From assembly GCA_019057815.1 (NCBI GenBank), contig JAHLWR010000024.1, positions 1 through 52,514 on the forward strand: DNA of 52,514 nucleotides, written 5' to 3'. Source of the DNA: Candidatus Heimdallarchaeota archaeon (lineage in GTDB: Archaea > Asgardarchaeota > Heimdallarchaeia > Heimdallarchaeales > Heimdallarchaeaceae). A program made the position numbers and the translations under genes. The notes below the pieces were generated by a model. The model searched no databases. It saw only the letters and a program-made list of their open reading frames with translations, and was not told where the DNA came from. The stretch's first letter is position 1, and each line of letters starts with the position of its first letter. Positions 1 through 52,514 of this stretch are shown here, one piece after another.

Positions 1-95
1 AATAATTTTGTCGGCACTCAGACCCTAAAATTTTTCGTTATTTCGGAAGTACTAAAAATACTCAGTGGAAAAACACAAAAACAACCCCTTCTTCT

Positions 96-1622
96 TTGAT
101 ATTAGATGCTAAAATGGATAAAATTGGAATAATAGATTTTGGTGGTCAATTCTGTCATTTAATCGCTAGAAGGATAAGAGATTTGGGTGTTTACGCCGAA
201 ATAATCACTGAACCATCTCCAGAATTCAAGGGTATAATTCTTTCTGGTGGACCTGGAGCTGTTTCAAATCCTGAATCTCCTCAACTTCCACAGGATTTTT
301 TTAAGAATATAGATGTTCCTGTTTTAGGTATTTGTTATGGTCATCAAGCTATAGCTCTCTCTTTAGGAGGAAAAGTTTCCAGAGGTAAAGAGAGAGAATA
401 TGGTAAAAAGATGGCTAAAATTGACGTCTCTTCACCTCTTTTTACTAATCTGGAAAATAATGAGCAAGTCTGGATGTCTCATTTTGACCAAGTAACAGAA
501 TTACCTGCAAACTTTGAACCAACAGCTGAGACAAGCACTTGTAAAATCGCAGGCTTTCAAAACCTTGAGAAGAGTATTTTTGGTATCCAATTTCATCCTG
601 AAGTAGTTCATACACTTAATGGTACGAGGATTTTAGACAATTTTCTTAATATCGTTGGTTGTAAAAGAGAGTATAACCTAAAAGATTGGATAGATAAGGA
701 AATTAATAAGCTCCAAGAGGAAATAGGAGAAAAAAAGGTTATTATGGCAGTATCAGGTGGAGTCGATTCCACTGTTGCTGCTATTCTTCTAGCCAAAGCA
801 AATATTAATGCACACTTTATATACGTTGATACAGGTTTAATGAGATTAAAGGAAACAGAAGAGGTTGCAATGATTTTTGCTGATTTAGGTGTTAAGAAAT
901 TTCATACAGTTTTTGCAGAAGAAAGGTTTCTGTCAAAATTAGAGGGAGTCAAGGATCCTGAAAAGAAAAGAATAATCATCGGCAATCTCTTCATAGAAAT
1001 CTTCGAAGAAGAAGCCATTAGACTGGGAGATTTTGACTATTTAGGTCAAGGGACAATCTATCCTGACAGAATAGAAAGTGCTCAACCTTCTAACCATGCA
1101 GCTGTAATAAAGTCACATCATAATGTAGGTGGTTTACCTGAAAAGATGAATCTCAAACTATGTGAACCTTTGGCTGATTTATACAAAGATGAAGTTAGAA
1201 GAATAGGACAAATGCTTGACCTTCCAAAAAGATTCACAGGTAGACATCCTTTCCCAGGACCTGCTTTGGCTATAAGGATCTTAGGAGAAGTAACAAAAGA
1301 GCGTTTAGAAGCTCTACAAAAAGCTGATGCTATTGTTACAGAGATAATAATAAAACACAACTTATATGATCAACTTTGGCAAGTTTTCCCAGCTTTAATT
1401 CCAGTAAAAACAGTCGGTGTAATGGGAGATAAGCGAACATACGAATGGATAATAACCATAAGAGCAGTAGAATCCATCGATGCAATGACAGCTGATTGGA
1501 GCAGATTACCTTATGAAGTACTAGAAGAGATTTCAAATAAGATAGTCAATAAGGTTCAAGGAATCAATAGAGTTGTTTACGATATAACAAGTAAACCACC
1601 TGGAACTATTGAATATGAATAA
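96..1622 (+). CDS. guaA: GMP synthase (glutamine-hydrolysing), fused GATase + synthetase; likely start ATG at 114
   Basis: IIDFGGQF, GICYG (catalytic Cys), QFHPE, SGGVDS PP-loop, IKSHHNVGGLP, HPFPGP, YDITSKPPGTIEYE C-terminus. Confidence 0.97.
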   Translation: MILDAKMDKIGIIDFGGQFCHLIARRIRDLGVYAEIITEPSPEFKGIILSGGPGAVSNPESPQLPQDFFKNIDVPVLGICYGHQAIALSLGGKVSRGKEREYGKKMAKIDVSSPLFTNLENNEQVWMSHFDQVTELPANFEPTAETSTCKIAGFQNLEKSIFGIQFHPEVVHTLNGTRILDNFLNIVGCKREYNLKDWIDKEINKLQEEIGEKKVIMAVSGGVDSTVAAILLAKANINAHFIYVDTGLMRLKETEEVAMIFADLGVKKFHTVFAEERFLSKLEGVKDPEKKRIIIGNLFIEIFEEEAIRLGDFDYLGQGTIYPDRIESAQPSNHAAVIKSHHNVGGLPEKMNLKLCEPLADLYKDEVRRIGQMLDLPKRFTGRHPFPGPALAIRILGEVTKERLEALQKADAIVTEIIIKHNLYDQLWQVFPALIPVKTVGVMGDKRTYEWIITIRAVESIDAMTADWSRLPYEVLEEISNKIVNKVQGINRVVYDITSKPPGTIEYE

Positions 1623-1722
1623 GTCAAAAGTATCAATAAACTTGAGTAAGAATTGTAGCATCAGAATGATTATAGATTGAAAGTAAAACACAACACTAAA
1701 ATATCAGAAATAGGTAAAAAAC

Positions 1723-2292
1723 TTGATTTCTATGAAGAACAAGCTTACTATAAGTATTGTATTTCTCAGTTTTTCAATAATATTCCTTCCATTTCATTTA
1801 GCTTCAGCTTCTAGAGTTACATATGCGATTACTTTATCAAGTGGAACAACAGTGAACCTGAAAGCTACTCTTCCTTCTACCCATCTCCACGAGGAAATAA
1901 CATGGATTGATGTTTATGTTACGCTTGTTTTTCTCCCTCCTGAAGTTCAGGATATTCACAATATAGAAGTAGAATTTAAGATAGGAAGTTTTTATGAATC
2001 TTCTATTAATATAGAGGATATAATTACAGTAGGAACAACTAAAAATGGATCTGGTTCTTTTGTTTACGCTTCTGATTGGGGAGAACAAAATCTACAATTG
2101 CGTTTTAGTTGTTGTGAAAATAATACCGAAACTAGATTTTTCAAACACTACACTAACTGGTTAACATTCTTTAAAATAGGAACACCTACATTTTTTTCAC
2201 AGTATAAGATTCCTATTTTTGTTGTTGGAATACCAATCAGTTTAGCGCTATTATTATTTTTTAACTCTCAAAGGAAAAAACTAAAATCATAA
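1723..2292 (+). CDS. Hypothetical exported protein with C-terminal membrane anchor
   Basis: N-terminal signal peptide, beta-rich middle, hydrophobic C-terminal helix followed by QRKKLKS. Confidence 0.7.
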   Translation: MISMKNKLTISIVFLSFSIIFLPFHLASASRVTYAITLSSGTTVNLKATLPSTHLHEEITWIDVYVTLVFLPPEVQDIHNIEVEFKIGSFYESSINIEDIITVGTTKNGSGSFVYASDWGEQNLQLRFSCCENNTETRFFKHYTNWLTFFKIGTPTFFSQYKIPIFVVGIPISLALLLFFNSQRKKLKS

Positions 2293-2313
2293 CACTTTCC
2301 CGAAGTTATCTGT

Positions 2314-3480
2314 TCATTTTCTCCTTTTAAAATATGCAGAAAAAAGTACAATAAATAAAAATGAAAGTAGATTAATAACAAAAAAATAGTTTATTTTTGA
2401 AGCGATCGCAGTTACTGTTATGTAATCTTCTATTGTAACTGTTGTAACTGTTGTAGGCATTTCATCTATATTCATTGGGTATATATCTACAGCTTTAGCA
2501 AATCCATCAATATAATAATCTCCAAAGCCAGACCAGTCTGACCAGTAGTTCCCCTCATTAGTAATTTCATCATACCACGTATTATTATTACCATCATCAT
2601 TTGCTAGTGATGAATCAATTGGACAGTAACCAACAAATGCATTATGATGAATTTCACAAAAATCACTAAAGTAATCAAGGTTTACTCCGTACTCTGTATT
2701 ATACTTTAAAATATTATAAGAAATATTGCAATAATCTGTAACATATAGCAATATACCATTCTGATCATTTAAATTGCAGAAGTTACCGCTTATCTTTAGA
2801 AAATTTGAATTTATTACCTCAATTCCAGCTTTGTTTTTGCTACATATATTGCTTGTAAGGTTTAAATTGGAAGAATAATATATATAGATTCCTTTTTTTG
2901 AATTGTTACTGCAAGTGTTTAATGAAATCATAGAATCAAGAGAATTTGAGATATAGATTCCCCATGTATTATTAAAACAATTATTAGAATATATTAAACA
3001 ATTATCAGAATACGTTATTTTAATACCTACTGAATTGTATTTGCAATAATTATTGTAGATTTTCGAAAAAGGAGAATACTCTAGTAATATACCAATTCTA
3101 TTTGAATTGCATGTATTATTTGTAATCCATGTTGTTCCTTCAAAAACATTGTAAATATATATACCATTCACTTCTGATTTAATGTAACAATTACGAATGA
3201 TAAAATAAGCAGATGTAGAGGAGATATAAATACCATTACTATCAGAGGTTGTAATATTATAATTTTCAATTAGGTAAGGATTCTCAACAGAACCATCTCC
3301 AGGAAATAAATAAAAATCAATGTCAGATTTAATAGTAATTGAATCATGAGGAGTTAAAGAGGTTAGTAAATTATGTTCAAGGTGCTGAGAAAAGCAGAAA
3401 GTATTTACGCCTAGTATCAAAAACAACACACATACTAATACTATAGTAATAATATTGTAACTAATACGATTTTTATACAT
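2314..3480 (-). CDS. Right-handed parallel beta-helix (NosD/CASH-like) surface protein, membrane anchored
   Basis: Signal peptide; GDGSVENPYLIENY cap; repeated GIxLxxSxxxxIxNNxC; GNYWSDW; Thr-rich linker, TM helix and KRRK tail. Confidence 0.9.
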   Translation of the reverse strand: MYKNRISYNIITIVLVCVLFLILGVNTFCFSQHLEHNLLTSLTPHDSITIKSDIDFYLFPGDGSVENPYLIENYNITTSDSNGIYISSTSAYFIIRNCYIKSEVNGIYIYNVFEGTTWITNNTCNSNRIGILLEYSPFSKIYNNYCKYNSVGIKITYSDNCLIYSNNCFNNTWGIYISNSLDSMISLNTCSNNSKKGIYIYYSSNLNLTSNICSKNKAGIEVINSNFLKISGNFCNLNDQNGILLYVTDYCNISYNILKYNTEYGVNLDYFSDFCEIHHNAFVGYCPIDSSLANDDGNNNTWYDEITNEGNYWSDWSGFGDYYIDGFAKAVDIYPMNIDEMPTTVTTVTIEDYITVTAIASKINYFFVINLLSFLFIVLFSAYFKRRK

Positions 3481-3712
3481 GTCTCTAGATAACTCCTTAT
3501 TCTTTTTTATTCTTTACATATTATTGATAGTAGGTATATGCTATGAACAATAAGATATGTATTATATATTTTTTTATTATTCTAAAGACAATCAAATATT
3601 CCGAAAGAATGGCATTTTTTTGTTAGAGAGATATAGTTCAGAAGCTCATTTAGAAAGTTCAAATTACACTTCCTCCTCATTATTCATATCACATTTGAGA
3701 ATAACAATTTAT

Positions 3713-3913
3713 CTATTTTTTCCTTTTTTCTGTTATTTCATCAGCAATTGTATCCAGTTCGAGATCACCTAACCACTTTTCTCTCTCTTTTGTATAGTCT
3801 CCATCACCAATCTCGAATTGCTCTAGAAACTTTATCATTCCAAGGGGGCCTAAAGCTTCCGACAATGCCTCTAAACCTCTATTTCTTATCTCATTTGGAC
3901 TCATACTTGTCAC
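3713..3913 (-). CDS. Small antitoxin-like partner of the PIN-domain gene
   Basis: GLEALSEALGPLGMIKFLEQFEIGDGDYTKER resembles small proteins encoded just downstream of this PIN subfamily; abuts the PIN stop codon. Confidence 0.7.
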   Translation of the reverse strand: MTSMSPNEIRNRGLEALSEALGPLGMIKFLEQFEIGDGDYTKEREKWLGDLELDTIADEITEKRKK

Positions 3914-4354
3914 TTAAATCACCTCTACTAGCCATTCCACTGGGTTAACTATTCTAACTGTAATATGGTTCTTCTCTTCTTCATATTTCTTAATAAGGAA
4001 ATCATCGGTAGTAAGATAAACATCCACCTCTGCGTAGATAGCACAACTAATATGTAAAGCATCGATTGGTTTGATTCCAATTTTTTCCAATGATTTAGCT
4101 TTTAATATTATTTCCTCATTAAGATGAATTTTCTCTACAAAAATTGAAGATATAATTTCAACCTTCTTCTTTCTAAAAGGATCAGGAATTTTGCTTATTT
4201 CGAAATCAACAACTTCACTGCTTATAATTTTCCAATTACTTGTAAAAGTTTTGTTAAGAATAATAACAATTGATTCTGTTTCTAAGTGAATTCTATCATA
4301 AGTTTGATTGTCAAAGGGCCTATTAAGACAGCAGACACTGAAATAGATTCTCAT
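3914..4354 (-). CDS. PIN-domain (VapC-like) protein
   Basis: IYFSVCCLNRPFD, E in VVDFEI, KPIDALHISCA, YLTTDD, IVNP; first catalytic Asp replaced by Ser. Confidence 0.88.
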   Translation of the reverse strand: MRIYFSVCCLNRPFDNQTYDRIHLETESIVIILNKTFTSNWKIISSEVVDFEISKIPDPFRKKKVEIISSIFVEKIHLNEEIILKAKSLEKIGIKPIDALHISCAIYAEVDVYLTTDDFLIKKYEEEKNHITVRIVNPVEWLVEVI

Positions 4355-4574
4355 TCATTATCAAAAAAATAATAAGTTTGCTTCTAATTAAATATTCTGA
4401 AAGTGAAAAAAATATCATGTAGGTGTTTTGGGTTGCAATCGAATATGAATAATCAAATATTCACCCTTTCTATTATTTCCTTATCACGAACGCTGATTTA
4501 TATGATAAATTTAAATAAACGTAAAATCTAATAGTATTAAAATAACTTCTTTGATGAAGTCAGAATAATCTTAA

Positions 4575-4976
4575 GTGATAATCATGGGTAATAAAATTGG
4601 TAAATTGATTTTTCGATTGCTTATCTTTGGTAGTTTCGTCTGCTGGTTTGTTTTCTCAATTTGGGGTATATCTAAATGGGGTGATGCTACTTCATTCGTA
4701 AGCGAAAAAACGACTATACTTCTACTCACTATTCCAACAATAATAGGGATGTTCGTTATCTTCATTATTGTTTCAATAATAGGTGGGGTTTCAAAGAAGA
4801 AAACTATAAAGAAAGGTTTTAGTTTCTCTGGAGATAAAGATGGAGAAAAGGCTGAGGTAAAAATTCAAGGTGAACAAATAAAAGAATTTTTCAGTAAATT
4901 CACTAAAGATGATAATAAAGAGATACCAAAAGAAATGAAAGAATTTTTCAGTAAATTCGTTAAAGAGAAAAAATGA
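4575..4976 (+). CDS. Hypothetical two-TM membrane protein
   Basis: Two hydrophobic segments then a charged tail with KEFFSKF twice. Confidence 0.65.
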   Translation: MIIMGNKIGKLIFRLLIFGSFVCWFVFSIWGISKWGDATSFVSEKTTILLLTIPTIIGMFVIFIIVSIIGGVSKKKTIKKGFSFSGDKDGEKAEVKIQGEQIKEFFSKFTKDDNKEIPKEMKEFFSKFVKEKK

Positions 4977-5071
4977 AATATTAATCATTGAATCTTAAGT
5001 TCTATCTCTCCTTTTTTTACAATATTTTTTTCTATTATTTTGGGTTTTTCTAACTATCTATAACAAAATGT

Positions 5072-7471
5072 TCATTCTTTCTTTCTTTTCATTTTCCTGA
5101 TCAAGAATACAGAAACAAGTACAGTTACCAAAATCGTTATGATACAGGAGTTCAAAGAAACTGTATAATCACAAGGATAACTTTCTGGATCGTTGGGATC
5201 TGTTCCTTTATCAATCTCAAAACCATCTAAATATCCATCATTATCGCTGTCAGGGTCGTTGGGGTTTGTACCATAAAAATACTCTTCCAAACTGGTTAAC
5301 ATATCATTATCGGAATCTATGTGAGCATCAGAGCTATCGATAGGATTTAAGTAATGCTGAACTTCCCAATTATCAGGAATAGAATCAAAATCAGAATCAT
5401 TGTTCAATGGGTTTGTCTTTCTAAGATATTCCTCATAATTTGTCATATTATCTCCATCAAAATCGATGAAAGAGTCTTTTGTGAGAGGATTCAGACCATT
5501 TTGTACTTCCCATCCGTCTGGAAGATGATCGTAATCTGAATCTTCTAGTAGAGGATTTGTCGAATACTCAAAAATTTCTAAGAAATCCGATAATCCATCT
5601 GAATCAGTATCAACGACTTGAGGATCAGTTGAATAAAGAAACTCAAAAAAGTTAATTAACATATCACCATCAGAATCCAGAAAACTGTCAAAAACAATTG
5701 GGTTAAGATTATATTTGATTTCCCATAAATCGGGTATCTTATCATTATCACTATCTTCACTAAAAGGATTGCAACCATAATAAAACTCCAAATAATTCGC
5801 TAATCCATCATTATCAAAGTCTTCTTGAGCATCAGATTTATCTAAAGGATTCAGACCATATTGCACTTCCCATCCATCTAAAATGGTGTCATAATCAGTA
5901 TCATTTACTCTTGGATCTGTTAAATAAACTTTCAACTCATCATAATCAGAGAGATTATCTGAATCGGTATCATTTGTATTTGGATATGTACCATAGTGAT
6001 ATTCTTCTATGTTAGTTAGGCCATCTAGGTCAGGATCTGAAGTTGAATCATTAAATTTTAAGTTCAGATCATATCTTATCTCCCAATAATCAGGCAAACT
6101 ATCCTCATCATCGTCGTTTATTGGATATTTATCTAGGTAATTCTTATATCCATCAATCGCGTACCCAAAGGCTTCTATACCTGTAGACCAATAGTTTCCA
6201 ACTTTTAACTCGGGATCGTACCAAAAGCTGTTCCTTCCGCTATCTTGTACTTGAGAAGAATTATCGTCCATGTTCCCTGTGAAATTATTATGGTAAACTA
6301 ATAAGTTAATATCTGGAAGTGGGTCAATGAACAATTCACAATTTGTTATAGCATAATTGGTGTTTTGGAAGAATAAATTATCACTAACAAGAACATCCAA
6401 ACAAAGGAACAAATGAATACCATAACTGTTTTTCAATATTTGATTGAATTTTATATTGATTTCCACCGAATTGGTAAGAAGAATAGCTTCACCCGCGTTC
6501 CCGTTAAAAGTACAATTTGTGACATCTATATTCTTTGAGTATCTTACTACAAAACCTTTATTATTTTCATATAGGCAGCAGTTTGTAAGTGAAATAAAAC
6601 TTCCTTGAAATATTTTTATTCCAACTGAAGTGTTTGAAATATGTATGTTAGAGAGAGAAACATTAAAACAATTGATAATATACAATAGTCCAAAATCAGA
6701 CTCATTAATAACTTGGTCCTTAAGATCCACAAAGAATCCTAGATTTTTATTGTTTACAGTATTGTTAATTACAGTGAGTATTTGTCGATAATACGCCTCT
6801 TCTAATTCAACATCAATACCACTATTGAAAAAGATATTATCTTGTATAATTGTAGTAGAGCAACACTTGTTAGAAAATCCTTGGAGATTATTGATAAATG
6901 TGTTTTGTGATATAACAATATATCCTGAAAAAAGTAAAAAAATACCTTCTTGTTTGATATCTTTCAAATAATTATTATCTATCGTTATATATCTAATTTC
7001 ACGACCATAAATTCCATAACTGAAACACTCGATTATTTGATTGTTACTAATTATTACTGATTTTGTATTCCTAATTCTTATAGCGTTGAGTGAACAGTCT
7101 TTAAAACTATTATTAATAATAGATATTAAACTGCTTTCTACGAAACTTAGGTGGATACTTACAGAATTTTTGATAAATGAACAATTTCGAATAATTACAT
7201 ATTTCGTGACATGTTCAATGAATATTCCATAATAATGAGGGTATGTAAAACTATAATCTTCTATAACATAGGGATCTTCAGCAGTTCCAAGACCTGAAAA
7301 ATTATAAGAACCAAAATCATTATCTGAATGGATGCTAATTAAGGCTGAAGAAGGACTAAAACTATCATTTTTACTTGTGTCTGTTTTTGATTCTAAAGAA
7401 ACTACTTCGAAGCAGATAATTGAAATAATTATCAAGTAACAAAATAGCTTTTTAGCCTTCTGAGTTTTCAT
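5072..7471 (-). CDS. Beta-helix surface protein with long Ca-binding (TSP3-like, DxDxDG) repeat stalk and C-terminal TM anchor
   Basis: Signal peptide; GLGTAEDPYVIEDY; NosD-like repeats; many DxDxDxLxDxxE...NP repeats; TM plus RKMKRKKE. Confidence 0.9.
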   Translation of the reverse strand: MKTQKAKKLFCYLIIISIICFEVVSLESKTDTSKNDSFSPSSALISIHSDNDFGSYNFSGLGTAEDPYVIEDYSFTYPHYYGIFIEHVTKYVIIRNCSFIKNSVSIHLSFVESSLISIINNSFKDCSLNAIRIRNTKSVIISNNQIIECFSYGIYGREIRYITIDNNYLKDIKQEGIFLLFSGYIVISQNTFINNLQGFSNKCCSTTIIQDNIFFNSGIDVELEEAYYRQILTVINNTVNNKNLGFFVDLKDQVINESDFGLLYIINCFNVSLSNIHISNTSVGIKIFQGSFISLTNCCLYENNKGFVVRYSKNIDVTNCTFNGNAGEAILLTNSVEINIKFNQILKNSYGIHLFLCLDVLVSDNLFFQNTNYAITNCELFIDPLPDINLLVYHNNFTGNMDDNSSQVQDSGRNSFWYDPELKVGNYWSTGIEAFGYAIDGYKNYLDKYPINDDDEDSLPDYWEIRYDLNLKFNDSTSDPDLDGLTNIEEYHYGTYPNTNDTDSDNLSDYDELKVYLTDPRVNDTDYDTILDGWEVQYGLNPLDKSDAQEDFDNDGLANYLEFYYGCNPFSEDSDNDKIPDLWEIKYNLNPIVFDSFLDSDGDMLINFFEFLYSTDPQVVDTDSDGLSDFLEIFEYSTNPLLEDSDYDHLPDGWEVQNGLNPLTKDSFIDFDGDNMTNYEEYLRKTNPLNNDSDFDSIPDNWEVQHYLNPIDSSDAHIDSDNDMLTSLEEYFYGTNPNDPDSDNDGYLDGFEIDKGTDPNDPESYPCDYTVSLNSCIITILVTVLVSVFLIRKMKRKKE

Positions 7472-7564
7472 TTAATCGTGTAACATAGGTTTAGACACTT
7501 ATAATCATTTAGTTTAAATTTGTGATAACGTTTAAAAACAGATACTACACAATTATTATTTGAT

Positions 7565-9187
7565 ATGATTTCTAGAAAAAATGAAACGCTATTTATTCTA
7601 ATAATCTTAATTTCATGTAGCTGTTCTATTAAAATGAATACCAATACATTTGCAGAAATAGAGCCATCTAATGAGCAGAATTCATCTTTGATTCCATCTA
7701 ATTTAGGAATTGCTAATATCAACTGGTCTCATGGTCTTCAAGTGAGAAATAAACTCATTTTTTCAGCTACTCCTGGAAGTGGATATGATTGTGATGTTAG
7801 CGAAAATGAAGTACATATTTATGAAACAACTGGAACATATGATGTGCATGTAGGTGCTTTTGCAGTATTTCCTGTTACCAATGGAGTACTAAGTTTTTCA
7901 TTTGAAGCCAGATCCAAAGCAGATCATGTAGATCTCCCAAGAATATGGACTGCTTTGTATGATAGTTCAACTAATGAAATGATATACCTTTGGAGAACAA
8001 TATCACCATCAGGGGTACTGGATACAGGATTTAGATCCTTTAACTATACAGTTATTTTGGAAAAACATACCGAAGTAATAGCATTTTTCTTTTATCCTGA
8101 TGGATGGTCAGCAAATTGGAACCAAGAATTTTGGATAAAGAATCTAGAAATCTTGACTGATATAAATACTGAAGCAGTTATTACAGACAACATTCTTAAT
8201 TATTTTAGTGCACCTTCCTCTACTCCCTTTGGCTTAGTTTGGCACGATAATTTTCTTTGGAATGTATTGAGAGAAACGGGTAAAATATACAAGTATAATC
8301 CTAATACAGGGGAATATTTAGGTAGTTGGGACGTAGTCCCTTCAGATCCCATGGCCTTGACTTTCGATGGAGAATATTTCTGGTACTCAGGCTTGCATAG
8401 TAAAGTGTTATACAAGTATGATACATCATTTAATGTCGTTGATTCAATTACTATACTAGTAGAATCTAGAGGAGGTTTAGCATTTGATGGCAATTATTTG
8501 TGGATTATAAATGAATTCAATAGTCTTCTTTACCAAATAAATCCTTCAAATGGAGATATAGTAAATTCAATCCCAATGCCAGGTACAAGAATAGCTGATC
8601 TGGAACATGATGGTAAATATTTGTGGGCATGTGATTATGCAGAAGCAAAAATCTATGTTATTAACCCGAGTAATGGAAATATTATGAAAACATTTAATAC
8701 ACCTTTTGATGGCCCTTGGGGGATAACTATTGACAACAATAGTAACATATGGATAACAGATAGCGTTTCCCAATTGATTTTAAAGTTGAAAATAAAATCA
8801 GCAGAAGATAATAGTTCTCCTATAATCACTAATTCTGGAGATTTGAATTATATAAAAGATACATCAAGAAATTACATCAATTGGACTCTTCAAGATGAAA
8901 ATCCTGACAATTATTCTATTTATCGCAATGATACATTTATTACTTCTGGAATCTGGGAAAATAATGATACTATCATTTTAAATGTAGATCTGCTCCCTGT
9001 TGGTGTTTATAATTACACTCTTATTGCTTACGATACTTATGGTAATATGGTTTCTAACGTTATATTTGTTACTGTTACTACTGCTATAGCTGAATTTGGA
9101 AAGGGAATTTTCCTTTTAGCAATATTAAGTTTCAGTGTAATATGTTTGTTCTTGAGGAGAAAAAGGAATATTAGGTTGAAAAAATGA
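7565..9187 (+). CDS. Surface protein: N-terminal beta-sandwich, glutaminyl-cyclase/YncE-like beta-propeller, Ig-like module, TM anchor
   Basis: Repeats GLVWHDNFLW, ALTFDGEYFW, GLAFDGNYLW, DLEHDGKYLW; WTLQDENP...GVYNYTL; TM plus RRKR. Confidence 0.8.
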   Translation: MISRKNETLFILIILISCSCSIKMNTNTFAEIEPSNEQNSSLIPSNLGIANINWSHGLQVRNKLIFSATPGSGYDCDVSENEVHIYETTGTYDVHVGAFAVFPVTNGVLSFSFEARSKADHVDLPRIWTALYDSSTNEMIYLWRTISPSGVLDTGFRSFNYTVILEKHTEVIAFFFYPDGWSANWNQEFWIKNLEILTDINTEAVITDNILNYFSAPSSTPFGLVWHDNFLWNVLRETGKIYKYNPNTGEYLGSWDVVPSDPMALTFDGEYFWYSGLHSKVLYKYDTSFNVVDSITILVESRGGLAFDGNYLWIINEFNSLLYQINPSNGDIVNSIPMPGTRIADLEHDGKYLWACDYAEAKIYVINPSNGNIMKTFNTPFDGPWGITIDNNSNIWITDSVSQLILKLKIKSAEDNSSPIITNSGDLNYIKDTSRNYINWTLQDENPDNYSIYRNDTFITSGIWENNDTIILNVDLLPVGVYNYTLIAYDTYGNMVSNVIFVTVTTAIAEFGKGIFLLAILSFSVICLFLRRKRNIRLKK

Positions 9188-9323
9188 TTTAACAAATTTG
9201 TAAAAAACAACTTTTTAGCTTTACAATCTATCATTTTATCGATTTATGTGGGTTAAACAGTAATATTTTTTTATACCAAAAAAAAATAGTGTTTCACCTT
9301 TCAATAAATTGTTCCGTTTATTT

Positions 9324-9500
9324 TCAATAACCTATTTCTTCTCGCTTCAATCAAAGGTTTAAAAGCTCTATTGTCTCCAAGATTTTCTAAAGCTGTTACA
9401 TCTGCACTTCTTACATACGCATCTTTATGGTTTAATGCATTGATTAATGGTTCTAATGCTTTATATTCTCCAAGAGATATTATTACTTTAACTGATTTTT
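9324..9500 (-). pseudogene. HEAT/PBS-lyase repeat gene fragment (3' piece)
   Basis: Manual translation SLGEYKALEPLINALNHKDAYVRSADVTALENLGDNRAFKPLIEA; no in-frame start found. Confidence 0.7.
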
Positions 9501-9531
9501 TTTGCTTTTATTTTCATTGTCAGCATTTCTG

Positions 9532-9860
9532 CTAAATCTGAATAATCCTGCACAGCTTATTATTGATTTCTTTTTTTAGATCGCTCCCTAGTTCACCAAT
9601 CTCTCCAATTATTAAATCCTTTAAAATAGTTGCAATTTTATCAAGTTTGATTACTGAATTTACCTTCAATCCAGAAAGTTGAAAATCCTTATGGTCAGTG
9701 GTTAGTAAGATATCTGTGTCTAATATTTTGTCAGATATTTTTGAAGAGATGAAAATAACAATTACATCTTTTGTACTTTCAAAAATAATAAGAGCTGGAC
9801 ATAACTTGGCTTTCGTTAAATCTGTGAAGGGAAAAGATAAAATAACTATTTTCCTTTCAT
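9532..9860 (-). pseudogene. PemK/MazF-family toxin, frameshifted at codon 5 (absent from ORF track)
   Basis: ATG AAA GGA AAA TAG; one extra A restores MKGKIVILSFPFTDLTKAKLCPALII...FISSK...SGLKVNSVIKLDKIATI...IGEIGEL; ATG overlaps the antitoxin TGA (ATGA). Confidence 0.85.
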
Positions 9861-10045
9861 TGATATCTAACCTTTAGATCTTCAAGAGAATATAGATTCG
9901 GTTCATTATCAAGAAATTCCTGTAGAGAAAGTTCTGAGAGCTTTAACATAGCTATTACATCTCTATCTGAAATCAAATCATCTAATTTCTTAGAAATTTC
10001 ATGCATTTGTTTCTTTATTTCTTCTAATTCAGATTCTATTGTCAT
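9857..10045 (-). CDS. Putative antitoxin of the PemK/MazF module
   Basis: 62 aa ending LSELSLQEFLDNEPNLYSLEDLK; translationally coupled to the toxin. Confidence 0.75.
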   Translation of the reverse strand: MTIESELEEIKKQMHEISKKLDDLISDRDVIAMLKLSELSLQEFLDNEPNLYSLEDLKVRYQ

Positions 10046-10089
10046 TGATAAAAAAGTAGTTTTTAGCCTAATAATCCTTTTCCTTTTCT

Positions 10090-10198
10090 ACACAAATTGT
10101 GTAATAATTTTTTCATCTACTAGTGGGTCAATTGTTTGATGCTCTCCCAGCTCACCTAGAACCCGTATAGCCTAACTTCTCACTCCCTTACTAACCAT
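10090..10198 (-). pseudogene. HEAT-repeat gene fragment (5' piece)
   Basis: Manual translation MVSKGVRS*AIRVLGELGEHQTIDPLVDE. Confidence 0.5.
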
Positions 10199-10244
10199 AG
10201 AAAATATTTTAACAAGAAAGATTTTACTTATGATTGATTAAATT

Positions 10245-11498
10245 ATGAAAATTTTGTTGATTTCCTATTTCTTTCCTCCAGATAAATCAGTTGGAGGTTT
10301 AAGAGCAGCGAGTATAACTAAATACTTTCCTGATACGGGTATTGAAGTAGTTTTGTTAACAAGTCAAACTGATTTAGAAAAAGCAGAGGGAATTCAAGAG
10401 CAATTCAACATAAAGGAGTTATTCACAGCAAAAAGATCGAAATTAAGATATTGGGGGTACAAAACTAAGATTCTTGCCCTTCTTGAACTTCTAAATTTGG
10501 ATAAACTTTTCGTTTTTCCTGATATCTATTTTCCTTGGATACGAAGAGCTGTAAAGGAGGGTAGAAAAGCAATAAAGCAAACTAATCCCGATTGTATTCT
10601 AGTGACTGCTCCACCATTTTCTTCATTTATTGTAGCCAACAAGCTTTCACTTGAGTTTAATTTACCTTTACTTCTTGATTATAGAGATCCTTGGAGTGGC
10701 AATCCTACAATTACGTATCCTTTGGAAATTGTTCATAAGAGACACTTTAAAATGGAAAAAAAAATCATTCAAAGAGCGGATTTAGTTGTAACAGTTTCTG
10801 AAGAATATGCAGAAGTTATTTCTTCAAATATAGACTTTCCACTAGAGAAGATTAGTATAATCTACAATGGCTACACTTCAGTATTTGAAGATGAGAAGAA
10901 TGTCCAGAAAACTAAAAAACTAAAGATCTTTTACTCTGGTTCCATTCATTCAATCTACAAAAAAACTTTTGATAGTTTCTTATATGCACTAAATGCTCTT
11001 ATCTGCGAAAAGAATCTCACACCAGAGGATATATGTTTCTCTTATGCAGGTGTAACATCACGAAAAACTATTTACAGGAAATTAGAAAAATTCAATATGG
11101 TTCCATTTTTTAAGGATTTAGGATACCTTCAAGGAGAAGAATATTATGAGCAGCTTCAAGAAGCTAATTTACACCTTGTTTTTAATCCAGAAATACACAA
11201 ATATGCTTTAGTAACAAAAATATACGATTACATGCAAGTTGATTCACATTTTCTTATCATTGGAAAACAAGGAGCAGTTGTGAAAATCTGCAAGGAAGTG
11301 AAACAACAATATACTTTTGCAAATGATGAAAAACCTGAAAATGTTGCTACAATGTTAACATCTCTATACGAAAAGTGGAAAGACAATAAATTAGCATATG
11401 GAGCACAGAAAGAGCTTGTATGCAAATATAGTAGAGAAGAACAAACTAAAAGATATGCTAATCTCATTAGTAAAACAATAAAAATCTATAATAGTTGA
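10245..11498 (+). CDS. Glycosyltransferase, GT4-like (GT-B)
   Basis: MKILLISYFFPP...GGLR, TAPPFSS, DYRDPW, IYNGY, YSGSI, KIYDY. Confidence 0.92.
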   Translation: MKILLISYFFPPDKSVGGLRAASITKYFPDTGIEVVLLTSQTDLEKAEGIQEQFNIKELFTAKRSKLRYWGYKTKILALLELLNLDKLFVFPDIYFPWIRRAVKEGRKAIKQTNPDCILVTAPPFSSFIVANKLSLEFNLPLLLDYRDPWSGNPTITYPLEIVHKRHFKMEKKIIQRADLVVTVSEEYAEVISSNIDFPLEKISIIYNGYTSVFEDEKNVQKTKKLKIFYSGSIHSIYKKTFDSFLYALNALICEKNLTPEDICFSYAGVTSRKTIYRKLEKFNMVPFFKDLGYLQGEEYYEQLQEANLHLVFNPEIHKYALVTKIYDYMQVDSHFLIIGKQGAVVKICKEVKQQYTFANDEKPENVATMLTSLYEKWKDNKLAYGAQKELVCKYSREEQTKRYANLISKTIKIYNS

Positions 11499-11646
11499 AA
11501 TAGAGCAGCTCAACTATCTAAATATTCGTTTTCTTGAGAATATGGTTTAAATAAACTCAATTAGCTATAGTTCCAACGGAGTAGTGAAAAGAACAGACGC
11601 AAGACATTTAATAGTATATTAAAAAATATCTTACCAGAAGAAGAAA

Positions 11647-13092
11647 ATGAGTAACACAGAATTGACCTTAAAATCGATGTACGAAAGGTTTATCCAGATT
11701 GAAGAAGAAATGTCATTATTTGAATTGAAAATAAATAATATTCATTTCTGGGAGAGAATAAGGTTCAATGCCTTTCAGATAATCTTTTATGAGAAAATTG
11801 TACCTTTAGAATCTGGTTCTGAGTCTCGAGTTTCTCCTCCTCCAAAACTGATTAACTATTTTATTAAAGCAAAAAATTATCTCTATTCTTTGGTAAGACT
11901 GGGAAAAAACCCCTTCATAGCAAGGAAAAAAGATATACTCATTCTTAGTAATCCTAAAAGAAAATTGCAATCAAATGGTAAATGGTGGGATGTTTATACT
12001 GACACTTTTATCGATAAACTCAATTATTCTGCTGTATCGATAGAAAGTGATTTTTCATTACAATATCTATCCCCCCCTCAAACAAAGAATCTCAAGTATT
12101 TCGCTTTTGCTAGTTTATTAGTAGAGATTAAAAGGTTGTTTAAAAAAGGAAAAGTAACCTTGAACTCTAATGATAAGGATGTTTTGGAAAGAATTTCTTC
12201 TGAATTTCAGAAGTTCTTCGAAATAAAGCTAGATCTCATTATACTTGTAACAAACATCCTTACAAGAAGATCAAGATTTCTTCCACTCTATTTTTCCATA
12301 CTGAAAAGAATTAAACCAAAGATTGTGATAGTTATATGTAGCTACGGAAAAGAGGACTTCATTGAGGCATGTAAAGCAAAAGAAATACCAGTCATAGAAC
12401 TGCAACATGGAGTTATAACACGATACCATGTTGGTTATTCTTATGAAAAAGATAAAGCAAGAAAACACACTTTTCCTGATTATTTTTTCTCATTTGGTGA
12501 ATTCTGGAAAGAAACAGTAAAATATCCAATAGATAAGAGTAAAATCTTCAATATTGGTTATCCTGAATGGGAAAAGAAAAAGGAAGAACTTAAAGAAGTT
12601 AAGAAAGAGAAACAAATTCTTTTTATTTCTCAGAAGACTATTGGTTATAACCTCTCAAAGTTTGCTTCAAATCTGAGTAAAGTAGATAATTTAGACTATA
12701 AAATAATCTATAAACTTCATCCTTCGGAATGTGAAGATTGGCAGAAAAATTTTCCTTGGTTGGAGGAAAGTGATATAGAAGTAGTTGAATTTAGTGGGAA
12801 AGAAATCTATCAATTATTTGCTGAATCGGAGATTCAAATTGGAGTGTATTCTACGGCAATCTTTGAAGGGTTAAGTTTTGATCTCAAAACATTTCTCTAT
12901 GAAGCACCGGGTATTGAATATATGCAACCATTAGTGGAAGGGGGTTTTGTAACAAAAATATGCGACACAGAAGACTTTTTAGAAAAAATGAAAACAAAAG
13001 AAATGAAAAAATTTGATTCAGAATTGCTCTTTAAAAGTAATTCATTAGAGAATATAAAGAGTAAAATTGATGAAATAATCAAAATTAAATAG
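11647..13092 (+). CDS. Putative nonulosonic-acid (sialyl-type) transferase / capsule biosynthesis GT-B protein
   Basis: IELQHG, FPDYFFSFGEFW, GYP, ILFISQ, KLHP, STAIFE motifs; located in the NeuA/NeuB cluster. Confidence 0.65.
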   Translation: MSNTELTLKSMYERFIQIEEEMSLFELKINNIHFWERIRFNAFQIIFYEKIVPLESGSESRVSPPPKLINYFIKAKNYLYSLVRLGKNPFIARKKDILILSNPKRKLQSNGKWWDVYTDTFIDKLNYSAVSIESDFSLQYLSPPQTKNLKYFAFASLLVEIKRLFKKGKVTLNSNDKDVLERISSEFQKFFEIKLDLIILVTNILTRRSRFLPLYFSILKRIKPKIVIVICSYGKEDFIEACKAKEIPVIELQHGVITRYHVGYSYEKDKARKHTFPDYFFSFGEFWKETVKYPIDKSKIFNIGYPEWEKKKEELKEVKKEKQILFISQKTIGYNLSKFASNLSKVDNLDYKIIYKLHPSECEDWQKNFPWLEESDIEVVEFSGKEIYQLFAESEIQIGVYSTAIFEGLSFDLKTFLYEAPGIEYMQPLVEGGFVTKICDTEDFLEKMKTKEMKKFDSELLFKSNSLENIKSKIDEIIKIK

Positions 13093-13120
13093 ATTCCTTA
13101 TACTTTATTCGAATATTTTT

Positions 13121-14680
13121 CTAAGTGTTTCGGTTTCTGGATTGTTTAAACCCTTTAGTGTAATCTTTGAAAATATCTGTGAGGAAATTAATATCTTTTC
13201 TAGTTACAAGTTTTGAAACAAAAACCAAAATAAAAAATAATACTGTGCTAATCGAGAAAGAGATTACAATATTAGTTTCATAACCTAGAAAAGAGAATAC
13301 CCAGAAATAGAAAATAACACCTAACCCTATTGAAATCGCGGATATCAATAATATACTAAATAAGACTTTCAAATCATATTTAACCTTGAAATATCTTTGT
13401 GAAACAAAAAATAATCCTATAAAATATAAACCTCGACGTGTCAAATAAGCTAAAGATATTCCAACTAGTGGATTAATTGGAATAGTGAAGTAAGCTACCA
13501 CTACTGCTGCAATAAAGCTAATTACACCTACAATTCCATTCCAGTAGTTTTTGAAATAAAGACCATGACCGTAAGTAACTATACTTTGTAAGTATTGGAA
13601 GAAAACAGACAGAAGTAGTAAAGGAATAGCGGAGATACTTGGTAGATAAATATCTTTTGTAAAAAAACTGATTAGTAAAGGTGAGAAAGCGAACAATATC
13701 AAGGCTATGGGAATGAATACGATTATAAAAATCTTAGAAATTTGGACAGTTAGCCTTTCCATTTCCTTAAATCGATCCCTTTCAAAATTCTTGTAAATAA
13801 CAGGACGATAAACCATTCTAAACACGTTTCCAGCTATCAATATTAGGTTAACAACAGTCAATGCACCAAATCTGTACAAAGCGATAGTTGTTGTCCCAGT
13901 GGTAGGATCTGTAAAATCGATAAAAAGGAGGATAGCTAAATCAAATACATAAAATAAAATACCGGCAAAGTAAGGTGGTAACGAGTATTTAGTGATTTTT
14001 TTAAGCTCCTTTATTGAAAATCTCCCAATACCTATATCCTTTACTATTTTGTAAACACTATATAATGCTACAATAAACTCAGTAACAGCCAAACCTGCAA
14101 TTAGACCAAAAACACCTAAATCTAGGAAAATCACAAATAGTATCCCAAAAGGAATTTGAAGCAACACTCGCATAATTACAACTATAGCATAATGTCGACT
14201 GTTTTGAAGAGAAGTTGCAACAGTAAAACAAATTGTACTAAAGATTTGAGCTAATACAATAATCGCAATAAGTGATAGAGCAGCAATGTAACTTTCAAGC
14301 TCTAAAAACCAAGGCATTATATCACTAGTAAGATAAAGTACGAGTAGCGTAGCTACAATAAGAAACTCAATTAAAATAAATATAACTGTACCTGTAAAAA
14401 TAAGATCTCTAATTTCTTGTGTTTTTCCTTTCGTTTTGTACCTTATTGTATATCGATTTAATGCACTTGGGAACCCAAAAGCAGCAAAAGTCATAATTAG
14501 TGCAGCAGCTGAAATAATAAGTGTATATTGTCCCATTTCATCACGAGTGAGAACATTTGTAAAAATTTTAGTGAAAGCAACACCAAATAGTTTAGCTAGT
14601 GCAAATGAGATGATGAAGATTACAAGGAATTTAGAGCTCTTTCCTTGTTCAAACAAAGAATGTTTGGAAACTTCCGTCAT
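13121..14680 (-). CDS. Oligosaccharide flippase (Wzx/MOP family)
   Basis: Many TM helices; LTxDEMGQY, FGFPSALNRY, LGVFGL patterns. Confidence 0.9.
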   Translation of the reverse strand: MTEVSKHSLFEQGKSSKFLVIFIISFALAKLFGVAFTKIFTNVLTRDEMGQYTLIISAAALIMTFAAFGFPSALNRYTIRYKTKGKTQEIRDLIFTGTVIFILIEFLIVATLLVLYLTSDIMPWFLELESYIAALSLIAIIVLAQIFSTICFTVATSLQNSRHYAIVVIMRVLLQIPFGILFVIFLDLGVFGLIAGLAVTEFIVALYSVYKIVKDIGIGRFSIKELKKITKYSLPPYFAGILFYVFDLAILLFIDFTDPTTGTTTIALYRFGALTVVNLILIAGNVFRMVYRPVIYKNFERDRFKEMERLTVQISKIFIIVFIPIALILFAFSPLLISFFTKDIYLPSISAIPLLLLSVFFQYLQSIVTYGHGLYFKNYWNGIVGVISFIAAVVVAYFTIPINPLVGISLAYLTRRGLYFIGLFFVSQRYFKVKYDLKVLFSILLISAISIGLGVIFYFWVFSFLGYETNIVISFSISTVLFFILVFVSKLVTRKDINFLTDIFKDYTKGFKQSRNRNT

Positions 14681-14762
14681 GCATTTACACCAAATGATTG
14701 AAAAAGAGAATTATAATGCCTATTTAAAAATATCTGAACATTGTGTTATGTGATTCAAAATT

Positions 14763-15791
14763 TCATTTCAAGTTTTCAATAAAGGGAAGCATTACATCGT
14801 AATATTTTTTCTTCATAAAGTCAGTAATTGAGTAGAATTTTTCAAATTCATTTTCAAGAGTGTGTTTAATGTTCCTTTTGAGATCTTTTAGAGCTTTAGG
14901 CATAAATGCTGAAACATCCAATTCATTGTCAATTGTTAATGAAAGACCTTTTCCTCTTCCATCTTCATGAAGCAAGAAAGAGGGTTTTTTGATACTTAAG
15001 AAATAGATGTGACTATGTACTCGATAACCTACATGTAAATCGTATTTTCGATATAATTCGAGCTTTTCAGCACCATAAGACATTTCAATTGTACTGAAAC
15101 CTAATGATCTTGCATAGAATTCTAAGAAACGATAAACATAACTAATTCTTCTTTTGATATACTGATCTTTGCTTATCCCCCTATGAAAGCTACATAATAT
15201 CCTTGCTCTTGGGAAAAGATTTTTTACGATATGAAAAAGTTTGATTGTTTGATAGGTATATTTGATTTTAGCAGGAGTTGTAATAACAATTCTTTTTATT
15301 TGTTCTGGAGGAATAAAATCAGTATTGATCGTATCTAAAGAATACCAAGCTGGGCATCCTGATAAAACAACATTGGTGATTTTATTCCAAGAAAGAATCT
15401 TTAAAGTTAAAACATCTCTTACACTAGATTCAGTGATATTTGAATGGATTTCTTGAATAGCCTTTATTGAACTATCAGTGAACCTAAATTCTTTCATGTT
15501 TAGGGGTAAACCTGACCATCCTGAACCAAAAGGTATTATTGGCACTTCAATTTTCTCTAAAGGATTGGTTAAGGGATATATTGCTGGGTAAAATCTCTCT
15601 CCATAGCCTGGTCCTCCACAGATTATAACTCCCTTTGAAGAGTTCACAACATCTAATTTATTATCTAACTTCTCCCATCTTTTATAGATGGTAAACTCCT
15701 CGTTTAAGTGTTCTTCTAAGAGTGCTTTAGCTCTATTAAAAATTAGATAATCGCCTGCATTTTTTTTTGCACCACTTAGCAATATATACAT
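14763..15791 (-). CDS. Polysaccharide pyruvyl transferase family protein
   Basis: KNAGDYLI, ICGGPG, SVRD, GCPAW, GYRVHSHI. Confidence 0.88.
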   Translation of the reverse strand: MYILLSGAKKNAGDYLIFNRAKALLEEHLNEEFTIYKRWEKLDNKLDVVNSSKGVIICGGPGYGERFYPAIYPLTNPLEKIEVPIIPFGSGWSGLPLNMKEFRFTDSSIKAIQEIHSNITESSVRDVLTLKILSWNKITNVVLSGCPAWYSLDTINTDFIPPEQIKRIVITTPAKIKYTYQTIKLFHIVKNLFPRARILCSFHRGISKDQYIKRRISYVYRFLEFYARSLGFSTIEMSYGAEKLELYRKYDLHVGYRVHSHIYFLSIKKPSFLLHEDGRGKGLSLTIDNELDVSAFMPKALKDLKRNIKHTLENEFEKFYSITDFMKKKYYDVMLPFIENLK

Positions 15792-15968
15792 AGGTATTTG
15801 TTTTTTAGTTGTATTTATTAGATTTGTGGTTTTCTTTTAAACCCCAAAGGGCTTAAATTACAAAGTCTCCATCTTTAGCTATTCAAATTATTCTCAAGAT
15901 ACTTCAAAATCATATCATAGATGATTATTTTTAAAAAAATCATTACTTTATTTCTACTTTTGAACATA

Positions 15969-17744
15969 TCAATTTGATTTTATTTTGGACCTAAATCTTT
16001 CAAGAAAATATTCCACAGTATAAACTCTACCTAAATCTGATTCTTTTAATCTCAACTTATTAATTCTTTTTCCAAAGATTTTAGTGAATAACAGTTCTTG
16101 TTCTAAATATTCTCTCCAAGGTTTTCCTATTTTTGCTTCAGGTTTTATAGCTCTTTTCTTTTTACTTCTGCTCTTAGTTATATTTTTGAGAAGATTTTTT
16201 GTTTTAAAGATCAAGTATTCATCTTTGATAAATGTTCTAATAACAATTCCTAGAATGACTTTCATTTTTTCTTTAATAGTCTCATTTGGTGTAATGATTT
16301 TCCTCTTATCTTCACTCCAAACGAAATTATATCCATAATTTGATTTATATGAAGCAAATTCTTTATCAAATTTCTCAATTATTTGCATCATAAATTTCTC
16401 ATCATCTTTTTCTTTTCTACTAATTTTGAATACAAAAGATGTTAACTCATAATCCAAAAGTGGATGTAAGCGATATCCATATCTGTTGAAAAAAGAAATT
16501 CTACTCCCACCCCAATACATCATTTTAAGAAAATAATAAACTCTTTCGAGTTCCTCCCTACTTAGTTTATCCTTCTTTTCATTTAGAAGAAAATAGAATT
16601 TTTGCTTCAATTTTTTTCTATAATTCATATGATCTTTTTTTGATAGAATAAATGGAATTGGAATTGTTGTATATTGCTTCCTCAATAAATTATTAATATT
16701 CTTAGTTTTTTTGTACTTTAAATCTCTATATAGTTCTCCTCCATAACCCCCGACAATCAAATCGAATTTTTTAGTTTTTTCATCGAAAATTATTGACGAA
16801 TAATAACCTCCAAAATTTTCCCTAATAAGTTCATTTTTTTCAAAGGAGCTGAAAATTGCTTCATCAAAATTTGAATCTACCATTTTTCTTTTAAAAAAAA
16901 TAATTTCTCTATTTTCTTCTTTAGCAATTTTTAAAGGAATAGCGGAATCTAATGGATCAGCGGTATTTTCATTTGTATTCAAAACGTGCTTTAAATTCAT
17001 ATTCTTAAAGATAGCACAGACTAACCTAGTATCATAACCAGCAGATAATTCTACTGATAATGACATATCCATATCTGTAAAAATATCAAAATACTTCTTG
17101 ATTTCCTCAATAATTGTATCAATAGTTACTTGTTTCTTTATCGTTCTTTCTTTGAAATATTCTTTTGTTTCTATCATATGTTTATTATCAAGCATATGAA
17201 TACGCCCGAATTTTAGAAAATCTATTTCCTTAACTGGTGTCTTGAGAAAGAATGCTTCAAACATCATGAATTCTATTAATTCCTGCTTGTTAATTGTAAT
17301 TTGATCTAGAATTTCGATGATAGAATAGAAAGAAGTTGAACAATAGATATTTTCATCAATAACGGAATAAAAGGAATGATAGGACCCAGTTTTATCAGTA
17401 ATTATGGTTACTTTTCCATTTAGATAGAGAATTAAATTAAAATGTCCCATAACTTCATTGAAAAGCTGATAATCTTGCTCTTTCAGGTAGCTTTCATATA
17501 TATCTTCTAAAGCTGCATAACCAAATTTATTATTAAAAAAGAATGTTCCCACTCCAATAACATAATCACTATCTCTTTTGAAAATATGGCTTGTTGTAGA
17601 TACATTTATTTTGTGAAAATAAAGCAACTTATATCCTTCAAAATTTAAAATGGTGTATTTCTTCATTTCTTTTTTACTAAAAATTTCAATAACTGTTTTC
17701 TCTAATACTTCACTTGTATTATTAGTTAGAAAAAAGCCACCCAT
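15969..17744 (-). CDS. Asparagine synthase-like (AsnB-fold) glycan amidotransferase/ligase
   Basis: Ntn-like N-domain (TDKTG), LSAGYDTR PP-loop, GGYGGELYR, HPLLD; lacks the N-terminal Cys. Confidence 0.75.
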   Translation of the reverse strand: MGGFFLTNNTSEVLEKTVIEIFSKKEMKKYTILNFEGYKLLYFHKINVSTTSHIFKRDSDYVIGVGTFFFNNKFGYAALEDIYESYLKEQDYQLFNEVMGHFNLILYLNGKVTIITDKTGSYHSFYSVIDENIYCSTSFYSIIEILDQITINKQELIEFMMFEAFFLKTPVKEIDFLKFGRIHMLDNKHMIETKEYFKERTIKKQVTIDTIIEEIKKYFDIFTDMDMSLSVELSAGYDTRLVCAIFKNMNLKHVLNTNENTADPLDSAIPLKIAKEENREIIFFKRKMVDSNFDEAIFSSFEKNELIRENFGGYYSSIIFDEKTKKFDLIVGGYGGELYRDLKYKKTKNINNLLRKQYTTIPIPFILSKKDHMNYRKKLKQKFYFLLNEKKDKLSREELERVYYFLKMMYWGGSRISFFNRYGYRLHPLLDYELTSFVFKISRKEKDDEKFMMQIIEKFDKEFASYKSNYGYNFVWSEDKRKIITPNETIKEKMKVILGIVIRTFIKDEYLIFKTKNLLKNITKSRSKKKRAIKPEAKIGKPWREYLEQELLFTKIFGKRINKLRLKESDLGRVYTVEYFLERFRSKIKSN

Positions 17745-17877
17745 GAATAGAACCCGATAAAAGATATTTTAAACCTTGTTATGTCAGAATTTAATAATTA
17801 ATTCAGGTTTTACTCTCCTCATCTCGATTCTTAATTTTATTGGAAAAACTCATATATAGATTTTTTTTTACAGAATT

Positions 17878-19569
17878 GTGTATGAAAATAATTCAATTTT
17901 AGTTATTATCCCAGCAAGAGGGGGTTCAAAAGGAATACCTAGAAAAAATGTTAAGTTTCTAAATGGTAACCCTTTGATATCTTATTCTATTAAGACTTGT
18001 TTATTTTCAAAATATGTAGATAAAACTATAGTTTCAACAGACGATGAAGAAATAGCAGCCATATCAAGATTCTACAATGTTGACGAAGTTATTATGCGCC
18101 CTGCTAGCCTTGCAGAGGATATCACGACATTGGATCCAGTAATATTTCATGCTTTTCACGAATATTGCAAAATTAATAATGAGAAATTTGATGTTGTAAT
18201 AACTATTCAACCCACTAGTCCTCTACTGAAAACTTCATCATTAGATGAAGCTATTAGACGATTCTTCGAAAAAGAAGCTTCATCTCTTATATCTGTTAAA
18301 CCTGTAAGTCATTTATTTTGGGAGAAAAAGGGAGAAAAATATTCTCCATATTATCCTGAGAGACTCAATCGTCAAGAGTTATCTCCCGTATTCTTTGAAA
18401 CAGGAAGTATTGTAATTTCTAAAGCAGATTTAATTACAGAGAAAGCGAGAATCTTTGAGCCTTTGGAAATTTATGAAACATCAGGTACGGAAGATATTGA
18501 CATTGATAGCTATCTTGACTGGGCTGTAGTAGAGAAAATAATGAAAAGAAAGAAAATTTTTATGAGAGTTGATGGAGACTTTGATATTGGGATGGGGCAT
18601 ATATACAGAAATATCACTTTAGCGAGTAATCTTCTCGACCATGATATCTACTTCATAATGGATAAAAAAAGAAAATTGGGAATAGAAAAGGTATCTTCTT
18701 TGAATTATAAGATACTAAAAATAGAAAATGAACAAGATTTCTTCAACTTAATTGAAAAAGAGAGCCCAGAGATAGTCATGATAGACATTTTAGATACATC
18801 TATCGAGTTGATGGAAAAAATCTCTACATTCGACGTTTTTATCGTTTCATTTGAAGATTTGGGAGCAGGATTAGACTATGCTGATATAGTTATTAATGCT
18901 GTTTACCAAGCTGATAAAAATAATCAAGAAAATGTTGTGAGTGGGTATAAGTATTTGTGCTTAAGAGATGAGTTCTTTCTAGTTCCCTTTAAAACAGTTC
19001 AAAAGGAAATTGATAATATTCTTATAGCTTTTGGGGGAACAGATCAGAATAATTTGTCGTTAGAAACGCTTAAAGTTCTAGAATCATTTGAAAATACGTA
19101 TTTTGAAATAACGATCATAGTTGGTTTGGCCTATAAAAATCTTGAAAATCTCAAAAACTATGCAAAAACCCTTCAAGATAGAGGATTAAAAATAGAAATT
19201 CTTAGAGATGTTAAGTTAATGTCCAAACATATGCACAAAGCAGACATAGCGATAACTTCCAATGGAAGAACTGTTTTTGAAATAGCTTCACTTGGTGTTC
19301 CCTGCATATCAATAGCGCAAAATGAAAGAGAGACACATCATACTTTTGTTGAGGATGTTGAAGGAGTTATCTATTTAGGAAGAGCTGATGACCACACGTC
19401 TGAACGTCTGAAAGAAAGTCTAGAACTGCTCATGACAGATTACCAGAAAAGGTTACAAATGAATGAATCTCTCGCACGGTATGACTTGAGAAAGGGCGTT
19501 AAAAGAGTATTAAGACTAATTTTTGATGAATATGAGAAGAAATATCCTTCGAATCTCTTAAATAGGTAA
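17878..19569 (+). CDS. Acylneuraminate cytidylyltransferase (NeuA/PseF) fused to a PseG/SpsG-like domain
   Basis: IIPARGGSKGIPRKN, VSTDD, QPTSPL, DIDS; then RVDG...IGMGHIYR, LRDEF, FGGTD, GRTVFE, QNERE. Confidence 0.92.
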   Translation: MYENNSILVIIPARGGSKGIPRKNVKFLNGNPLISYSIKTCLFSKYVDKTIVSTDDEEIAAISRFYNVDEVIMRPASLAEDITTLDPVIFHAFHEYCKINNEKFDVVITIQPTSPLLKTSSLDEAIRRFFEKEASSLISVKPVSHLFWEKKGEKYSPYYPERLNRQELSPVFFETGSIVISKADLITEKARIFEPLEIYETSGTEDIDIDSYLDWAVVEKIMKRKKIFMRVDGDFDIGMGHIYRNITLASNLLDHDIYFIMDKKRKLGIEKVSSLNYKILKIENEQDFFNLIEKESPEIVMIDILDTSIELMEKISTFDVFIVSFEDLGAGLDYADIVINAVYQADKNNQENVVSGYKYLCLRDEFFLVPFKTVQKEIDNILIAFGGTDQNNLSLETLKVLESFENTYFEITIIVGLAYKNLENLKNYAKTLQDRGLKIEILRDVKLMSKHMHKADIAITSNGRTVFEIASLGVPCISIAQNERETHHTFVEDVEGVIYLGRADDHTSERLKESLELLMTDYQKRLQMNESLARYDLRKGVKRVLRLIFDEYEKKYPSNLLNR

Positions 19570-19585
19570 TCAAATACGGGATGAT

Positions 19586-20638
19586 ATGAATCAGATAAAG
19601 ATTGGAGACACTTTAATAAAGGATAGGGGAAAACCTTTCATTGTTGCTGAAGCCGGAGTTAACTATGAAAACGACATGGACATAGCTAAAAAAATGGTTA
19701 AAGAAGTTGCTCAAGCAGGTGCTGACGCAATAAAATTCCAAACATATAAAGCTGAGACATTAGCAGCAAGAGACTCTCCAGCTTACTGGGAGACTGATAA
19801 AACCCAGAGAGATTTCTTTAAATTATTTGATACCTTTGGTGAGGAGGAATACATCGAATTAGCAAAAGAAGCGGAAAGACAAGGGATTTATTTCATGTCT
19901 ACACCTTTTGATCTGAAAAGCGTAGATTTTCTAGAACCACTCATGCCTGTTTTCAAAATAGCTTCAGCTGATATAACTAATTTACCCTTTTTGAGAAATA
20001 TTGCACAAAAAAACAAACCTATTTTCCTATCTACAGGAGCATCAACAATAGGAGAAATAGAATACGCTATAAGCGAAATCAAGAAAATTAATGAAGAAAT
20101 ACCAATCGCACCATTTCACTGTATATTAAGCTACCCAACTAAAAGAGAAGATGCTAATTTACGAATGATCAAACATCTAAAGAAAGTCTTTCCAAAGCAT
20201 ATCATAGGTTATTCTGACCACACTTTACCAGATAAAGGGATGGTGACACTAGTCGCTGCTTATCTTATGGGAGCAACAATTTTAGAGAAACACTTCACTT
20301 TAGATAAGTCTCTACCAGGAAATGACCATTATCATGCTATGGATCCTAAAGATTTGAAATTAGTAGTAGATAATTTCGATCTTTTATTGAAGTCTCTAGG
20401 AAAATATGAAAAAGAAATCATAGAAGCAGAACTCCCTGCAAGAAAGAACGCTCGAAGATCGCTAGTTACTTCGTGTTCAATATCAAAAGGAAAAGTAATC
20501 ACTCCTGAAAATATTACAACTAAAAGACCAGGAAAAGGGATAAGTCCAATTTACTATGATCTAATTATTGGAAAGAAATTGCTCAAAGACTTAAGTGAAG
20601 ATGAAATTCTCTATTGGGAATATTTCTTTGAAAAATAG
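19586..20638 (+). CDS. neuB: N-acetylneuraminate/nonulosonate synthase (NeuB/PseI/LegI family) with C-terminal SAF domain
   Basis: IVAEAGVN, GADAIKFQT, STPFD, KIASAD, LSTG, GYSDHT, EKHFTLD, RRS, KRPGKGI. Confidence 0.95.
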   Translation: MNQIKIGDTLIKDRGKPFIVAEAGVNYENDMDIAKKMVKEVAQAGADAIKFQTYKAETLAARDSPAYWETDKTQRDFFKLFDTFGEEEYIELAKEAERQGIYFMSTPFDLKSVDFLEPLMPVFKIASADITNLPFLRNIAQKNKPIFLSTGASTIGEIEYAISEIKKINEEIPIAPFHCILSYPTKREDANLRMIKHLKKVFPKHIIGYSDHTLPDKGMVTLVAAYLMGATILEKHFTLDKSLPGNDHYHAMDPKDLKLVVDNFDLLLKSLGKYEKEIIEAELPARKNARRSLVTSCSISKGKVITPENITTKRPGKGISPIYYDLIIGKKLLKDLSEDEILYWEYFFEK

Positions 20639-20830
20639 ATTGAAAATACAAATTATTTCTCCAATTTTTCTTGTTTAAATCATTTGAAATGTATTTTTTG
20701 TCATTAAAATTGAGAATAAATTCAATAAAAGGTTTGAATTTTCGCACAAAGAACTCCATAACGACATTATATTAATTATTCTTACTCTACTCTATTGATT
20801 AATTTTGAGAAATATATTTAGAAGATATTT

Positions 20831-22345
20831 TTATTTCGCTAGTTTACTTCTTTTTCTTCTATCATGTTTTAGATAAGTTATTGTAACTAAAACTATTGGA
20901 AAGATAATCAGAGCAAATATTGTAGTTAATTCTGTAACTGCAGGAATAACAATTACCAGTATAGTTTTTGCTGCTTTGTTTTCATAACAATCATAAGCAA
21001 CTAACGTATAATTATAAGTACCAACGGGTAATAAATCTACATTATAAAACACTGTCTCATTATTGCTCCATTGATAACTACATAAAACTAAACCATCTCG
21101 AAGGATTGTATAATTATATGGATTTTCATCTTCCAAAGTCCAGTTGAGAAAATTCCCTATGATTCCATATTTATATACATATTCATTTACAGATGTAATT
21201 ATAGGAGGTTTATTATCATACTCTATAGGGTACTGATGTCTGAAGTTTCTAATCCATAGTTTATGATTATCATTTATACTAGAAATGTCTCTATAGAAAA
21301 AAAGTATTTCTACTTCGTCAAAACCCGTCTTGGAGATGTTTAATTCAAAATAATTAAAACCTGTTTCCCCGTTATCAATAGAAAAGAAACCTAAACCAAC
21401 ATGAGGATAAATTCGTTGCTTAGTTACAGAATCATAAATTCTATAATGGACTGTTGATTCACCTGTTGAATCTGATGATATCTTTGCTTCAAAAGCAAAA
21501 GTTATGAAGTCATAGTATATTGGGATGGTTGTTGAAACGCCCACATAAGCATTATTCGTTCCTGAACCCTGTTCTTCAATCAAAACATGCGATTGATTAA
21601 CACTATACGAAAACTCACCACCAGAAAAGGGTGTTAATGACCCTGTTGTTGATATTCCATAAGTATCACAAGTCCAATTATAATAATTCAAAGGGATAGA
21701 TGGAGGTAATGAGTTTTTTAATGGTAATTGTCCTTCAGTATATATTCTCAAATTTCTTACCCAGCACTCCAAATTCCAATTAGCAGCATAGATGTCACCC
21801 ATGTAGATAAACATAATGACTTCAGTATATCCTTCAAAAGAGAAATTACCTCCCAGATAATCATATCCACTATCCAGAGAGACACCATCTGCTTGTGACA
21901 TAAAGATAGGAGTGTTATTGATTCTTTCAAGTGAATTTGAGTCAAAGAATCTTATAATACCATTTCTAACATCAGCAAGATCAGCTTTGGATCGAAATTC
22001 ACAAGAGAAGGCGAGAAAATCATTTTTTACAGGTACTTTTGCGTAAAGACCAAACATACATTGATGAGTATCGACTTCATGCAAATAGATCATGGTATCT
22101 GAGATTGAATATTCGAAATAGTCATCAGAAGTAGTATCTAAAAGCGTTGCATTTCCTGTATGATAAATTGATATATCAGTCCAATCGAGATCAGTAGGGT
22201 TTAAGTAATTCAAGCTATTATCTGACAGAATTTCGGAAGATCCCATCTCAAGTGCATTTACAAAGACCAGTTCTTGGGAAAATACTAGTGAAAGCAATGA
22301 AAAAAAAAGAATTCCAGTTATTAGAAAATCCTTTATTTTAATCAT
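20831..22345 (-). CDS. Surface protein with two tandem beta-sandwich domains, Ig-like module and TM anchor; paralogous to 7565..9187
   Basis: Shared FSCEFRSKAD/FSFEARSKAD, ANWNLECWVRNL/ANWNQEFWIKNL and NWTLxDENP...NVDLLPVGxYNYTL. Confidence 0.8.
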   Translation of the reverse strand: MIKIKDFLITGILFFSLLSLVFSQELVFVNALEMGSSEILSDNSLNYLNPTDLDWTDISIYHTGNATLLDTTSDDYFEYSISDTMIYLHEVDTHQCMFGLYAKVPVKNDFLAFSCEFRSKADLADVRNGIIRFFDSNSLERINNTPIFMSQADGVSLDSGYDYLGGNFSFEGYTEVIMFIYMGDIYAANWNLECWVRNLRIYTEGQLPLKNSLPPSIPLNYYNWTCDTYGISTTGSLTPFSGGEFSYSVNQSHVLIEEQGSGTNNAYVGVSTTIPIYYDFITFAFEAKISSDSTGESTVHYRIYDSVTKQRIYPHVGLGFFSIDNGETGFNYFELNISKTGFDEVEILFFYRDISSINDNHKLWIRNFRHQYPIEYDNKPPIITSVNEYVYKYGIIGNFLNWTLEDENPYNYTILRDGLVLCSYQWSNNETVFYNVDLLPVGTYNYTLVAYDCYENKAAKTILVIVIPAVTELTTIFALIIFPIVLVTITYLKHDRRKRSKLAK

Positions 22346-22417
22346 GGTTTGATTTTGTCAAACTATCATATAACACTATCTTCCTTGGAGTGTCATTTCT
22401 ATAATGATGTTTCAGTT

Positions 22418-23248
22418 TCATAACACATACGTTTTGATTAAAGTAAAAACACCCAACAGTATAGTTGTCGCTCCAATTATTGGTTGCAACTTCTTTATTG
22501 GGATGTACTTAACTGTAAAAACTGCTAAAGGAACGGAAAGAATCGCACCTACGAGAAGAGCTAAAACAAGAAATCCAAAAGCAGGAGTGAGAGTAGTTCC
22601 AGTTGCAGTGAAGTAGATAATCAGTGATGCTACACAAACAACAGCTTCAGAAAGGGAAGTGGAAGCTACAGCCTGACGAGGATTGCGATCAACTATCATT
22701 TGTCCAGATGATACAAGAGGACCATAACCCCCGCCACTCAATCCTTTATTGAATGCTGCAAGAAAACCAATACCAATAATTTTCCACCAAGAAAATTTCC
22801 ATTTGAGTTTTAATAAAACAAAAAGACCTACAAGGACAACTAAAACTCCGATGTAAGTCGTCATGGCAACTTCATTAATGTTTATTGCAATAAAAGCTGC
22901 AGCAATACCACCAATGATACCACAACTTGCAAGAATAGTTGAGATTTTGAAATCATCTGACATTTCCATTTTTCGATTTTTCATTGTCTTGTCTTTCTTT
23001 TTGAAGTAAATACGGAAATTAACATTTCCTACATAGTGATGAAGAGCTGCAGAACCGAATCCTGTCCATACTTCCGTAAATAGAACTGCAGGAATTAATA
23101 GATATCTATCAATGTTGAAGGCTAAGAGAACAGGAACCAAAATTGTCCCATATCCTCCCCCCATCGACGAGTCTACATATTCGCATACTAATGCTAGAAA
23201 AGCAAAAAGTATATACCATCCAACAGCTAAAACAGTTGCATCAGCCAT
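22418..23248 (-). CDS. TauE/SafE (TSUP) family sulfur-compound transporter
   Basis: Duplicated motif DSSMGGGYGTILVP / KGLSGGGYGPLV; multiple TM helices. Confidence 0.92.
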   Translation of the reverse strand: MADATVLAVGWYILFAFLALVCEYVDSSMGGGYGTILVPVLLAFNIDRYLLIPAVLFTEVWTGFGSAALHHYVGNVNFRIYFKKKDKTMKNRKMEMSDDFKISTILASCGIIGGIAAAFIAININEVAMTTYIGVLVVLVGLFVLLKLKWKFSWWKIIGIGFLAAFNKGLSGGGYGPLVSSGQMIVDRNPRQAVASTSLSEAVVCVASLIIYFTATGTTLTPAFGFLVLALLVGAILSVPLAVFTVKYIPIKKLQPIIGATTILLGVFTLIKTYVL

Positions 23249-23455
23249 ACTAACCAGATTTTAAGTTTGAAAAGATTCTGTAGTAAACCATATAAGGTTT
23301 GTGTCACACCAATACCCTTTGGTGTCAATATTTTTTTACTTCACTGGAATATCTATCGTTGTAAGGGCAATAATGATACACTTTGTAACAACTTGAAGCA
23401 AAGTATTTTGTTTTAAAACCAAAACATATATAAGTAAAAATAGAATAGTACTTCA

Positions 23456-23662
23456 ATGAACAAAATAAACATCGATGAAGTAGAATATATCACCGAAACC
23501 GCACTAACAATAAGGGAAAGCAGACGACGAACAACTGTTCCAAAAGAAATAGTAGAAGCATTGCACTTGAAAAACGGAGATAAAATCAGATGGTTATTAT
23601 TTGATGATGATCGAGTGATGATATCAAAAGTGAAGAAAAGAAGAAGAAGAAGAAACAAATAA
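23456..23662 (+). CDS. AbrB/MazE/SpoVT-family DNA-binding protein
   Basis: RTTVPKEIVEALHLKNGDKIRW. Confidence 0.85.
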   Translation: MNKINIDEVEYITETALTIRESRRRTTVPKEIVEALHLKNGDKIRWLLFDDDRVMISKVKKRRRRRNK

Positions 23663-23729
23663 TTTGATAGATTGAGAGAATTTATTGCACAAAACTATTT
23701 AATATAGAAAACAATTACTAAATAAGGAT

Positions 23730-24170
23730 TTGAGAGTTTTGGATAAGAAGGAGATAAATAAGGACTTCATATTCGATCGGATCGTAGAGGTTGAACAAAG
23801 ATTAAGTCAAATTAAACAACTAAAGAATACAAAATTAGAGGATTTTCTTAAGGATGACATTAGAAGAGATGCTTTAAAATATAGATTGCTTTCTTTAATT
23901 GAAGGTTTGGTTTCCTTATGCAACCATATTATCTCAAGGACAGAAGTTTCTCCTCCTTCAACTTATGCTGATTGTTTTAGAAAACTCTCAGGACTCGGAA
24001 TATCATCAGATACCTTAGTTGAAAAAATAGTCAAAATGATACAGTTTAGAAATATCTTAGCTCATCAATACTGGGTAATTGATGACGAAAAAATATACGA
24101 AATAGCACAGATTGATCATTCTTTTGTTAATGAATTCTTAAAAGATATTAAACAGTTATTGGTGAAATAG
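23730..24170 (+). CDS. HEPN (DUF86/HepT) RNase toxin
   Basis: PSTYADCF, FRNILAHQY (RX4HXY) motif. Confidence 0.92.
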   Translation: MRVLDKKEINKDFIFDRIVEVEQRLSQIKQLKNTKLEDFLKDDIRRDALKYRLLSLIEGLVSLCNHIISRTEVSPPSTYADCFRKLSGLGISSDTLVEKIVKMIQFRNILAHQYWVIDDEKIYEIAQIDHSFVNEFLKDIKQLLVK

Positions 24171-24171
24171 A

Positions 24172-24579
24172 ATGCAAATCTTTTATAGCTTAGAAGAAAA
24201 TGAAAAAGAGAAAATAATAACAATTATCAGTAATTTTCTTAACGAAAATAAAAACATAGAATTTGCTTACATCCACGGAAGTTTTGTCAACGCTAATTAT
24301 TTCAGAGATATTGATATTGGGGTATTTATTAGAGAAGATTGCATCCAAGAACTTGAAAAAGAGCTAGAGAACAACCTTTCCATTAAACTTACAGAGATAT
24401 TAAATTACGAATGTGACATTAAAATTATTAATAATTCTCCAATTCAATTTCAATATGCGGTCTTAAAAGGAAAACAGATATCCTGCAAAAATAAGGAATC
24501 TTTAGTTCTTTTTAAGGAAGAAATCTTTCTAAAATATCTAGACTTTAAACCGATAAGGGAACAATTTTTCGATAAATGA
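24172..24579 (+). CDS. Minimal nucleotidyltransferase (MntA) antitoxin
   Basis: FAYIHGSF...FRDIDIGVF (GS...DXD). Confidence 0.92.
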   Translation: MQIFYSLEENEKEKIITIISNFLNENKNIEFAYIHGSFVNANYFRDIDIGVFIREDCIQELEKELENNLSIKLTEILNYECDIKIINNSPIQFQYAVLKGKQISCKNKESLVLFKEEIFLKYLDFKPIREQFFDK

Positions 24580-24673
24580 AGTTTTAGTTTAGAAAAGTAA
24601 TTTTTCTAATAGAATCATAGAAAAGAAAGTGAAATAACCTGTATTTTAAAGAAATGAATGAATAATACCTTAA

Positions 24674-24747
24674 GAATGGAAAGCATTCGTAGAGTTAGAT
24701 AACGCAAAGAATTTTTGAGTTTTCACTTATTGGTGGAGGTAGTTCAT
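24674..24747 (+). mobile_element. Orphan IS200/IS605-type right-end remnant
   Basis: ...ttcacttattggtggaggtagttcat resembles the TnpB right end ...tcctaccttaaggtaggagtagttcat at 32990-33016. Confidence 0.45.
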
Positions 24748-24776
24748 AATAACAGTTCTGTGACAAAGAAACTAGC

Positions 24777-25445
24777 TCATATGTTTTTAAAAACTAGACA
24801 ATAGTGATGATCATAACCATAACCAAAGGTTCCATCTTTAAGATTTAATCCAGGTATATTCCAAACAACAATCACTTCACCTACAAAATGGAATACTTGG
24901 GAAACTTCGAAAGCAATATCCCAAGCGAGTGTAGTTAGTACATCTTGGTTTTTCAAGTTAGAAACTTCGATTACAATGGTAGAATTCGGTTTCATAACTT
25001 TTTTAAGATTTGAATAAATTTTTTGAATTTCTTTCAAATATTGATTGTAACCTCCTTCAGAGGTGAAACCACTTAAAGGATTGATTGATTCGGTTTTATT
25101 CATGAAGATAGGAGAAGAAAAACTGAAATCACATTTTGGGATATCATACTCTAACAGTTTACGTGAATCGCCATGAATAATATTATCTTTATTTTTAAGA
25201 TTCTTTCTTATGAATTGACATTTCTTTTCGATTAATTCAATACCATAAGGAATACGTCCCATTTCTTCAGCTAAGAATAATGTCGTTCCAAGTCCAGCAA
25301 AAATATCTATGACTTTGTCTTCTTTTTTTGAGCATCGATCAATGAAATATGCCACTACGGCTTCATCAGAGCGATTATCATATTTATGAAAATTTTCAGG
25401 AATTTCTCTTTTTGTATATTTATCAAAAATAACAAAAGTTTTCAT
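24777..25445 (-). CDS. Small SAM-dependent amino-methyltransferase (N4/N6 DNA methylase or Trm11-like)
   Basis: DIFAGLGTT motif I, GIEL, GDSR, and SSPIF in place of SPPY. Confidence 0.8.
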   Translation of the reverse strand: MKTFVIFDKYTKREIPENFHKYDNRSDEAVVAYFIDRCSKKEDKVIDIFAGLGTTLFLAEEMGRIPYGIELIEKKCQFIRKNLKNKDNIIHGDSRKLLEYDIPKCDFSFSSPIFMNKTESINPLSGFTSEGGYNQYLKEIQKIYSNLKKVMKPNSTIVIEVSNLKNQDVLTTLAWDIAFEVSQVFHFVGEVIVVWNIPGLNLKDGTFGYGYDHHYCLVFKNI

Positions 25446-25571
25446 CCTATCAAGATGAGTGAAAAATCCTATAAACCTTTTGATTACTCACTTGTAGAGT
25501 TTTTCCACGAGAAATAGAGTTAGGGTAACATACTATTTCACTAAACTTGGACAAAGTGGGAAAAATAATTC

Positions 25572-25958
25572 ATGGTAATTGTTAAATATGTCAAAAATAT
25601 AGCTTGGGTGAGTTGTATGTTTAGAAAGCGGAAGGACGAAGATAAATATGAGGATCTTTCTGAAAAAATCATTTTTAAAACAGAAGATGAAACATTTACG
25701 CTCAAAGATTGGGAAGAAAAACGCGAAAGAGCGCTTAGACTGAAAAAATTTCAAGAAGAAAGAAGTAAAAAAGAAACTAAAACCAAACAAAAAATGATGG
25801 TTTGTCCTAATTGTCATGTGGTTTTAGAATATGTTGAGCAGAATTTTTGTTCTGAATGTGGTTTTGATTTAAAAACCAAAACTATTGAAAAAGAAATAGA
25901 TAAGCTATTTCAACAATTACATGAATGGGAAAAGGATTCAACTGGAAAAAAAGAGTAA
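25572..25958 (+). CDS. Zinc-ribbon protein
   Basis: CPNC...FCSECG; true start probably at MFRKRK. Confidence 0.7.
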   Translation: MVIVKYVKNIAWVSCMFRKRKDEDKYEDLSEKIIFKTEDETFTLKDWEEKRERALRLKKFQEERSKKETKTKQKMMVCPNCHVVLEYVEQNFCSECGFDLKTKTIEKEIDKLFQQLHEWEKDSTGKKE

Positions 25959-26304
25959 CGTGCTAAAGCGGTTATTTTGCTATAATTCCTAAAATCTTTT
26001 GATTTTTTACCTTTAGAGATTTCCACACGAAATAGAGGTAGTGTCTTCTTGGAAAGGGTTCAATACAAGAAGGAATCTTCTAAAAAGGTAGGGAAGTAAG
26101 AAACCTATGTACTACCTTCTAATAAGTTGATTTTCTCTTGCTGGGTGTGCTTCATTCTTTGGTTTTGCTTTAAAAGTAGAGAAGGAAAAGAAATGTGAAA
26201 GGGAATAGAATAAAGTTAAAATTGACCTGTTTTTTTTTGACAAAAGTTTATTTGGCATACTTAGCTAAATTTAGAATAGAGTAAAATCTTTTTGGTGTTA
26301 CAAA

Positions 26305-26973
26305 TTGGGCGAACTAATTGGTAGGATTAAATCACTTGAAAATGCTATTGAGGACGCATTACATAAATATGAACTAGTAGAGAGTTATGCAGATGCATTG
26401 GCTGAATATAGACGTATAAAAGAGGAACTACTTGCATTTTCTATTAGTGAATCTGATCCTGACAGCTATAAGGAGCAACAACGTGTTCTTGCTTATGTTT
26501 TAATGCGTGAAGGAAATGCATTACGTGATTTGAATGAAGTGGAAGAGGCTAATGCTGTCCAAGAACTTGAATTAGTCGCAGCAAAAAATTCCGGAGATGA
26601 TATTGCGATAGCACGATCTTTATTCTCTTCAGCAGTACAAGAGCTTACTACTAGAAACGTTGAGAATCGTTTGAAACTTCTTGAGGAGGCTTTGGAGGCA
26701 TTTAATAAAGGTGATTCAGTTGATCATATTATGGGTGCTGGATGGGTATATATTATATATTCAGATTTGATGAATTTGGATTTGATACCTTCTGAATATG
26801 AAGAAATAGTTGAATCATGTAACCACGCGATAAAAATACTCAAACCAATTGAAAATTGACAGGGTTTAGCGAGAGCATACGAAGCTAGAGCTTTTGCACA
26901 TAAAAGTGCTGATGAGTTAGATTTAGCAAAAAAAGATGAAGAGATGGCAAAAGAATACACATCCAAAGATTAA
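26305..26973 (+). pseudogene. TPR-like helical protein with in-frame TGA at 26857-26859
   Basis: Frame continues PIEN*QGLARAYEARAFAHKSADELDLAKKDEEMAKEYTSKD to TAA at 26971-26973. Confidence 0.7.
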
Positions 26974-27339
26974 TTCCAAAAAAAGAGCTGTTCTATAACC
27001 TGGATAAAATTCCTTTTACGTTTTTTTTTTACTTTCGTAAATATTTCCTCTTGATGAGCGATTTTTACTATTAAAAGGTATTACACCAGTTCTAATAGAG
27101 AAATACTACTTACTTTAATGTGCGGAACATGATTTGTACGGTTTGACGAGATGGAAACAATCACATGAAGCAGAGAGTACACCGTACAAAGAAGAGAAAA
27201 GAGGTGTTAGGTGGGGTGATACAGAATCATAGACTTTCAGAATGTTTTAAGAAAGATGAAAAATTATCATAAAGACCCAACAAATACAAGTTTTCACAAA
27301 TCTTATTAAATCTGCAACGAGATAGTACTTGAAAATATA

Positions 27340-27618
27340 TCATTTTCTATACATATTTAAAACTATAATCTTTCTTTTACTTTTAAATAACCGATACATA
27401 ACTCTGTAGTCACCTATTCTTATTCTAAAATAGTTTTCTTTTTCTCTATACTTACGAACATCATACTTGCTTTTGAGAGATTCTCCACGCTTCATATCAA
27501 GTATTATTTGTTTTACAGCTTCTATAATATCAGGAGGAATTTTGTTTCTTTTGTTTTCAAGTTTTTTCGTAAAAGATCTAGTAAATTCGAGTTCATAAGT
27601 GATTTCTACCCTCTCCAG
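27340..27618 (-). CDS. RelE/ParE-family toxin lacking a canonical start codon (absent from ORF track)
   Basis: Manual translation VEITYELEFTRSFTKKLENK...YDVRKYREKENYFRIRIGDYRVMYRL...IIVLNMYRK*; only CTG (27618) or GTA (27609) at the 5' end. Confidence 0.85.
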   Translation of the reverse strand: MERVEITYELEFTRSFTKKLENKRNKIPPDIIEAVKQIILDMKRGESLKSKYDVRKYREKENYFRIRIGDYRVMYRLFKSKRKIIVLNMYRK

Positions 27619-28143
27619 TTAGTTCCATATTTTATCGTTTTTCTTTAGTTCCTCCCAGCTAACCGTTTTTCCTTTCTTACATTGTTTTATTGCTTTTTTT
27701 ATTAATTTCGATTCTTTTTTCGATAATTCTTCATCATCATACGGTATTTCATCAATTTCTTCAAATAATCCTTTTTTTGTACTATCTGGTTCCATAATCA
27801 GTACTTTGTCTTCTGATAGAATTGCAGTGATTTTATCTCCAATCTCTAATTCAAATGCTTGTAATATTTCAAGTGGCATTTTTATATGCGATTCAGGTAG
27901 GATTTGTAATTGAAATTCTTGTATCGTATGAACTACTTCTTGTAGTTTACGTATTCTCTCTAGATAAATTATAAAGGAAGTTGGCTCAGGTTGATAAGTT
28001 AAACCTCTAGTTTTTTTAGTATAAACATATTTGCACATATTTGTATATTCCAGATCCATTATGTCTTTTTCTTTTTTGTCTTTTCTTTGTGACTCTTCAT
28101 CATAATTAACAGTTTGTATTTTACTCAATGTCATCACCTTCAA
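27619..28143 (-). CDS. Antitoxin-like protein: extended N-terminus, AbrB-like domain, RelB/ParD-like tail
   Basis: HIKMPLEILQAFELEIGDKI; DEELSKKESKLIKKAIKQCKKGKTVSWEEL; directly upstream of the RelE-like ORF. Confidence 0.75.
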   Translation of the reverse strand: MKVMTLSKIQTVNYDEESQRKDKKEKDIMDLEYTNMCKYVYTKKTRGLTYQPEPTSFIIYLERIRKLQEVVHTIQEFQLQILPESHIKMPLEILQAFELEIGDKITAILSEDKVLIMEPDSTKKGLFEEIDEIPYDDEELSKKESKLIKKAIKQCKKGKTVSWEELKKNDKIWN

Positions 28144-28738
28144 TTTCTGACAATACTCTATTTAATTTGCTAATTAATTTCTCAATTTCAAATTTACTTA
28201 ATGAAAGAACTATTCTTTCTTTTTCATATTCGCTTTTAAAATAATCTAGATAGAGATTTGCAAATCTTTCATTAATTTCCATTTCTTTTCCTTTTATCTT
28301 TCTAGTTAAAATTTCAAAAGTTGTATTTGAAAGCAGATGTGAGGGTCTATTTAGAAATGATATGATGAAATCCTTTATTTTTTGATCAATACTATTAATT
28401 ATTTTCAACATTTTTTCCTTTTCTTTTTCGTCTTTTATTTTTGGTTCCTCAAAATCACTATTTTCGAATATTTCATAGATTGCAGGAATTAGAGAACCTA
28501 TTATTATACAAACTTCTTCTTTATCTATCTCTTTTATGTTTTCGAAATAGTCAGATTCTTTAATTTTGATACCAAATCCTGTTTCAATTTTTTCTATAAT
28601 CAAATCATCATTCATAATTGCTTTAACAAATATATTTGCAATCTCCTTTACTGATTCGTCATTCACTTTAGATAATACAATTTCAAGTTTTGATAATTCA
28701 GATTCCTTATTTTCTCTTGATTCTTCTGTGTTTGACAT
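28121..28738 (-). CDS. Hypothetical protein, candidate COMMD-like (helical N-domain plus COMM domain)
   Basis: 205 aa; C-terminal strand-strand-strand-helix hydrophobic pattern matches the COMM domain by eye; SD-like aggtg upstream of the ATG. Confidence 0.55.
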   Translation of the reverse strand: MSNTEESRENKESELSKLEIVLSKVNDESVKEIANIFVKAIMNDDLIIEKIETGFGIKIKESDYFENIKEIDKEEVCIIIGSLIPAIYEIFENSDFEEPKIKDEKEKEKMLKIINSIDQKIKDFIISFLNRPSHLLSNTTFEILTRKIKGKEMEINERFANLYLDYFKSEYEKERIVLSLSKFEIEKLISKLNRVLSEIEGDDIE

Positions 28739-29086
28739 TACTACACCTAATAAAACCCATTTATTTAAACTTATTCACAAACAATGATAAGTCTTCAGAT
28801 AGTTACCAATAATATATTACATAAAAATAACTTAAAAAATATTATCTAAAATATCTCAACTCTTGAGTTCGTGATTATGAAAAGCTTGAAACAAGAATTA
28901 CATTCTTATTGAGAAAAAGATTTAGAGGAAATAGTGTTGTAAAGGAGTTATTGATTATAGAACGCGCTTTTTTATTCTAACTAAGTGGAAAGAAAAAAAG
29001 AAAGAATTGGGTTTTTTAAAGTGAATTCATTTAGTAGGACATTAAAAATCGTAGTTAAAGGAAATTTAAAAAAGAGAAAAGAAACA

Positions 29087-30817
29087 TTAAATTGGTTCTT
29101 TAACTTTGATAGGTTCAATATATCCTAATTCAATCATCTTATCAAGAACTTTCTGGATACTTTCTTCAACAGATTCTTTATCTGTCTCACAAACAACTTC
29201 AGGATGTTGGGGTTCTTCGTATGGATCATCTACACCTGTAAATCCTTTGATAATGCCAGCTCTTGCTTTAGCATATAACCCCTTAAGATCACGAGTTTCG
29301 CAGACTTCAACAGGACATTTAACATAAACTTCCATAAAATCACCTATGCGTTGACGAATCTCTTCACGGACAGAAATATAAGGAGCAATATTTGCCATAA
29401 GAGCTATGGTTCCATTTCGTGATAAGAGGTGACAAACGAAACCCACTCTTCGAATATTCTCATCACGATCTTCTTTACTGAAACCAAGTCCTTTACTAAG
29501 ATTCTGTCTTACTATGTCCGCATCTAATCGTTCTACTTTGTATCTTCGTTTCTTCAATTCCTCAGCTACACCTTTAGAAATGGTAGTTTTTCCACTCCCA
29601 GAGAGTCCAGTAAATAAAATGGTAACACCTTTTTGTGTAACTTTTAAACGCTTATTATTAACAGAGTCGATAAGAATCATTGCTACCTCAGGTCTAGTGA
29701 ATTCTCTTGGTAGCATTTCTCCTTTTGTTAGCATTTCACGAACTTTAGTACCAGATAAGAAGATATGAGCATCTTTTCCATGGGGACAAGTTCTTTTTGT
29801 GACCATCTGTTCACAAAGCTTACAATAGAAAGCATATTCAAATTTTATAGGAGTAATCATAAGATCATCTTTAGAGAATTGATCGAAGATTTCTTGAGCT
29901 TCATAGGTACCATAATAGTCCCCCACTCCAGCATGATCTCGACCAACAATAAAATGAGAACAACCATAATTCTGTCTACTAATGGCATGCAAGATAGCTT
30001 CTCTCGGACCCGCATAGCGCATATGTGCGGGATAAACGCCTAGGAAAGTTCTTTCTTTTGGATAATAGTTGTTTAAAATGACTTTGTAAGTTTCCATTCG
30101 AACATGCGATGGAATATCATCTTTTTTAGTAAAACCTACTAAAGGATTAACAAAGAGCCCATCAACATACTCCATTGCAATTTTTTGGAGGTGTTCGTGT
30201 GCTCGATGGATAGGATTTCGTGTTTGAAAGGCTACAACTGTCTCCCAGTTCTTTTCTACAAAAAATTGCCTAGTTATTTTAGGGGTGAATCTGTAATCAT
30301 TTATTTCTTTATGAGGTATTTCTTCAATTAGCTTTATTTCTCCACCCAGATATACATTACCTGAACGATATAATTCTATTACTCCAGGATGGATATTGTC
30401 ATCGGTTCTGTAAATATTAATTGCTTCTAGTTTTTTGTCTGGTCTGTAAATATCAGAGATTTTCATCAAACCTATATGGGTCTCTTCCCACATTAAGGAG
30501 ATTTCATCGTTAATATTTAATTTTGACGCAAAATCTTCATTCACTGACAGAGTGATTGGAATAGGCCATACTGTTCCATTTGCTAACCGCATGTTTTTTA
30601 CAACACTGTTATAATCTTCTTCACCTAGAAAACCTGTAAGAGGAGAATAAATTCCTGTAGCTATACATTCTAAATCTGCCAATCCTCTCTCATCTAGTTC
30701 TAATTTTGGGAGAATCTTAGCTTTCTCCACCAGATCATAGCGTGCTTTTTCATTTGGGATATATAAGTCAATCAATTTTCCACCATGTGGAGAAACCAGA
30801 TCGTTTTTTGCTTCCAT
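29087..30817 (-). CDS. sat: Bifunctional sulfate adenylyltransferase / adenylylsulfate kinase (Sat-CysC fusion)
   Basis: PHGG, FQTRNPIHRAHE, YAGPREA, VGRDHAG, LSGTKVR; then FTGLSGSGKTT, GFSKEDRDEN, KGLY, FTGVDDPYE. Confidence 0.96.
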   Translation of the reverse strand: MEAKNDLVSPHGGKLIDLYIPNEKARYDLVEKAKILPKLELDERGLADLECIATGIYSPLTGFLGEEDYNSVVKNMRLANGTVWPIPITLSVNEDFASKLNINDEISLMWEETHIGLMKISDIYRPDKKLEAINIYRTDDNIHPGVIELYRSGNVYLGGEIKLIEEIPHKEINDYRFTPKITRQFFVEKNWETVVAFQTRNPIHRAHEHLQKIAMEYVDGLFVNPLVGFTKKDDIPSHVRMETYKVILNNYYPKERTFLGVYPAHMRYAGPREAILHAISRQNYGCSHFIVGRDHAGVGDYYGTYEAQEIFDQFSKDDLMITPIKFEYAFYCKLCEQMVTKRTCPHGKDAHIFLSGTKVREMLTKGEMLPREFTRPEVAMILIDSVNNKRLKVTQKGVTILFTGLSGSGKTTISKGVAEELKKRRYKVERLDADIVRQNLSKGLGFSKEDRDENIRRVGFVCHLLSRNGTIALMANIAPYISVREEIRQRIGDFMEVYVKCPVEVCETRDLKGLYAKARAGIIKGFTGVDDPYEEPQHPEVVCETDKESVEESIQKVLDKMIELGYIEPIKVKEPI

Positions 30818-30818
30818 T

Positions 30819-31619
30819 TCATTTCATCTCTTTCTCAATCATTTCGAAAATTATTTTGTTTGAAACTTCAGATGTTCCTACTATAGAATTTACATGTGTG
30901 TTTTTTTGATTAAAGTTATAACTTTGACGGTATTTATCTGAAATTTTTCCTCCTGCTTCCTCAACTAACAGACATCCTGCAACGATATCCCATTCATGTT
31001 GTGGTCTTAAACTAAATGTGGCATCAGCTTCTCCAGCTGCAACTAGAGCAAGTTTATATGCAATTGATCCGGTAGGAATAATTTTTGCTTGTTTCGCTAG
31101 ATTTTCCCACTCTCCTCGTTTAATTTCTGAACGACTTGCTACTATCTCAAGTTTTTCCTCTAATTTTTCTTTTACATGGATCAGTTCTCCGTTTAAATAA
31201 GCACCTTTACCTTTTATTGCGGTAAAAAATTCTTTTCTTTGAGAATTAACAACTGCTCCAATAATCGGTTGACCATCTTCTACTAAAGCCACCGAAATAG
31301 AATATTCAGGGATAGCTTCTACAAACTCTCTAGTACCATCTATAGGATCGACAATCCAAACTCTTTTTTTGTTTAATCTTTCAAGATTATCTTTTGTTTC
31401 CTCTGAGAGCCAACCTATATCAGGAAATTTGGAAGTTAATTCTTCTTCTAATATAGTATTTACTGTTAGATCTCCTGTTGTTACAGGAGTATCATTTTCC
31501 TTGAAAGATATTTCAAAACCACTTCTAGATATGTCAATAAGTGCATCGCTAGCTTTATGCAAAGTTTTAGATAAAAAGTCTAGAATTTGTTCAGCATCAG
31601 CAAAGTTGAAGGATGTCAA
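30819..31619 (-). CDS. cysQ: 3'(2'),5'-bisphosphate nucleotidase (inositol monophosphatase family)
   Basis: PVTTGD, LSEE, WIVDPIDGTREF, ASRS, GSIAYK, EWDIVAG; 1 bp upstream of sat. Confidence 0.9.
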   Translation of the reverse strand: MTSFNFADAEQILDFLSKTLHKASDALIDISRSGFEISFKENDTPVTTGDLTVNTILEEELTSKFPDIGWLSEETKDNLERLNKKRVWIVDPIDGTREFVEAIPEYSISVALVEDGQPIIGAVVNSQRKEFFTAIKGKGAYLNGELIHVKEKLEEKLEIVASRSEIKRGEWENLAKQAKIIPTGSIAYKLALVAAGEADATFSLRPQHEWDIVAGCLLVEEAGGKISDKYRQSYNFNQKNTHVNSIVGTSEVSNKIIFEMIEKEMK

Positions 31620-31689
31620 TATACTTCCTTCAACGCTTGGTTAGTGGGTTTTTAAATGATTATGTTTAACTCAAAAATGGTTTAACGGT

Positions 31690-33016
31690 TAATGGCAGAA
31701 GTCCCCTTATTATCAGTGGGGGAGGGATGCTAGATGGTTTACTTTAGCTTTTTATAGTGAAAAAAGAACTAAGAGGATAGACTAATGCTAACATACAAAG
31801 TGCAACTGTACCCTAATAAACAACAACAGGCAAAACTTGTCGAACAGTTGGATATTTGTAGAAAACTCTATAATAAACTACTAGAAGAGTGCAAGAAAGC
31901 GCGAGAGAAGGGAGAGAAACTCACACAAAGCAAAACTCAATCGTTTATAGTGAGACTAAAAAACAACTCTATGCCTGAACTAAAAGAAGTTTATTCTAAA
32001 GTTTTACAGATGGTCAATCATACTTTGTGGGTAAATATCAAGAGTCTATCAAAGTTAAAAAAGAGTGGGCGTAAAATAGGTCATTTAAGGTTCAAAGGAA
32101 AGGGATGCTACAAAACTATTAACTACAACCAGAGCGGGTTCAAGATAGACGAGTATAAAAACAAGATTACTTTCTCTAAAATAGGAATTATCAATTGTAG
32201 AGGACTAAATAATAGATTAAGGAAAAACAAAATTAAGGGGATAATTCTCAAACGCTCTCAAACGGGTAGATGGTTCGCTAATATACAAGTAGAAAACACT
32301 CTAACAGATCTTCCTAAAACCAATAAAAGAGTGGGAATAGATGTGGGTGTTTCTTCGTTTATCGTCGATTCTGATGGTAGAAGAGTAGAGAACCCTAAGA
32401 ATATAGACAAACAATTAAAGAAAATTAAAATCGCTCATAGAATCCTCTCTCGTAAAAAGAAGGATTCAAAGAACTGGTTAAAAGCCAAGTTACAATTAGC
32501 TAAACTTTTAGCGCAAGTTACTAACCAACGTAAAGATTTCTTGCATAAAGTTTCCAGATTTTATGTTAGAAGTTACGACTTTATCTGTGTAGAAGACTTG
32601 AATATTACAGCACTATCACAGAAAGGTAACAAAAATAACAAGCGGTCACGCACTCTTCACCGTCACATTTTAGATGCTTCGTGGGGACAGTTCTTCAGCT
32701 ATTTATCTTATAAAGCTGTAAACGCTGATAAAAAAGTAGTTAAAGTTCATCCTGAAGGTACTACTCAAGAATGTTCTAGATGTGGGAGAATAGTTAAGAA
32801 AAACCTTTCAACCAGAACACACCTTTGTCCTTATTGTGACTTAGAGTTAGACCGCGATTATAACGCTTCAATCAATATTTTGAAGAGGGGTACGGGATGT
32901 ACCTCTTTACTTGTGGAGAACAGACCTCTGGTCACTATTAGCGCTTCTGCTATTGTTAGTGGTCAAGTCTTTTCTATGAATCAAGAAATTCCTACCTTAA
33001 GGTAGGAGTAGTTCAT
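31690..33016 (+). mobile_element. IS200/IS605-family (IS1341-type, tnpB-only) element; left boundary approximate
   Basis: Left hairpin tcccc/gggga at 31702-31723; right palindrome tcctaccttaaggtagga at 32990-33007 followed by gtagttcat. Confidence 0.8.
31785..33005 (+). CDS. tnpB: RNA-guided endonuclease TnpB
   Basis: YKVQLYPN HTH, GIDVG, VEDL, TTQECSRCG...CPYC Zn finger, DRDYNASINI; catalytic D-E-D intact. Confidence 0.96.
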   Translation: MLTYKVQLYPNKQQQAKLVEQLDICRKLYNKLLEECKKAREKGEKLTQSKTQSFIVRLKNNSMPELKEVYSKVLQMVNHTLWVNIKSLSKLKKSGRKIGHLRFKGKGCYKTINYNQSGFKIDEYKNKITFSKIGIINCRGLNNRLRKNKIKGIILKRSQTGRWFANIQVENTLTDLPKTNKRVGIDVGVSSFIVDSDGRRVENPKNIDKQLKKIKIAHRILSRKKKDSKNWLKAKLQLAKLLAQVTNQRKDFLHKVSRFYVRSYDFICVEDLNITALSQKGNKNNKRSRTLHRHILDASWGQFFSYLSYKAVNADKKVVKVHPEGTTQECSRCGRIVKKNLSTRTHLCPYCDLELDRDYNASINILKRGTGCTSLLVENRPLVTISASAIVSGQVFSMNQEIPTLR

Positions 33017-33048
33017 GTTATTGCTTCAAGCCTTGAAAACAGAAGATT

Positions 33049-34293
33049 CTATTCTTTTCTTTTTCTGTAGAACCTTCTATAAGTAAGCACTATCAGACCT
33101 ATAGCTAGTATTGGCATGATTAACCCAAATGATTCTTCTTCGGTTTCAGTTGTTTCAACTTCAAGAGCTTCATGAACTTCAACAACAACTTCGTCATACG
33201 CACTGTTCCCAAAGATATCATACAGAGTTAATCTTATGATTTGAAAACCTAGATAATTGCATGTAAGAACATACTCAATATTTTCACCATTCCAAGGACC
33301 TGACTGAACTCTAGAACCATCGATTGAAACCGAGAAATTCATCGGAGTAAAATCGGATGCGTCCCAAATCAGTGAAACAAATGTCATATTGCTCCAAACC
33401 CAGAAATCTTCAGGACCAACTATTATAGGGTTGTCTTCGTCTGTTTCAAGAGTGTTATAATTTATAGCTTCTACAGCATCAAGCTCTACAGTACCTTCTG
33501 CTGCATTAATTTCAACAATAACGTATCTTGCTGAATCAAAACCAATTACACTCAAATCAAAACTTTTTGTTCCATTTCCAGTACCTAAACTAGTTGGTAT
33601 GTCAGATAAACTATTTGCAACTTTGACCATGTACAATTCGCCTTGAGCATGAACAGTGAAATCATTACCTTCTCCATTAAGTATCTCCTCATTCTCTCCC
33701 ATATCGAGAGTTACATACCCATTAGAGTAACCAATGAAAAGTGTTGCATATCCACCATCAGGAGCTCCTATAGCATTGTCTTCATTAGATGAGAAAGCTG
33801 TATTTACAGCTGTATTAGCGTACTCGTCACCAATAGTGTAAGCTATAGTAATCCAAGAAGTTACTGAAACTGAAACCATATCTGTGTTAAGGACTTCCAA
33901 AGTGAGATTAAATGTTCCTAAAGACCATTTACCATTGAACCAATCAGTGATTTCTAAAACTATAGTGGTATCTAATATGCTTCCAGAACAGAGAATGCTA
34001 CCATTTCTCCAGAGGACATATTCTGAACTAGAATATACTTCCCATTCTAAAGAGATATTTTCTTCACCCCATTGAATTGTCTGATTGGGGGGAGAAACAG
34101 ATATTGAGGGCAAGTCTAGAACAATTACTTTTAGAGAGGATTCTAAATCTATGTAATTGTTAAAAATCTGTAAACTGATAAAATCTTGTTCACCATTGAC
34201 AAAAGGAATCTGGAAAAAAACTAAAAGCAAGATAAAGGAAGTAATAATAATGCGAAATTCTTTTTTCTGAGGGATAAAAACTTCTTTTCTCAT
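33049..34293 (-). CDS. Cell-surface protein (Ig-like, jelly-roll, Ig-like, TM anchor)
   Basis: Signal peptide; GTFNLTL; NAIGAPDG...VTLDMG...NGEGNDF; Thr/Glu linker, TM, basic tail. Confidence 0.75.
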   Translation of the reverse strand: MRKEVFIPQKKEFRIIITSFILLLVFFQIPFVNGEQDFISLQIFNNYIDLESSLKVIVLDLPSISVSPPNQTIQWGEENISLEWEVYSSSEYVLWRNGSILCSGSILDTTIVLEITDWFNGKWSLGTFNLTLEVLNTDMVSVSVTSWITIAYTIGDEYANTAVNTAFSSNEDNAIGAPDGGYATLFIGYSNGYVTLDMGENEEILNGEGNDFTVHAQGELYMVKVANSLSDIPTSLGTGNGTKSFDLSVIGFDSARYVIVEINAAEGTVELDAVEAINYNTLETDEDNPIIVGPEDFWVWSNMTFVSLIWDASDFTPMNFSVSIDGSRVQSGPWNGENIEYVLTCNYLGFQIIRLTLYDIFGNSAYDEVVVEVHEALEVETTETEEESFGLIMPILAIGLIVLTYRRFYRKRKE

Positions 34294-34334
34294 TACATCT
34301 CAAGATACTTTAGCTCATTATTAATATTTACGTT

Positions 34335-36197
34335 TTACTTCTGGTAATCAAGCAAATCGTAAAGAGAATAAGGTACAGTCTTTAAATCCTTTTGAGCTTT
34401 AGTGCGTATTCTATGATATGTTTCAGAGAGTATTACTTTTTCGTAATCTTTTAATTTTAATAGCGGAATTTTTTCCAAAAACTCAATATCAATCTGTGCA
34501 AATGTCCTTCCCCTTTCTAGACTTAAAATATTGTAAAGAAGATTGAATTCCTTAGAGTTTAATATCACTGCAAGAGAATATTCATCTACTCTTTTGTCTC
34601 GCACAACTAAAGAATGACAATTGTTCAAGTGATAATATCCTTCCTCATCTACAGCTATAATTATTTGGTAACCTGTCTGACGTAAGATTAATTTCGTCCT
34701 TTCGACTATTTTAGCATCATGTCCTCCAGACCAGAGTATAGCAGGATCAATATTTATCCAATGACCTAAATATGTTATTTCGAAGGGTTTGACTTGTTTT
34801 CCAGAGATTATACCTTTCTTCCAAGTAGAACCTACTTGATTTTCAGAAATAATGTTCTTCTGACCAATCTTGCTTCTTACACCAGTATGAATAGAAGCAA
34901 TATCACCTAAGCAATACTCCGACTTATCTTTCCATTCCTGAACAAAGCGTTTCTCTTCATTTGTAAAGAACAAAGTGAATCTATTGTAAACCGCTTTCAT
35001 AAAATCTGATTGAGAGTTTGGATGTTCTTCCCACTTTTTGTTGTTTAAATCCTCTACTGATTTGATCCACCTTGCATTGAAGGTTTCAGGATATCCTTCT
35101 TTTTTTCCTCCTTTTCTAAAAAACGAAATAACTGATCTACCCAGAGTTACTCCTTTGAAAGGCTCGAAATCAAAAATTGAAACATCTAAGATTTGTGAGT
35201 GTTCCATAATGTAAGAACGGATTTTGGAATAATATCGCCCTATAAAAAACGTATCAGGGGTCAACAAACAAGAAATACCATTCTTTTTCAATAACTCTAA
35301 ATTTCTCTCAATGAATATGGGATAGAGATTGAGCTTGTATTCAGCTGATTGAAACCTTTGGCGTAAAAACCTCTTGTATTCTTTAGAGTATTCTTGAGCA
35401 TCTCTTAAACCATAACACATAAACGGAGGGTTTCCAATAAGAATATCGAATTTCTGGTTTATATCTAAAGGTTTTAGCAAGAGATTATCTTTATTATCGA
35501 AACAACAATCAGAACTAATGAGAGAGTTCCCTTGAAGAAAATGGGATGAAAAATCAGGTAACCTATCTAGATTAGAGAAATTGGAGAGAAAGAAAAGAAT
35601 ACGAAGCTGACAAATCGTCAAAGATAATCTGTCAACATCATAACCAAAGATATTGTTAAAGACAAAAGATGTTAATTCTCCTAGCGAAGATTCTGTTTTC
35701 TCTAGTCTATCATAGAATTCGTAAATTAGTGAAATAAGCAAATTGCCTGTTCCACAGGCGATATCTCCATACTTTAGGTTATGTAACCCCTTTTGTTCAA
35801 GAGAATTATGAGAAGCGTATAAATCTAATACTTTCTTAGAAATAAAAGAGGAAAGGTAAGAAGGAGTGAAAAATTGCCCCTTTTGCTTGCGTTCAGATAA
35901 GATAGGAATCAAAACCGAAAGATGGAAAGGAGTAATGTGAGTTTCAGACAATCTTTCATTCAAACTAAAATCAAAGTTACTGAATAATCGACTAATATCA
36001 GATATTAAATAGTTGTTTTTTAAGCTGATAAACTCAAACTCCTTTTCTGCGAATTTAGAAATGATTTCCTTGTTAGCTGAAAGATCTATCAAACATGAAA
36101 GAAGAGATTCTAAAAATACATCTGACGACTCTTGGAACAATTTTGATTTTAACAGGCTTTTCACGAATTTAAGATAAGGATCTTGTACTCTCAACAA
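34335..36197 (-). CDS. N6-adenine DNA methyltransferase (gamma class, Eco57I/TaqI-like) with C-terminal target recognition domain; no nuclease partner seen
   Basis: GQFFTP, DIACGTGN, GYDVD, GNSL, IGNPPF, KLILRQ. Confidence 0.9.
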   Translation of the reverse strand: MLRVQDPYLKFVKSLLKSKLFQESSDVFLESLLSCLIDLSANKEIISKFAEKEFEFISLKNNYLISDISRLFSNFDFSLNERLSETHITPFHLSVLIPILSERKQKGQFFTPSYLSSFISKKVLDLYASHNSLEQKGLHNLKYGDIACGTGNLLISLIYEFYDRLEKTESSLGELTSFVFNNIFGYDVDRLSLTICQLRILFFLSNFSNLDRLPDFSSHFLQGNSLISSDCCFDNKDNLLLKPLDINQKFDILIGNPPFMCYGLRDAQEYSKEYKRFLRQRFQSAEYKLNLYPIFIERNLELLKKNGISCLLTPDTFFIGRYYSKIRSYIMEHSQILDVSIFDFEPFKGVTLGRSVISFFRKGGKKEGYPETFNARWIKSVEDLNNKKWEEHPNSQSDFMKAVYNRFTLFFTNEEKRFVQEWKDKSEYCLGDIASIHTGVRSKIGQKNIISENQVGSTWKKGIISGKQVKPFEITYLGHWINIDPAILWSGGHDAKIVERTKLILRQTGYQIIIAVDEEGYYHLNNCHSLVVRDKRVDEYSLAVILNSKEFNLLYNILSLERGRTFAQIDIEFLEKIPLLKLKDYEKVILSETYHRIRTKAQKDLKTVPYSLYDLLDYQK

Positions 36198-36294
36198 CTA
36201 ATAAAGAAAAGGAGAAAATAAAAACATTGTGTTCAGCAAAATAGAATTGAGAGAGAGCAAGTTTATTAAAGATTATGACATGGAAAGAACAGAA

Positions 36295-36429
36295 ATGAGT
36301 TCTCTGTTAAATTTCATAGCAATATTAAGTGCGAGTACCATAGGTTTTACGCTGTTATGTTTTGTACTCTACGTGATCTACCATATTTTAGCTGAACGAA
36401 AAGAGATCAAGATATTTACTATTAGATAG
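36295..36429 (+). CDS. Single-TM microprotein, copy 1
   Basis: MSSLLNFIAILSASTIGFTLLCFVLYVIYHILAERK; paralogs at 45361 and 45928. Confidence 0.65.
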   Translation: MSSLLNFIAILSASTIGFTLLCFVLYVIYHILAERKEIKIFTIR

Positions 36430-36462
36430 TGGAGATAAAAAATAAATCAGAATAATTATACA

Positions 36463-36748
36463 AAGAGCTCTGTTTTTACATAAATGATATATAAGTGACT
36501 TATCTTCTCTATTTAATGCGTATCTTGATAACTGGTTCAAATGGTTTTCTGGGTAAAAACCTTGTCAAACATATACAAGAAGAATATCCTTCTTGGAAAA
36601 TATTTGGTTTTGATATTGTGGAAACAGGTCAAGAAAACTATAATTTCAATAAAGTCAATTTTAATGAAAAAGAGGACTGGAAACCTTGTTTCAAGGAAAT
36701 TGAACCAGAGTATATTTTCTACTTGATTGGACTTTTCAGAGGAGATAA
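36463..36748 (+). repeat. 286-bp exact direct repeat, copy 1 (copy 2 at 46095-46380)
   Basis: Base-by-base comparison at offset 9632. Confidence 0.92.
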
Positions 36749-37271
36749 TAAGATACTATATAGGACAAATGCTTACTCTTTTCAGAATTTCATTGAAGAT
36801 TTAAGAATATCAGAAATAGAAGCAAAATTACTGATAATCGGTTCAGCATCTCAATATGGTAGGATTAAAGCTGAAGATAACCCAGTTAATGAAGAATACA
36901 AAGTTAACCTGACAAGTATATATGGATTATCTAAACAACATCAGGAAAAAATTGCTCTCTTCTATAACCAGAATTATGGTCTAGATGTTGTTTGCACAAG
37001 GCTTTCATCATACATAGGTAAAGGAGTAGCTAGGAGTCTATTAGCAGGATATTTAATACATAAATTCTCTTCTGAAAAGAAAATAATCGATTTAGAAATA
37101 AGTAATCCCAACGATGTAAGAGATTACATTGATGTAAGGGATGTAGCAAATGCGCTAGTTAAGCTACAAACGAGCAGTAATTCAACAGGAGAAATAATAA
37201 AGAAGCTTGAAAAAAGAGTCTTTGAGCTCGAAGAAAAGCATGCAAAAGATGAGAAGAAGGCACAAGAATAA
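36495..37271 (+). pseudogene. NAD-dependent epimerase/dehydratase (GDP-sugar reductase-like), 3'-truncated with a foreign tail; likely ATG at 36516
   Basis: ITGSNGFLG, GSASQYG, YGLSK, RDYIDVRD; diverges from the paralog after STGEI. Confidence 0.85.
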
Positions 37272-37324
37272 GTATTCTATATTATATTTGAAGATTAAAA
37301 AAACTGAAAAAAAATTCTTTTCAT

Positions 37325-37640
37325 CTAATATATTATTTTTTCCTTGTTTAATAACAATTTTCTTCTTATTGAAATTAATAAACTGATACTATGTTTAAAA
37401 GCTGAAATTAATTTTCCTCTTAATAGTATTCTTACTAGATGAATTAAATCTTTTGTCTTTCCTACTGGAACCAACACCATATGAGTGAGTTTTGTATTTC
37501 TTTTCCTTCCATTGTTTATAGATTCTTCACTTTTTATCATCTCAGAAATAAAGCTAGAAAGATGCTTACCTTGAATATCAGCCAAAAATCCTAACTTGGC
37601 TTTTTTTAAGTTATTAACATCCCAAACTGCAAAGATATTT
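37325..37640 (-). pseudogene. Gene fragment of unknown function
   Basis: Open frame extends upstream of the annotated TTG (ERTENIFAVWDV...) without a clear start. Confidence 0.35.
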
Positions 37641-38107
37641 TCAGTTCTTTCTTTCGCTTACTTCTTATACAGTTTATACTAACGATTGCTCTTCTTATGA
37701 CTGACATACTAATCTTCACATTACCTTTTGAGTTTTTTACTGACAATCACCAACCAACTTATCCAGTTAACTTGATTTTAGTAGGTCTGTGTTTTTGTTT
37801 TTCCAGTTTTCTTCTGAATATGCTACCTTTAATAATTCGAGCTTTATAAATAAAAACAAATGAAATGCATGTGGAAATAAAATAAGAAGAAATTAATATA
37901 ATGAGATACCTAGTAAATCTTCTTATTATAAGTTTGACAATGAATGTATTAGACGTTATTCTCCTCTTTTCTTTATAATTACATTTTTGTCTTGCTTATC
38001 ATTTCTTTTCTTCACTTAAAACCCTTTTTCTTACTCCTCTCTAATTTATCTTGCTGTTCTTTCTTTACCTAGGAGTTACAGGAAAAGCAGTGAATAAAAA
38101 CAGTGAT

Positions 38108-40249
38108 TCAGAGAAGTATTTTCTTCTCTAACTCCAAAACAATTTCAAATAAAGTATTGTTATCGATGTCCCCCAAGATATTTTTGTTTTGTATAATGTG
38201 ATGTAAAATAGTCTCAAGTCTATCTCTGAGTTGGAAAAAAGTCTTTTTTAAACTCTTATGATAGTTCAAAGAGATAACAGAGTAATTTTGCAGGTTCATG
38301 CGTGGGTCTTTGTTTGTGGGATCACTGATAATGAAGGAAAATAATAAGCTCTCATAATCTGGCATATTTGAAAGTGGAACTGGACCAAACAATCCTGTAT
38401 GGTATTCTGTTCCTAATCCTAACGAAGTTATACTTACTACACCATGTTTAACAATCGAAGTTGTAGAGAGGGTCTCTGTACCATATTTCGCAAAAGGTTC
38501 AACACCAACATCACTAAATTTATATGCAATGATATTGACAAGTTTTCTCTCAAAAAGCTCTTGAGAATAGGACTCAGGAGTTATTTCAGTAAGTTTCTGC
38601 TGTTCCTCTTTACTTAAGGTTTTGTCATTGGGGGTATGTTTGAGTGTTGAAGTGTTGAGTAAAACTTCAAGACTATGATCAATAGAAGAAAGCTCGAGCC
38701 TATGTTGGATATTTTCCTCATCTTCTGGGTTGTTTGTCCATAACTCTCTAATACATTGTAATTGTGCTTGTTCAGTATGGATCACCTCAACTTTCTCTTC
38801 TAACTTTGATTCCTCTGCAAGATATAAAGCCTGTCCCAAGAAATATTCAGCTTTAAGCAAATTTTTCTTTAAAATCAAGATTTTTGCGAACAGGATATGG
38901 TACTCTATCATAATAATAGCAGATTGTTGGGAAGTGACAAGAGCAAGGAGTTGATGACTAATCGATTCAATTACCTGAAGACTGTCGAGATTATTCAGCA
39001 CTTTTAACTCAAGGATGTAGAGTTTAAGTAAATTAAGTAAAGTAATAATCCTCAAGAATATTGTCCAAGTTGGATTTTTTATCATATCTTTGAAGGTATT
39101 CATTGCTTGAGCAAGAGAAATAAAGGTGTTCTCATATAAGAGAAGGAGAGCTTTTGCTAATAAATACTGTTGATTGATTATTACACTCTTATTTCTTTGC
39201 ATTACTTCTTCTAACTGTTTATAGATCTCCCTCGCTTTCTTCCCCTCCTTCTTTTCTATATATATGTTCAGTAGATCTAAAAGGTTTTCTGAAATGTAGA
39301 TATCGTTCCCCAGTTCCAGAAATATTTTAAGACTTTTCATATAGAATTCTACTGCTTTATCATACTCCTTCCACATTCCATATATATCTCCAATACTTTT
39401 ATAGTTGCCTGCTGTGACATGCTTATAATTACTTTTTTTACTGTTTTCCAAGCTTCTCTTGAAGTATTGTAAAGCTGTTTCATATTCGTTTTTATTACTA
39501 TAAGAGATACCCATATTTAAGAGAACAATTGCCATTAATTTAAGGTCATTTTGCTTTTCTGAGATTCTTAAACCTTTATTAAAATACTCTAAAGCTTCTT
39601 TTATTAGCCCTTCATTTAGATAGATAATCCCTATATTATTCAACAAAAGACAAATATTCCTTTCGTCAATTTCTTTATCAAACTTCAGAGCTTCAAGATA
39701 GTACTCTAATGCCTGATCATAATCAGTTCTATGATAGTTTATCAAACCTAGAGTATTTAAACTGCGAACTGTGATTTCGTTATAATTAACTATCTGACTT
39801 AATTCCAAGGCTTTCTCTGCTTGTTCTTGAGCCTTGTTCAATTTACTCAATGACCAGAAGACATGTCCAAGCATTTGTCTAGTTTTTGCTTCAAGACGTA
39901 AAGCTCCATTAGAACGATTATCCATCTGATTAAGTTTTGCTAAGATATCCTCACCTATTTTAAGACTTTCAATAAACTTTGTTTCTTCGCTTAAAGCTCT
40001 TCCTTTGTTGTAGAGTAATTCTAAGAAATCATATTCTGTAAGGTTTTCTTTATATTTCTCTAGCATCTCTTCTATTATCGCTAAAGCTTTTTTATGCTTG
40101 TATGTAGAGATATAAATAGAGATCTCCTGTATTCCCAGTCTTATCAGGATATGTTCATCCTTTGTTTTGTTTTCTTCCTTTTTAATTAGAGTTAGAGCAT
40201 CAATAAATTTTCTCTTTATGATTAATACTTCAATTTTTTCAATCAACAA
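38108..40249 (-). CDS. TPR-repeat protein with C-terminal alpha/beta (uDENN/longin-like?) domain
   Basis: Tandem LNxIGxIY...ALEYY repeats; C-terminal AYKFSDVG...GLFGPVP...DPR domain. Confidence 0.85.
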   Translation of the reverse strand: MLIEKIEVLIIKRKFIDALTLIKKEENKTKDEHILIRLGIQEISIYISTYKHKKALAIIEEMLEKYKENLTEYDFLELLYNKGRALSEETKFIESLKIGEDILAKLNQMDNRSNGALRLEAKTRQMLGHVFWSLSKLNKAQEQAEKALELSQIVNYNEITVRSLNTLGLINYHRTDYDQALEYYLEALKFDKEIDERNICLLLNNIGIIYLNEGLIKEALEYFNKGLRISEKQNDLKLMAIVLLNMGISYSNKNEYETALQYFKRSLENSKKSNYKHVTAGNYKSIGDIYGMWKEYDKAVEFYMKSLKIFLELGNDIYISENLLDLLNIYIEKKEGKKAREIYKQLEEVMQRNKSVIINQQYLLAKALLLLYENTFISLAQAMNTFKDMIKNPTWTIFLRIITLLNLLKLYILELKVLNNLDSLQVIESISHQLLALVTSQQSAIIMIEYHILFAKILILKKNLLKAEYFLGQALYLAEESKLEEKVEVIHTEQAQLQCIRELWTNNPEDEENIQHRLELSSIDHSLEVLLNTSTLKHTPNDKTLSKEEQQKLTEITPESYSQELFERKLVNIIAYKFSDVGVEPFAKYGTETLSTTSIVKHGVVSITSLGLGTEYHTGLFGPVPLSNMPDYESLLFSFIISDPTNKDPRMNLQNYSVISLNYHKSLKKTFFQLRDRLETILHHIIQNKNILGDIDNNTLFEIVLELEKKILL

Positions 40250-40676
40250 CCATCATTATATATATTCTCTTTCAGGAAAAAAACTTTTGGGTGAAGTAAT
40301 GAAATCAATTTCTCAATCATAATAACAGAAATAGTCCCGCCTTACTGTTAATCTTTCTTATGGTATCTTTTGGTGTAAAAATTGAAAAGAAATATAACAT
40401 TGAAAATATTATCAAGTATATATGGGTAATAAGATTTGTCAAGCTATAGAGTGTTGTTTGAAAAAATCTTCTAGTGTTAAAATGTTTTTCTGATTCATTT
40501 GTTTAAAGAAATCTATTTTTCCATCATAGAAACAGAGAGTTTTCATAGTTGTTCATTTCTAGGTTTACGACAGTCTAAGCAAAATTCTTCTTTTTCTGTA
40601 TATTTACCTTTTTCTTTTTTTGATTCATTGTAGATTTTAATAGCTAAATTGTGAATACAATCATCGAAGTTTTCAA

Positions 40677-40859
40677 CTATAAAAACTCGATGTTCTCATA
40701 ATTATTCGTGATTTTGAAAATCTTATCTGGTTCATCAAATTCTTCCTTACAATTATAACATCTGTAAACGGGTTTCTTTGTTTTTCTCTTGTTAATATTA
40801 GAACTTTGACAATTGGGACTGTGAAGGATATACTTGACAAAAAGACCACAGATACTCAT
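40677..40859 (-). pseudogene. Zinc-ribbon fragment, resembling those in some HNH/restriction nucleases
   Basis: SPNCQSSNINKRKTKKPVYRCYNCKEEFDEP, with the first Cys lost. Confidence 0.4.
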
Positions 40860-41419
40860 TGATTAAGGGTTATTTCAAGGATATCCAATAATTGTAAAGG
40901 ATAGAAAGTATCTGGATGCAGAAAAAAATACAGATGAAAGATCAATAGCAAACCGTTACTATTTAAAGGAAATGGATAGAAAGAGATTCGAAAAAGTTGC
41001 AAGGTATACACATGAGAACTTGACTAAACTAGTAGAAGATCACGAACTATACAAAGAATGTAAAAATACTATCAAGAATATCTTTAAATATATTTTCATT
41101 GCAAGTATTGTTTTGAATAATAGCAGTAGAAGAAGAAATGTTCTTAATATAAACCCCGTAGTTATTGTTCTCTAGTAAACAATCGCTGATACTGAAATGT
41201 ACAGTAGTATTTGATATTGAAATAGCAGCTGAAACTGAGGAAGACATATAATAATTCTCAATAATATTAGGAGCTACTTTAGTTCCTGAACCAGGAAAAC
41301 CATAAAATGTGAAATAACTATCAGTAAAAATGTTGATAGGTTCATAGACGCTATAATCAAGTTTTAGATTTTCAATTTGGTTTTCAAAACTACTTTTTGT
41401 CAAAAATGTTATTGAAATA

Positions 41420-42422
41420 AGCTTGTTCAAAAACTCTAAAGTCTTAAAGAGTGCTGAGTCTACACTGATATGTTCAATATACTATGTATAGACCCAGCAA
41501 AACTAGATAAACATCTTAAGCTACTTAAACCTTTACTCCGACCAAGATTTCCAGAAAGACCTTCTCCAGAGGGAAGAGGAGGACGACCAAGGAAGTGGGA
41601 ACGATGGGTAGTTATTGCCTTGGCACTCATAGGAGGGTCACTTCCTCTGTCATGGAGAAATTATACACAGGAACTGAAAGGGTGTGAAAATATAATAAAA
41701 AAATGGGGTGCAACAGGACTACCAGGGAAAACTTCACTCTTCAATGCTTGGAAAGAGATCTCTGAACTCCAACTGATTAATCAAATTACTTTACTTGGGA
41801 GAAAAATCTGTCCTCAACCCCAATCAGTAGCTATGGATAGTACAGGTTTTATCCTTAAAGGAGGAACAATCTGGCGTATCCTCAAATGGAGTAAAAGTTT
41901 ATTGAAAAAAACTTCTAGGTTATTTTGGAAAGTACATCTTATTGTGGAGACAAGAAAACAAGCTATTCTTTCTATTGCTTTATCTCCTTCCAAGACCCAT
42001 GATGTGAAAAGGAGTGGTGCACTCCTCCATAGATTAGGAAAAAGACTTTTGACTCATGTTAAATGGGTATATGCTGACAAAGCATACCAGGACGATAAGC
42101 TCTTCAACTACTTTGAACAGGAAAGCATCAAGTTAGTAGTAGAACCCAAAAGGAACGCTGTTGATCATGGGACAACTTCCTTCCGTGACCGTTCCTTACG
42201 TTTTTTCTGTCAAGCAAAGGGATTATGGAAATACACCTATAGGATCGGACGTAAAGCTTCTGTTGAACATGTAATAGGGTTAGTGAAACTCCATACACAA
42301 CCAATGCGAGCACGAAAACCTTGTTCTCGACGAAAGTCTCTCCTTCTCCAGTTTCTCGTGTATAACTTCTCTCTCTACCTTAAGACCCTGTATTCTCCTT
42401 CCTAAGGGTTTTTGAATAAGCT
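41420..42422 (+). mobile_element. IS5-family insertion sequence, 1003 bp, 8-bp target duplication
   Basis: TIRs agcttgttcaaaaactcta / taagggtttttgaataagct; TSD ttgaaata at 41412-41419 and 42423-42430. Confidence 0.93.
41470..42405 (+). CDS. IS5-family DDE transposase
   Basis: AMDSTGF, KVHLIV, HD, YADKAY, RKASVEHV. Confidence 0.92.
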   Translation: MFNILCIDPAKLDKHLKLLKPLLRPRFPERPSPEGRGGRPRKWERWVVIALALIGGSLPLSWRNYTQELKGCENIIKKWGATGLPGKTSLFNAWKEISELQLINQITLLGRKICPQPQSVAMDSTGFILKGGTIWRILKWSKSLLKKTSRLFWKVHLIVETRKQAILSIALSPSKTHDVKRSGALLHRLGKRLLTHVKWVYADKAYQDDKLFNYFEQESIKLVVEPKRNAVDHGTTSFRDRSLRFFCQAKGLWKYTYRIGRKASVEHVIGLVKLHTQPMRARKPCSRRKSLLLQFLVYNFSLYLKTLYSPS

Positions 42423-42771
42423 TTGAAATAATAAATAATGTAATACAAAAGATAGAAACAAGCTTCTTTGTCACTATCCCATAGTAATTATTTTTCATAT
42501 TATATTCACCTATTTAATAGAAAATTTATCCTAAATGATAAAATTTATTGACTTCACTATAGAAAATAATCCAAGATATTTGAAAGAAAAAGTTAAGGGT
42601 TTTTGTGATATTTAAGCATGTCCCAAAACCTCCTAATCACCTCCAGAGGGTATGAGCGTACAAAAGAAAGGTGTACCAGAGGAAAGGGCAAAGTAAGGTC
42701 TTGAGTTTATTGGTCAACTTGCTCTTATTTTCATTTTAAACCTTAGAAAAGTAACCAAATTAAAAAAAACT

Positions 42772-43755
42772 TTAGATATTGTAAGTTCCAGGTGTTTTAG
42801 GGAAAGCGGTACATTGTCTTATATTCTTGAAACCTAAAATGTATCTAGTAAGTCTTTCTACACCTATTCCCAATCCAGATGATCTCTTTCCATCCTTCTC
42901 TAACATATCTAGATACCATTCGTATTCGGAAACATTCTCTTTTGAATCTTTTAAAATTTTATAGATATGTTTTACTTCTGTTTCTCTTTCACCTCCGCTA
43001 GAAGCTTCACCAAATCCTTCAGGATAAACAAGATCCATAGATAGTAGAATGCCTGGTCGATAAGGATCTTCCTTATAATAAAAACCTCGGGAACCAACAG
43101 GATAATCAACTATCCAGAATGGATACTTCATTGTTTTAGAAAGCTCTTCTTCAACTACCCACGGGATTTCTTCTCCAAATGAAAAATTATAATCTAGGAG
43201 TTGAGTTTCTTCATATATATCAGAATAAGTAAACATAGGAAAGGGAGATTTAGGTATAACCAACTCTCTATCAAATCTCTCTAAAATATGCTTACAGGAT
43301 TCTTTAACTCTTTCCAACAATTTTACTAGGAAAATTTCGGTTGTTTCCATTACATCATAAATTGTTTTCTCTCTCATCTCTAAATCAAGCTGATAGAACA
43401 TACAAAGATGACGAGAACTATCTATATTCGACAAAGGCTCTAATCTGACATTAGGAGAAAAAGCATAGATGTTATCAAATGAACGGATTAAAGCTTGTTT
43501 GTACAAAATAATGCTACTCATAATCTTATATTGATGACCATAAAAATCAAAAGAGACGCTTGTAGCACCACGAATTCCAGGATCTGTAGCAGGACCGATA
43601 ATAGGAGCTAAGAATTCTACAAAATTAAGATTGTCAAGTATTTTTCTGCTCTCTAATAAGATTGTATGTTGAACAGAGAGAGCTGCTCGAATGTCTTCTT
43701 GTAATATTTCCATATATCTTGGAACATTGATATTGCTTCTAGAGTGATATATCAA
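42772..43755 (-). CDS. Archaeal-type asparagine synthetase A (AspRS/AsnRS catalytic-domain paralog); start TTG at 43755 inferred
   Basis: TDPGIRGA, SPNVRLE, RHLCMFYQLDLE, PEGFGEASSGGERE, GIGVERL, FPKTPG; no anticodon domain; ggaggt SD before TTG. Confidence 0.9.
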   Translation of the reverse strand: MIYHSRSNINVPRYMEILQEDIRAALSVQHTILLESRKILDNLNFVEFLAPIIGPATDPGIRGATSVSFDFYGHQYKIMSSIILYKQALIRSFDNIYAFSPNVRLEPLSNIDSSRHLCMFYQLDLEMREKTIYDVMETTEIFLVKLLERVKESCKHILERFDRELVIPKSPFPMFTYSDIYEETQLLDYNFSFGEEIPWVVEEELSKTMKYPFWIVDYPVGSRGFYYKEDPYRPGILLSMDLVYPEGFGEASSGGERETEVKHIYKILKDSKENVSEYEWYLDMLEKDGKRSSGLGIGVERLTRYILGFKNIRQCTAFPKTPGTYNI

Positions 43756-43823
43756 ATTGAAACCTCCAATGAAATATAATGAAACAAAGAACAAAGTTAA
43801 TATAATGTTTGTCTCAAAAAAAA

Positions 43824-43847
43824 GACACATATGTTTAAAAATGTGTC
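43824..43847. promoter_or_regulatory. Inverted repeat in the divergent promoter, candidate Lrp/AsnC operator
   Basis: gacacat-N10-atgtgtc between the asparagine synthetase and Lrp genes. Confidence 0.45.
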
Positions 43848-43862
43848 AATAAAATAAAGAAT

Positions 43863-44339
43863 ATGGTACAATCGTTTCAACTTGATGATTTAGATTTTGA
43901 AATTCTTCTTGAACTTAAGAAAAGTGCAAAGCAAAGCTTAGGACAGCTAGCAAAGAAGTTAGATATACCGAAATCATCAGTGTACAGAAGAATATTGAAG
44001 ATGGAGGAAAAGGGAGTAATAGCAGGTTATACAGTAAGAATTGATTTCAATAAAATTGGTAAACCAATTATTGCTTTTATATTGATTTCAGTTCAAACAA
44101 CTATAGTGGAAAGAACCCAAAGAGAAATAGCTCTAGAGATTGCTAAAATACCAGAAATTTATGAGATTCACATAATTACAGGAGAATATGATATGATTGC
44201 TAAAACTAGAACAAGTTCAGTTGATCACCTAGGTAACATTGTTGTGAATAAGATAAGAAATATTAAAGGAGTGGAAAAAACTTTAACTAATGTTTCTTTA
44301 CAGAATCTAAAGGAAGAAATCAATATAAACAAAGTATAA
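43863..44339 (+). CDS. Lrp/AsnC-family transcriptional regulator
   Basis: LDDLDFEIL...LAKKL...VYRRILKMEEKGVI; ITGEYD; GVEKT. Confidence 0.95.
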   Translation: MVQSFQLDDLDFEILLELKKSAKQSLGQLAKKLDIPKSSVYRRILKMEEKGVIAGYTVRIDFNKIGKPIIAFILISVQTTIVERTQREIALEIAKIPEIYEIHIITGEYDMIAKTRTSSVDHLGNIVVNKIRNIKGVEKTLTNVSLQNLKEEININKV

Positions 44340-44362
44340 GGAGCTTAAGTTTGTTTTACCAG

Positions 44363-45262
44363 TTAGAAATTTATAATTAACAATCCTTGAACTCCTTTTC
44401 CTCCCTCTGGTTTGCTATCTATATATCTTTTAGCCCAAATTTTAACTTCTTCGAAATCTTTGTATAGTTCCCTAACGTTTTCTGTACTTGAATAACTTAA
44501 TAGAACATAACAACCTTTCCGATTAATATCTAAAGGTCTCAGTAAAAGATTATCTTCATCAGTGAAACAGCAGTCAGAACTAATAAGAGAATTACATTGA
44601 ACAAAAGCAGAGGAAAAGTCAGGTAATCTATCTAGATGAGAAAATTCAGAGAGAAAGAAAAAGATACGAAGCTTACTAATCTTCAACGATAATTCATCAA
44701 GATCATAACCAGAAATATTATTAGAGATAAAATCTGAGAATTCTCCCTCAGACAGTTCAGTCTTTCTCATTCGTCCATAAATCTCATAAATCAAAGAAAG
44801 AAGCAGATTCCCTGTCCCACAAGCTATGTCACCATAGTTCATTTTGAGTAAATCGTTTTTCTCTTCCATACAATTTGAAGAGAAGAAGTCCAAGACTTTC
44901 CTAGAGATGAAATTTGAAAGGTAAGAAGGTGTGAAAAATTGCCCCTTTTGCTTTCGTTCAGATATCATATGCATTATCATCGAGAGATGGAAGAGTGTGA
45001 TATGAGTTTCAGAAAATCTTTCATTAAGACTAAAATCAAAGTTAGTGAGAATCTTATTAATCGCAGCTATGGGTTCTTTGTGGATTGAATTGGTGAAATT
45101 AAGCTCGTTGACTACAAATTTCGTAAGAATTTCTTTATGAGAAGATTTATTGACTAGAAGCGAAAGAAGAACCTCAAAAAAACCATAGGGTGAGGTCTTG
45201 AAAAATCTAGAATGCAGCAGCTCTTTCATAGGTTTAAGATAAGGGTCTTGTACTCTCAACAT
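44363..45262 (-). pseudogene. Truncated paralog of the 34335 methyltransferase fused to a Dam-like C-terminal fragment
   Basis: Same MLRVQDPYLK, GQFFTP, DIACGTGN; homology ends before NPPF; tail KGCYVLLSYS...ELYKDF...AKRYIDSK...LLIINF. Confidence 0.85.
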
Positions 45263-45360
45263 TCAAGAACGGAATTATGAAAATAAAAACGTTGTGTTCA
45301 GCAAAATAAAATTGAGAGAGAGCAAGTTTATAAAAGATTATGAAATTGAATAGAACAGAA

Positions 45361-45489
45361 GTGAGTTCAATGTTAGATATCATAGTATTAATAAGTGCAA
45401 GTATCATAGGTTTTACGGTCTTATGTGTTTTTTTCTACTTGGTCTACAATAATTTAACTGAAAGAAGACTTGATAAATGGTTCAAATAG
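45361..45489 (+). pseudogene. Single-TM microprotein copy 2, joined to an epimerase 5' remnant
   Basis: VSSMLDIIVLISASIIGFTVLCVFFYLVYNNLTERR; 45469-45516 resembles epimerase cttgataactggttcaaatggttttctgggtaaaaaccttgtcaaacat. Confidence 0.65.
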
Positions 45490-45666
45490 CTTTCTAGTAA
45501 AAACCTAGTCAAATATTGAGAGTTAAATTGTAGCTGAACTCTAATTTCGACAATTAAAAACAACAAAGGTTTGTGAATTTAAGGATAAAACTAACGAAAT
45601 CTTTCTTTAACCTAAAACAATACACTTAAGTTTCACTTACCTTTCGACAAAAAATCACCATTTATA

Positions 45667-45880
45667 CTAGAAAATTCTCCTTATTTTCTGATTTTTTTTG
45701 TTTCTTCGTCTATAATCATGGCAATATATTCCTAATATAAATAAACAGAGGAAAAAATAAGATGAAGGATTAGCTAGGATTAATGTATAATCATTTCCAT
45801 TTTCTTCAGTTCCTGTTGGTTCTTCTGCGCTTGTTGGGTCAGAACCATTAATATACACATCAATCCCATCTAAAACTTCT
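45667..45880 (-). pseudogene. C-terminal remnant of a Ca-repeat surface protein
   Basis: LDGIDVYINGSDPTS...TM...RRRNKK resembles the end of the 5072 protein. Confidence 0.55.
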
Positions 45881-45927
45881 TGACAAAGAGTATGTTTATT
45901 AACGTTTATGCCAAGGTAAGAATGGAA

Positions 45928-46077
45928 ATGGGTTCTCTGTTAAATATCATAGCACTAATAGGTGCAGGTATCATAGGTTTTTCGATGTTATGTACTGTGC
46001 TCTACGTAATCTACAACATTTTAGCTGGACGAAGAGAACTCAAGATATTTGCTTTAGATAGTGGAGATAAAAAATAA
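45928..46077 (+). CDS. Single-TM microprotein, copy 3
   Basis: MGSLLNIIALIGAGIIGFSMLCTVLYVIYNILAGRRELKIFALDSGDKK. Confidence 0.65.
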   Translation: MGSLLNIIALIGAGIIGFSMLCTVLYVIYNILAGRRELKIFALDSGDKK

Positions 46078-46094
46078 TTCAGAATAATTATACC

Positions 46095-46380
46095 AAGAGC
46101 TCTGTTTTTACATAAATGATATATAAGTGACTTATCTTCTCTATTTAATGCGTATCTTGATAACTGGTTCAAATGGTTTTCTGGGTAAAAACCTTGTCAA
46201 ACATATACAAGAAGAATATCCTTCTTGGAAAATATTTGGTTTTGATATTGTGGAAACAGGTCAAGAAAACTATAATTTCAATAAAGTCAATTTTAATGAA
46301 AAAGAGGACTGGAAACCTTGTTTCAAGGAAATTGAACCAGAGTATATTTTCTACTTGATTGGACTTTTCAGAGGAGATAA
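46095..46380 (+). repeat. 286-bp exact direct repeat, copy 2
   Basis: Identical to 36463-36748. Confidence 0.92.
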
Positions 46381-47035
46381 CAAACTACTCTACAGAACGA
46401 ACACTCATTCTTTCCTAAATTTCATTGAGGACCTAAGAATAGCTGATATAGATGCAAAATTATTGATAGTAGGATCAGCAGCTCAATATGGTAGGATTAA
46501 AGCTGAAGACAACCCAATTAAAGAAACACACAAAACTGATCCTGTCAGTATTTATGGGTTGACTAAACAACAACAAGAGAATGTTGCTCTTTTCTATAAT
46601 AAGAATTATGGTATAAATGTTGTCTGTACCAGACCGTCTTCATATATAGGGAAGGGATTATCTGGAAATTTATTAGTAGGATATTTAGCACAGAAATTCT
46701 CTTCTGAAGAAAAATTAATCGATATAGAAATGAGTAACTCTGATGATGAAAGAGATTACATTGATATAAGAGACGTAGCTAGTGCAATAGTCAAGTTGCA
46801 AACAAGCAATAGTTCAACAGGAGAGATTGTGAACATATCCTCTTGTGATCCTATTACAAATATTAAATTAATTCAGAAATATGAAAATATTACAGACAAA
46901 GAAGCGAAGATTTTTTTTACTTCACCAGATAAAGAACCCCTAGTCATCAATCTTGATAATTCAAAAATAAAGAAGTTATGTGATTTTTATCCTGAATATA
47001 GTATTGAAGATTCCATCAAATGGTGTTTTTCTTAA
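46127..47035 (+). CDS. NAD-dependent epimerase/dehydratase (extended SDR), full length; likely ATG at 46148
   Basis: ITGSNGFLG, GSAAQYG, YGLTK, RDYIDIRD, DNSKIK. Confidence 0.92.
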   Translation: MTYLLYLMRILITGSNGFLGKNLVKHIQEEYPSWKIFGFDIVETGQENYNFNKVNFNEKEDWKPCFKEIEPEYIFYLIGLFRGDNKLLYRTNTHSFLNFIEDLRIADIDAKLLIVGSAAQYGRIKAEDNPIKETHKTDPVSIYGLTKQQQENVALFYNKNYGINVVCTRPSSYIGKGLSGNLLVGYLAQKFSSEEKLIDIEMSNSDDERDYIDIRDVASAIVKLQTSNSSTGEIVNISSCDPITNIKLIQKYENITDKEAKIFFTSPDKEPLVINLDNSKIKKLCDFYPEYSIEDSIKWCFS

Positions 47036-47092
47036 TTGATACTCGTGACGTTTCACAAGATTAAAAAACACACTAAAAAACTAAATTATGCT

Positions 47093-48490
47093 ATGGAAAA
47101 AATTTCTAAAGTTCTAATAATAGGTGCAGGAAAAGCTGGAAAACTACTTCTTGATGAATTAAAAAATCCAGAGTATAGAAATTATAGAATTCTAGGTTTT
47201 ATTGATGATGATGTAAAAAAAATAGACACGGTTATAGAGAACATTAGAGTCTTAGGAAACACAAATCAAATCCCAGAGATTGTCAAGAAGGGGCAAGTAA
47301 ACCTATGTATAATCGCGATTCCATCAATCAAGGGTGAAAAAATAAATAGAATCTTAAACATAATACAAAAAACACAATCAGACTTCATGATAGTACCTCC
47401 TATTTTTGAGAACCTAAAAATTAATTCCATCGCTAAACCTAGAAAAATCGAAGTAGACGATTTACTTCGATCTCCCACAGAAAATGTTCTAACTGAAAAG
47501 GCGATGAAAAAACTACAAAACAATGTATTTTTGGTTACAGGAGCAGCTGGATCTATTGGTTCGGAAATTTGTAATCAGCTAGCTAGTTGTTCTCCAAAAA
47601 GAATTATAGGTCTAGATAAAGCTGAAACTCCTCTGTTCGAAATAAGTAACTCAATGAAAGAAGACTATCCTGATGTGGATTTTGTTCCGATTCTCTGTAA
47701 TATTAAAGAAAAGGAAAATCTTCAAGATATAACAAACCAAAGTAAACCTGATATAATTTATCATTGTGCAGCATTCAAACATGTAGGGTTAATGGAAAAT
47801 TTTCCTCTGGAATGTGTGAAAAATAACATAGAAGGTTCTATTAATCTTATTAATGCAGCTAATAAATCAAAAGTAGAGAGATTTGTTTTTGTTTCGACCG
47901 ACAAAGCAGTCTATCCCACCAGTGTTATGGGAATGTCCAAAAGAATTATAGAGAAATATATTCTCAGTGAAAATGATGCTTACACTAAATTCATGGTAGT
48001 CAGATTTGGCAATGTAATTGAGAGCAATGGTAGTGTAATTCCTATATTCAAAAAACAGATAGAAAAAGGAGGTCCCATTCTTTTAACAGACGAGAGAATG
48101 GAAAGGTATTTTATGACCATAGCAGAAGCTGCACAATTAGTGATACAAGCTTCAATATTTGGATCAGGGGGAGAACTATTTGTCTTAGACATGGGAGAAC
48201 CATATAAAATCAAAAACATCATAGACAGATTACTTCAACTTTATAGCTTGGATAAGGATGATATAGAAATTAAAATAATAGGTAAAAGAAAAGGTGAAAA
48301 GCTGTCTGAAAAACTGTTCTATGAATTTGAGGGTCCTGCTCACTCACAGCATAATAGAATTTTGAAATGTCAATATGAAAATTATAGTTTTCCTGAAAAT
48401 TTTAGACAAATAGTTGAAGAGTTTTCAATAAATGTTAAAGACTTGAATAAGGAAGAAATAAGAGATAATCTAGAAAATCTAGTTGCGTAA
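47093..48490 (+). CDS. CapD/PglF-like UDP-sugar 4,6-dehydratase without the N-terminal TM domain
   Basis: IIGAGKAG, VTGAAGSIGSE, HCAAFKHV, STDKAV, GMSKR, VRFGNV, RYFMTIAEA, GEKLSE. Confidence 0.93.
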   Translation: MEKISKVLIIGAGKAGKLLLDELKNPEYRNYRILGFIDDDVKKIDTVIENIRVLGNTNQIPEIVKKGQVNLCIIAIPSIKGEKINRILNIIQKTQSDFMIVPPIFENLKINSIAKPRKIEVDDLLRSPTENVLTEKAMKKLQNNVFLVTGAAGSIGSEICNQLASCSPKRIIGLDKAETPLFEISNSMKEDYPDVDFVPILCNIKEKENLQDITNQSKPDIIYHCAAFKHVGLMENFPLECVKNNIEGSINLINAANKSKVERFVFVSTDKAVYPTSVMGMSKRIIEKYILSENDAYTKFMVVRFGNVIESNGSVIPIFKKQIEKGGPILLTDERMERYFMTIAEAAQLVIQASIFGSGGELFVLDMGEPYKIKNIIDRLLQLYSLDKDDIEIKIIGKRKGEKLSEKLFYEFEGPAHSQHNRILKCQYENYSFPENFRQIVEEFSINVKDLNKEEIRDNLENLVA

Positions 48491-48883
48491 TATAATTATT
48501 ATTAGATAGAAAAATATAGATTTGATGAGAATGAATGTTTCCACCTATGAAAATCTATTCTTGAAGTATGTAAGAAAGTTCTATACGGATGATTCTTCGG
48601 TTCAAAGAAATATTATTCTAAAGGAGAAACACTCATTACACGTCAGAGATAATATTATTGAGATTTCTAAAGGATTGAAGCTAGCTTCAGAAGACATTAA
48701 ATTAGCTATAATAATAGCTATTTTTCACGACATAGGTCGTTTTAAACAATTCTCAACCTATAAAACATTCGATGATTCTAAGTTAGTAAATCATGCAAAA
48801 TATGGTGTTCAGGTTTTAGAAGAAGAAGGGTTTCTAGAAAAATTGGAGGAATCAGATAAAACTATTGTCTACACTGCAATTAT

Positions 48884-50306
48884 GAATAATATTTTACCTC
48901 CTTGTCACCTTAATCGTATACAGAATCACCTTAAAATACTTTTTTCGATAGGAATTACAGGTGTTTTTATACCAATCTCTAGCTAAAACTAGGATGACCA
49001 AAGTTCTACGCGTGGAATGTATAGAAGTAGACTATCATCCAGAGTTAAGTAGACTGTGCCATCAAGTAAAAAATCTCTATAATCGAGCAAATTTTCTTGT
49101 AAAGAATTCTTTGCAGAAGGATAATAAGATCCTCTTTTACTCCGACCTCGATACTCTACTCAAACAGGAAGAATGTTATAGAGCTCTCCCTGCTCACACT
49201 GCCCAACACACCCTCAAACTTCTTTGCAGAAATTGGAAAGGCTACTTCCAGGCAATAAAGGAGTGGAGAACGAATCCTGAGCAGTTTTTCGCCATGCCCC
49301 GTCCTCCCGGGTACAAAGCTAAGAATGGGGAGGTGGTAGCGATCTTCACCAACCAACAAGCAAAGCTAGTCAATGAGTGGCTGGTTTTACCTAAGAAAGT
49401 GGGGTTTTATTATAAAACAAGGCTTGCTCCTCTAACAAAACTGCGAGAAGTGAGAATCGTACCAAGAAGAGTAGGGTATACATTGGAGCTAGTTTACCAG
49501 AAAACCTTACCTAAACCCAAAAAACAAGCTACAAGAAAAGGAGCAATAGATTTAGGGATGGTCAACCTTGTGACCTTTGTGGATAACCTCAGCTCGCAAC
49601 CGATTGTTATCAAGGACACAGGGAAGGGAATAAAATCCATTACACAATTTTATTTGAAAAAACAGACACAATTACGTGAACAATATGTCCAACAGCAAAG
49701 AAAGAAGCTGAAGGAGAAGAATAGATTAAATTATGGTCCAGCATACTATAAGCTCAGGGAAAAATGGAGGAAGAAACTGAAGGATGCCATACACAAACTA
49801 ACAAGCTATTTAGTAGCATTGTGGGTAGAACGAGAATTGCATGAGGTAATCATCGGCTATAACAAGAAATGGAAACAAGGGGTGCATTTCTGGAAAAAGA
49901 TCACCCAAATGTTTGTTGCTATCCCTTATATGCGTATTATCAACATGCTGAAGTATAAGGCTGCAGAGAAAGGGATAAAAGTCGAACTCATCCCTGAAAA
50001 ATATACTTCCAAGTGCAGTTTTCTGGATAACGAATTTCCCCAAGAAAGACAGAAGTATGCTGGTCGAAGAGTCATCCGAGGGTTGTTCAAGTCTGCCCAA
50101 GGTTTTCTCATCAATGCTGATGTGAACGCAGCCTTTAATATTCTAGTCAAAAGCGATCCGAAAGCACTTCCCAAACGTAGTGTGAACGGGGTAGGAGGAT
50201 ACGTGATGTATCCACTCAGAGTGAGCATAGAAGTATTGCCATGACCTCTAAGAAATACACTCAACCACCACTTGTCTAATGCGACAAGGTGACAATAACT
50301 CATCAT
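48884..50306 (+). mobile_element. tnpB-only element; junction ambiguous within ATGAAT
   Basis: Excision restores the HD reading frame; ATGAAT at 48882-48887 and 50305-50310; subterminal ttgtcacctt / aaggtgacaa. Confidence 0.88.
48994..50244 (+). CDS. tnpB: TnpB-family nuclease with rearranged RuvC-II and no Zn finger
   Basis: KNLYNRANF, PRPPGYK, FTNQQ, AIDLG, IIGYN, PEKYTSKCSFLD, RGLF, INADVNAAFNI. Confidence 0.93.
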   Translation: MTKVLRVECIEVDYHPELSRLCHQVKNLYNRANFLVKNSLQKDNKILFYSDLDTLLKQEECYRALPAHTAQHTLKLLCRNWKGYFQAIKEWRTNPEQFFAMPRPPGYKAKNGEVVAIFTNQQAKLVNEWLVLPKKVGFYYKTRLAPLTKLREVRIVPRRVGYTLELVYQKTLPKPKKQATRKGAIDLGMVNLVTFVDNLSSQPIVIKDTGKGIKSITQFYLKKQTQLREQYVQQQRKKLKEKNRLNYGPAYYKLREKWRKKLKDAIHKLTSYLVALWVERELHEVIIGYNKKWKQGVHFWKKITQMFVAIPYMRIINMLKYKAAEKGIKVELIPEKYTSKCSFLDNEFPQERQKYAGRRVIRGLFKSAQGFLINADVNAAFNILVKSDPKALPKRSVNGVGGYVMYPLRVSIEVLP

Positions 50307-50777
50307 GAATCATAATGCTATAGTTCTACCAGAAATAGAAGATAAAAAAACGCTCCTCTTTTGCAAGCTTATTCGAGATGCAGATAAATTAGATGTTTGA
50401 GATGTTATTCTAACAGAAAATGAAAAAGATGAAAATAATGATATAAGTTTAGGATTCTCAAATAATACAAGTTTCAATCCTGAAATAGTAAAAGCAATAA
50501 AAAAGAAGCAAGTAATTGATTATAAACTAATAACATCAGCATTAGATTTTAAGTTAATCTTGCTCAGTTGGGTATACAATATCAACTTTGATTACACTTT
50601 CAATTTGATTAAAGAAAGAGAAGTGGTTAAACGAATAATAGAAATGCTCCCAGAAAATGAGGAAATTCAATCTATAAAGGAAGAGATAAGGAATTATATA
50701 GATAGTAGAATAGAACCGTAATTATCTTGTTTACTTTGTTGGTCAAATGAAAATAGAAAAAAAAGGAAAAAAGAATT

Positions 50778-52376
50778 TTACTTCTTCTTTTTATAGAAAT
50801 AAGTTGCTCCACCAGCACCAATTAATACTATTGCAGCAACGGAAACTGATACACCAATAACCCAACCTTCTACTGCAACAGCTTCAATAGTATATATTAT
50901 ATATCCTACAGCTTGAAGTCCATCACTGTTTTCAATAATGATAGTTAAATTGTAAGATCCTTTACTATAATCAGCAAGAGGAATCTCAATGGACAATTCA
51001 GTAGGTTCCCATTCAGGTAAGAACTCAAAATTGTGTTCAAGCAGAAGAGTGTCACTATCATAAATACTTAAGTTACCGTCAGTTGTTATTCTACTTCTGT
51101 AGGAATTCCAGACTGTAAAGTTTACAAATCCATTTTCTTTCCTAATTGAAGTCAAAGATTCTTGATCAACTTCGAATAGTGGTTGAGCATAGAATACTTC
51201 AGAACGGAAAGCAAGAGTTTCATTTATAGCAAGTTCCCAGATCACTTCTCCAGCTTGATTTACTTCTGTCCAATATTTCATCGGTGTGAGACCATTACCG
51301 CAAAATGATCCTAAGTAAGTATTATGGGGGAGTTTATCCACTCCAGCGCGATTACCACTATAATGACTGGGACTGGGACCTTCATATGAGAATACTTCGC
51401 GAGCAATCATATTATCTTCATCGATTACAAATTCAACGAACCTACTCGTAACACTGGCATAATCCGTTCTATTATGATAGTCATTATCGAAGATTGTAAA
51501 GTGATTATTTCCTACATGTTGAATATCATGCGCACCATAGAAAAGTCCAGGTTTTTCATTACCACATTTATCATACATAATGAAATCACTTTCATAAGCA
51601 CCAACTTGCCATAAGACATCTCCAGTTTTCTTATCAATTTTGAAGACTGTACTTAAGCTTCGAGCATTGAAATAGATATAATCATTTTCGATATCCCAAT
51701 GTAAGGCGTTGCCGTGACACCAATCTGCAGGACCTTTTCTTGTTTCATTGAACAAATAATATTCTGTTATATTGAATGGAATATGTTCTGATCCTCGCCA
51801 TTCCCATAAAACCGTTCCATTTTGAAGACATTCAAAGATTGTATCATATTCAATATCGAGATCTTCTCCTCCAACTTCTACTGTACCGACTTTTTCTCTT
51901 CCTAATCCTAGAAAAGTTTCAGTTAGTGGATTATACTCATAATCGTGGTGATAGCCAAGAGATTCTATGTGCTCTTGTTCATTCGTCTCTAAATTCCAGA
52001 AAGTAATATGGGATTTATTATCAAAAACTAATGTTCTAGAATCAATCATACGAGTAGTTTGAATATAACCTTTTATCGCAGCTACAATGTTCCCATCAAC
52101 ACCAATAATAACTGTTGTGACATTTGCTTTATCATTATTAATAAAGAGATCTGTAACCAAGTATCGATCAATTACTTCATCAGTTTTGAGAATCGATTGT
52201 TTGTCTTCTAATACCAAATTTAAAAGAACTTCTGGTAATGAGATTAAGTCATCACTCAAACCCAGAGATGATTTAAGTGATATATTTGTATCTATGTTTT
52301 GAGTCAATGCTTGTATCCCTGACAGATTTATCAGTAAAGCAAATACTATTGTTGCAGTTATTATTATTTTCTTCAT
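50778..52376 (-). CDS. Arylsulfate sulfotransferase (ASST)-family protein, exported, with Ig-like domain and TM anchor
   Basis: YHHD, WEW, DWCHGNAL, GAHD, IFDN, GEVIWE; signal peptide; C-terminal TM plus KKKK. Confidence 0.85.
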   Translation of the reverse strand: MKKIIITATIVFALLINLSGIQALTQNIDTNISLKSSLGLSDDLISLPEVLLNLVLEDKQSILKTDEVIDRYLVTDLFINNDKANVTTVIIGVDGNIVAAIKGYIQTTRMIDSRTLVFDNKSHITFWNLETNEQEHIESLGYHHDYEYNPLTETFLGLGREKVGTVEVGGEDLDIEYDTIFECLQNGTVLWEWRGSEHIPFNITEYYLFNETRKGPADWCHGNALHWDIENDYIYFNARSLSTVFKIDKKTGDVLWQVGAYESDFIMYDKCGNEKPGLFYGAHDIQHVGNNHFTIFDNDYHNRTDYASVTSRFVEFVIDEDNMIAREVFSYEGPSPSHYSGNRAGVDKLPHNTYLGSFCGNGLTPMKYWTEVNQAGEVIWELAINETLAFRSEVFYAQPLFEVDQESLTSIRKENGFVNFTVWNSYRSRITTDGNLSIYDSDTLLLEHNFEFLPEWEPTELSIEIPLADYSKGSYNLTIIIENSDGLQAVGYIIYTIEAVAVEGWVIGVSVSVAAIVLIGAGGATYFYKKKK

Positions 52377-52514
52377 TTATACTACCCTTTCTTAATTATT
52401 GTTATTCTTGTATAACAATTCAATCAATTATAAAAATTCTTTCCTTTAAATTTCTAAATTGTTAACTCAACAGACATGGGTTACACTTGAGGGTAATTGG
52501 AGAGTCAAGGGGAC

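Follow-up and report, generated by a model that had tools for sequence, protein, structure and literature searches.

RelE toxins cleave mRNA on the ribosome and are blocked by the tail of their antitoxin, and AbrB dimers repress their own promoter. In the TAC systems HigBAC, MqsRAC and CmdTAC, the antitoxin has a disordered extension to which a SecB-like chaperone binds; the chaperone keeps the antitoxin alive, and a phage protein out-competes it (bioRxiv 10.1101/2024.02.24.581848). COMM domains dimerise obligately and assemble into 8-10-mer rings (PMC13392464), and prokaryotic COMMD-like proteins of ~200 aa, with a helical N-domain and a COMM domain, have been described (PMC13392464; 9q6a/9q6c). 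The main text of that study calls their function unclear, links a Myxococcota branch to T6SS-like genes and mentions neither "toxin" nor "operon". A structural survey of Asgard archaea (PMC12962969) also contains COMMD-like proteins and reports their fold alone.

We analysed a window of 52,514 nucleotides (the whole stretch of DNA studied), contig C19 in the 3.7-Mb genome of a Candidatus Heimdallarchaeota archaeon; the Heimdallarchaeia are the archaea nearest to eukaryotes. Three adjacent genes encode a COMMD-like protein, an AbrB-type antitoxin with an N-terminal arm, and a RelE-family toxin. With TAC systems the cassette shares the tricistronic plan, a type II pair, a swappable translation-targeting toxin, an extra and probably disordered antitoxin arm and a presumably oligomeric third protein. 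In contrast to TAC systems, this third protein has a COMMD fold rather than that of SecB and is encoded first, not last; the arm is N-terminal instead of C-terminal, and the antitoxin is AbrB-type. Because it has no SecB, a reversed gene order and an N-terminal arm, the cassette is not a TAC member.

Prokaryotic COMMD-like proteins are the best structural match of gene 1, which is however just 14-16% identical to them, carries a beta-hairpin insert with an invariant GF in its N-domain, occurs as two paralogues in one genome and always heads a toxin-antitoxin operon. The archaeal RelBE pairs of M. jannaschii (3bpq) and P. horikoshii (1wmi) resemble genes 2 and 3 in toxin sequence, in the basic catalytic motif RIRIGDYR, in the order of antitoxin and toxin and in the acidic helical antitoxin tail, whereas in the cassette the antitoxin, which bears an AbrB core and an arm, is three times as long, the toxin has an AUC start and an extra gene lies upstream. 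A link to a family known from eukaryotic endosomal recycling, raised in the first-pass annotation, holds for the fold, which is shared with the COMMD1-10 ring of Commander/CCC (8f2r, 8p0w), but goes no further: the Commander ring is heteromeric and bound by CCDC22/93, the cassette shows neither such partners nor evidence of trafficking, and published trees place eukaryotic COMMDs nearest to Myxococcota, not Asgard (Liu et al., PMC13392464). Our literature search found no paper joining COMMD or the COMM domain with a toxin-antitoxin or anti-phage role. New here are the Asgard lineage, the recognisable AbrB and RelE parts, the two-way linkage, the toxin swap, the empty site and the conserved non-AUG starts.

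Organization of the locus and its gene products

All three frames lie on the minus strand, to which the coordinates of genes and their parts refer, and they overlap or abut as the first-pass annotation had placed them: gene 1 runs from 28738 to 28121, and genes 2 and 3 end at 27619 and 27340. Of the starts proposed there, 28738 for gene 1 stands, but 28143 for gene 2 and 27618 for gene 3 do not. Gene 2 (27619..28128, ~169 aa) most likely begins at TTG 28128, within the last codons of gene 1, because an invariant AGGTGAT box sits 4 nt 5' of a TTG, CTG, CTG, ATG or GTG codon in the five loci compared for their starts (window, L005, L006, L009 and L076). An in-frame ATG at 28134, overlapping this box, is a less probable alternative.

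Gene 3 (27340..27603) has no ATG, GTG or TTG near its 5' end and is therefore missed or shortened by ORF callers. All four RelE loci share the sequence GGAG(A/T)GGGT followed, after 4 nt, by ATC. The ribosome-binding site of the window toxin gene, GGAGAGGGT (27608..27616), lies between the gene 2 stop and the toxin start 15 nt past it. It is conserved in four loci, and L076 has it too, just where its sequence is cut. In two of the four RelE loci an in-frame TAA immediately precedes the ATC, which excludes both read-through and a start further upstream for these two. The most likely start of gene 3 is therefore this AUC codon (ATC 27603). Non-AUG starts are thus kept in RelE-class cassettes, with AUC for the toxin in 4/4 and UUG, CUG, GUG or AUG for the antitoxin; our literature search returned nothing relevant on AUC starts in toxin-antitoxin genes. 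Three other explanations were ruled out. An antitoxin-toxin fusion by stop-codon read-through is incompatible with the second in-frame stop 5' of the toxin in L005 and L009; beginning at the first internal ATG would cost the protein its first strand and helix, which are conserved; and a start-less pseudogene does not agree with the ATC and SD being kept at 30-34% protein identity.

Gene 1 (28121..28738) encodes an acidic protein of 205 aa with a net charge of -14. We compared its AF2 model (pLDDT 84.9, built from nine relatives) with known structures. The top 17 Foldseek matches in the PDB are all COMMD or COMMD-like; at their head stands 9q6a, a ring protein from bacteria (E 5.6e-6), aligned over the full length (209 columns), and the eukaryotic COMMD ring structures 8f2r and 8p0w match at E 6e-5 to 1e-3. 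Likewise, six COMMD chains rank first in VIA-align, where the score of 9q6a (Z 7.1, 175 aligned, rmsd 7.8) is middling on its own, and an Atlas search with the model leads to COMM clusters. The low TM-scores over the whole chain (0.3) would be explained by a different hinging of the two domains. The predicted COMM domain (residues ~133-200, 28139..28342) superposes on COMMD9 6bp6 with an rmsd of 2.0 A over 71 columns, and its strands E135-149, E154-167 and E173-181 and helix H182-200 are the three strands and C-terminal helix of the COMM type. The HN-like domain (residues ~12-130, 28349..28705) is modelled as five long helices with an inserted beta-hairpin (DSSP; residues 46-59, with invariant G54-F55), compared with the six helices of the COMMD HN topology.

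PF07258 (COMM_domain) does not match the window protein, the best member of its family reaches E 0.055, and the sole match to PF07258 in the whole genome is the gene 1 paralogue, a weak one (E 0.3). A family-profile search gave no match, a PDB sequence search with the gene 1 alignment gave nothing significant, and a BFVD fold search gave no match at E < 0.001. The absent PF07258 match is no bar to membership, because the published COMMD-like proteins came from structure. We accept gene 1 as COMMD-like, as the first-pass annotation had suggested, on the strength of its predicted structure, and by reference to the proteins of PMC13392464 we infer that it would form rings. Its dN/dS is 0.13-0.36 in three pairs and 1.49 in the L005/L009 pair, which has few synonymous changes; in most pairs, purifying selection acts on both gene 1 and gene 2.

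Gene 2 consists of a variable arm of 50-75 aa, an AbrB/MazE-like core and a tail. The AbrB score is weak, with PF04014 at E 0.084, under the cut-off, and homologues as good as 0.0019; the only PDB matches are MazE structures (2mrn, E 0.013). The core (residues ~75-117, 27784..27912) is predicted to form the swapped hairpin, beta-beta-alpha-beta-beta in an AF2 model of low confidence that comes from a shallow alignment (pLDDT 41.5, with residues 1-85 below 50). The arm (27913..28128, ~70 aa) is a poorly conserved candidate docking or addiction element, and its low model confidence suggests disorder. Tyrosine makes up 6.3% of the arm versus 0.8% of the rest of gene 2 and 4.3% of the background, with total aromatics at background level. 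The extra N-terminal region of about 70 aa noted at first pass held up and is present in 12/12 aligned gene 2 homologues, and no motif is common to the arms across lineages in this alignment.

The tail of gene 2 (27622..27783) comprises 54 aa, acidic and then helical. It is toxin-specific and occurs in RelE-class loci only, with 16 invariant columns over five RelE-class antitoxins; PIN-class antitoxins have a short, different tail in its place. The arm shows 52% identity and a dN/dS of 0.77, and the tail 89% identity and a dN/dS of 0.23. We infer that the 54-aa tail is the RelE-neutralising region; a sequence search of the PDB with the tail alignment gave nothing significant and matched no RelB structure.

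Gene 3 encodes a basic protein of 87 aa with a net charge of +14. It had been read as RelE, and the assignment is borne out by PF05016 (E 4.7e-6, 27.5 bits against a cut-off of 23) and by the archaeal structures RelE3 3bpq (E 1.7e-9) and 1wmi (E 3e-5); the motifs then quoted are present. Its paralogue exceeds the TIGR02385 cut-off. The basic catalytic residues and C-terminal aromatic of E. coli RelE are K52, K54, R61, R81 and Y87. R60, R62 and R67 of gene 3 are invariant and align with K52, K54 and R61, and a C-terminal Arg is present; the aromatic after that Arg is found in the L005 and L009 toxins and is missing in those of the window and L006. With its end at MYRK the window toxin falls a few residues short of its paralogue, and the L006 toxin is likewise short. 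RelE genes are weakly constrained (dN/dS 0.62 and 0.89). We suspect that the window copy may be attenuated, because the residues bearing the C-terminal aromatic are missing and constraint is weak. PADLOC profiles gave no match for genes 1 and 2 and a weak AriA match (E 0.004) for RelE.

Recurrence of the trio and exchange of the toxin

We collected 13 distinct gene 1 loci from six lineages (the window, L005, L006, L076, L009, L004, L073, L074, L092, L010/L075, L011, L012 and L015), in which L005 is the paralogous locus on contig C1 of the same genome; outside the window lineage the proteins are 23-38% identical to that of the window. The arm-bearing AbrB gene comes next after gene 1 in 13/13, overlapping or a few bases away. 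RelE occupies the third position in four loci and a PIN-like gene in eight, one of these genes being cut by the contig end; in L076 the toxin is cut off, with a RelE-type tail and SD present. A reciprocal search of 5.8 billion proteins and 400 Asgard genomes found gene 1 directly upstream of every strong antitoxin homologue, and the weaker matches are mostly short generic AbrB frames aligned over the core alone. Recurrence of antitoxin and toxin genes beside gene 1 homologues therefore holds in both directions, in a small sample, and the order of the three genes is more than chance, because it is found again in every homologous locus.

In eight sister loci the shared antitoxin core is thus joined to a PIN-like gene, as in the AbrB-PIN (VapBC) pairs. 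Unlike VapBC toxins, the PIN-like family (165-179 aa, Cys-containing; PIN_12 at E 8e-5, below Pfam cut-offs) is divergent and likewise found solely within the trio, behind the COMMD-like gene; a PDB sequence search with its alignment gave nothing significant. The earlier identification of the cassette toxin as RelE consequently applies to the window and three other loci, not to the cassette as such. As read from these loci, the comparison shows a constant unit, formed by gene 1 with the arm-and-AbrB part of the antitoxin, and an exchangeable unit, formed by the tail and the toxin, RelE or PIN. RelE-class gene 1 proteins form a single clade (95/95) in an unrooted tree with long branches, which is compatible with a one-off swap of tail and toxin; the antitoxin-core tree is too poorly resolved to bear on co-divergence.

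The family is rare. Six genuine relatives of gene 1 were found among 1.84 billion representatives, and its profile matches 2/400 Asgard genomes. PF07258 gave nothing above cut-off over the same 400 genomes, and the published Loki, Hel and Heimdall COMMD-like proteins are thus outside this sample. Pattern searches found no gene 1 or PIN relatives in viral contigs, no gene 1 in metagenome contigs and no RelE in genome contigs.

An imperfect palindrome, TTATCATTGTnTnTGnA (28774..28790), lies at the same place 5' of gene 1 in 4/4 RelE loci, and none was seen in PIN-class loci. Across the 3.7-Mb genome it occurs four times, and the two cassettes account for two of these matches. We regard this box as a putative operator or promoter element. 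A sigma-70 scan was at chance level; the sigma-70 model is ill-suited to archaea.

The cassette, as a unit of homology, spans 27324..28995, where it matches L006 at 82.5% nucleotide identity across 1674 nt; the flanks of L006 are unrelated to those of the window. Its GC content is 26.6%, versus 32.8% for the genome. It occupies a variable slot (26999..29076) between a sat/APS-kinase gene and the gene for a 184-aa helical protein. In G001, of the same genus as the window host, the flanks are 92-94% identical and the slot holds an unrelated 510-codon frame with an Lcl_C domain. A second comparison comes from Ca. Heimdallarchaeum endolithica (G007), of the same family as the window host (Heimdallarchaeia, Asgard), which carries ~1.97 kb with just the three genes at a site where G004, of its own genus and with flanks 85-95% identical, has ~10 nt. 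At the level of sequence these loci show that the trio moves as a unit. No recombinase gene lies within the cassette. Together, recurrence, toxin swap and empty site uphold the tripartite layout proposed in the first-pass annotation.

Possible roles of the COMMD-like protein

We propose a TAC-like role for the COMMD-like oligomer because the layout of constant and exchangeable units is that of TAC systems. By this analogy we lean, slightly, towards reading the cassette as a tripartite type II toxin-antitoxin module that is mobile, probably self-promoted, and has its antitoxin under the control of the COMMD-like protein, and with the same slight preference we take the protein to be a functional part of the module. 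The COMMD-like ring would hold or stabilise the antitoxin, most likely via the arm at its N-terminus, in the way that SecB acts on the ChAD tail. The trigger might be a viral or mobile-element protein that competes for the ring, or the cassette being lost; the antitoxin would then be let go and degraded, and the toxin set free. The weak AUC start would presumably keep the toxin level under that of the antitoxin. Direct binding of the arm is a tentative suggestion, clearly less probable than a functional role as such, and an antiviral trigger is a shade more doubtful still. The mechanism put forward at first pass, with the COMMD-like protein as sensor, scaffold or chaperone docked on the antitoxin N-terminus and with an antiviral role, is a proposal drawn from gene context and the TAC analogy. 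A predicted complex of two COMMD-like chains with antitoxin residues 1-130 (12-row alignments) scored 0.01 against a mark of 0.32, with the partner fold uncertain, and weighs neither for nor against arm binding. Against a functional role, linkage alone would also be expected if the toxin-antitoxin pair merely stabilised a passenger gene, and other prokaryotic COMMD-like proteins have no predicted contacts with their neighbours and occur in differing contexts (Liu et al., PMC13392464). The poor conservation of the arm and its background level of aromatics, the weak constraint on RelE, the shortened end of the window toxin, the small sample (13 loci, six lineages) and the lack of defence-island genes around the window cassette also speak against it.

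Such a passenger is the main rival explanation, although we think it rather unlikely. A self-sufficient AbrB-RelE or AbrB-PIN addiction pair would retain in the genome a COMMD-like gene that is co-transcribed with it and does something unrelated, with the shared promoter as the only tie. The mobility and patchiness of the cassette (2/400 Asgard genomes) agree with this, as do the complete DNA-binding core and toxin tail of the antitoxin and the T6SS-like or DNA-handling neighbourhoods of other COMMD-like proteins (PMC13392464). However, the pairing and order of genes 1 and 2 persist down to 23% identity and through the toxin swap, the arm-bearing antitoxin was never found alone or with another first gene in the searches made, and ordinary AbrB antitoxins lack such an arm.

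The other two alternatives fit less well. Third genes act as regulators in PaaR-PaaA-ParE and omega-epsilon-zeta, and a COMMD-like oligomer might likewise co-regulate transcription of the operon, or serve it as a nucleic-acid scaffold, together with AbrB at the upstream box, given that gene 1 heads the operon, that the box is conserved and that Pur-alpha/Whirly proteins are similar in fold to COMM (3n8b and 3nm7, weak structural matches). We consider this improbable: the protein is acidic, with its net charge of -14, AbrB is already a repressor, and the box was not seen in PIN-class loci; moreover, COMMD-like proteins appear to lack nucleic-acid-binding surfaces (Liu et al., PMC13392464). Least probable of all is a second antitoxin, in which the acidic ring would bind or cage the basic toxin directly. 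The charges are complementary (-14 and +14), but gene 1 stays constant while the toxin fold switches between RelE and PIN, and it is the antitoxin tail that changes along with the toxin.

If the TAC-like role of the COMMD-like protein is true, a second fold is able to control a toxin-antitoxin pair. The growth read-out of RelE/AbrB offers a direct test of whether a COMMD ring controls the antitoxin. At least these Asgard COMMD-like genes are cargo of a mobile cassette and not core proto-trafficking machinery (2/400 genomes with this profile), which bears on counting Asgard COMMD-like proteins among eukaryotic signature proteins. A wider and distinctly speculative extension would make COMMD-like rings the sensing or holding part of tripartite toxin-antitoxin immunity modules of a class not described before, with the peptide-gripping ring of Commander descended from such a mobile conflict module, present in Asgard archaea as well. 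The ring would then grip the flexible antitoxin arm, as CCDC22/93 linkers wrap the eukaryotic ring, until a viral protein displaced the arm and the swappable nuclease stopped translation.

Genomic surroundings of the cassettes

The neighbours of the window cassette are not defence-island genes, and the L074 cassette adjoins BRO/ORF6C genes. A plasmid- or provirus-like module with RHH-type genes (L006:386-4254) abuts the L006 cassette; it encodes a 791-aa MTBMA_p00010-like (plasmid-type) protein with winged-helix ends. The second COMMD-like/AbrB/RelE cassette of the window genome (L005:8813-10232; G000:C1:120812-122231) is 34% identical. It is bracketed by a 227-nt repeat (76%) and adjoins a patatin-like gene split over two frames, with weak matches to DS2 anti-phage and CBASS phospholipase proteins.

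In H. endolithica, a tyrosine integrase, an RHH-like gene, IS fragments and a DUF488-type pair (L004:396-4836) lie 3-7 kb from the cassette; they probably belong to a separate element, because a core aminotransferase gene intervenes. Further along (L004:11694-14930), a block of three genes (168, 105 and ~197 aa) is tandemly duplicated and is absent in the matching region of G004. At L010:3290-3400, directly 5' of the COMMD-like gene, a tandem 26-nt repeat occurs in at least four copies. A second overlapping trio directly follows the COMMD cassette of L015 (L015:4497-6254) and encodes a 234-aa mixed alpha/beta protein, a 173-aa helical protein and a PIN protein (PF01850, E 1.5e-7), in a cassette-like layout with another first gene and with no match to the COMMD-cassette profiles. 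In the window itself, a toxin-antitoxin-type trio of a short AbrB, a HepT-like HEPN and a Polbeta nucleotidyltransferase lies 3 kb off (23456-24579), and a TnpB-like ORF of 406 aa, belonging by eye to an IS200/IS605-type element, is found at 31785-33005.

Follow-up and report, generated by a model that had tools for sequence, protein, structure and literature searches.

A COMMD-like gene stands first in a mobile three-gene cassette with putative antitoxin and toxin genes in a Heimdallarchaeial genome

The window analysed here, the whole 52,514-nucleotide stretch of contig JAHLWR010000024.1 (GCA_019057815.1), comes from a sediment metagenome and belongs to a genome of 3.74 Mb in 48 contigs that is 95 % complete. 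An earlier note on the same DNA had suspected an Asgard origin, and the genome does belong to the Heimdallarchaeia and shares its family with Ca. Heimdallarchaeum endolithica PR6 (G007, CP084167.1). Three closely spaced genes on the minus strand form the subject of this study, with the following features.

27324..28995, minus strand: whole 1.67-kb module (upstream region and three genes), delimited by DNA identity to locus L001
28121..28738, minus strand: COMMD-like gene P0001, gene 1 of the cassette, a 205-aa ORF with an ATG start
28343..28705, minus strand: HN-like helical N-terminal domain of P0001, residues 12-132, from the half folded alone and alignment
28130..28342, minus strand: COMM-like domain of P0001, residues 133-203, from DSSP on the model, Foldseek and VIA-align
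27619..28143, minus strand: antitoxin-like gene (gene 2), 171-174 aa, from alignment and MazE/AbrB profile matches
27340..27603, minus strand: RelE/ParE-family toxin gene, 87 aa, from Pfam ParE_toxin and profile comparison with RelE3

The earlier note had called a 205-aa protein at 28121-28738 and aligned it without gaps to the COMM domain. The reading frame is real, lies on the minus strand and begins with ATG; its letters are identical in the source contigs, which are not independent of the window. The C-terminal segment quoted in that note corresponds to residues 135-199, and comparison of that segment with the human COMMD1 string as given in the note yields 11 identities (17 %) over 65 columns without gaps. 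The two substitutions it described were also found, with Phe141 at the Trp site and Arg158 at the Pro site. Trp is absent from all eight family members examined, its site holding Phe, Tyr or His across the family, and the eukaryotic Trp and Pro are missing throughout. The profile check that the note had proposed, a search with P0001 against Pfam COMM_domain (PF07258), gave no match, the best PF07258 match among family members having an E value of 0.055, and searches of PDB sequences with P0001 alone or with the family profile matched no COMMD chain. Nothing useful was returned for P0001 by sequence searches of Pfam, NCBIfam, PADLOC and PDB. A match to an AP sigma subunit (E 0.04) was rejected, as the family profile no longer recovers it and the modelled fold is a different one. 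The family itself is small, with 195-212 aa in all complete members and 23-80 % identity; P0001 is acidic (pI 4.8, net charge -14), as are six of eight members at a charge of -8 or lower. By sequence alone, the likeness of P0001 to COMMD proteins is at chance level; the predicted structure raises it well above that.

The AlphaFold2 model of P0001, built from eight alignment rows, has a pLDDT of 82.5. Residues 3-130 are predicted to be mainly helical with one beta-hairpin at 46-59, the turn of which (Gly54-Phe55) is invariant in the family, and DSSP on the model places strands at 136-149, 154-167 and 173-181 ahead of a helix at 182-200. The length and helical N-terminal half thus fit the COMMD architecture as had been claimed, with a helical domain followed by three strands and a long helix; the layout is HN then COMM in about 200 aa with no further domain. 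In the comparison of the model with PDB by Foldseek, all 13 matches at E<=0.001 were COMMD or COMMD-like, as were the first 19 rows, the top match being the bacterial COMMD-like structure 9Q6A (E 6e-6); identity to 8p0w_A, a 190-residue chain of the human COMMD ring, was 18 %. An aligner independent of Foldseek gave Z scores of 7.7-8.5 to six COMMD entries, with Pur-alpha as the next fold at 5.1, and a repeat run was similar. The COMM part superposes on COMMD structures with an rmsd of 2.0-3.2 A over about 70 residues (VIA-align Z 8.3-8.5); for the COMMD9 COMM domain 6bp6 and the short ring chain 8p0w_F, the TM score by target is 0.75-0.81 and the rmsd 2.0-2.4 A.

The whole chain superposed badly (TM 0.3-0.37, rmsd about 8 A), an effect that probably reflects hinge movement between the domains of the monomer model, and residues 12-132 were therefore folded alone (pLDDT 87). 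Foldseek found no match for this isolated N half. With the second aligner, 9Q6A and three human COMMD chains were its top four among 48,161 chains, with Z 5.0-6.1 (9Q6A 6.1) and an rmsd of 3.8-4.2 A over 100-102 residues; the next unrelated row had Z 4.3 over 61 residues. The N and COMM halves each rank COMMD chains first and in the correct order, which constitutes independent support for a COMMD fold, although Z scores of 8-8.5 are only moderate. On this modelled structure P0001 is very probably a prokaryotic COMMD-like protein.

Prokaryotic COMMD-like proteins have been described by Liu et al. 2026 (PMC13392464), including MBK5214510 with PDB 9Q6A/9Q6C; their set holds 111 archaeal proteins, and the solved bacterial homologues form rings. 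The COMMD passages of PMC12962969 report homologues in Lokiarchaeales, Helarchaeales and Heimdallarchaeia. The earlier note had presented its protein as bearing on the origin of the Commander complex; as Asgard COMMD-like proteins were already published (PMC13392464, and the COMMD passages of PMC12962969), that headline is known in kind, and the later phylogeny does not place the Asgard copies beside eukaryotic COMMDs (PMC13392464), and a reading as a fresh clue to that origin is not supported. P0001 is a real new member of the published family. It shares with the proteins of PMC13392464 its size, its HN and COMM layout and an identity to COMMDs below 20 %, and differs in the hairpin of its N half, in the presence of two copies in the source genome, where most prokaryotes have one, and in its place in a toxin-antitoxin operon, the word toxin being absent from that main text. 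The published Myxococcota genes lie near type VI secretion-like genes, unlike P0001. The Asgard COMMD-like iESP of PMC12962969 are alike in fold call and phylum, Heimdallarchaeia included, but the COMMD passages of that paper report no gene context. The toxin-antitoxin context is new in that it appears neither in those passages nor in the main text of PMC13392464, and a literature search combining COMM domain and antitoxin found nothing relevant. The function of prokaryotic COMMD-like proteins is given as unknown or left open in PMC13392464 and in the COMMD passages of PMC12962969. In eukaryotes, COMMD1-10 of the Commander/CCC complex (PDB 8P0W, 8F2R, 8ESD, 6BP6) make up a heterodecamer to which CCDC22/CCDC93 and Retriever bind. 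P0001 superposes on these proteins in the COMM part and aligns in its N half over about 100 residues, but it lacks the Trp and Pro motif and falls under the Pfam cut-off; there are ten genes there and one or two here, and the partner genes here are an antitoxin and a toxin.

Gene 2 overlaps gene 1 by 23 nt (14 nt if counted from the ATG at 28134) and consists of a variable N-terminal extension, an AbrB/MazE-like middle part and, at the C terminus, a tail of about 35 aa. The extension, of about 58-77 residues before the AbrB part, occurs in every cassette gene 2, whereas the tail is restricted to RelE-linked copies. Asgard AbrB antitoxins that stand alone (about 80 aa; L024, L026) have no such N-terminal extension. 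The gene 2 profile matched only MazE in PDB (E 0.011), and Pfam MazE reached E 0.0019-0.087 in three members, under the cut-off; gene 2 is likely AbrB/MazE-like, as this is the consistent best match even though it lies under curated cut-offs. A reciprocal search with gene 2 recovered cassette members only, two of them new and each with a COMMD-like gene upstream, and in the searches made gene 2 was never found without gene 1.

The third gene starts 15 nt past the antitoxin stop, behind a GGAGAGG ribosome-binding-like motif. Its product matches Pfam ParE_toxin at 27.8 bits (cut-off 23), and the toxin profile matches archaeal RelE3 (3bpq) with E 1.7e-9. The start is probably a non-canonical ATC: the triplet stands at the matching place in all four RelE loci behind a GGAG(A/T)GG motif, and in two of the four an in-frame TAA immediately precedes it, which argues that an AUC start is real. 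Gene callers truncate or miss the toxin because of this conserved ATC, and an AUC start would be expected to lower toxin output. The PIN proteins that take the place of RelE elsewhere have weaker Pfam matches (best E 8e-5) and keep the invariant acidic residues. By analogy to characterized homologues, RelE would be a ribosome-dependent mRNA nuclease and PIN an RNase.

The arrangement was compared across 12 loci, which come from five lineages of one small Heimdallarchaeia subfamily with 23-38 % identity between lineages and therefore are not 12 independent events. The spacing from gene 1 to gene 2 is -26 to +5 nt in every one of the 12, and the reading frames overlap in 10; in the 11 loci that are long enough, a toxin gene is next at -11 to +15 nt from gene 2, encoding RelE in four and an enlarged PIN protein in seven. 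An antitoxin-like gene followed by a toxin gene in a tight putative operon is thus evident as a gene arrangement. Gene 1 and gene 2 yield trees with five lineages in common and a single clade linked to RelE (support 96/95 and 87/91), and genes 1 and 2 were therefore inherited together while the toxin was swapped. Confinement of the C-terminal tail to the RelE clade indicates one or more exchanges of the toxin along with its binding tail. P0001 is, in our judgement, probably a functional part of the module.

Type II AbrB-PIN (VapBC) and AbrB-RelE pairs (PMC2701414) likewise place an AbrB-like gene immediately ahead of a PIN or RelE toxin, exchange toxins between lineages and show a patchy, mobile distribution; AbrB-RelE was an under-represented pairing in that survey. 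The cassette differs in its fixed third upstream gene, its long antitoxin N-terminal extension and the probable ATC start of RelE. Toxin-antitoxin genes are sparse in the source genome, with 3 AbrB, 9 PIN and 3 RelE matches.

The module is rare, mobile and fast-evolving. Over exactly 27324-28995 it shares 82.5 % DNA identity with L001, where the flanks are unrelated, and its three genes have 26.6 % GC compared to 31.5 % for the window. It occupies a slot of varying content between a TPR-like gene and sat-cysC: the same-genus genome G001, with flanks 93-94 % identical, carries an Lcl_C gene in this slot, as does L041 among other relatives, and L042 has other genes. The L001 unit has a plasmid-type gene (PF27228) as its neighbour and is flanked on both sides by 139-nt direct repeats of a small RHH gene, and in L041 an element related to that of L001 sits 4 kb from sat-cysC. 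At L001:1721-4254 and L041:13072-15731 lies an element, plasmid-like or integrative, that carries a PF27228 (MTBMA_p00010) gene of 700-790 aa and has an RHH gene at its end; it may be the vehicle that fills the slot beside sat-cysC. An RHH remnant was also seen upstream of the TPR gene in G001 (L038:2571-2726).

Selection on gene 1 was estimated by pairwise dN/dS, the values of which are rough in such AT-rich DNA. Of four informative comparisons between lineages, three indicate purifying selection on gene 1 (0.32-0.41), and one pair gave 1.2-1.4 (34 nonsynonymous to 6 synonymous codons); sat-cysC, for comparison, gave 0.05-0.08. The P0001 family profile matched 2 of 400 Asgard genomes, many of which are incomplete and in which more divergent COMMD-like proteins would escape the profile, and the subfamily occurs in 1 of 30 other genomes of the source family; the profile did not reach Lokiarchaeial COMMD-like members. 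Two COMMD-like genes were detected in the source genome, with 35 % identity to each other, and the paralogue, on contig C1, is the sole COMM-profile match there (13.5 bits; cut-off 22.4). Across the 400 Asgard genomes, PF07258 gave four weak matches, three of them in or against unrelated genes; the fourth is a 129-residue frame at L033:1462-1848 (G205:C303, another Asgard family) that scored 18.1 bits and is too short for HN and COMM. A weak family-profile match in G152 was set aside as it resembles a HEAT-type protein. No relatives were found among plasmids and phages, in viral contigs or by JGI pattern scans. Pfam searches of the source genome for CCDC22, CCDC93 and Vps35, run without a positive control, returned nothing.

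Taken together, these data lead us to lean towards a COMMD-like ring as the third component of a toxin-antitoxin module, rather than a proto-Commander, and they point to a stress or defence role rather than membrane trafficking. The three genes would form a mobile type II module of COMMD-like protein, AbrB-type antitoxin and RNase toxin, with activities read from homologues, in which gene 1 comes first and, judged by the gene arrangement, is translationally coupled. By likeness to the solved bacterial homologues, P0001 would most likely form intertwined dimers that close into a ring of 8 or 10 subunits. This putative ring may bind the antitoxin, plausibly via the 60-77 extra N-terminal residues, and would keep it stable or assembled so that the RelE or PIN toxin is blocked; were the ring to be occupied or disturbed by stress or an invader, the toxin would be released and translation would stop. 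The antitoxin may also regulate its own operon through AbrB, as homologues do. Control of the toxin by ring and antitoxin is put forward tentatively, at somewhat less than even likelihood, as gene order alone gives no mechanism; a predicted complex of two COMMD-like chains and two antitoxin N-terminal parts (score 0.02, mark 0.32) was counted neither way on binding.

Such a scheme would work as in toxin-antitoxin-chaperone (TAC) systems, with another fold. TAC systems, for example HigB-HigA-SecB-like of M. tuberculosis, comprise three genes, an antitoxin with an extra segment and an oligomeric third protein. The cassette is alike in having three genes, an antitoxin with an extra segment and possibly control by an oligomeric third protein. 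It differs in that the third component adopts a COMMD fold and is encoded first, with the order antitoxin then toxin, and in that the common extra antitoxin segment is N-terminal, with no C-terminal chaperone-addiction tail, the C-terminal tail instead tracking toxin type. The best structural matches of P0001 are COMMD chains.

The first alternative, which we regard as unlikely, is that the COMMD-like protein is a nucleic-acid-binding transcriptional co-regulator of the operon. In some three-gene toxin-antitoxin systems (PaaR2, omega) the first gene does act as a regulator, and gene 1 stands first here; its COMM half resembles Pur-alpha and PC4 (Z 4.3-5.5), and its N half is weakly like homeodomain or Myb bundles (Z up to 4.3). 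However, P0001 is acidic, gene 2 already has a likely DNA-binding AbrB domain and COMMD-like proteins appear to be without nucleic-acid-binding surfaces (PMC13392464). Equally unlikely is that the gene is cargo with a job of its own, the toxin-antitoxin pair merely preventing loss of the unit. Addiction modules are known to stabilise neighbouring genes, the unit is mobile and published COMMD-like genes are found in other contexts, but cargo would not readily account for frames that overlap in 10 of 12 loci, for gene 1 and gene 2 trees that match across 23-38 % identity, or for a gene 2 extension that ordinary AbrB antitoxins lack in a gene that these searches never found without gene 1.

We consider it very unlikely that the COMMD likeness is convergent, a Pur-alpha/PC4-like or CT584-like strand-strand-strand-helix unit joined to an unrelated helical domain. 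The absence of a significant sequence match and of Trp and Pro would suit convergence, as would an N half with a hairpin and without a Foldseek match; against it, both halves independently rank COMMD chains first in the correct order, COMMD scores of Z 8.0-8.5 exceed those of Pur-alpha (5.1-5.5) and Cpn0803 (4.1), and the paralogue is the only COMM-profile match in the genome. Most improbable is a vertically inherited eukaryotic signature protein, a proto-Commander for Asgard membrane recycling: true COMMD architecture does occur in a Heimdallarchaeia genome, and the COMMD passages of PMC12962969 list Asgard COMMD among proteins suggesting compartmentalisation, but the subfamily was found in 2 of the 400 Asgard genomes searched and, within the family, in 1 of 30 other genomes, it has a variable slot, high dN/dS and a toxin gene in 11 of 11 long-enough loci, and PMC13392464 finds no prokaryotic CCDC22, CCDC93, VPS26C or VPS35L and does not place Asgard copies as sister to eukaryotic COMMDs.

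Read as a third toxin-antitoxin component, the COMMD-like protein becomes open to experiment, as a three-gene operon with a known toxin type makes its function testable. The Heimdallarchaeia subfamily, at least, behaves as mobile conflict-system cargo, which bears on the reading of an Asgard 'eukaryotic signature protein': because this subfamily is mobile, finding it in a genome argues only weakly for trafficking machinery in the archaeal ancestor. Horizontal movement could also explain unstable COMMD phylogenies. A bolder proposal, which we hold to be rather unlikely, is that the ancestral job of the COMMD ring was holding and sensing for a toxin-antitoxin pair via the extended antitoxin segment; the cassette would then belong to an undescribed three-part toxin-antitoxin or defence class in Asgard archaea and bacteria, and the eukaryotic ring, with CCDC22/CCDC93 linkers wrapped round it, would be a co-opted conflict-system scaffold.

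Several further observations were made on the module ends and the neighbourhood. A 20-nt stretch at the right end of the module (27321-27340) has one further exact copy in the genome, where an unrelated gene ends (contig C4:15218-15237), and 5.9 kb away from it is a match to an A-rich 18-mer of the left end, possibly by chance; a shared recombination-site model was rejected, as the C4 matches enclose ordinary genes and no cassette. Rfam gave no match in the window, and a sigma-70 promoter scan, which is unsuited to archaea, was at chance level. The TPR-like gene beside the module (26305-26859, plus strand) stops at a TGA, at which position the orthologue from the same genus reads Trp and continues to 222 aa; the TGA is also present in the source contigs and is probably a recent nonsense change. 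At 23456-24579 (plus strand), an AbrB gene is followed by a HepT toxin and MntA antitoxin (type VII), a region of which the 3' part has an 81 % identical second copy on contig C24. A TnpB-like ORF, named by translation, lies at 31785-33005 (plus strand), and ten or more related copies of the DNA around its 5' end occur in the genome. At L016 (4790-7505 and 16921-20591), the cassette copy of H. endolithica PR6 has a tandemly duplicated gene block nearby and, at a distance of about 5 kb from the copy, an integrase and ParB-like region, these names coming from translations. Finally, a further trio of tightly coupled genes (234 aa, unknown; 173 aa, unknown; PIN) was seen 1.1 kb downstream of the cassette at L012:4497-6254, and its first gene has no match to the COMMD-like profile.
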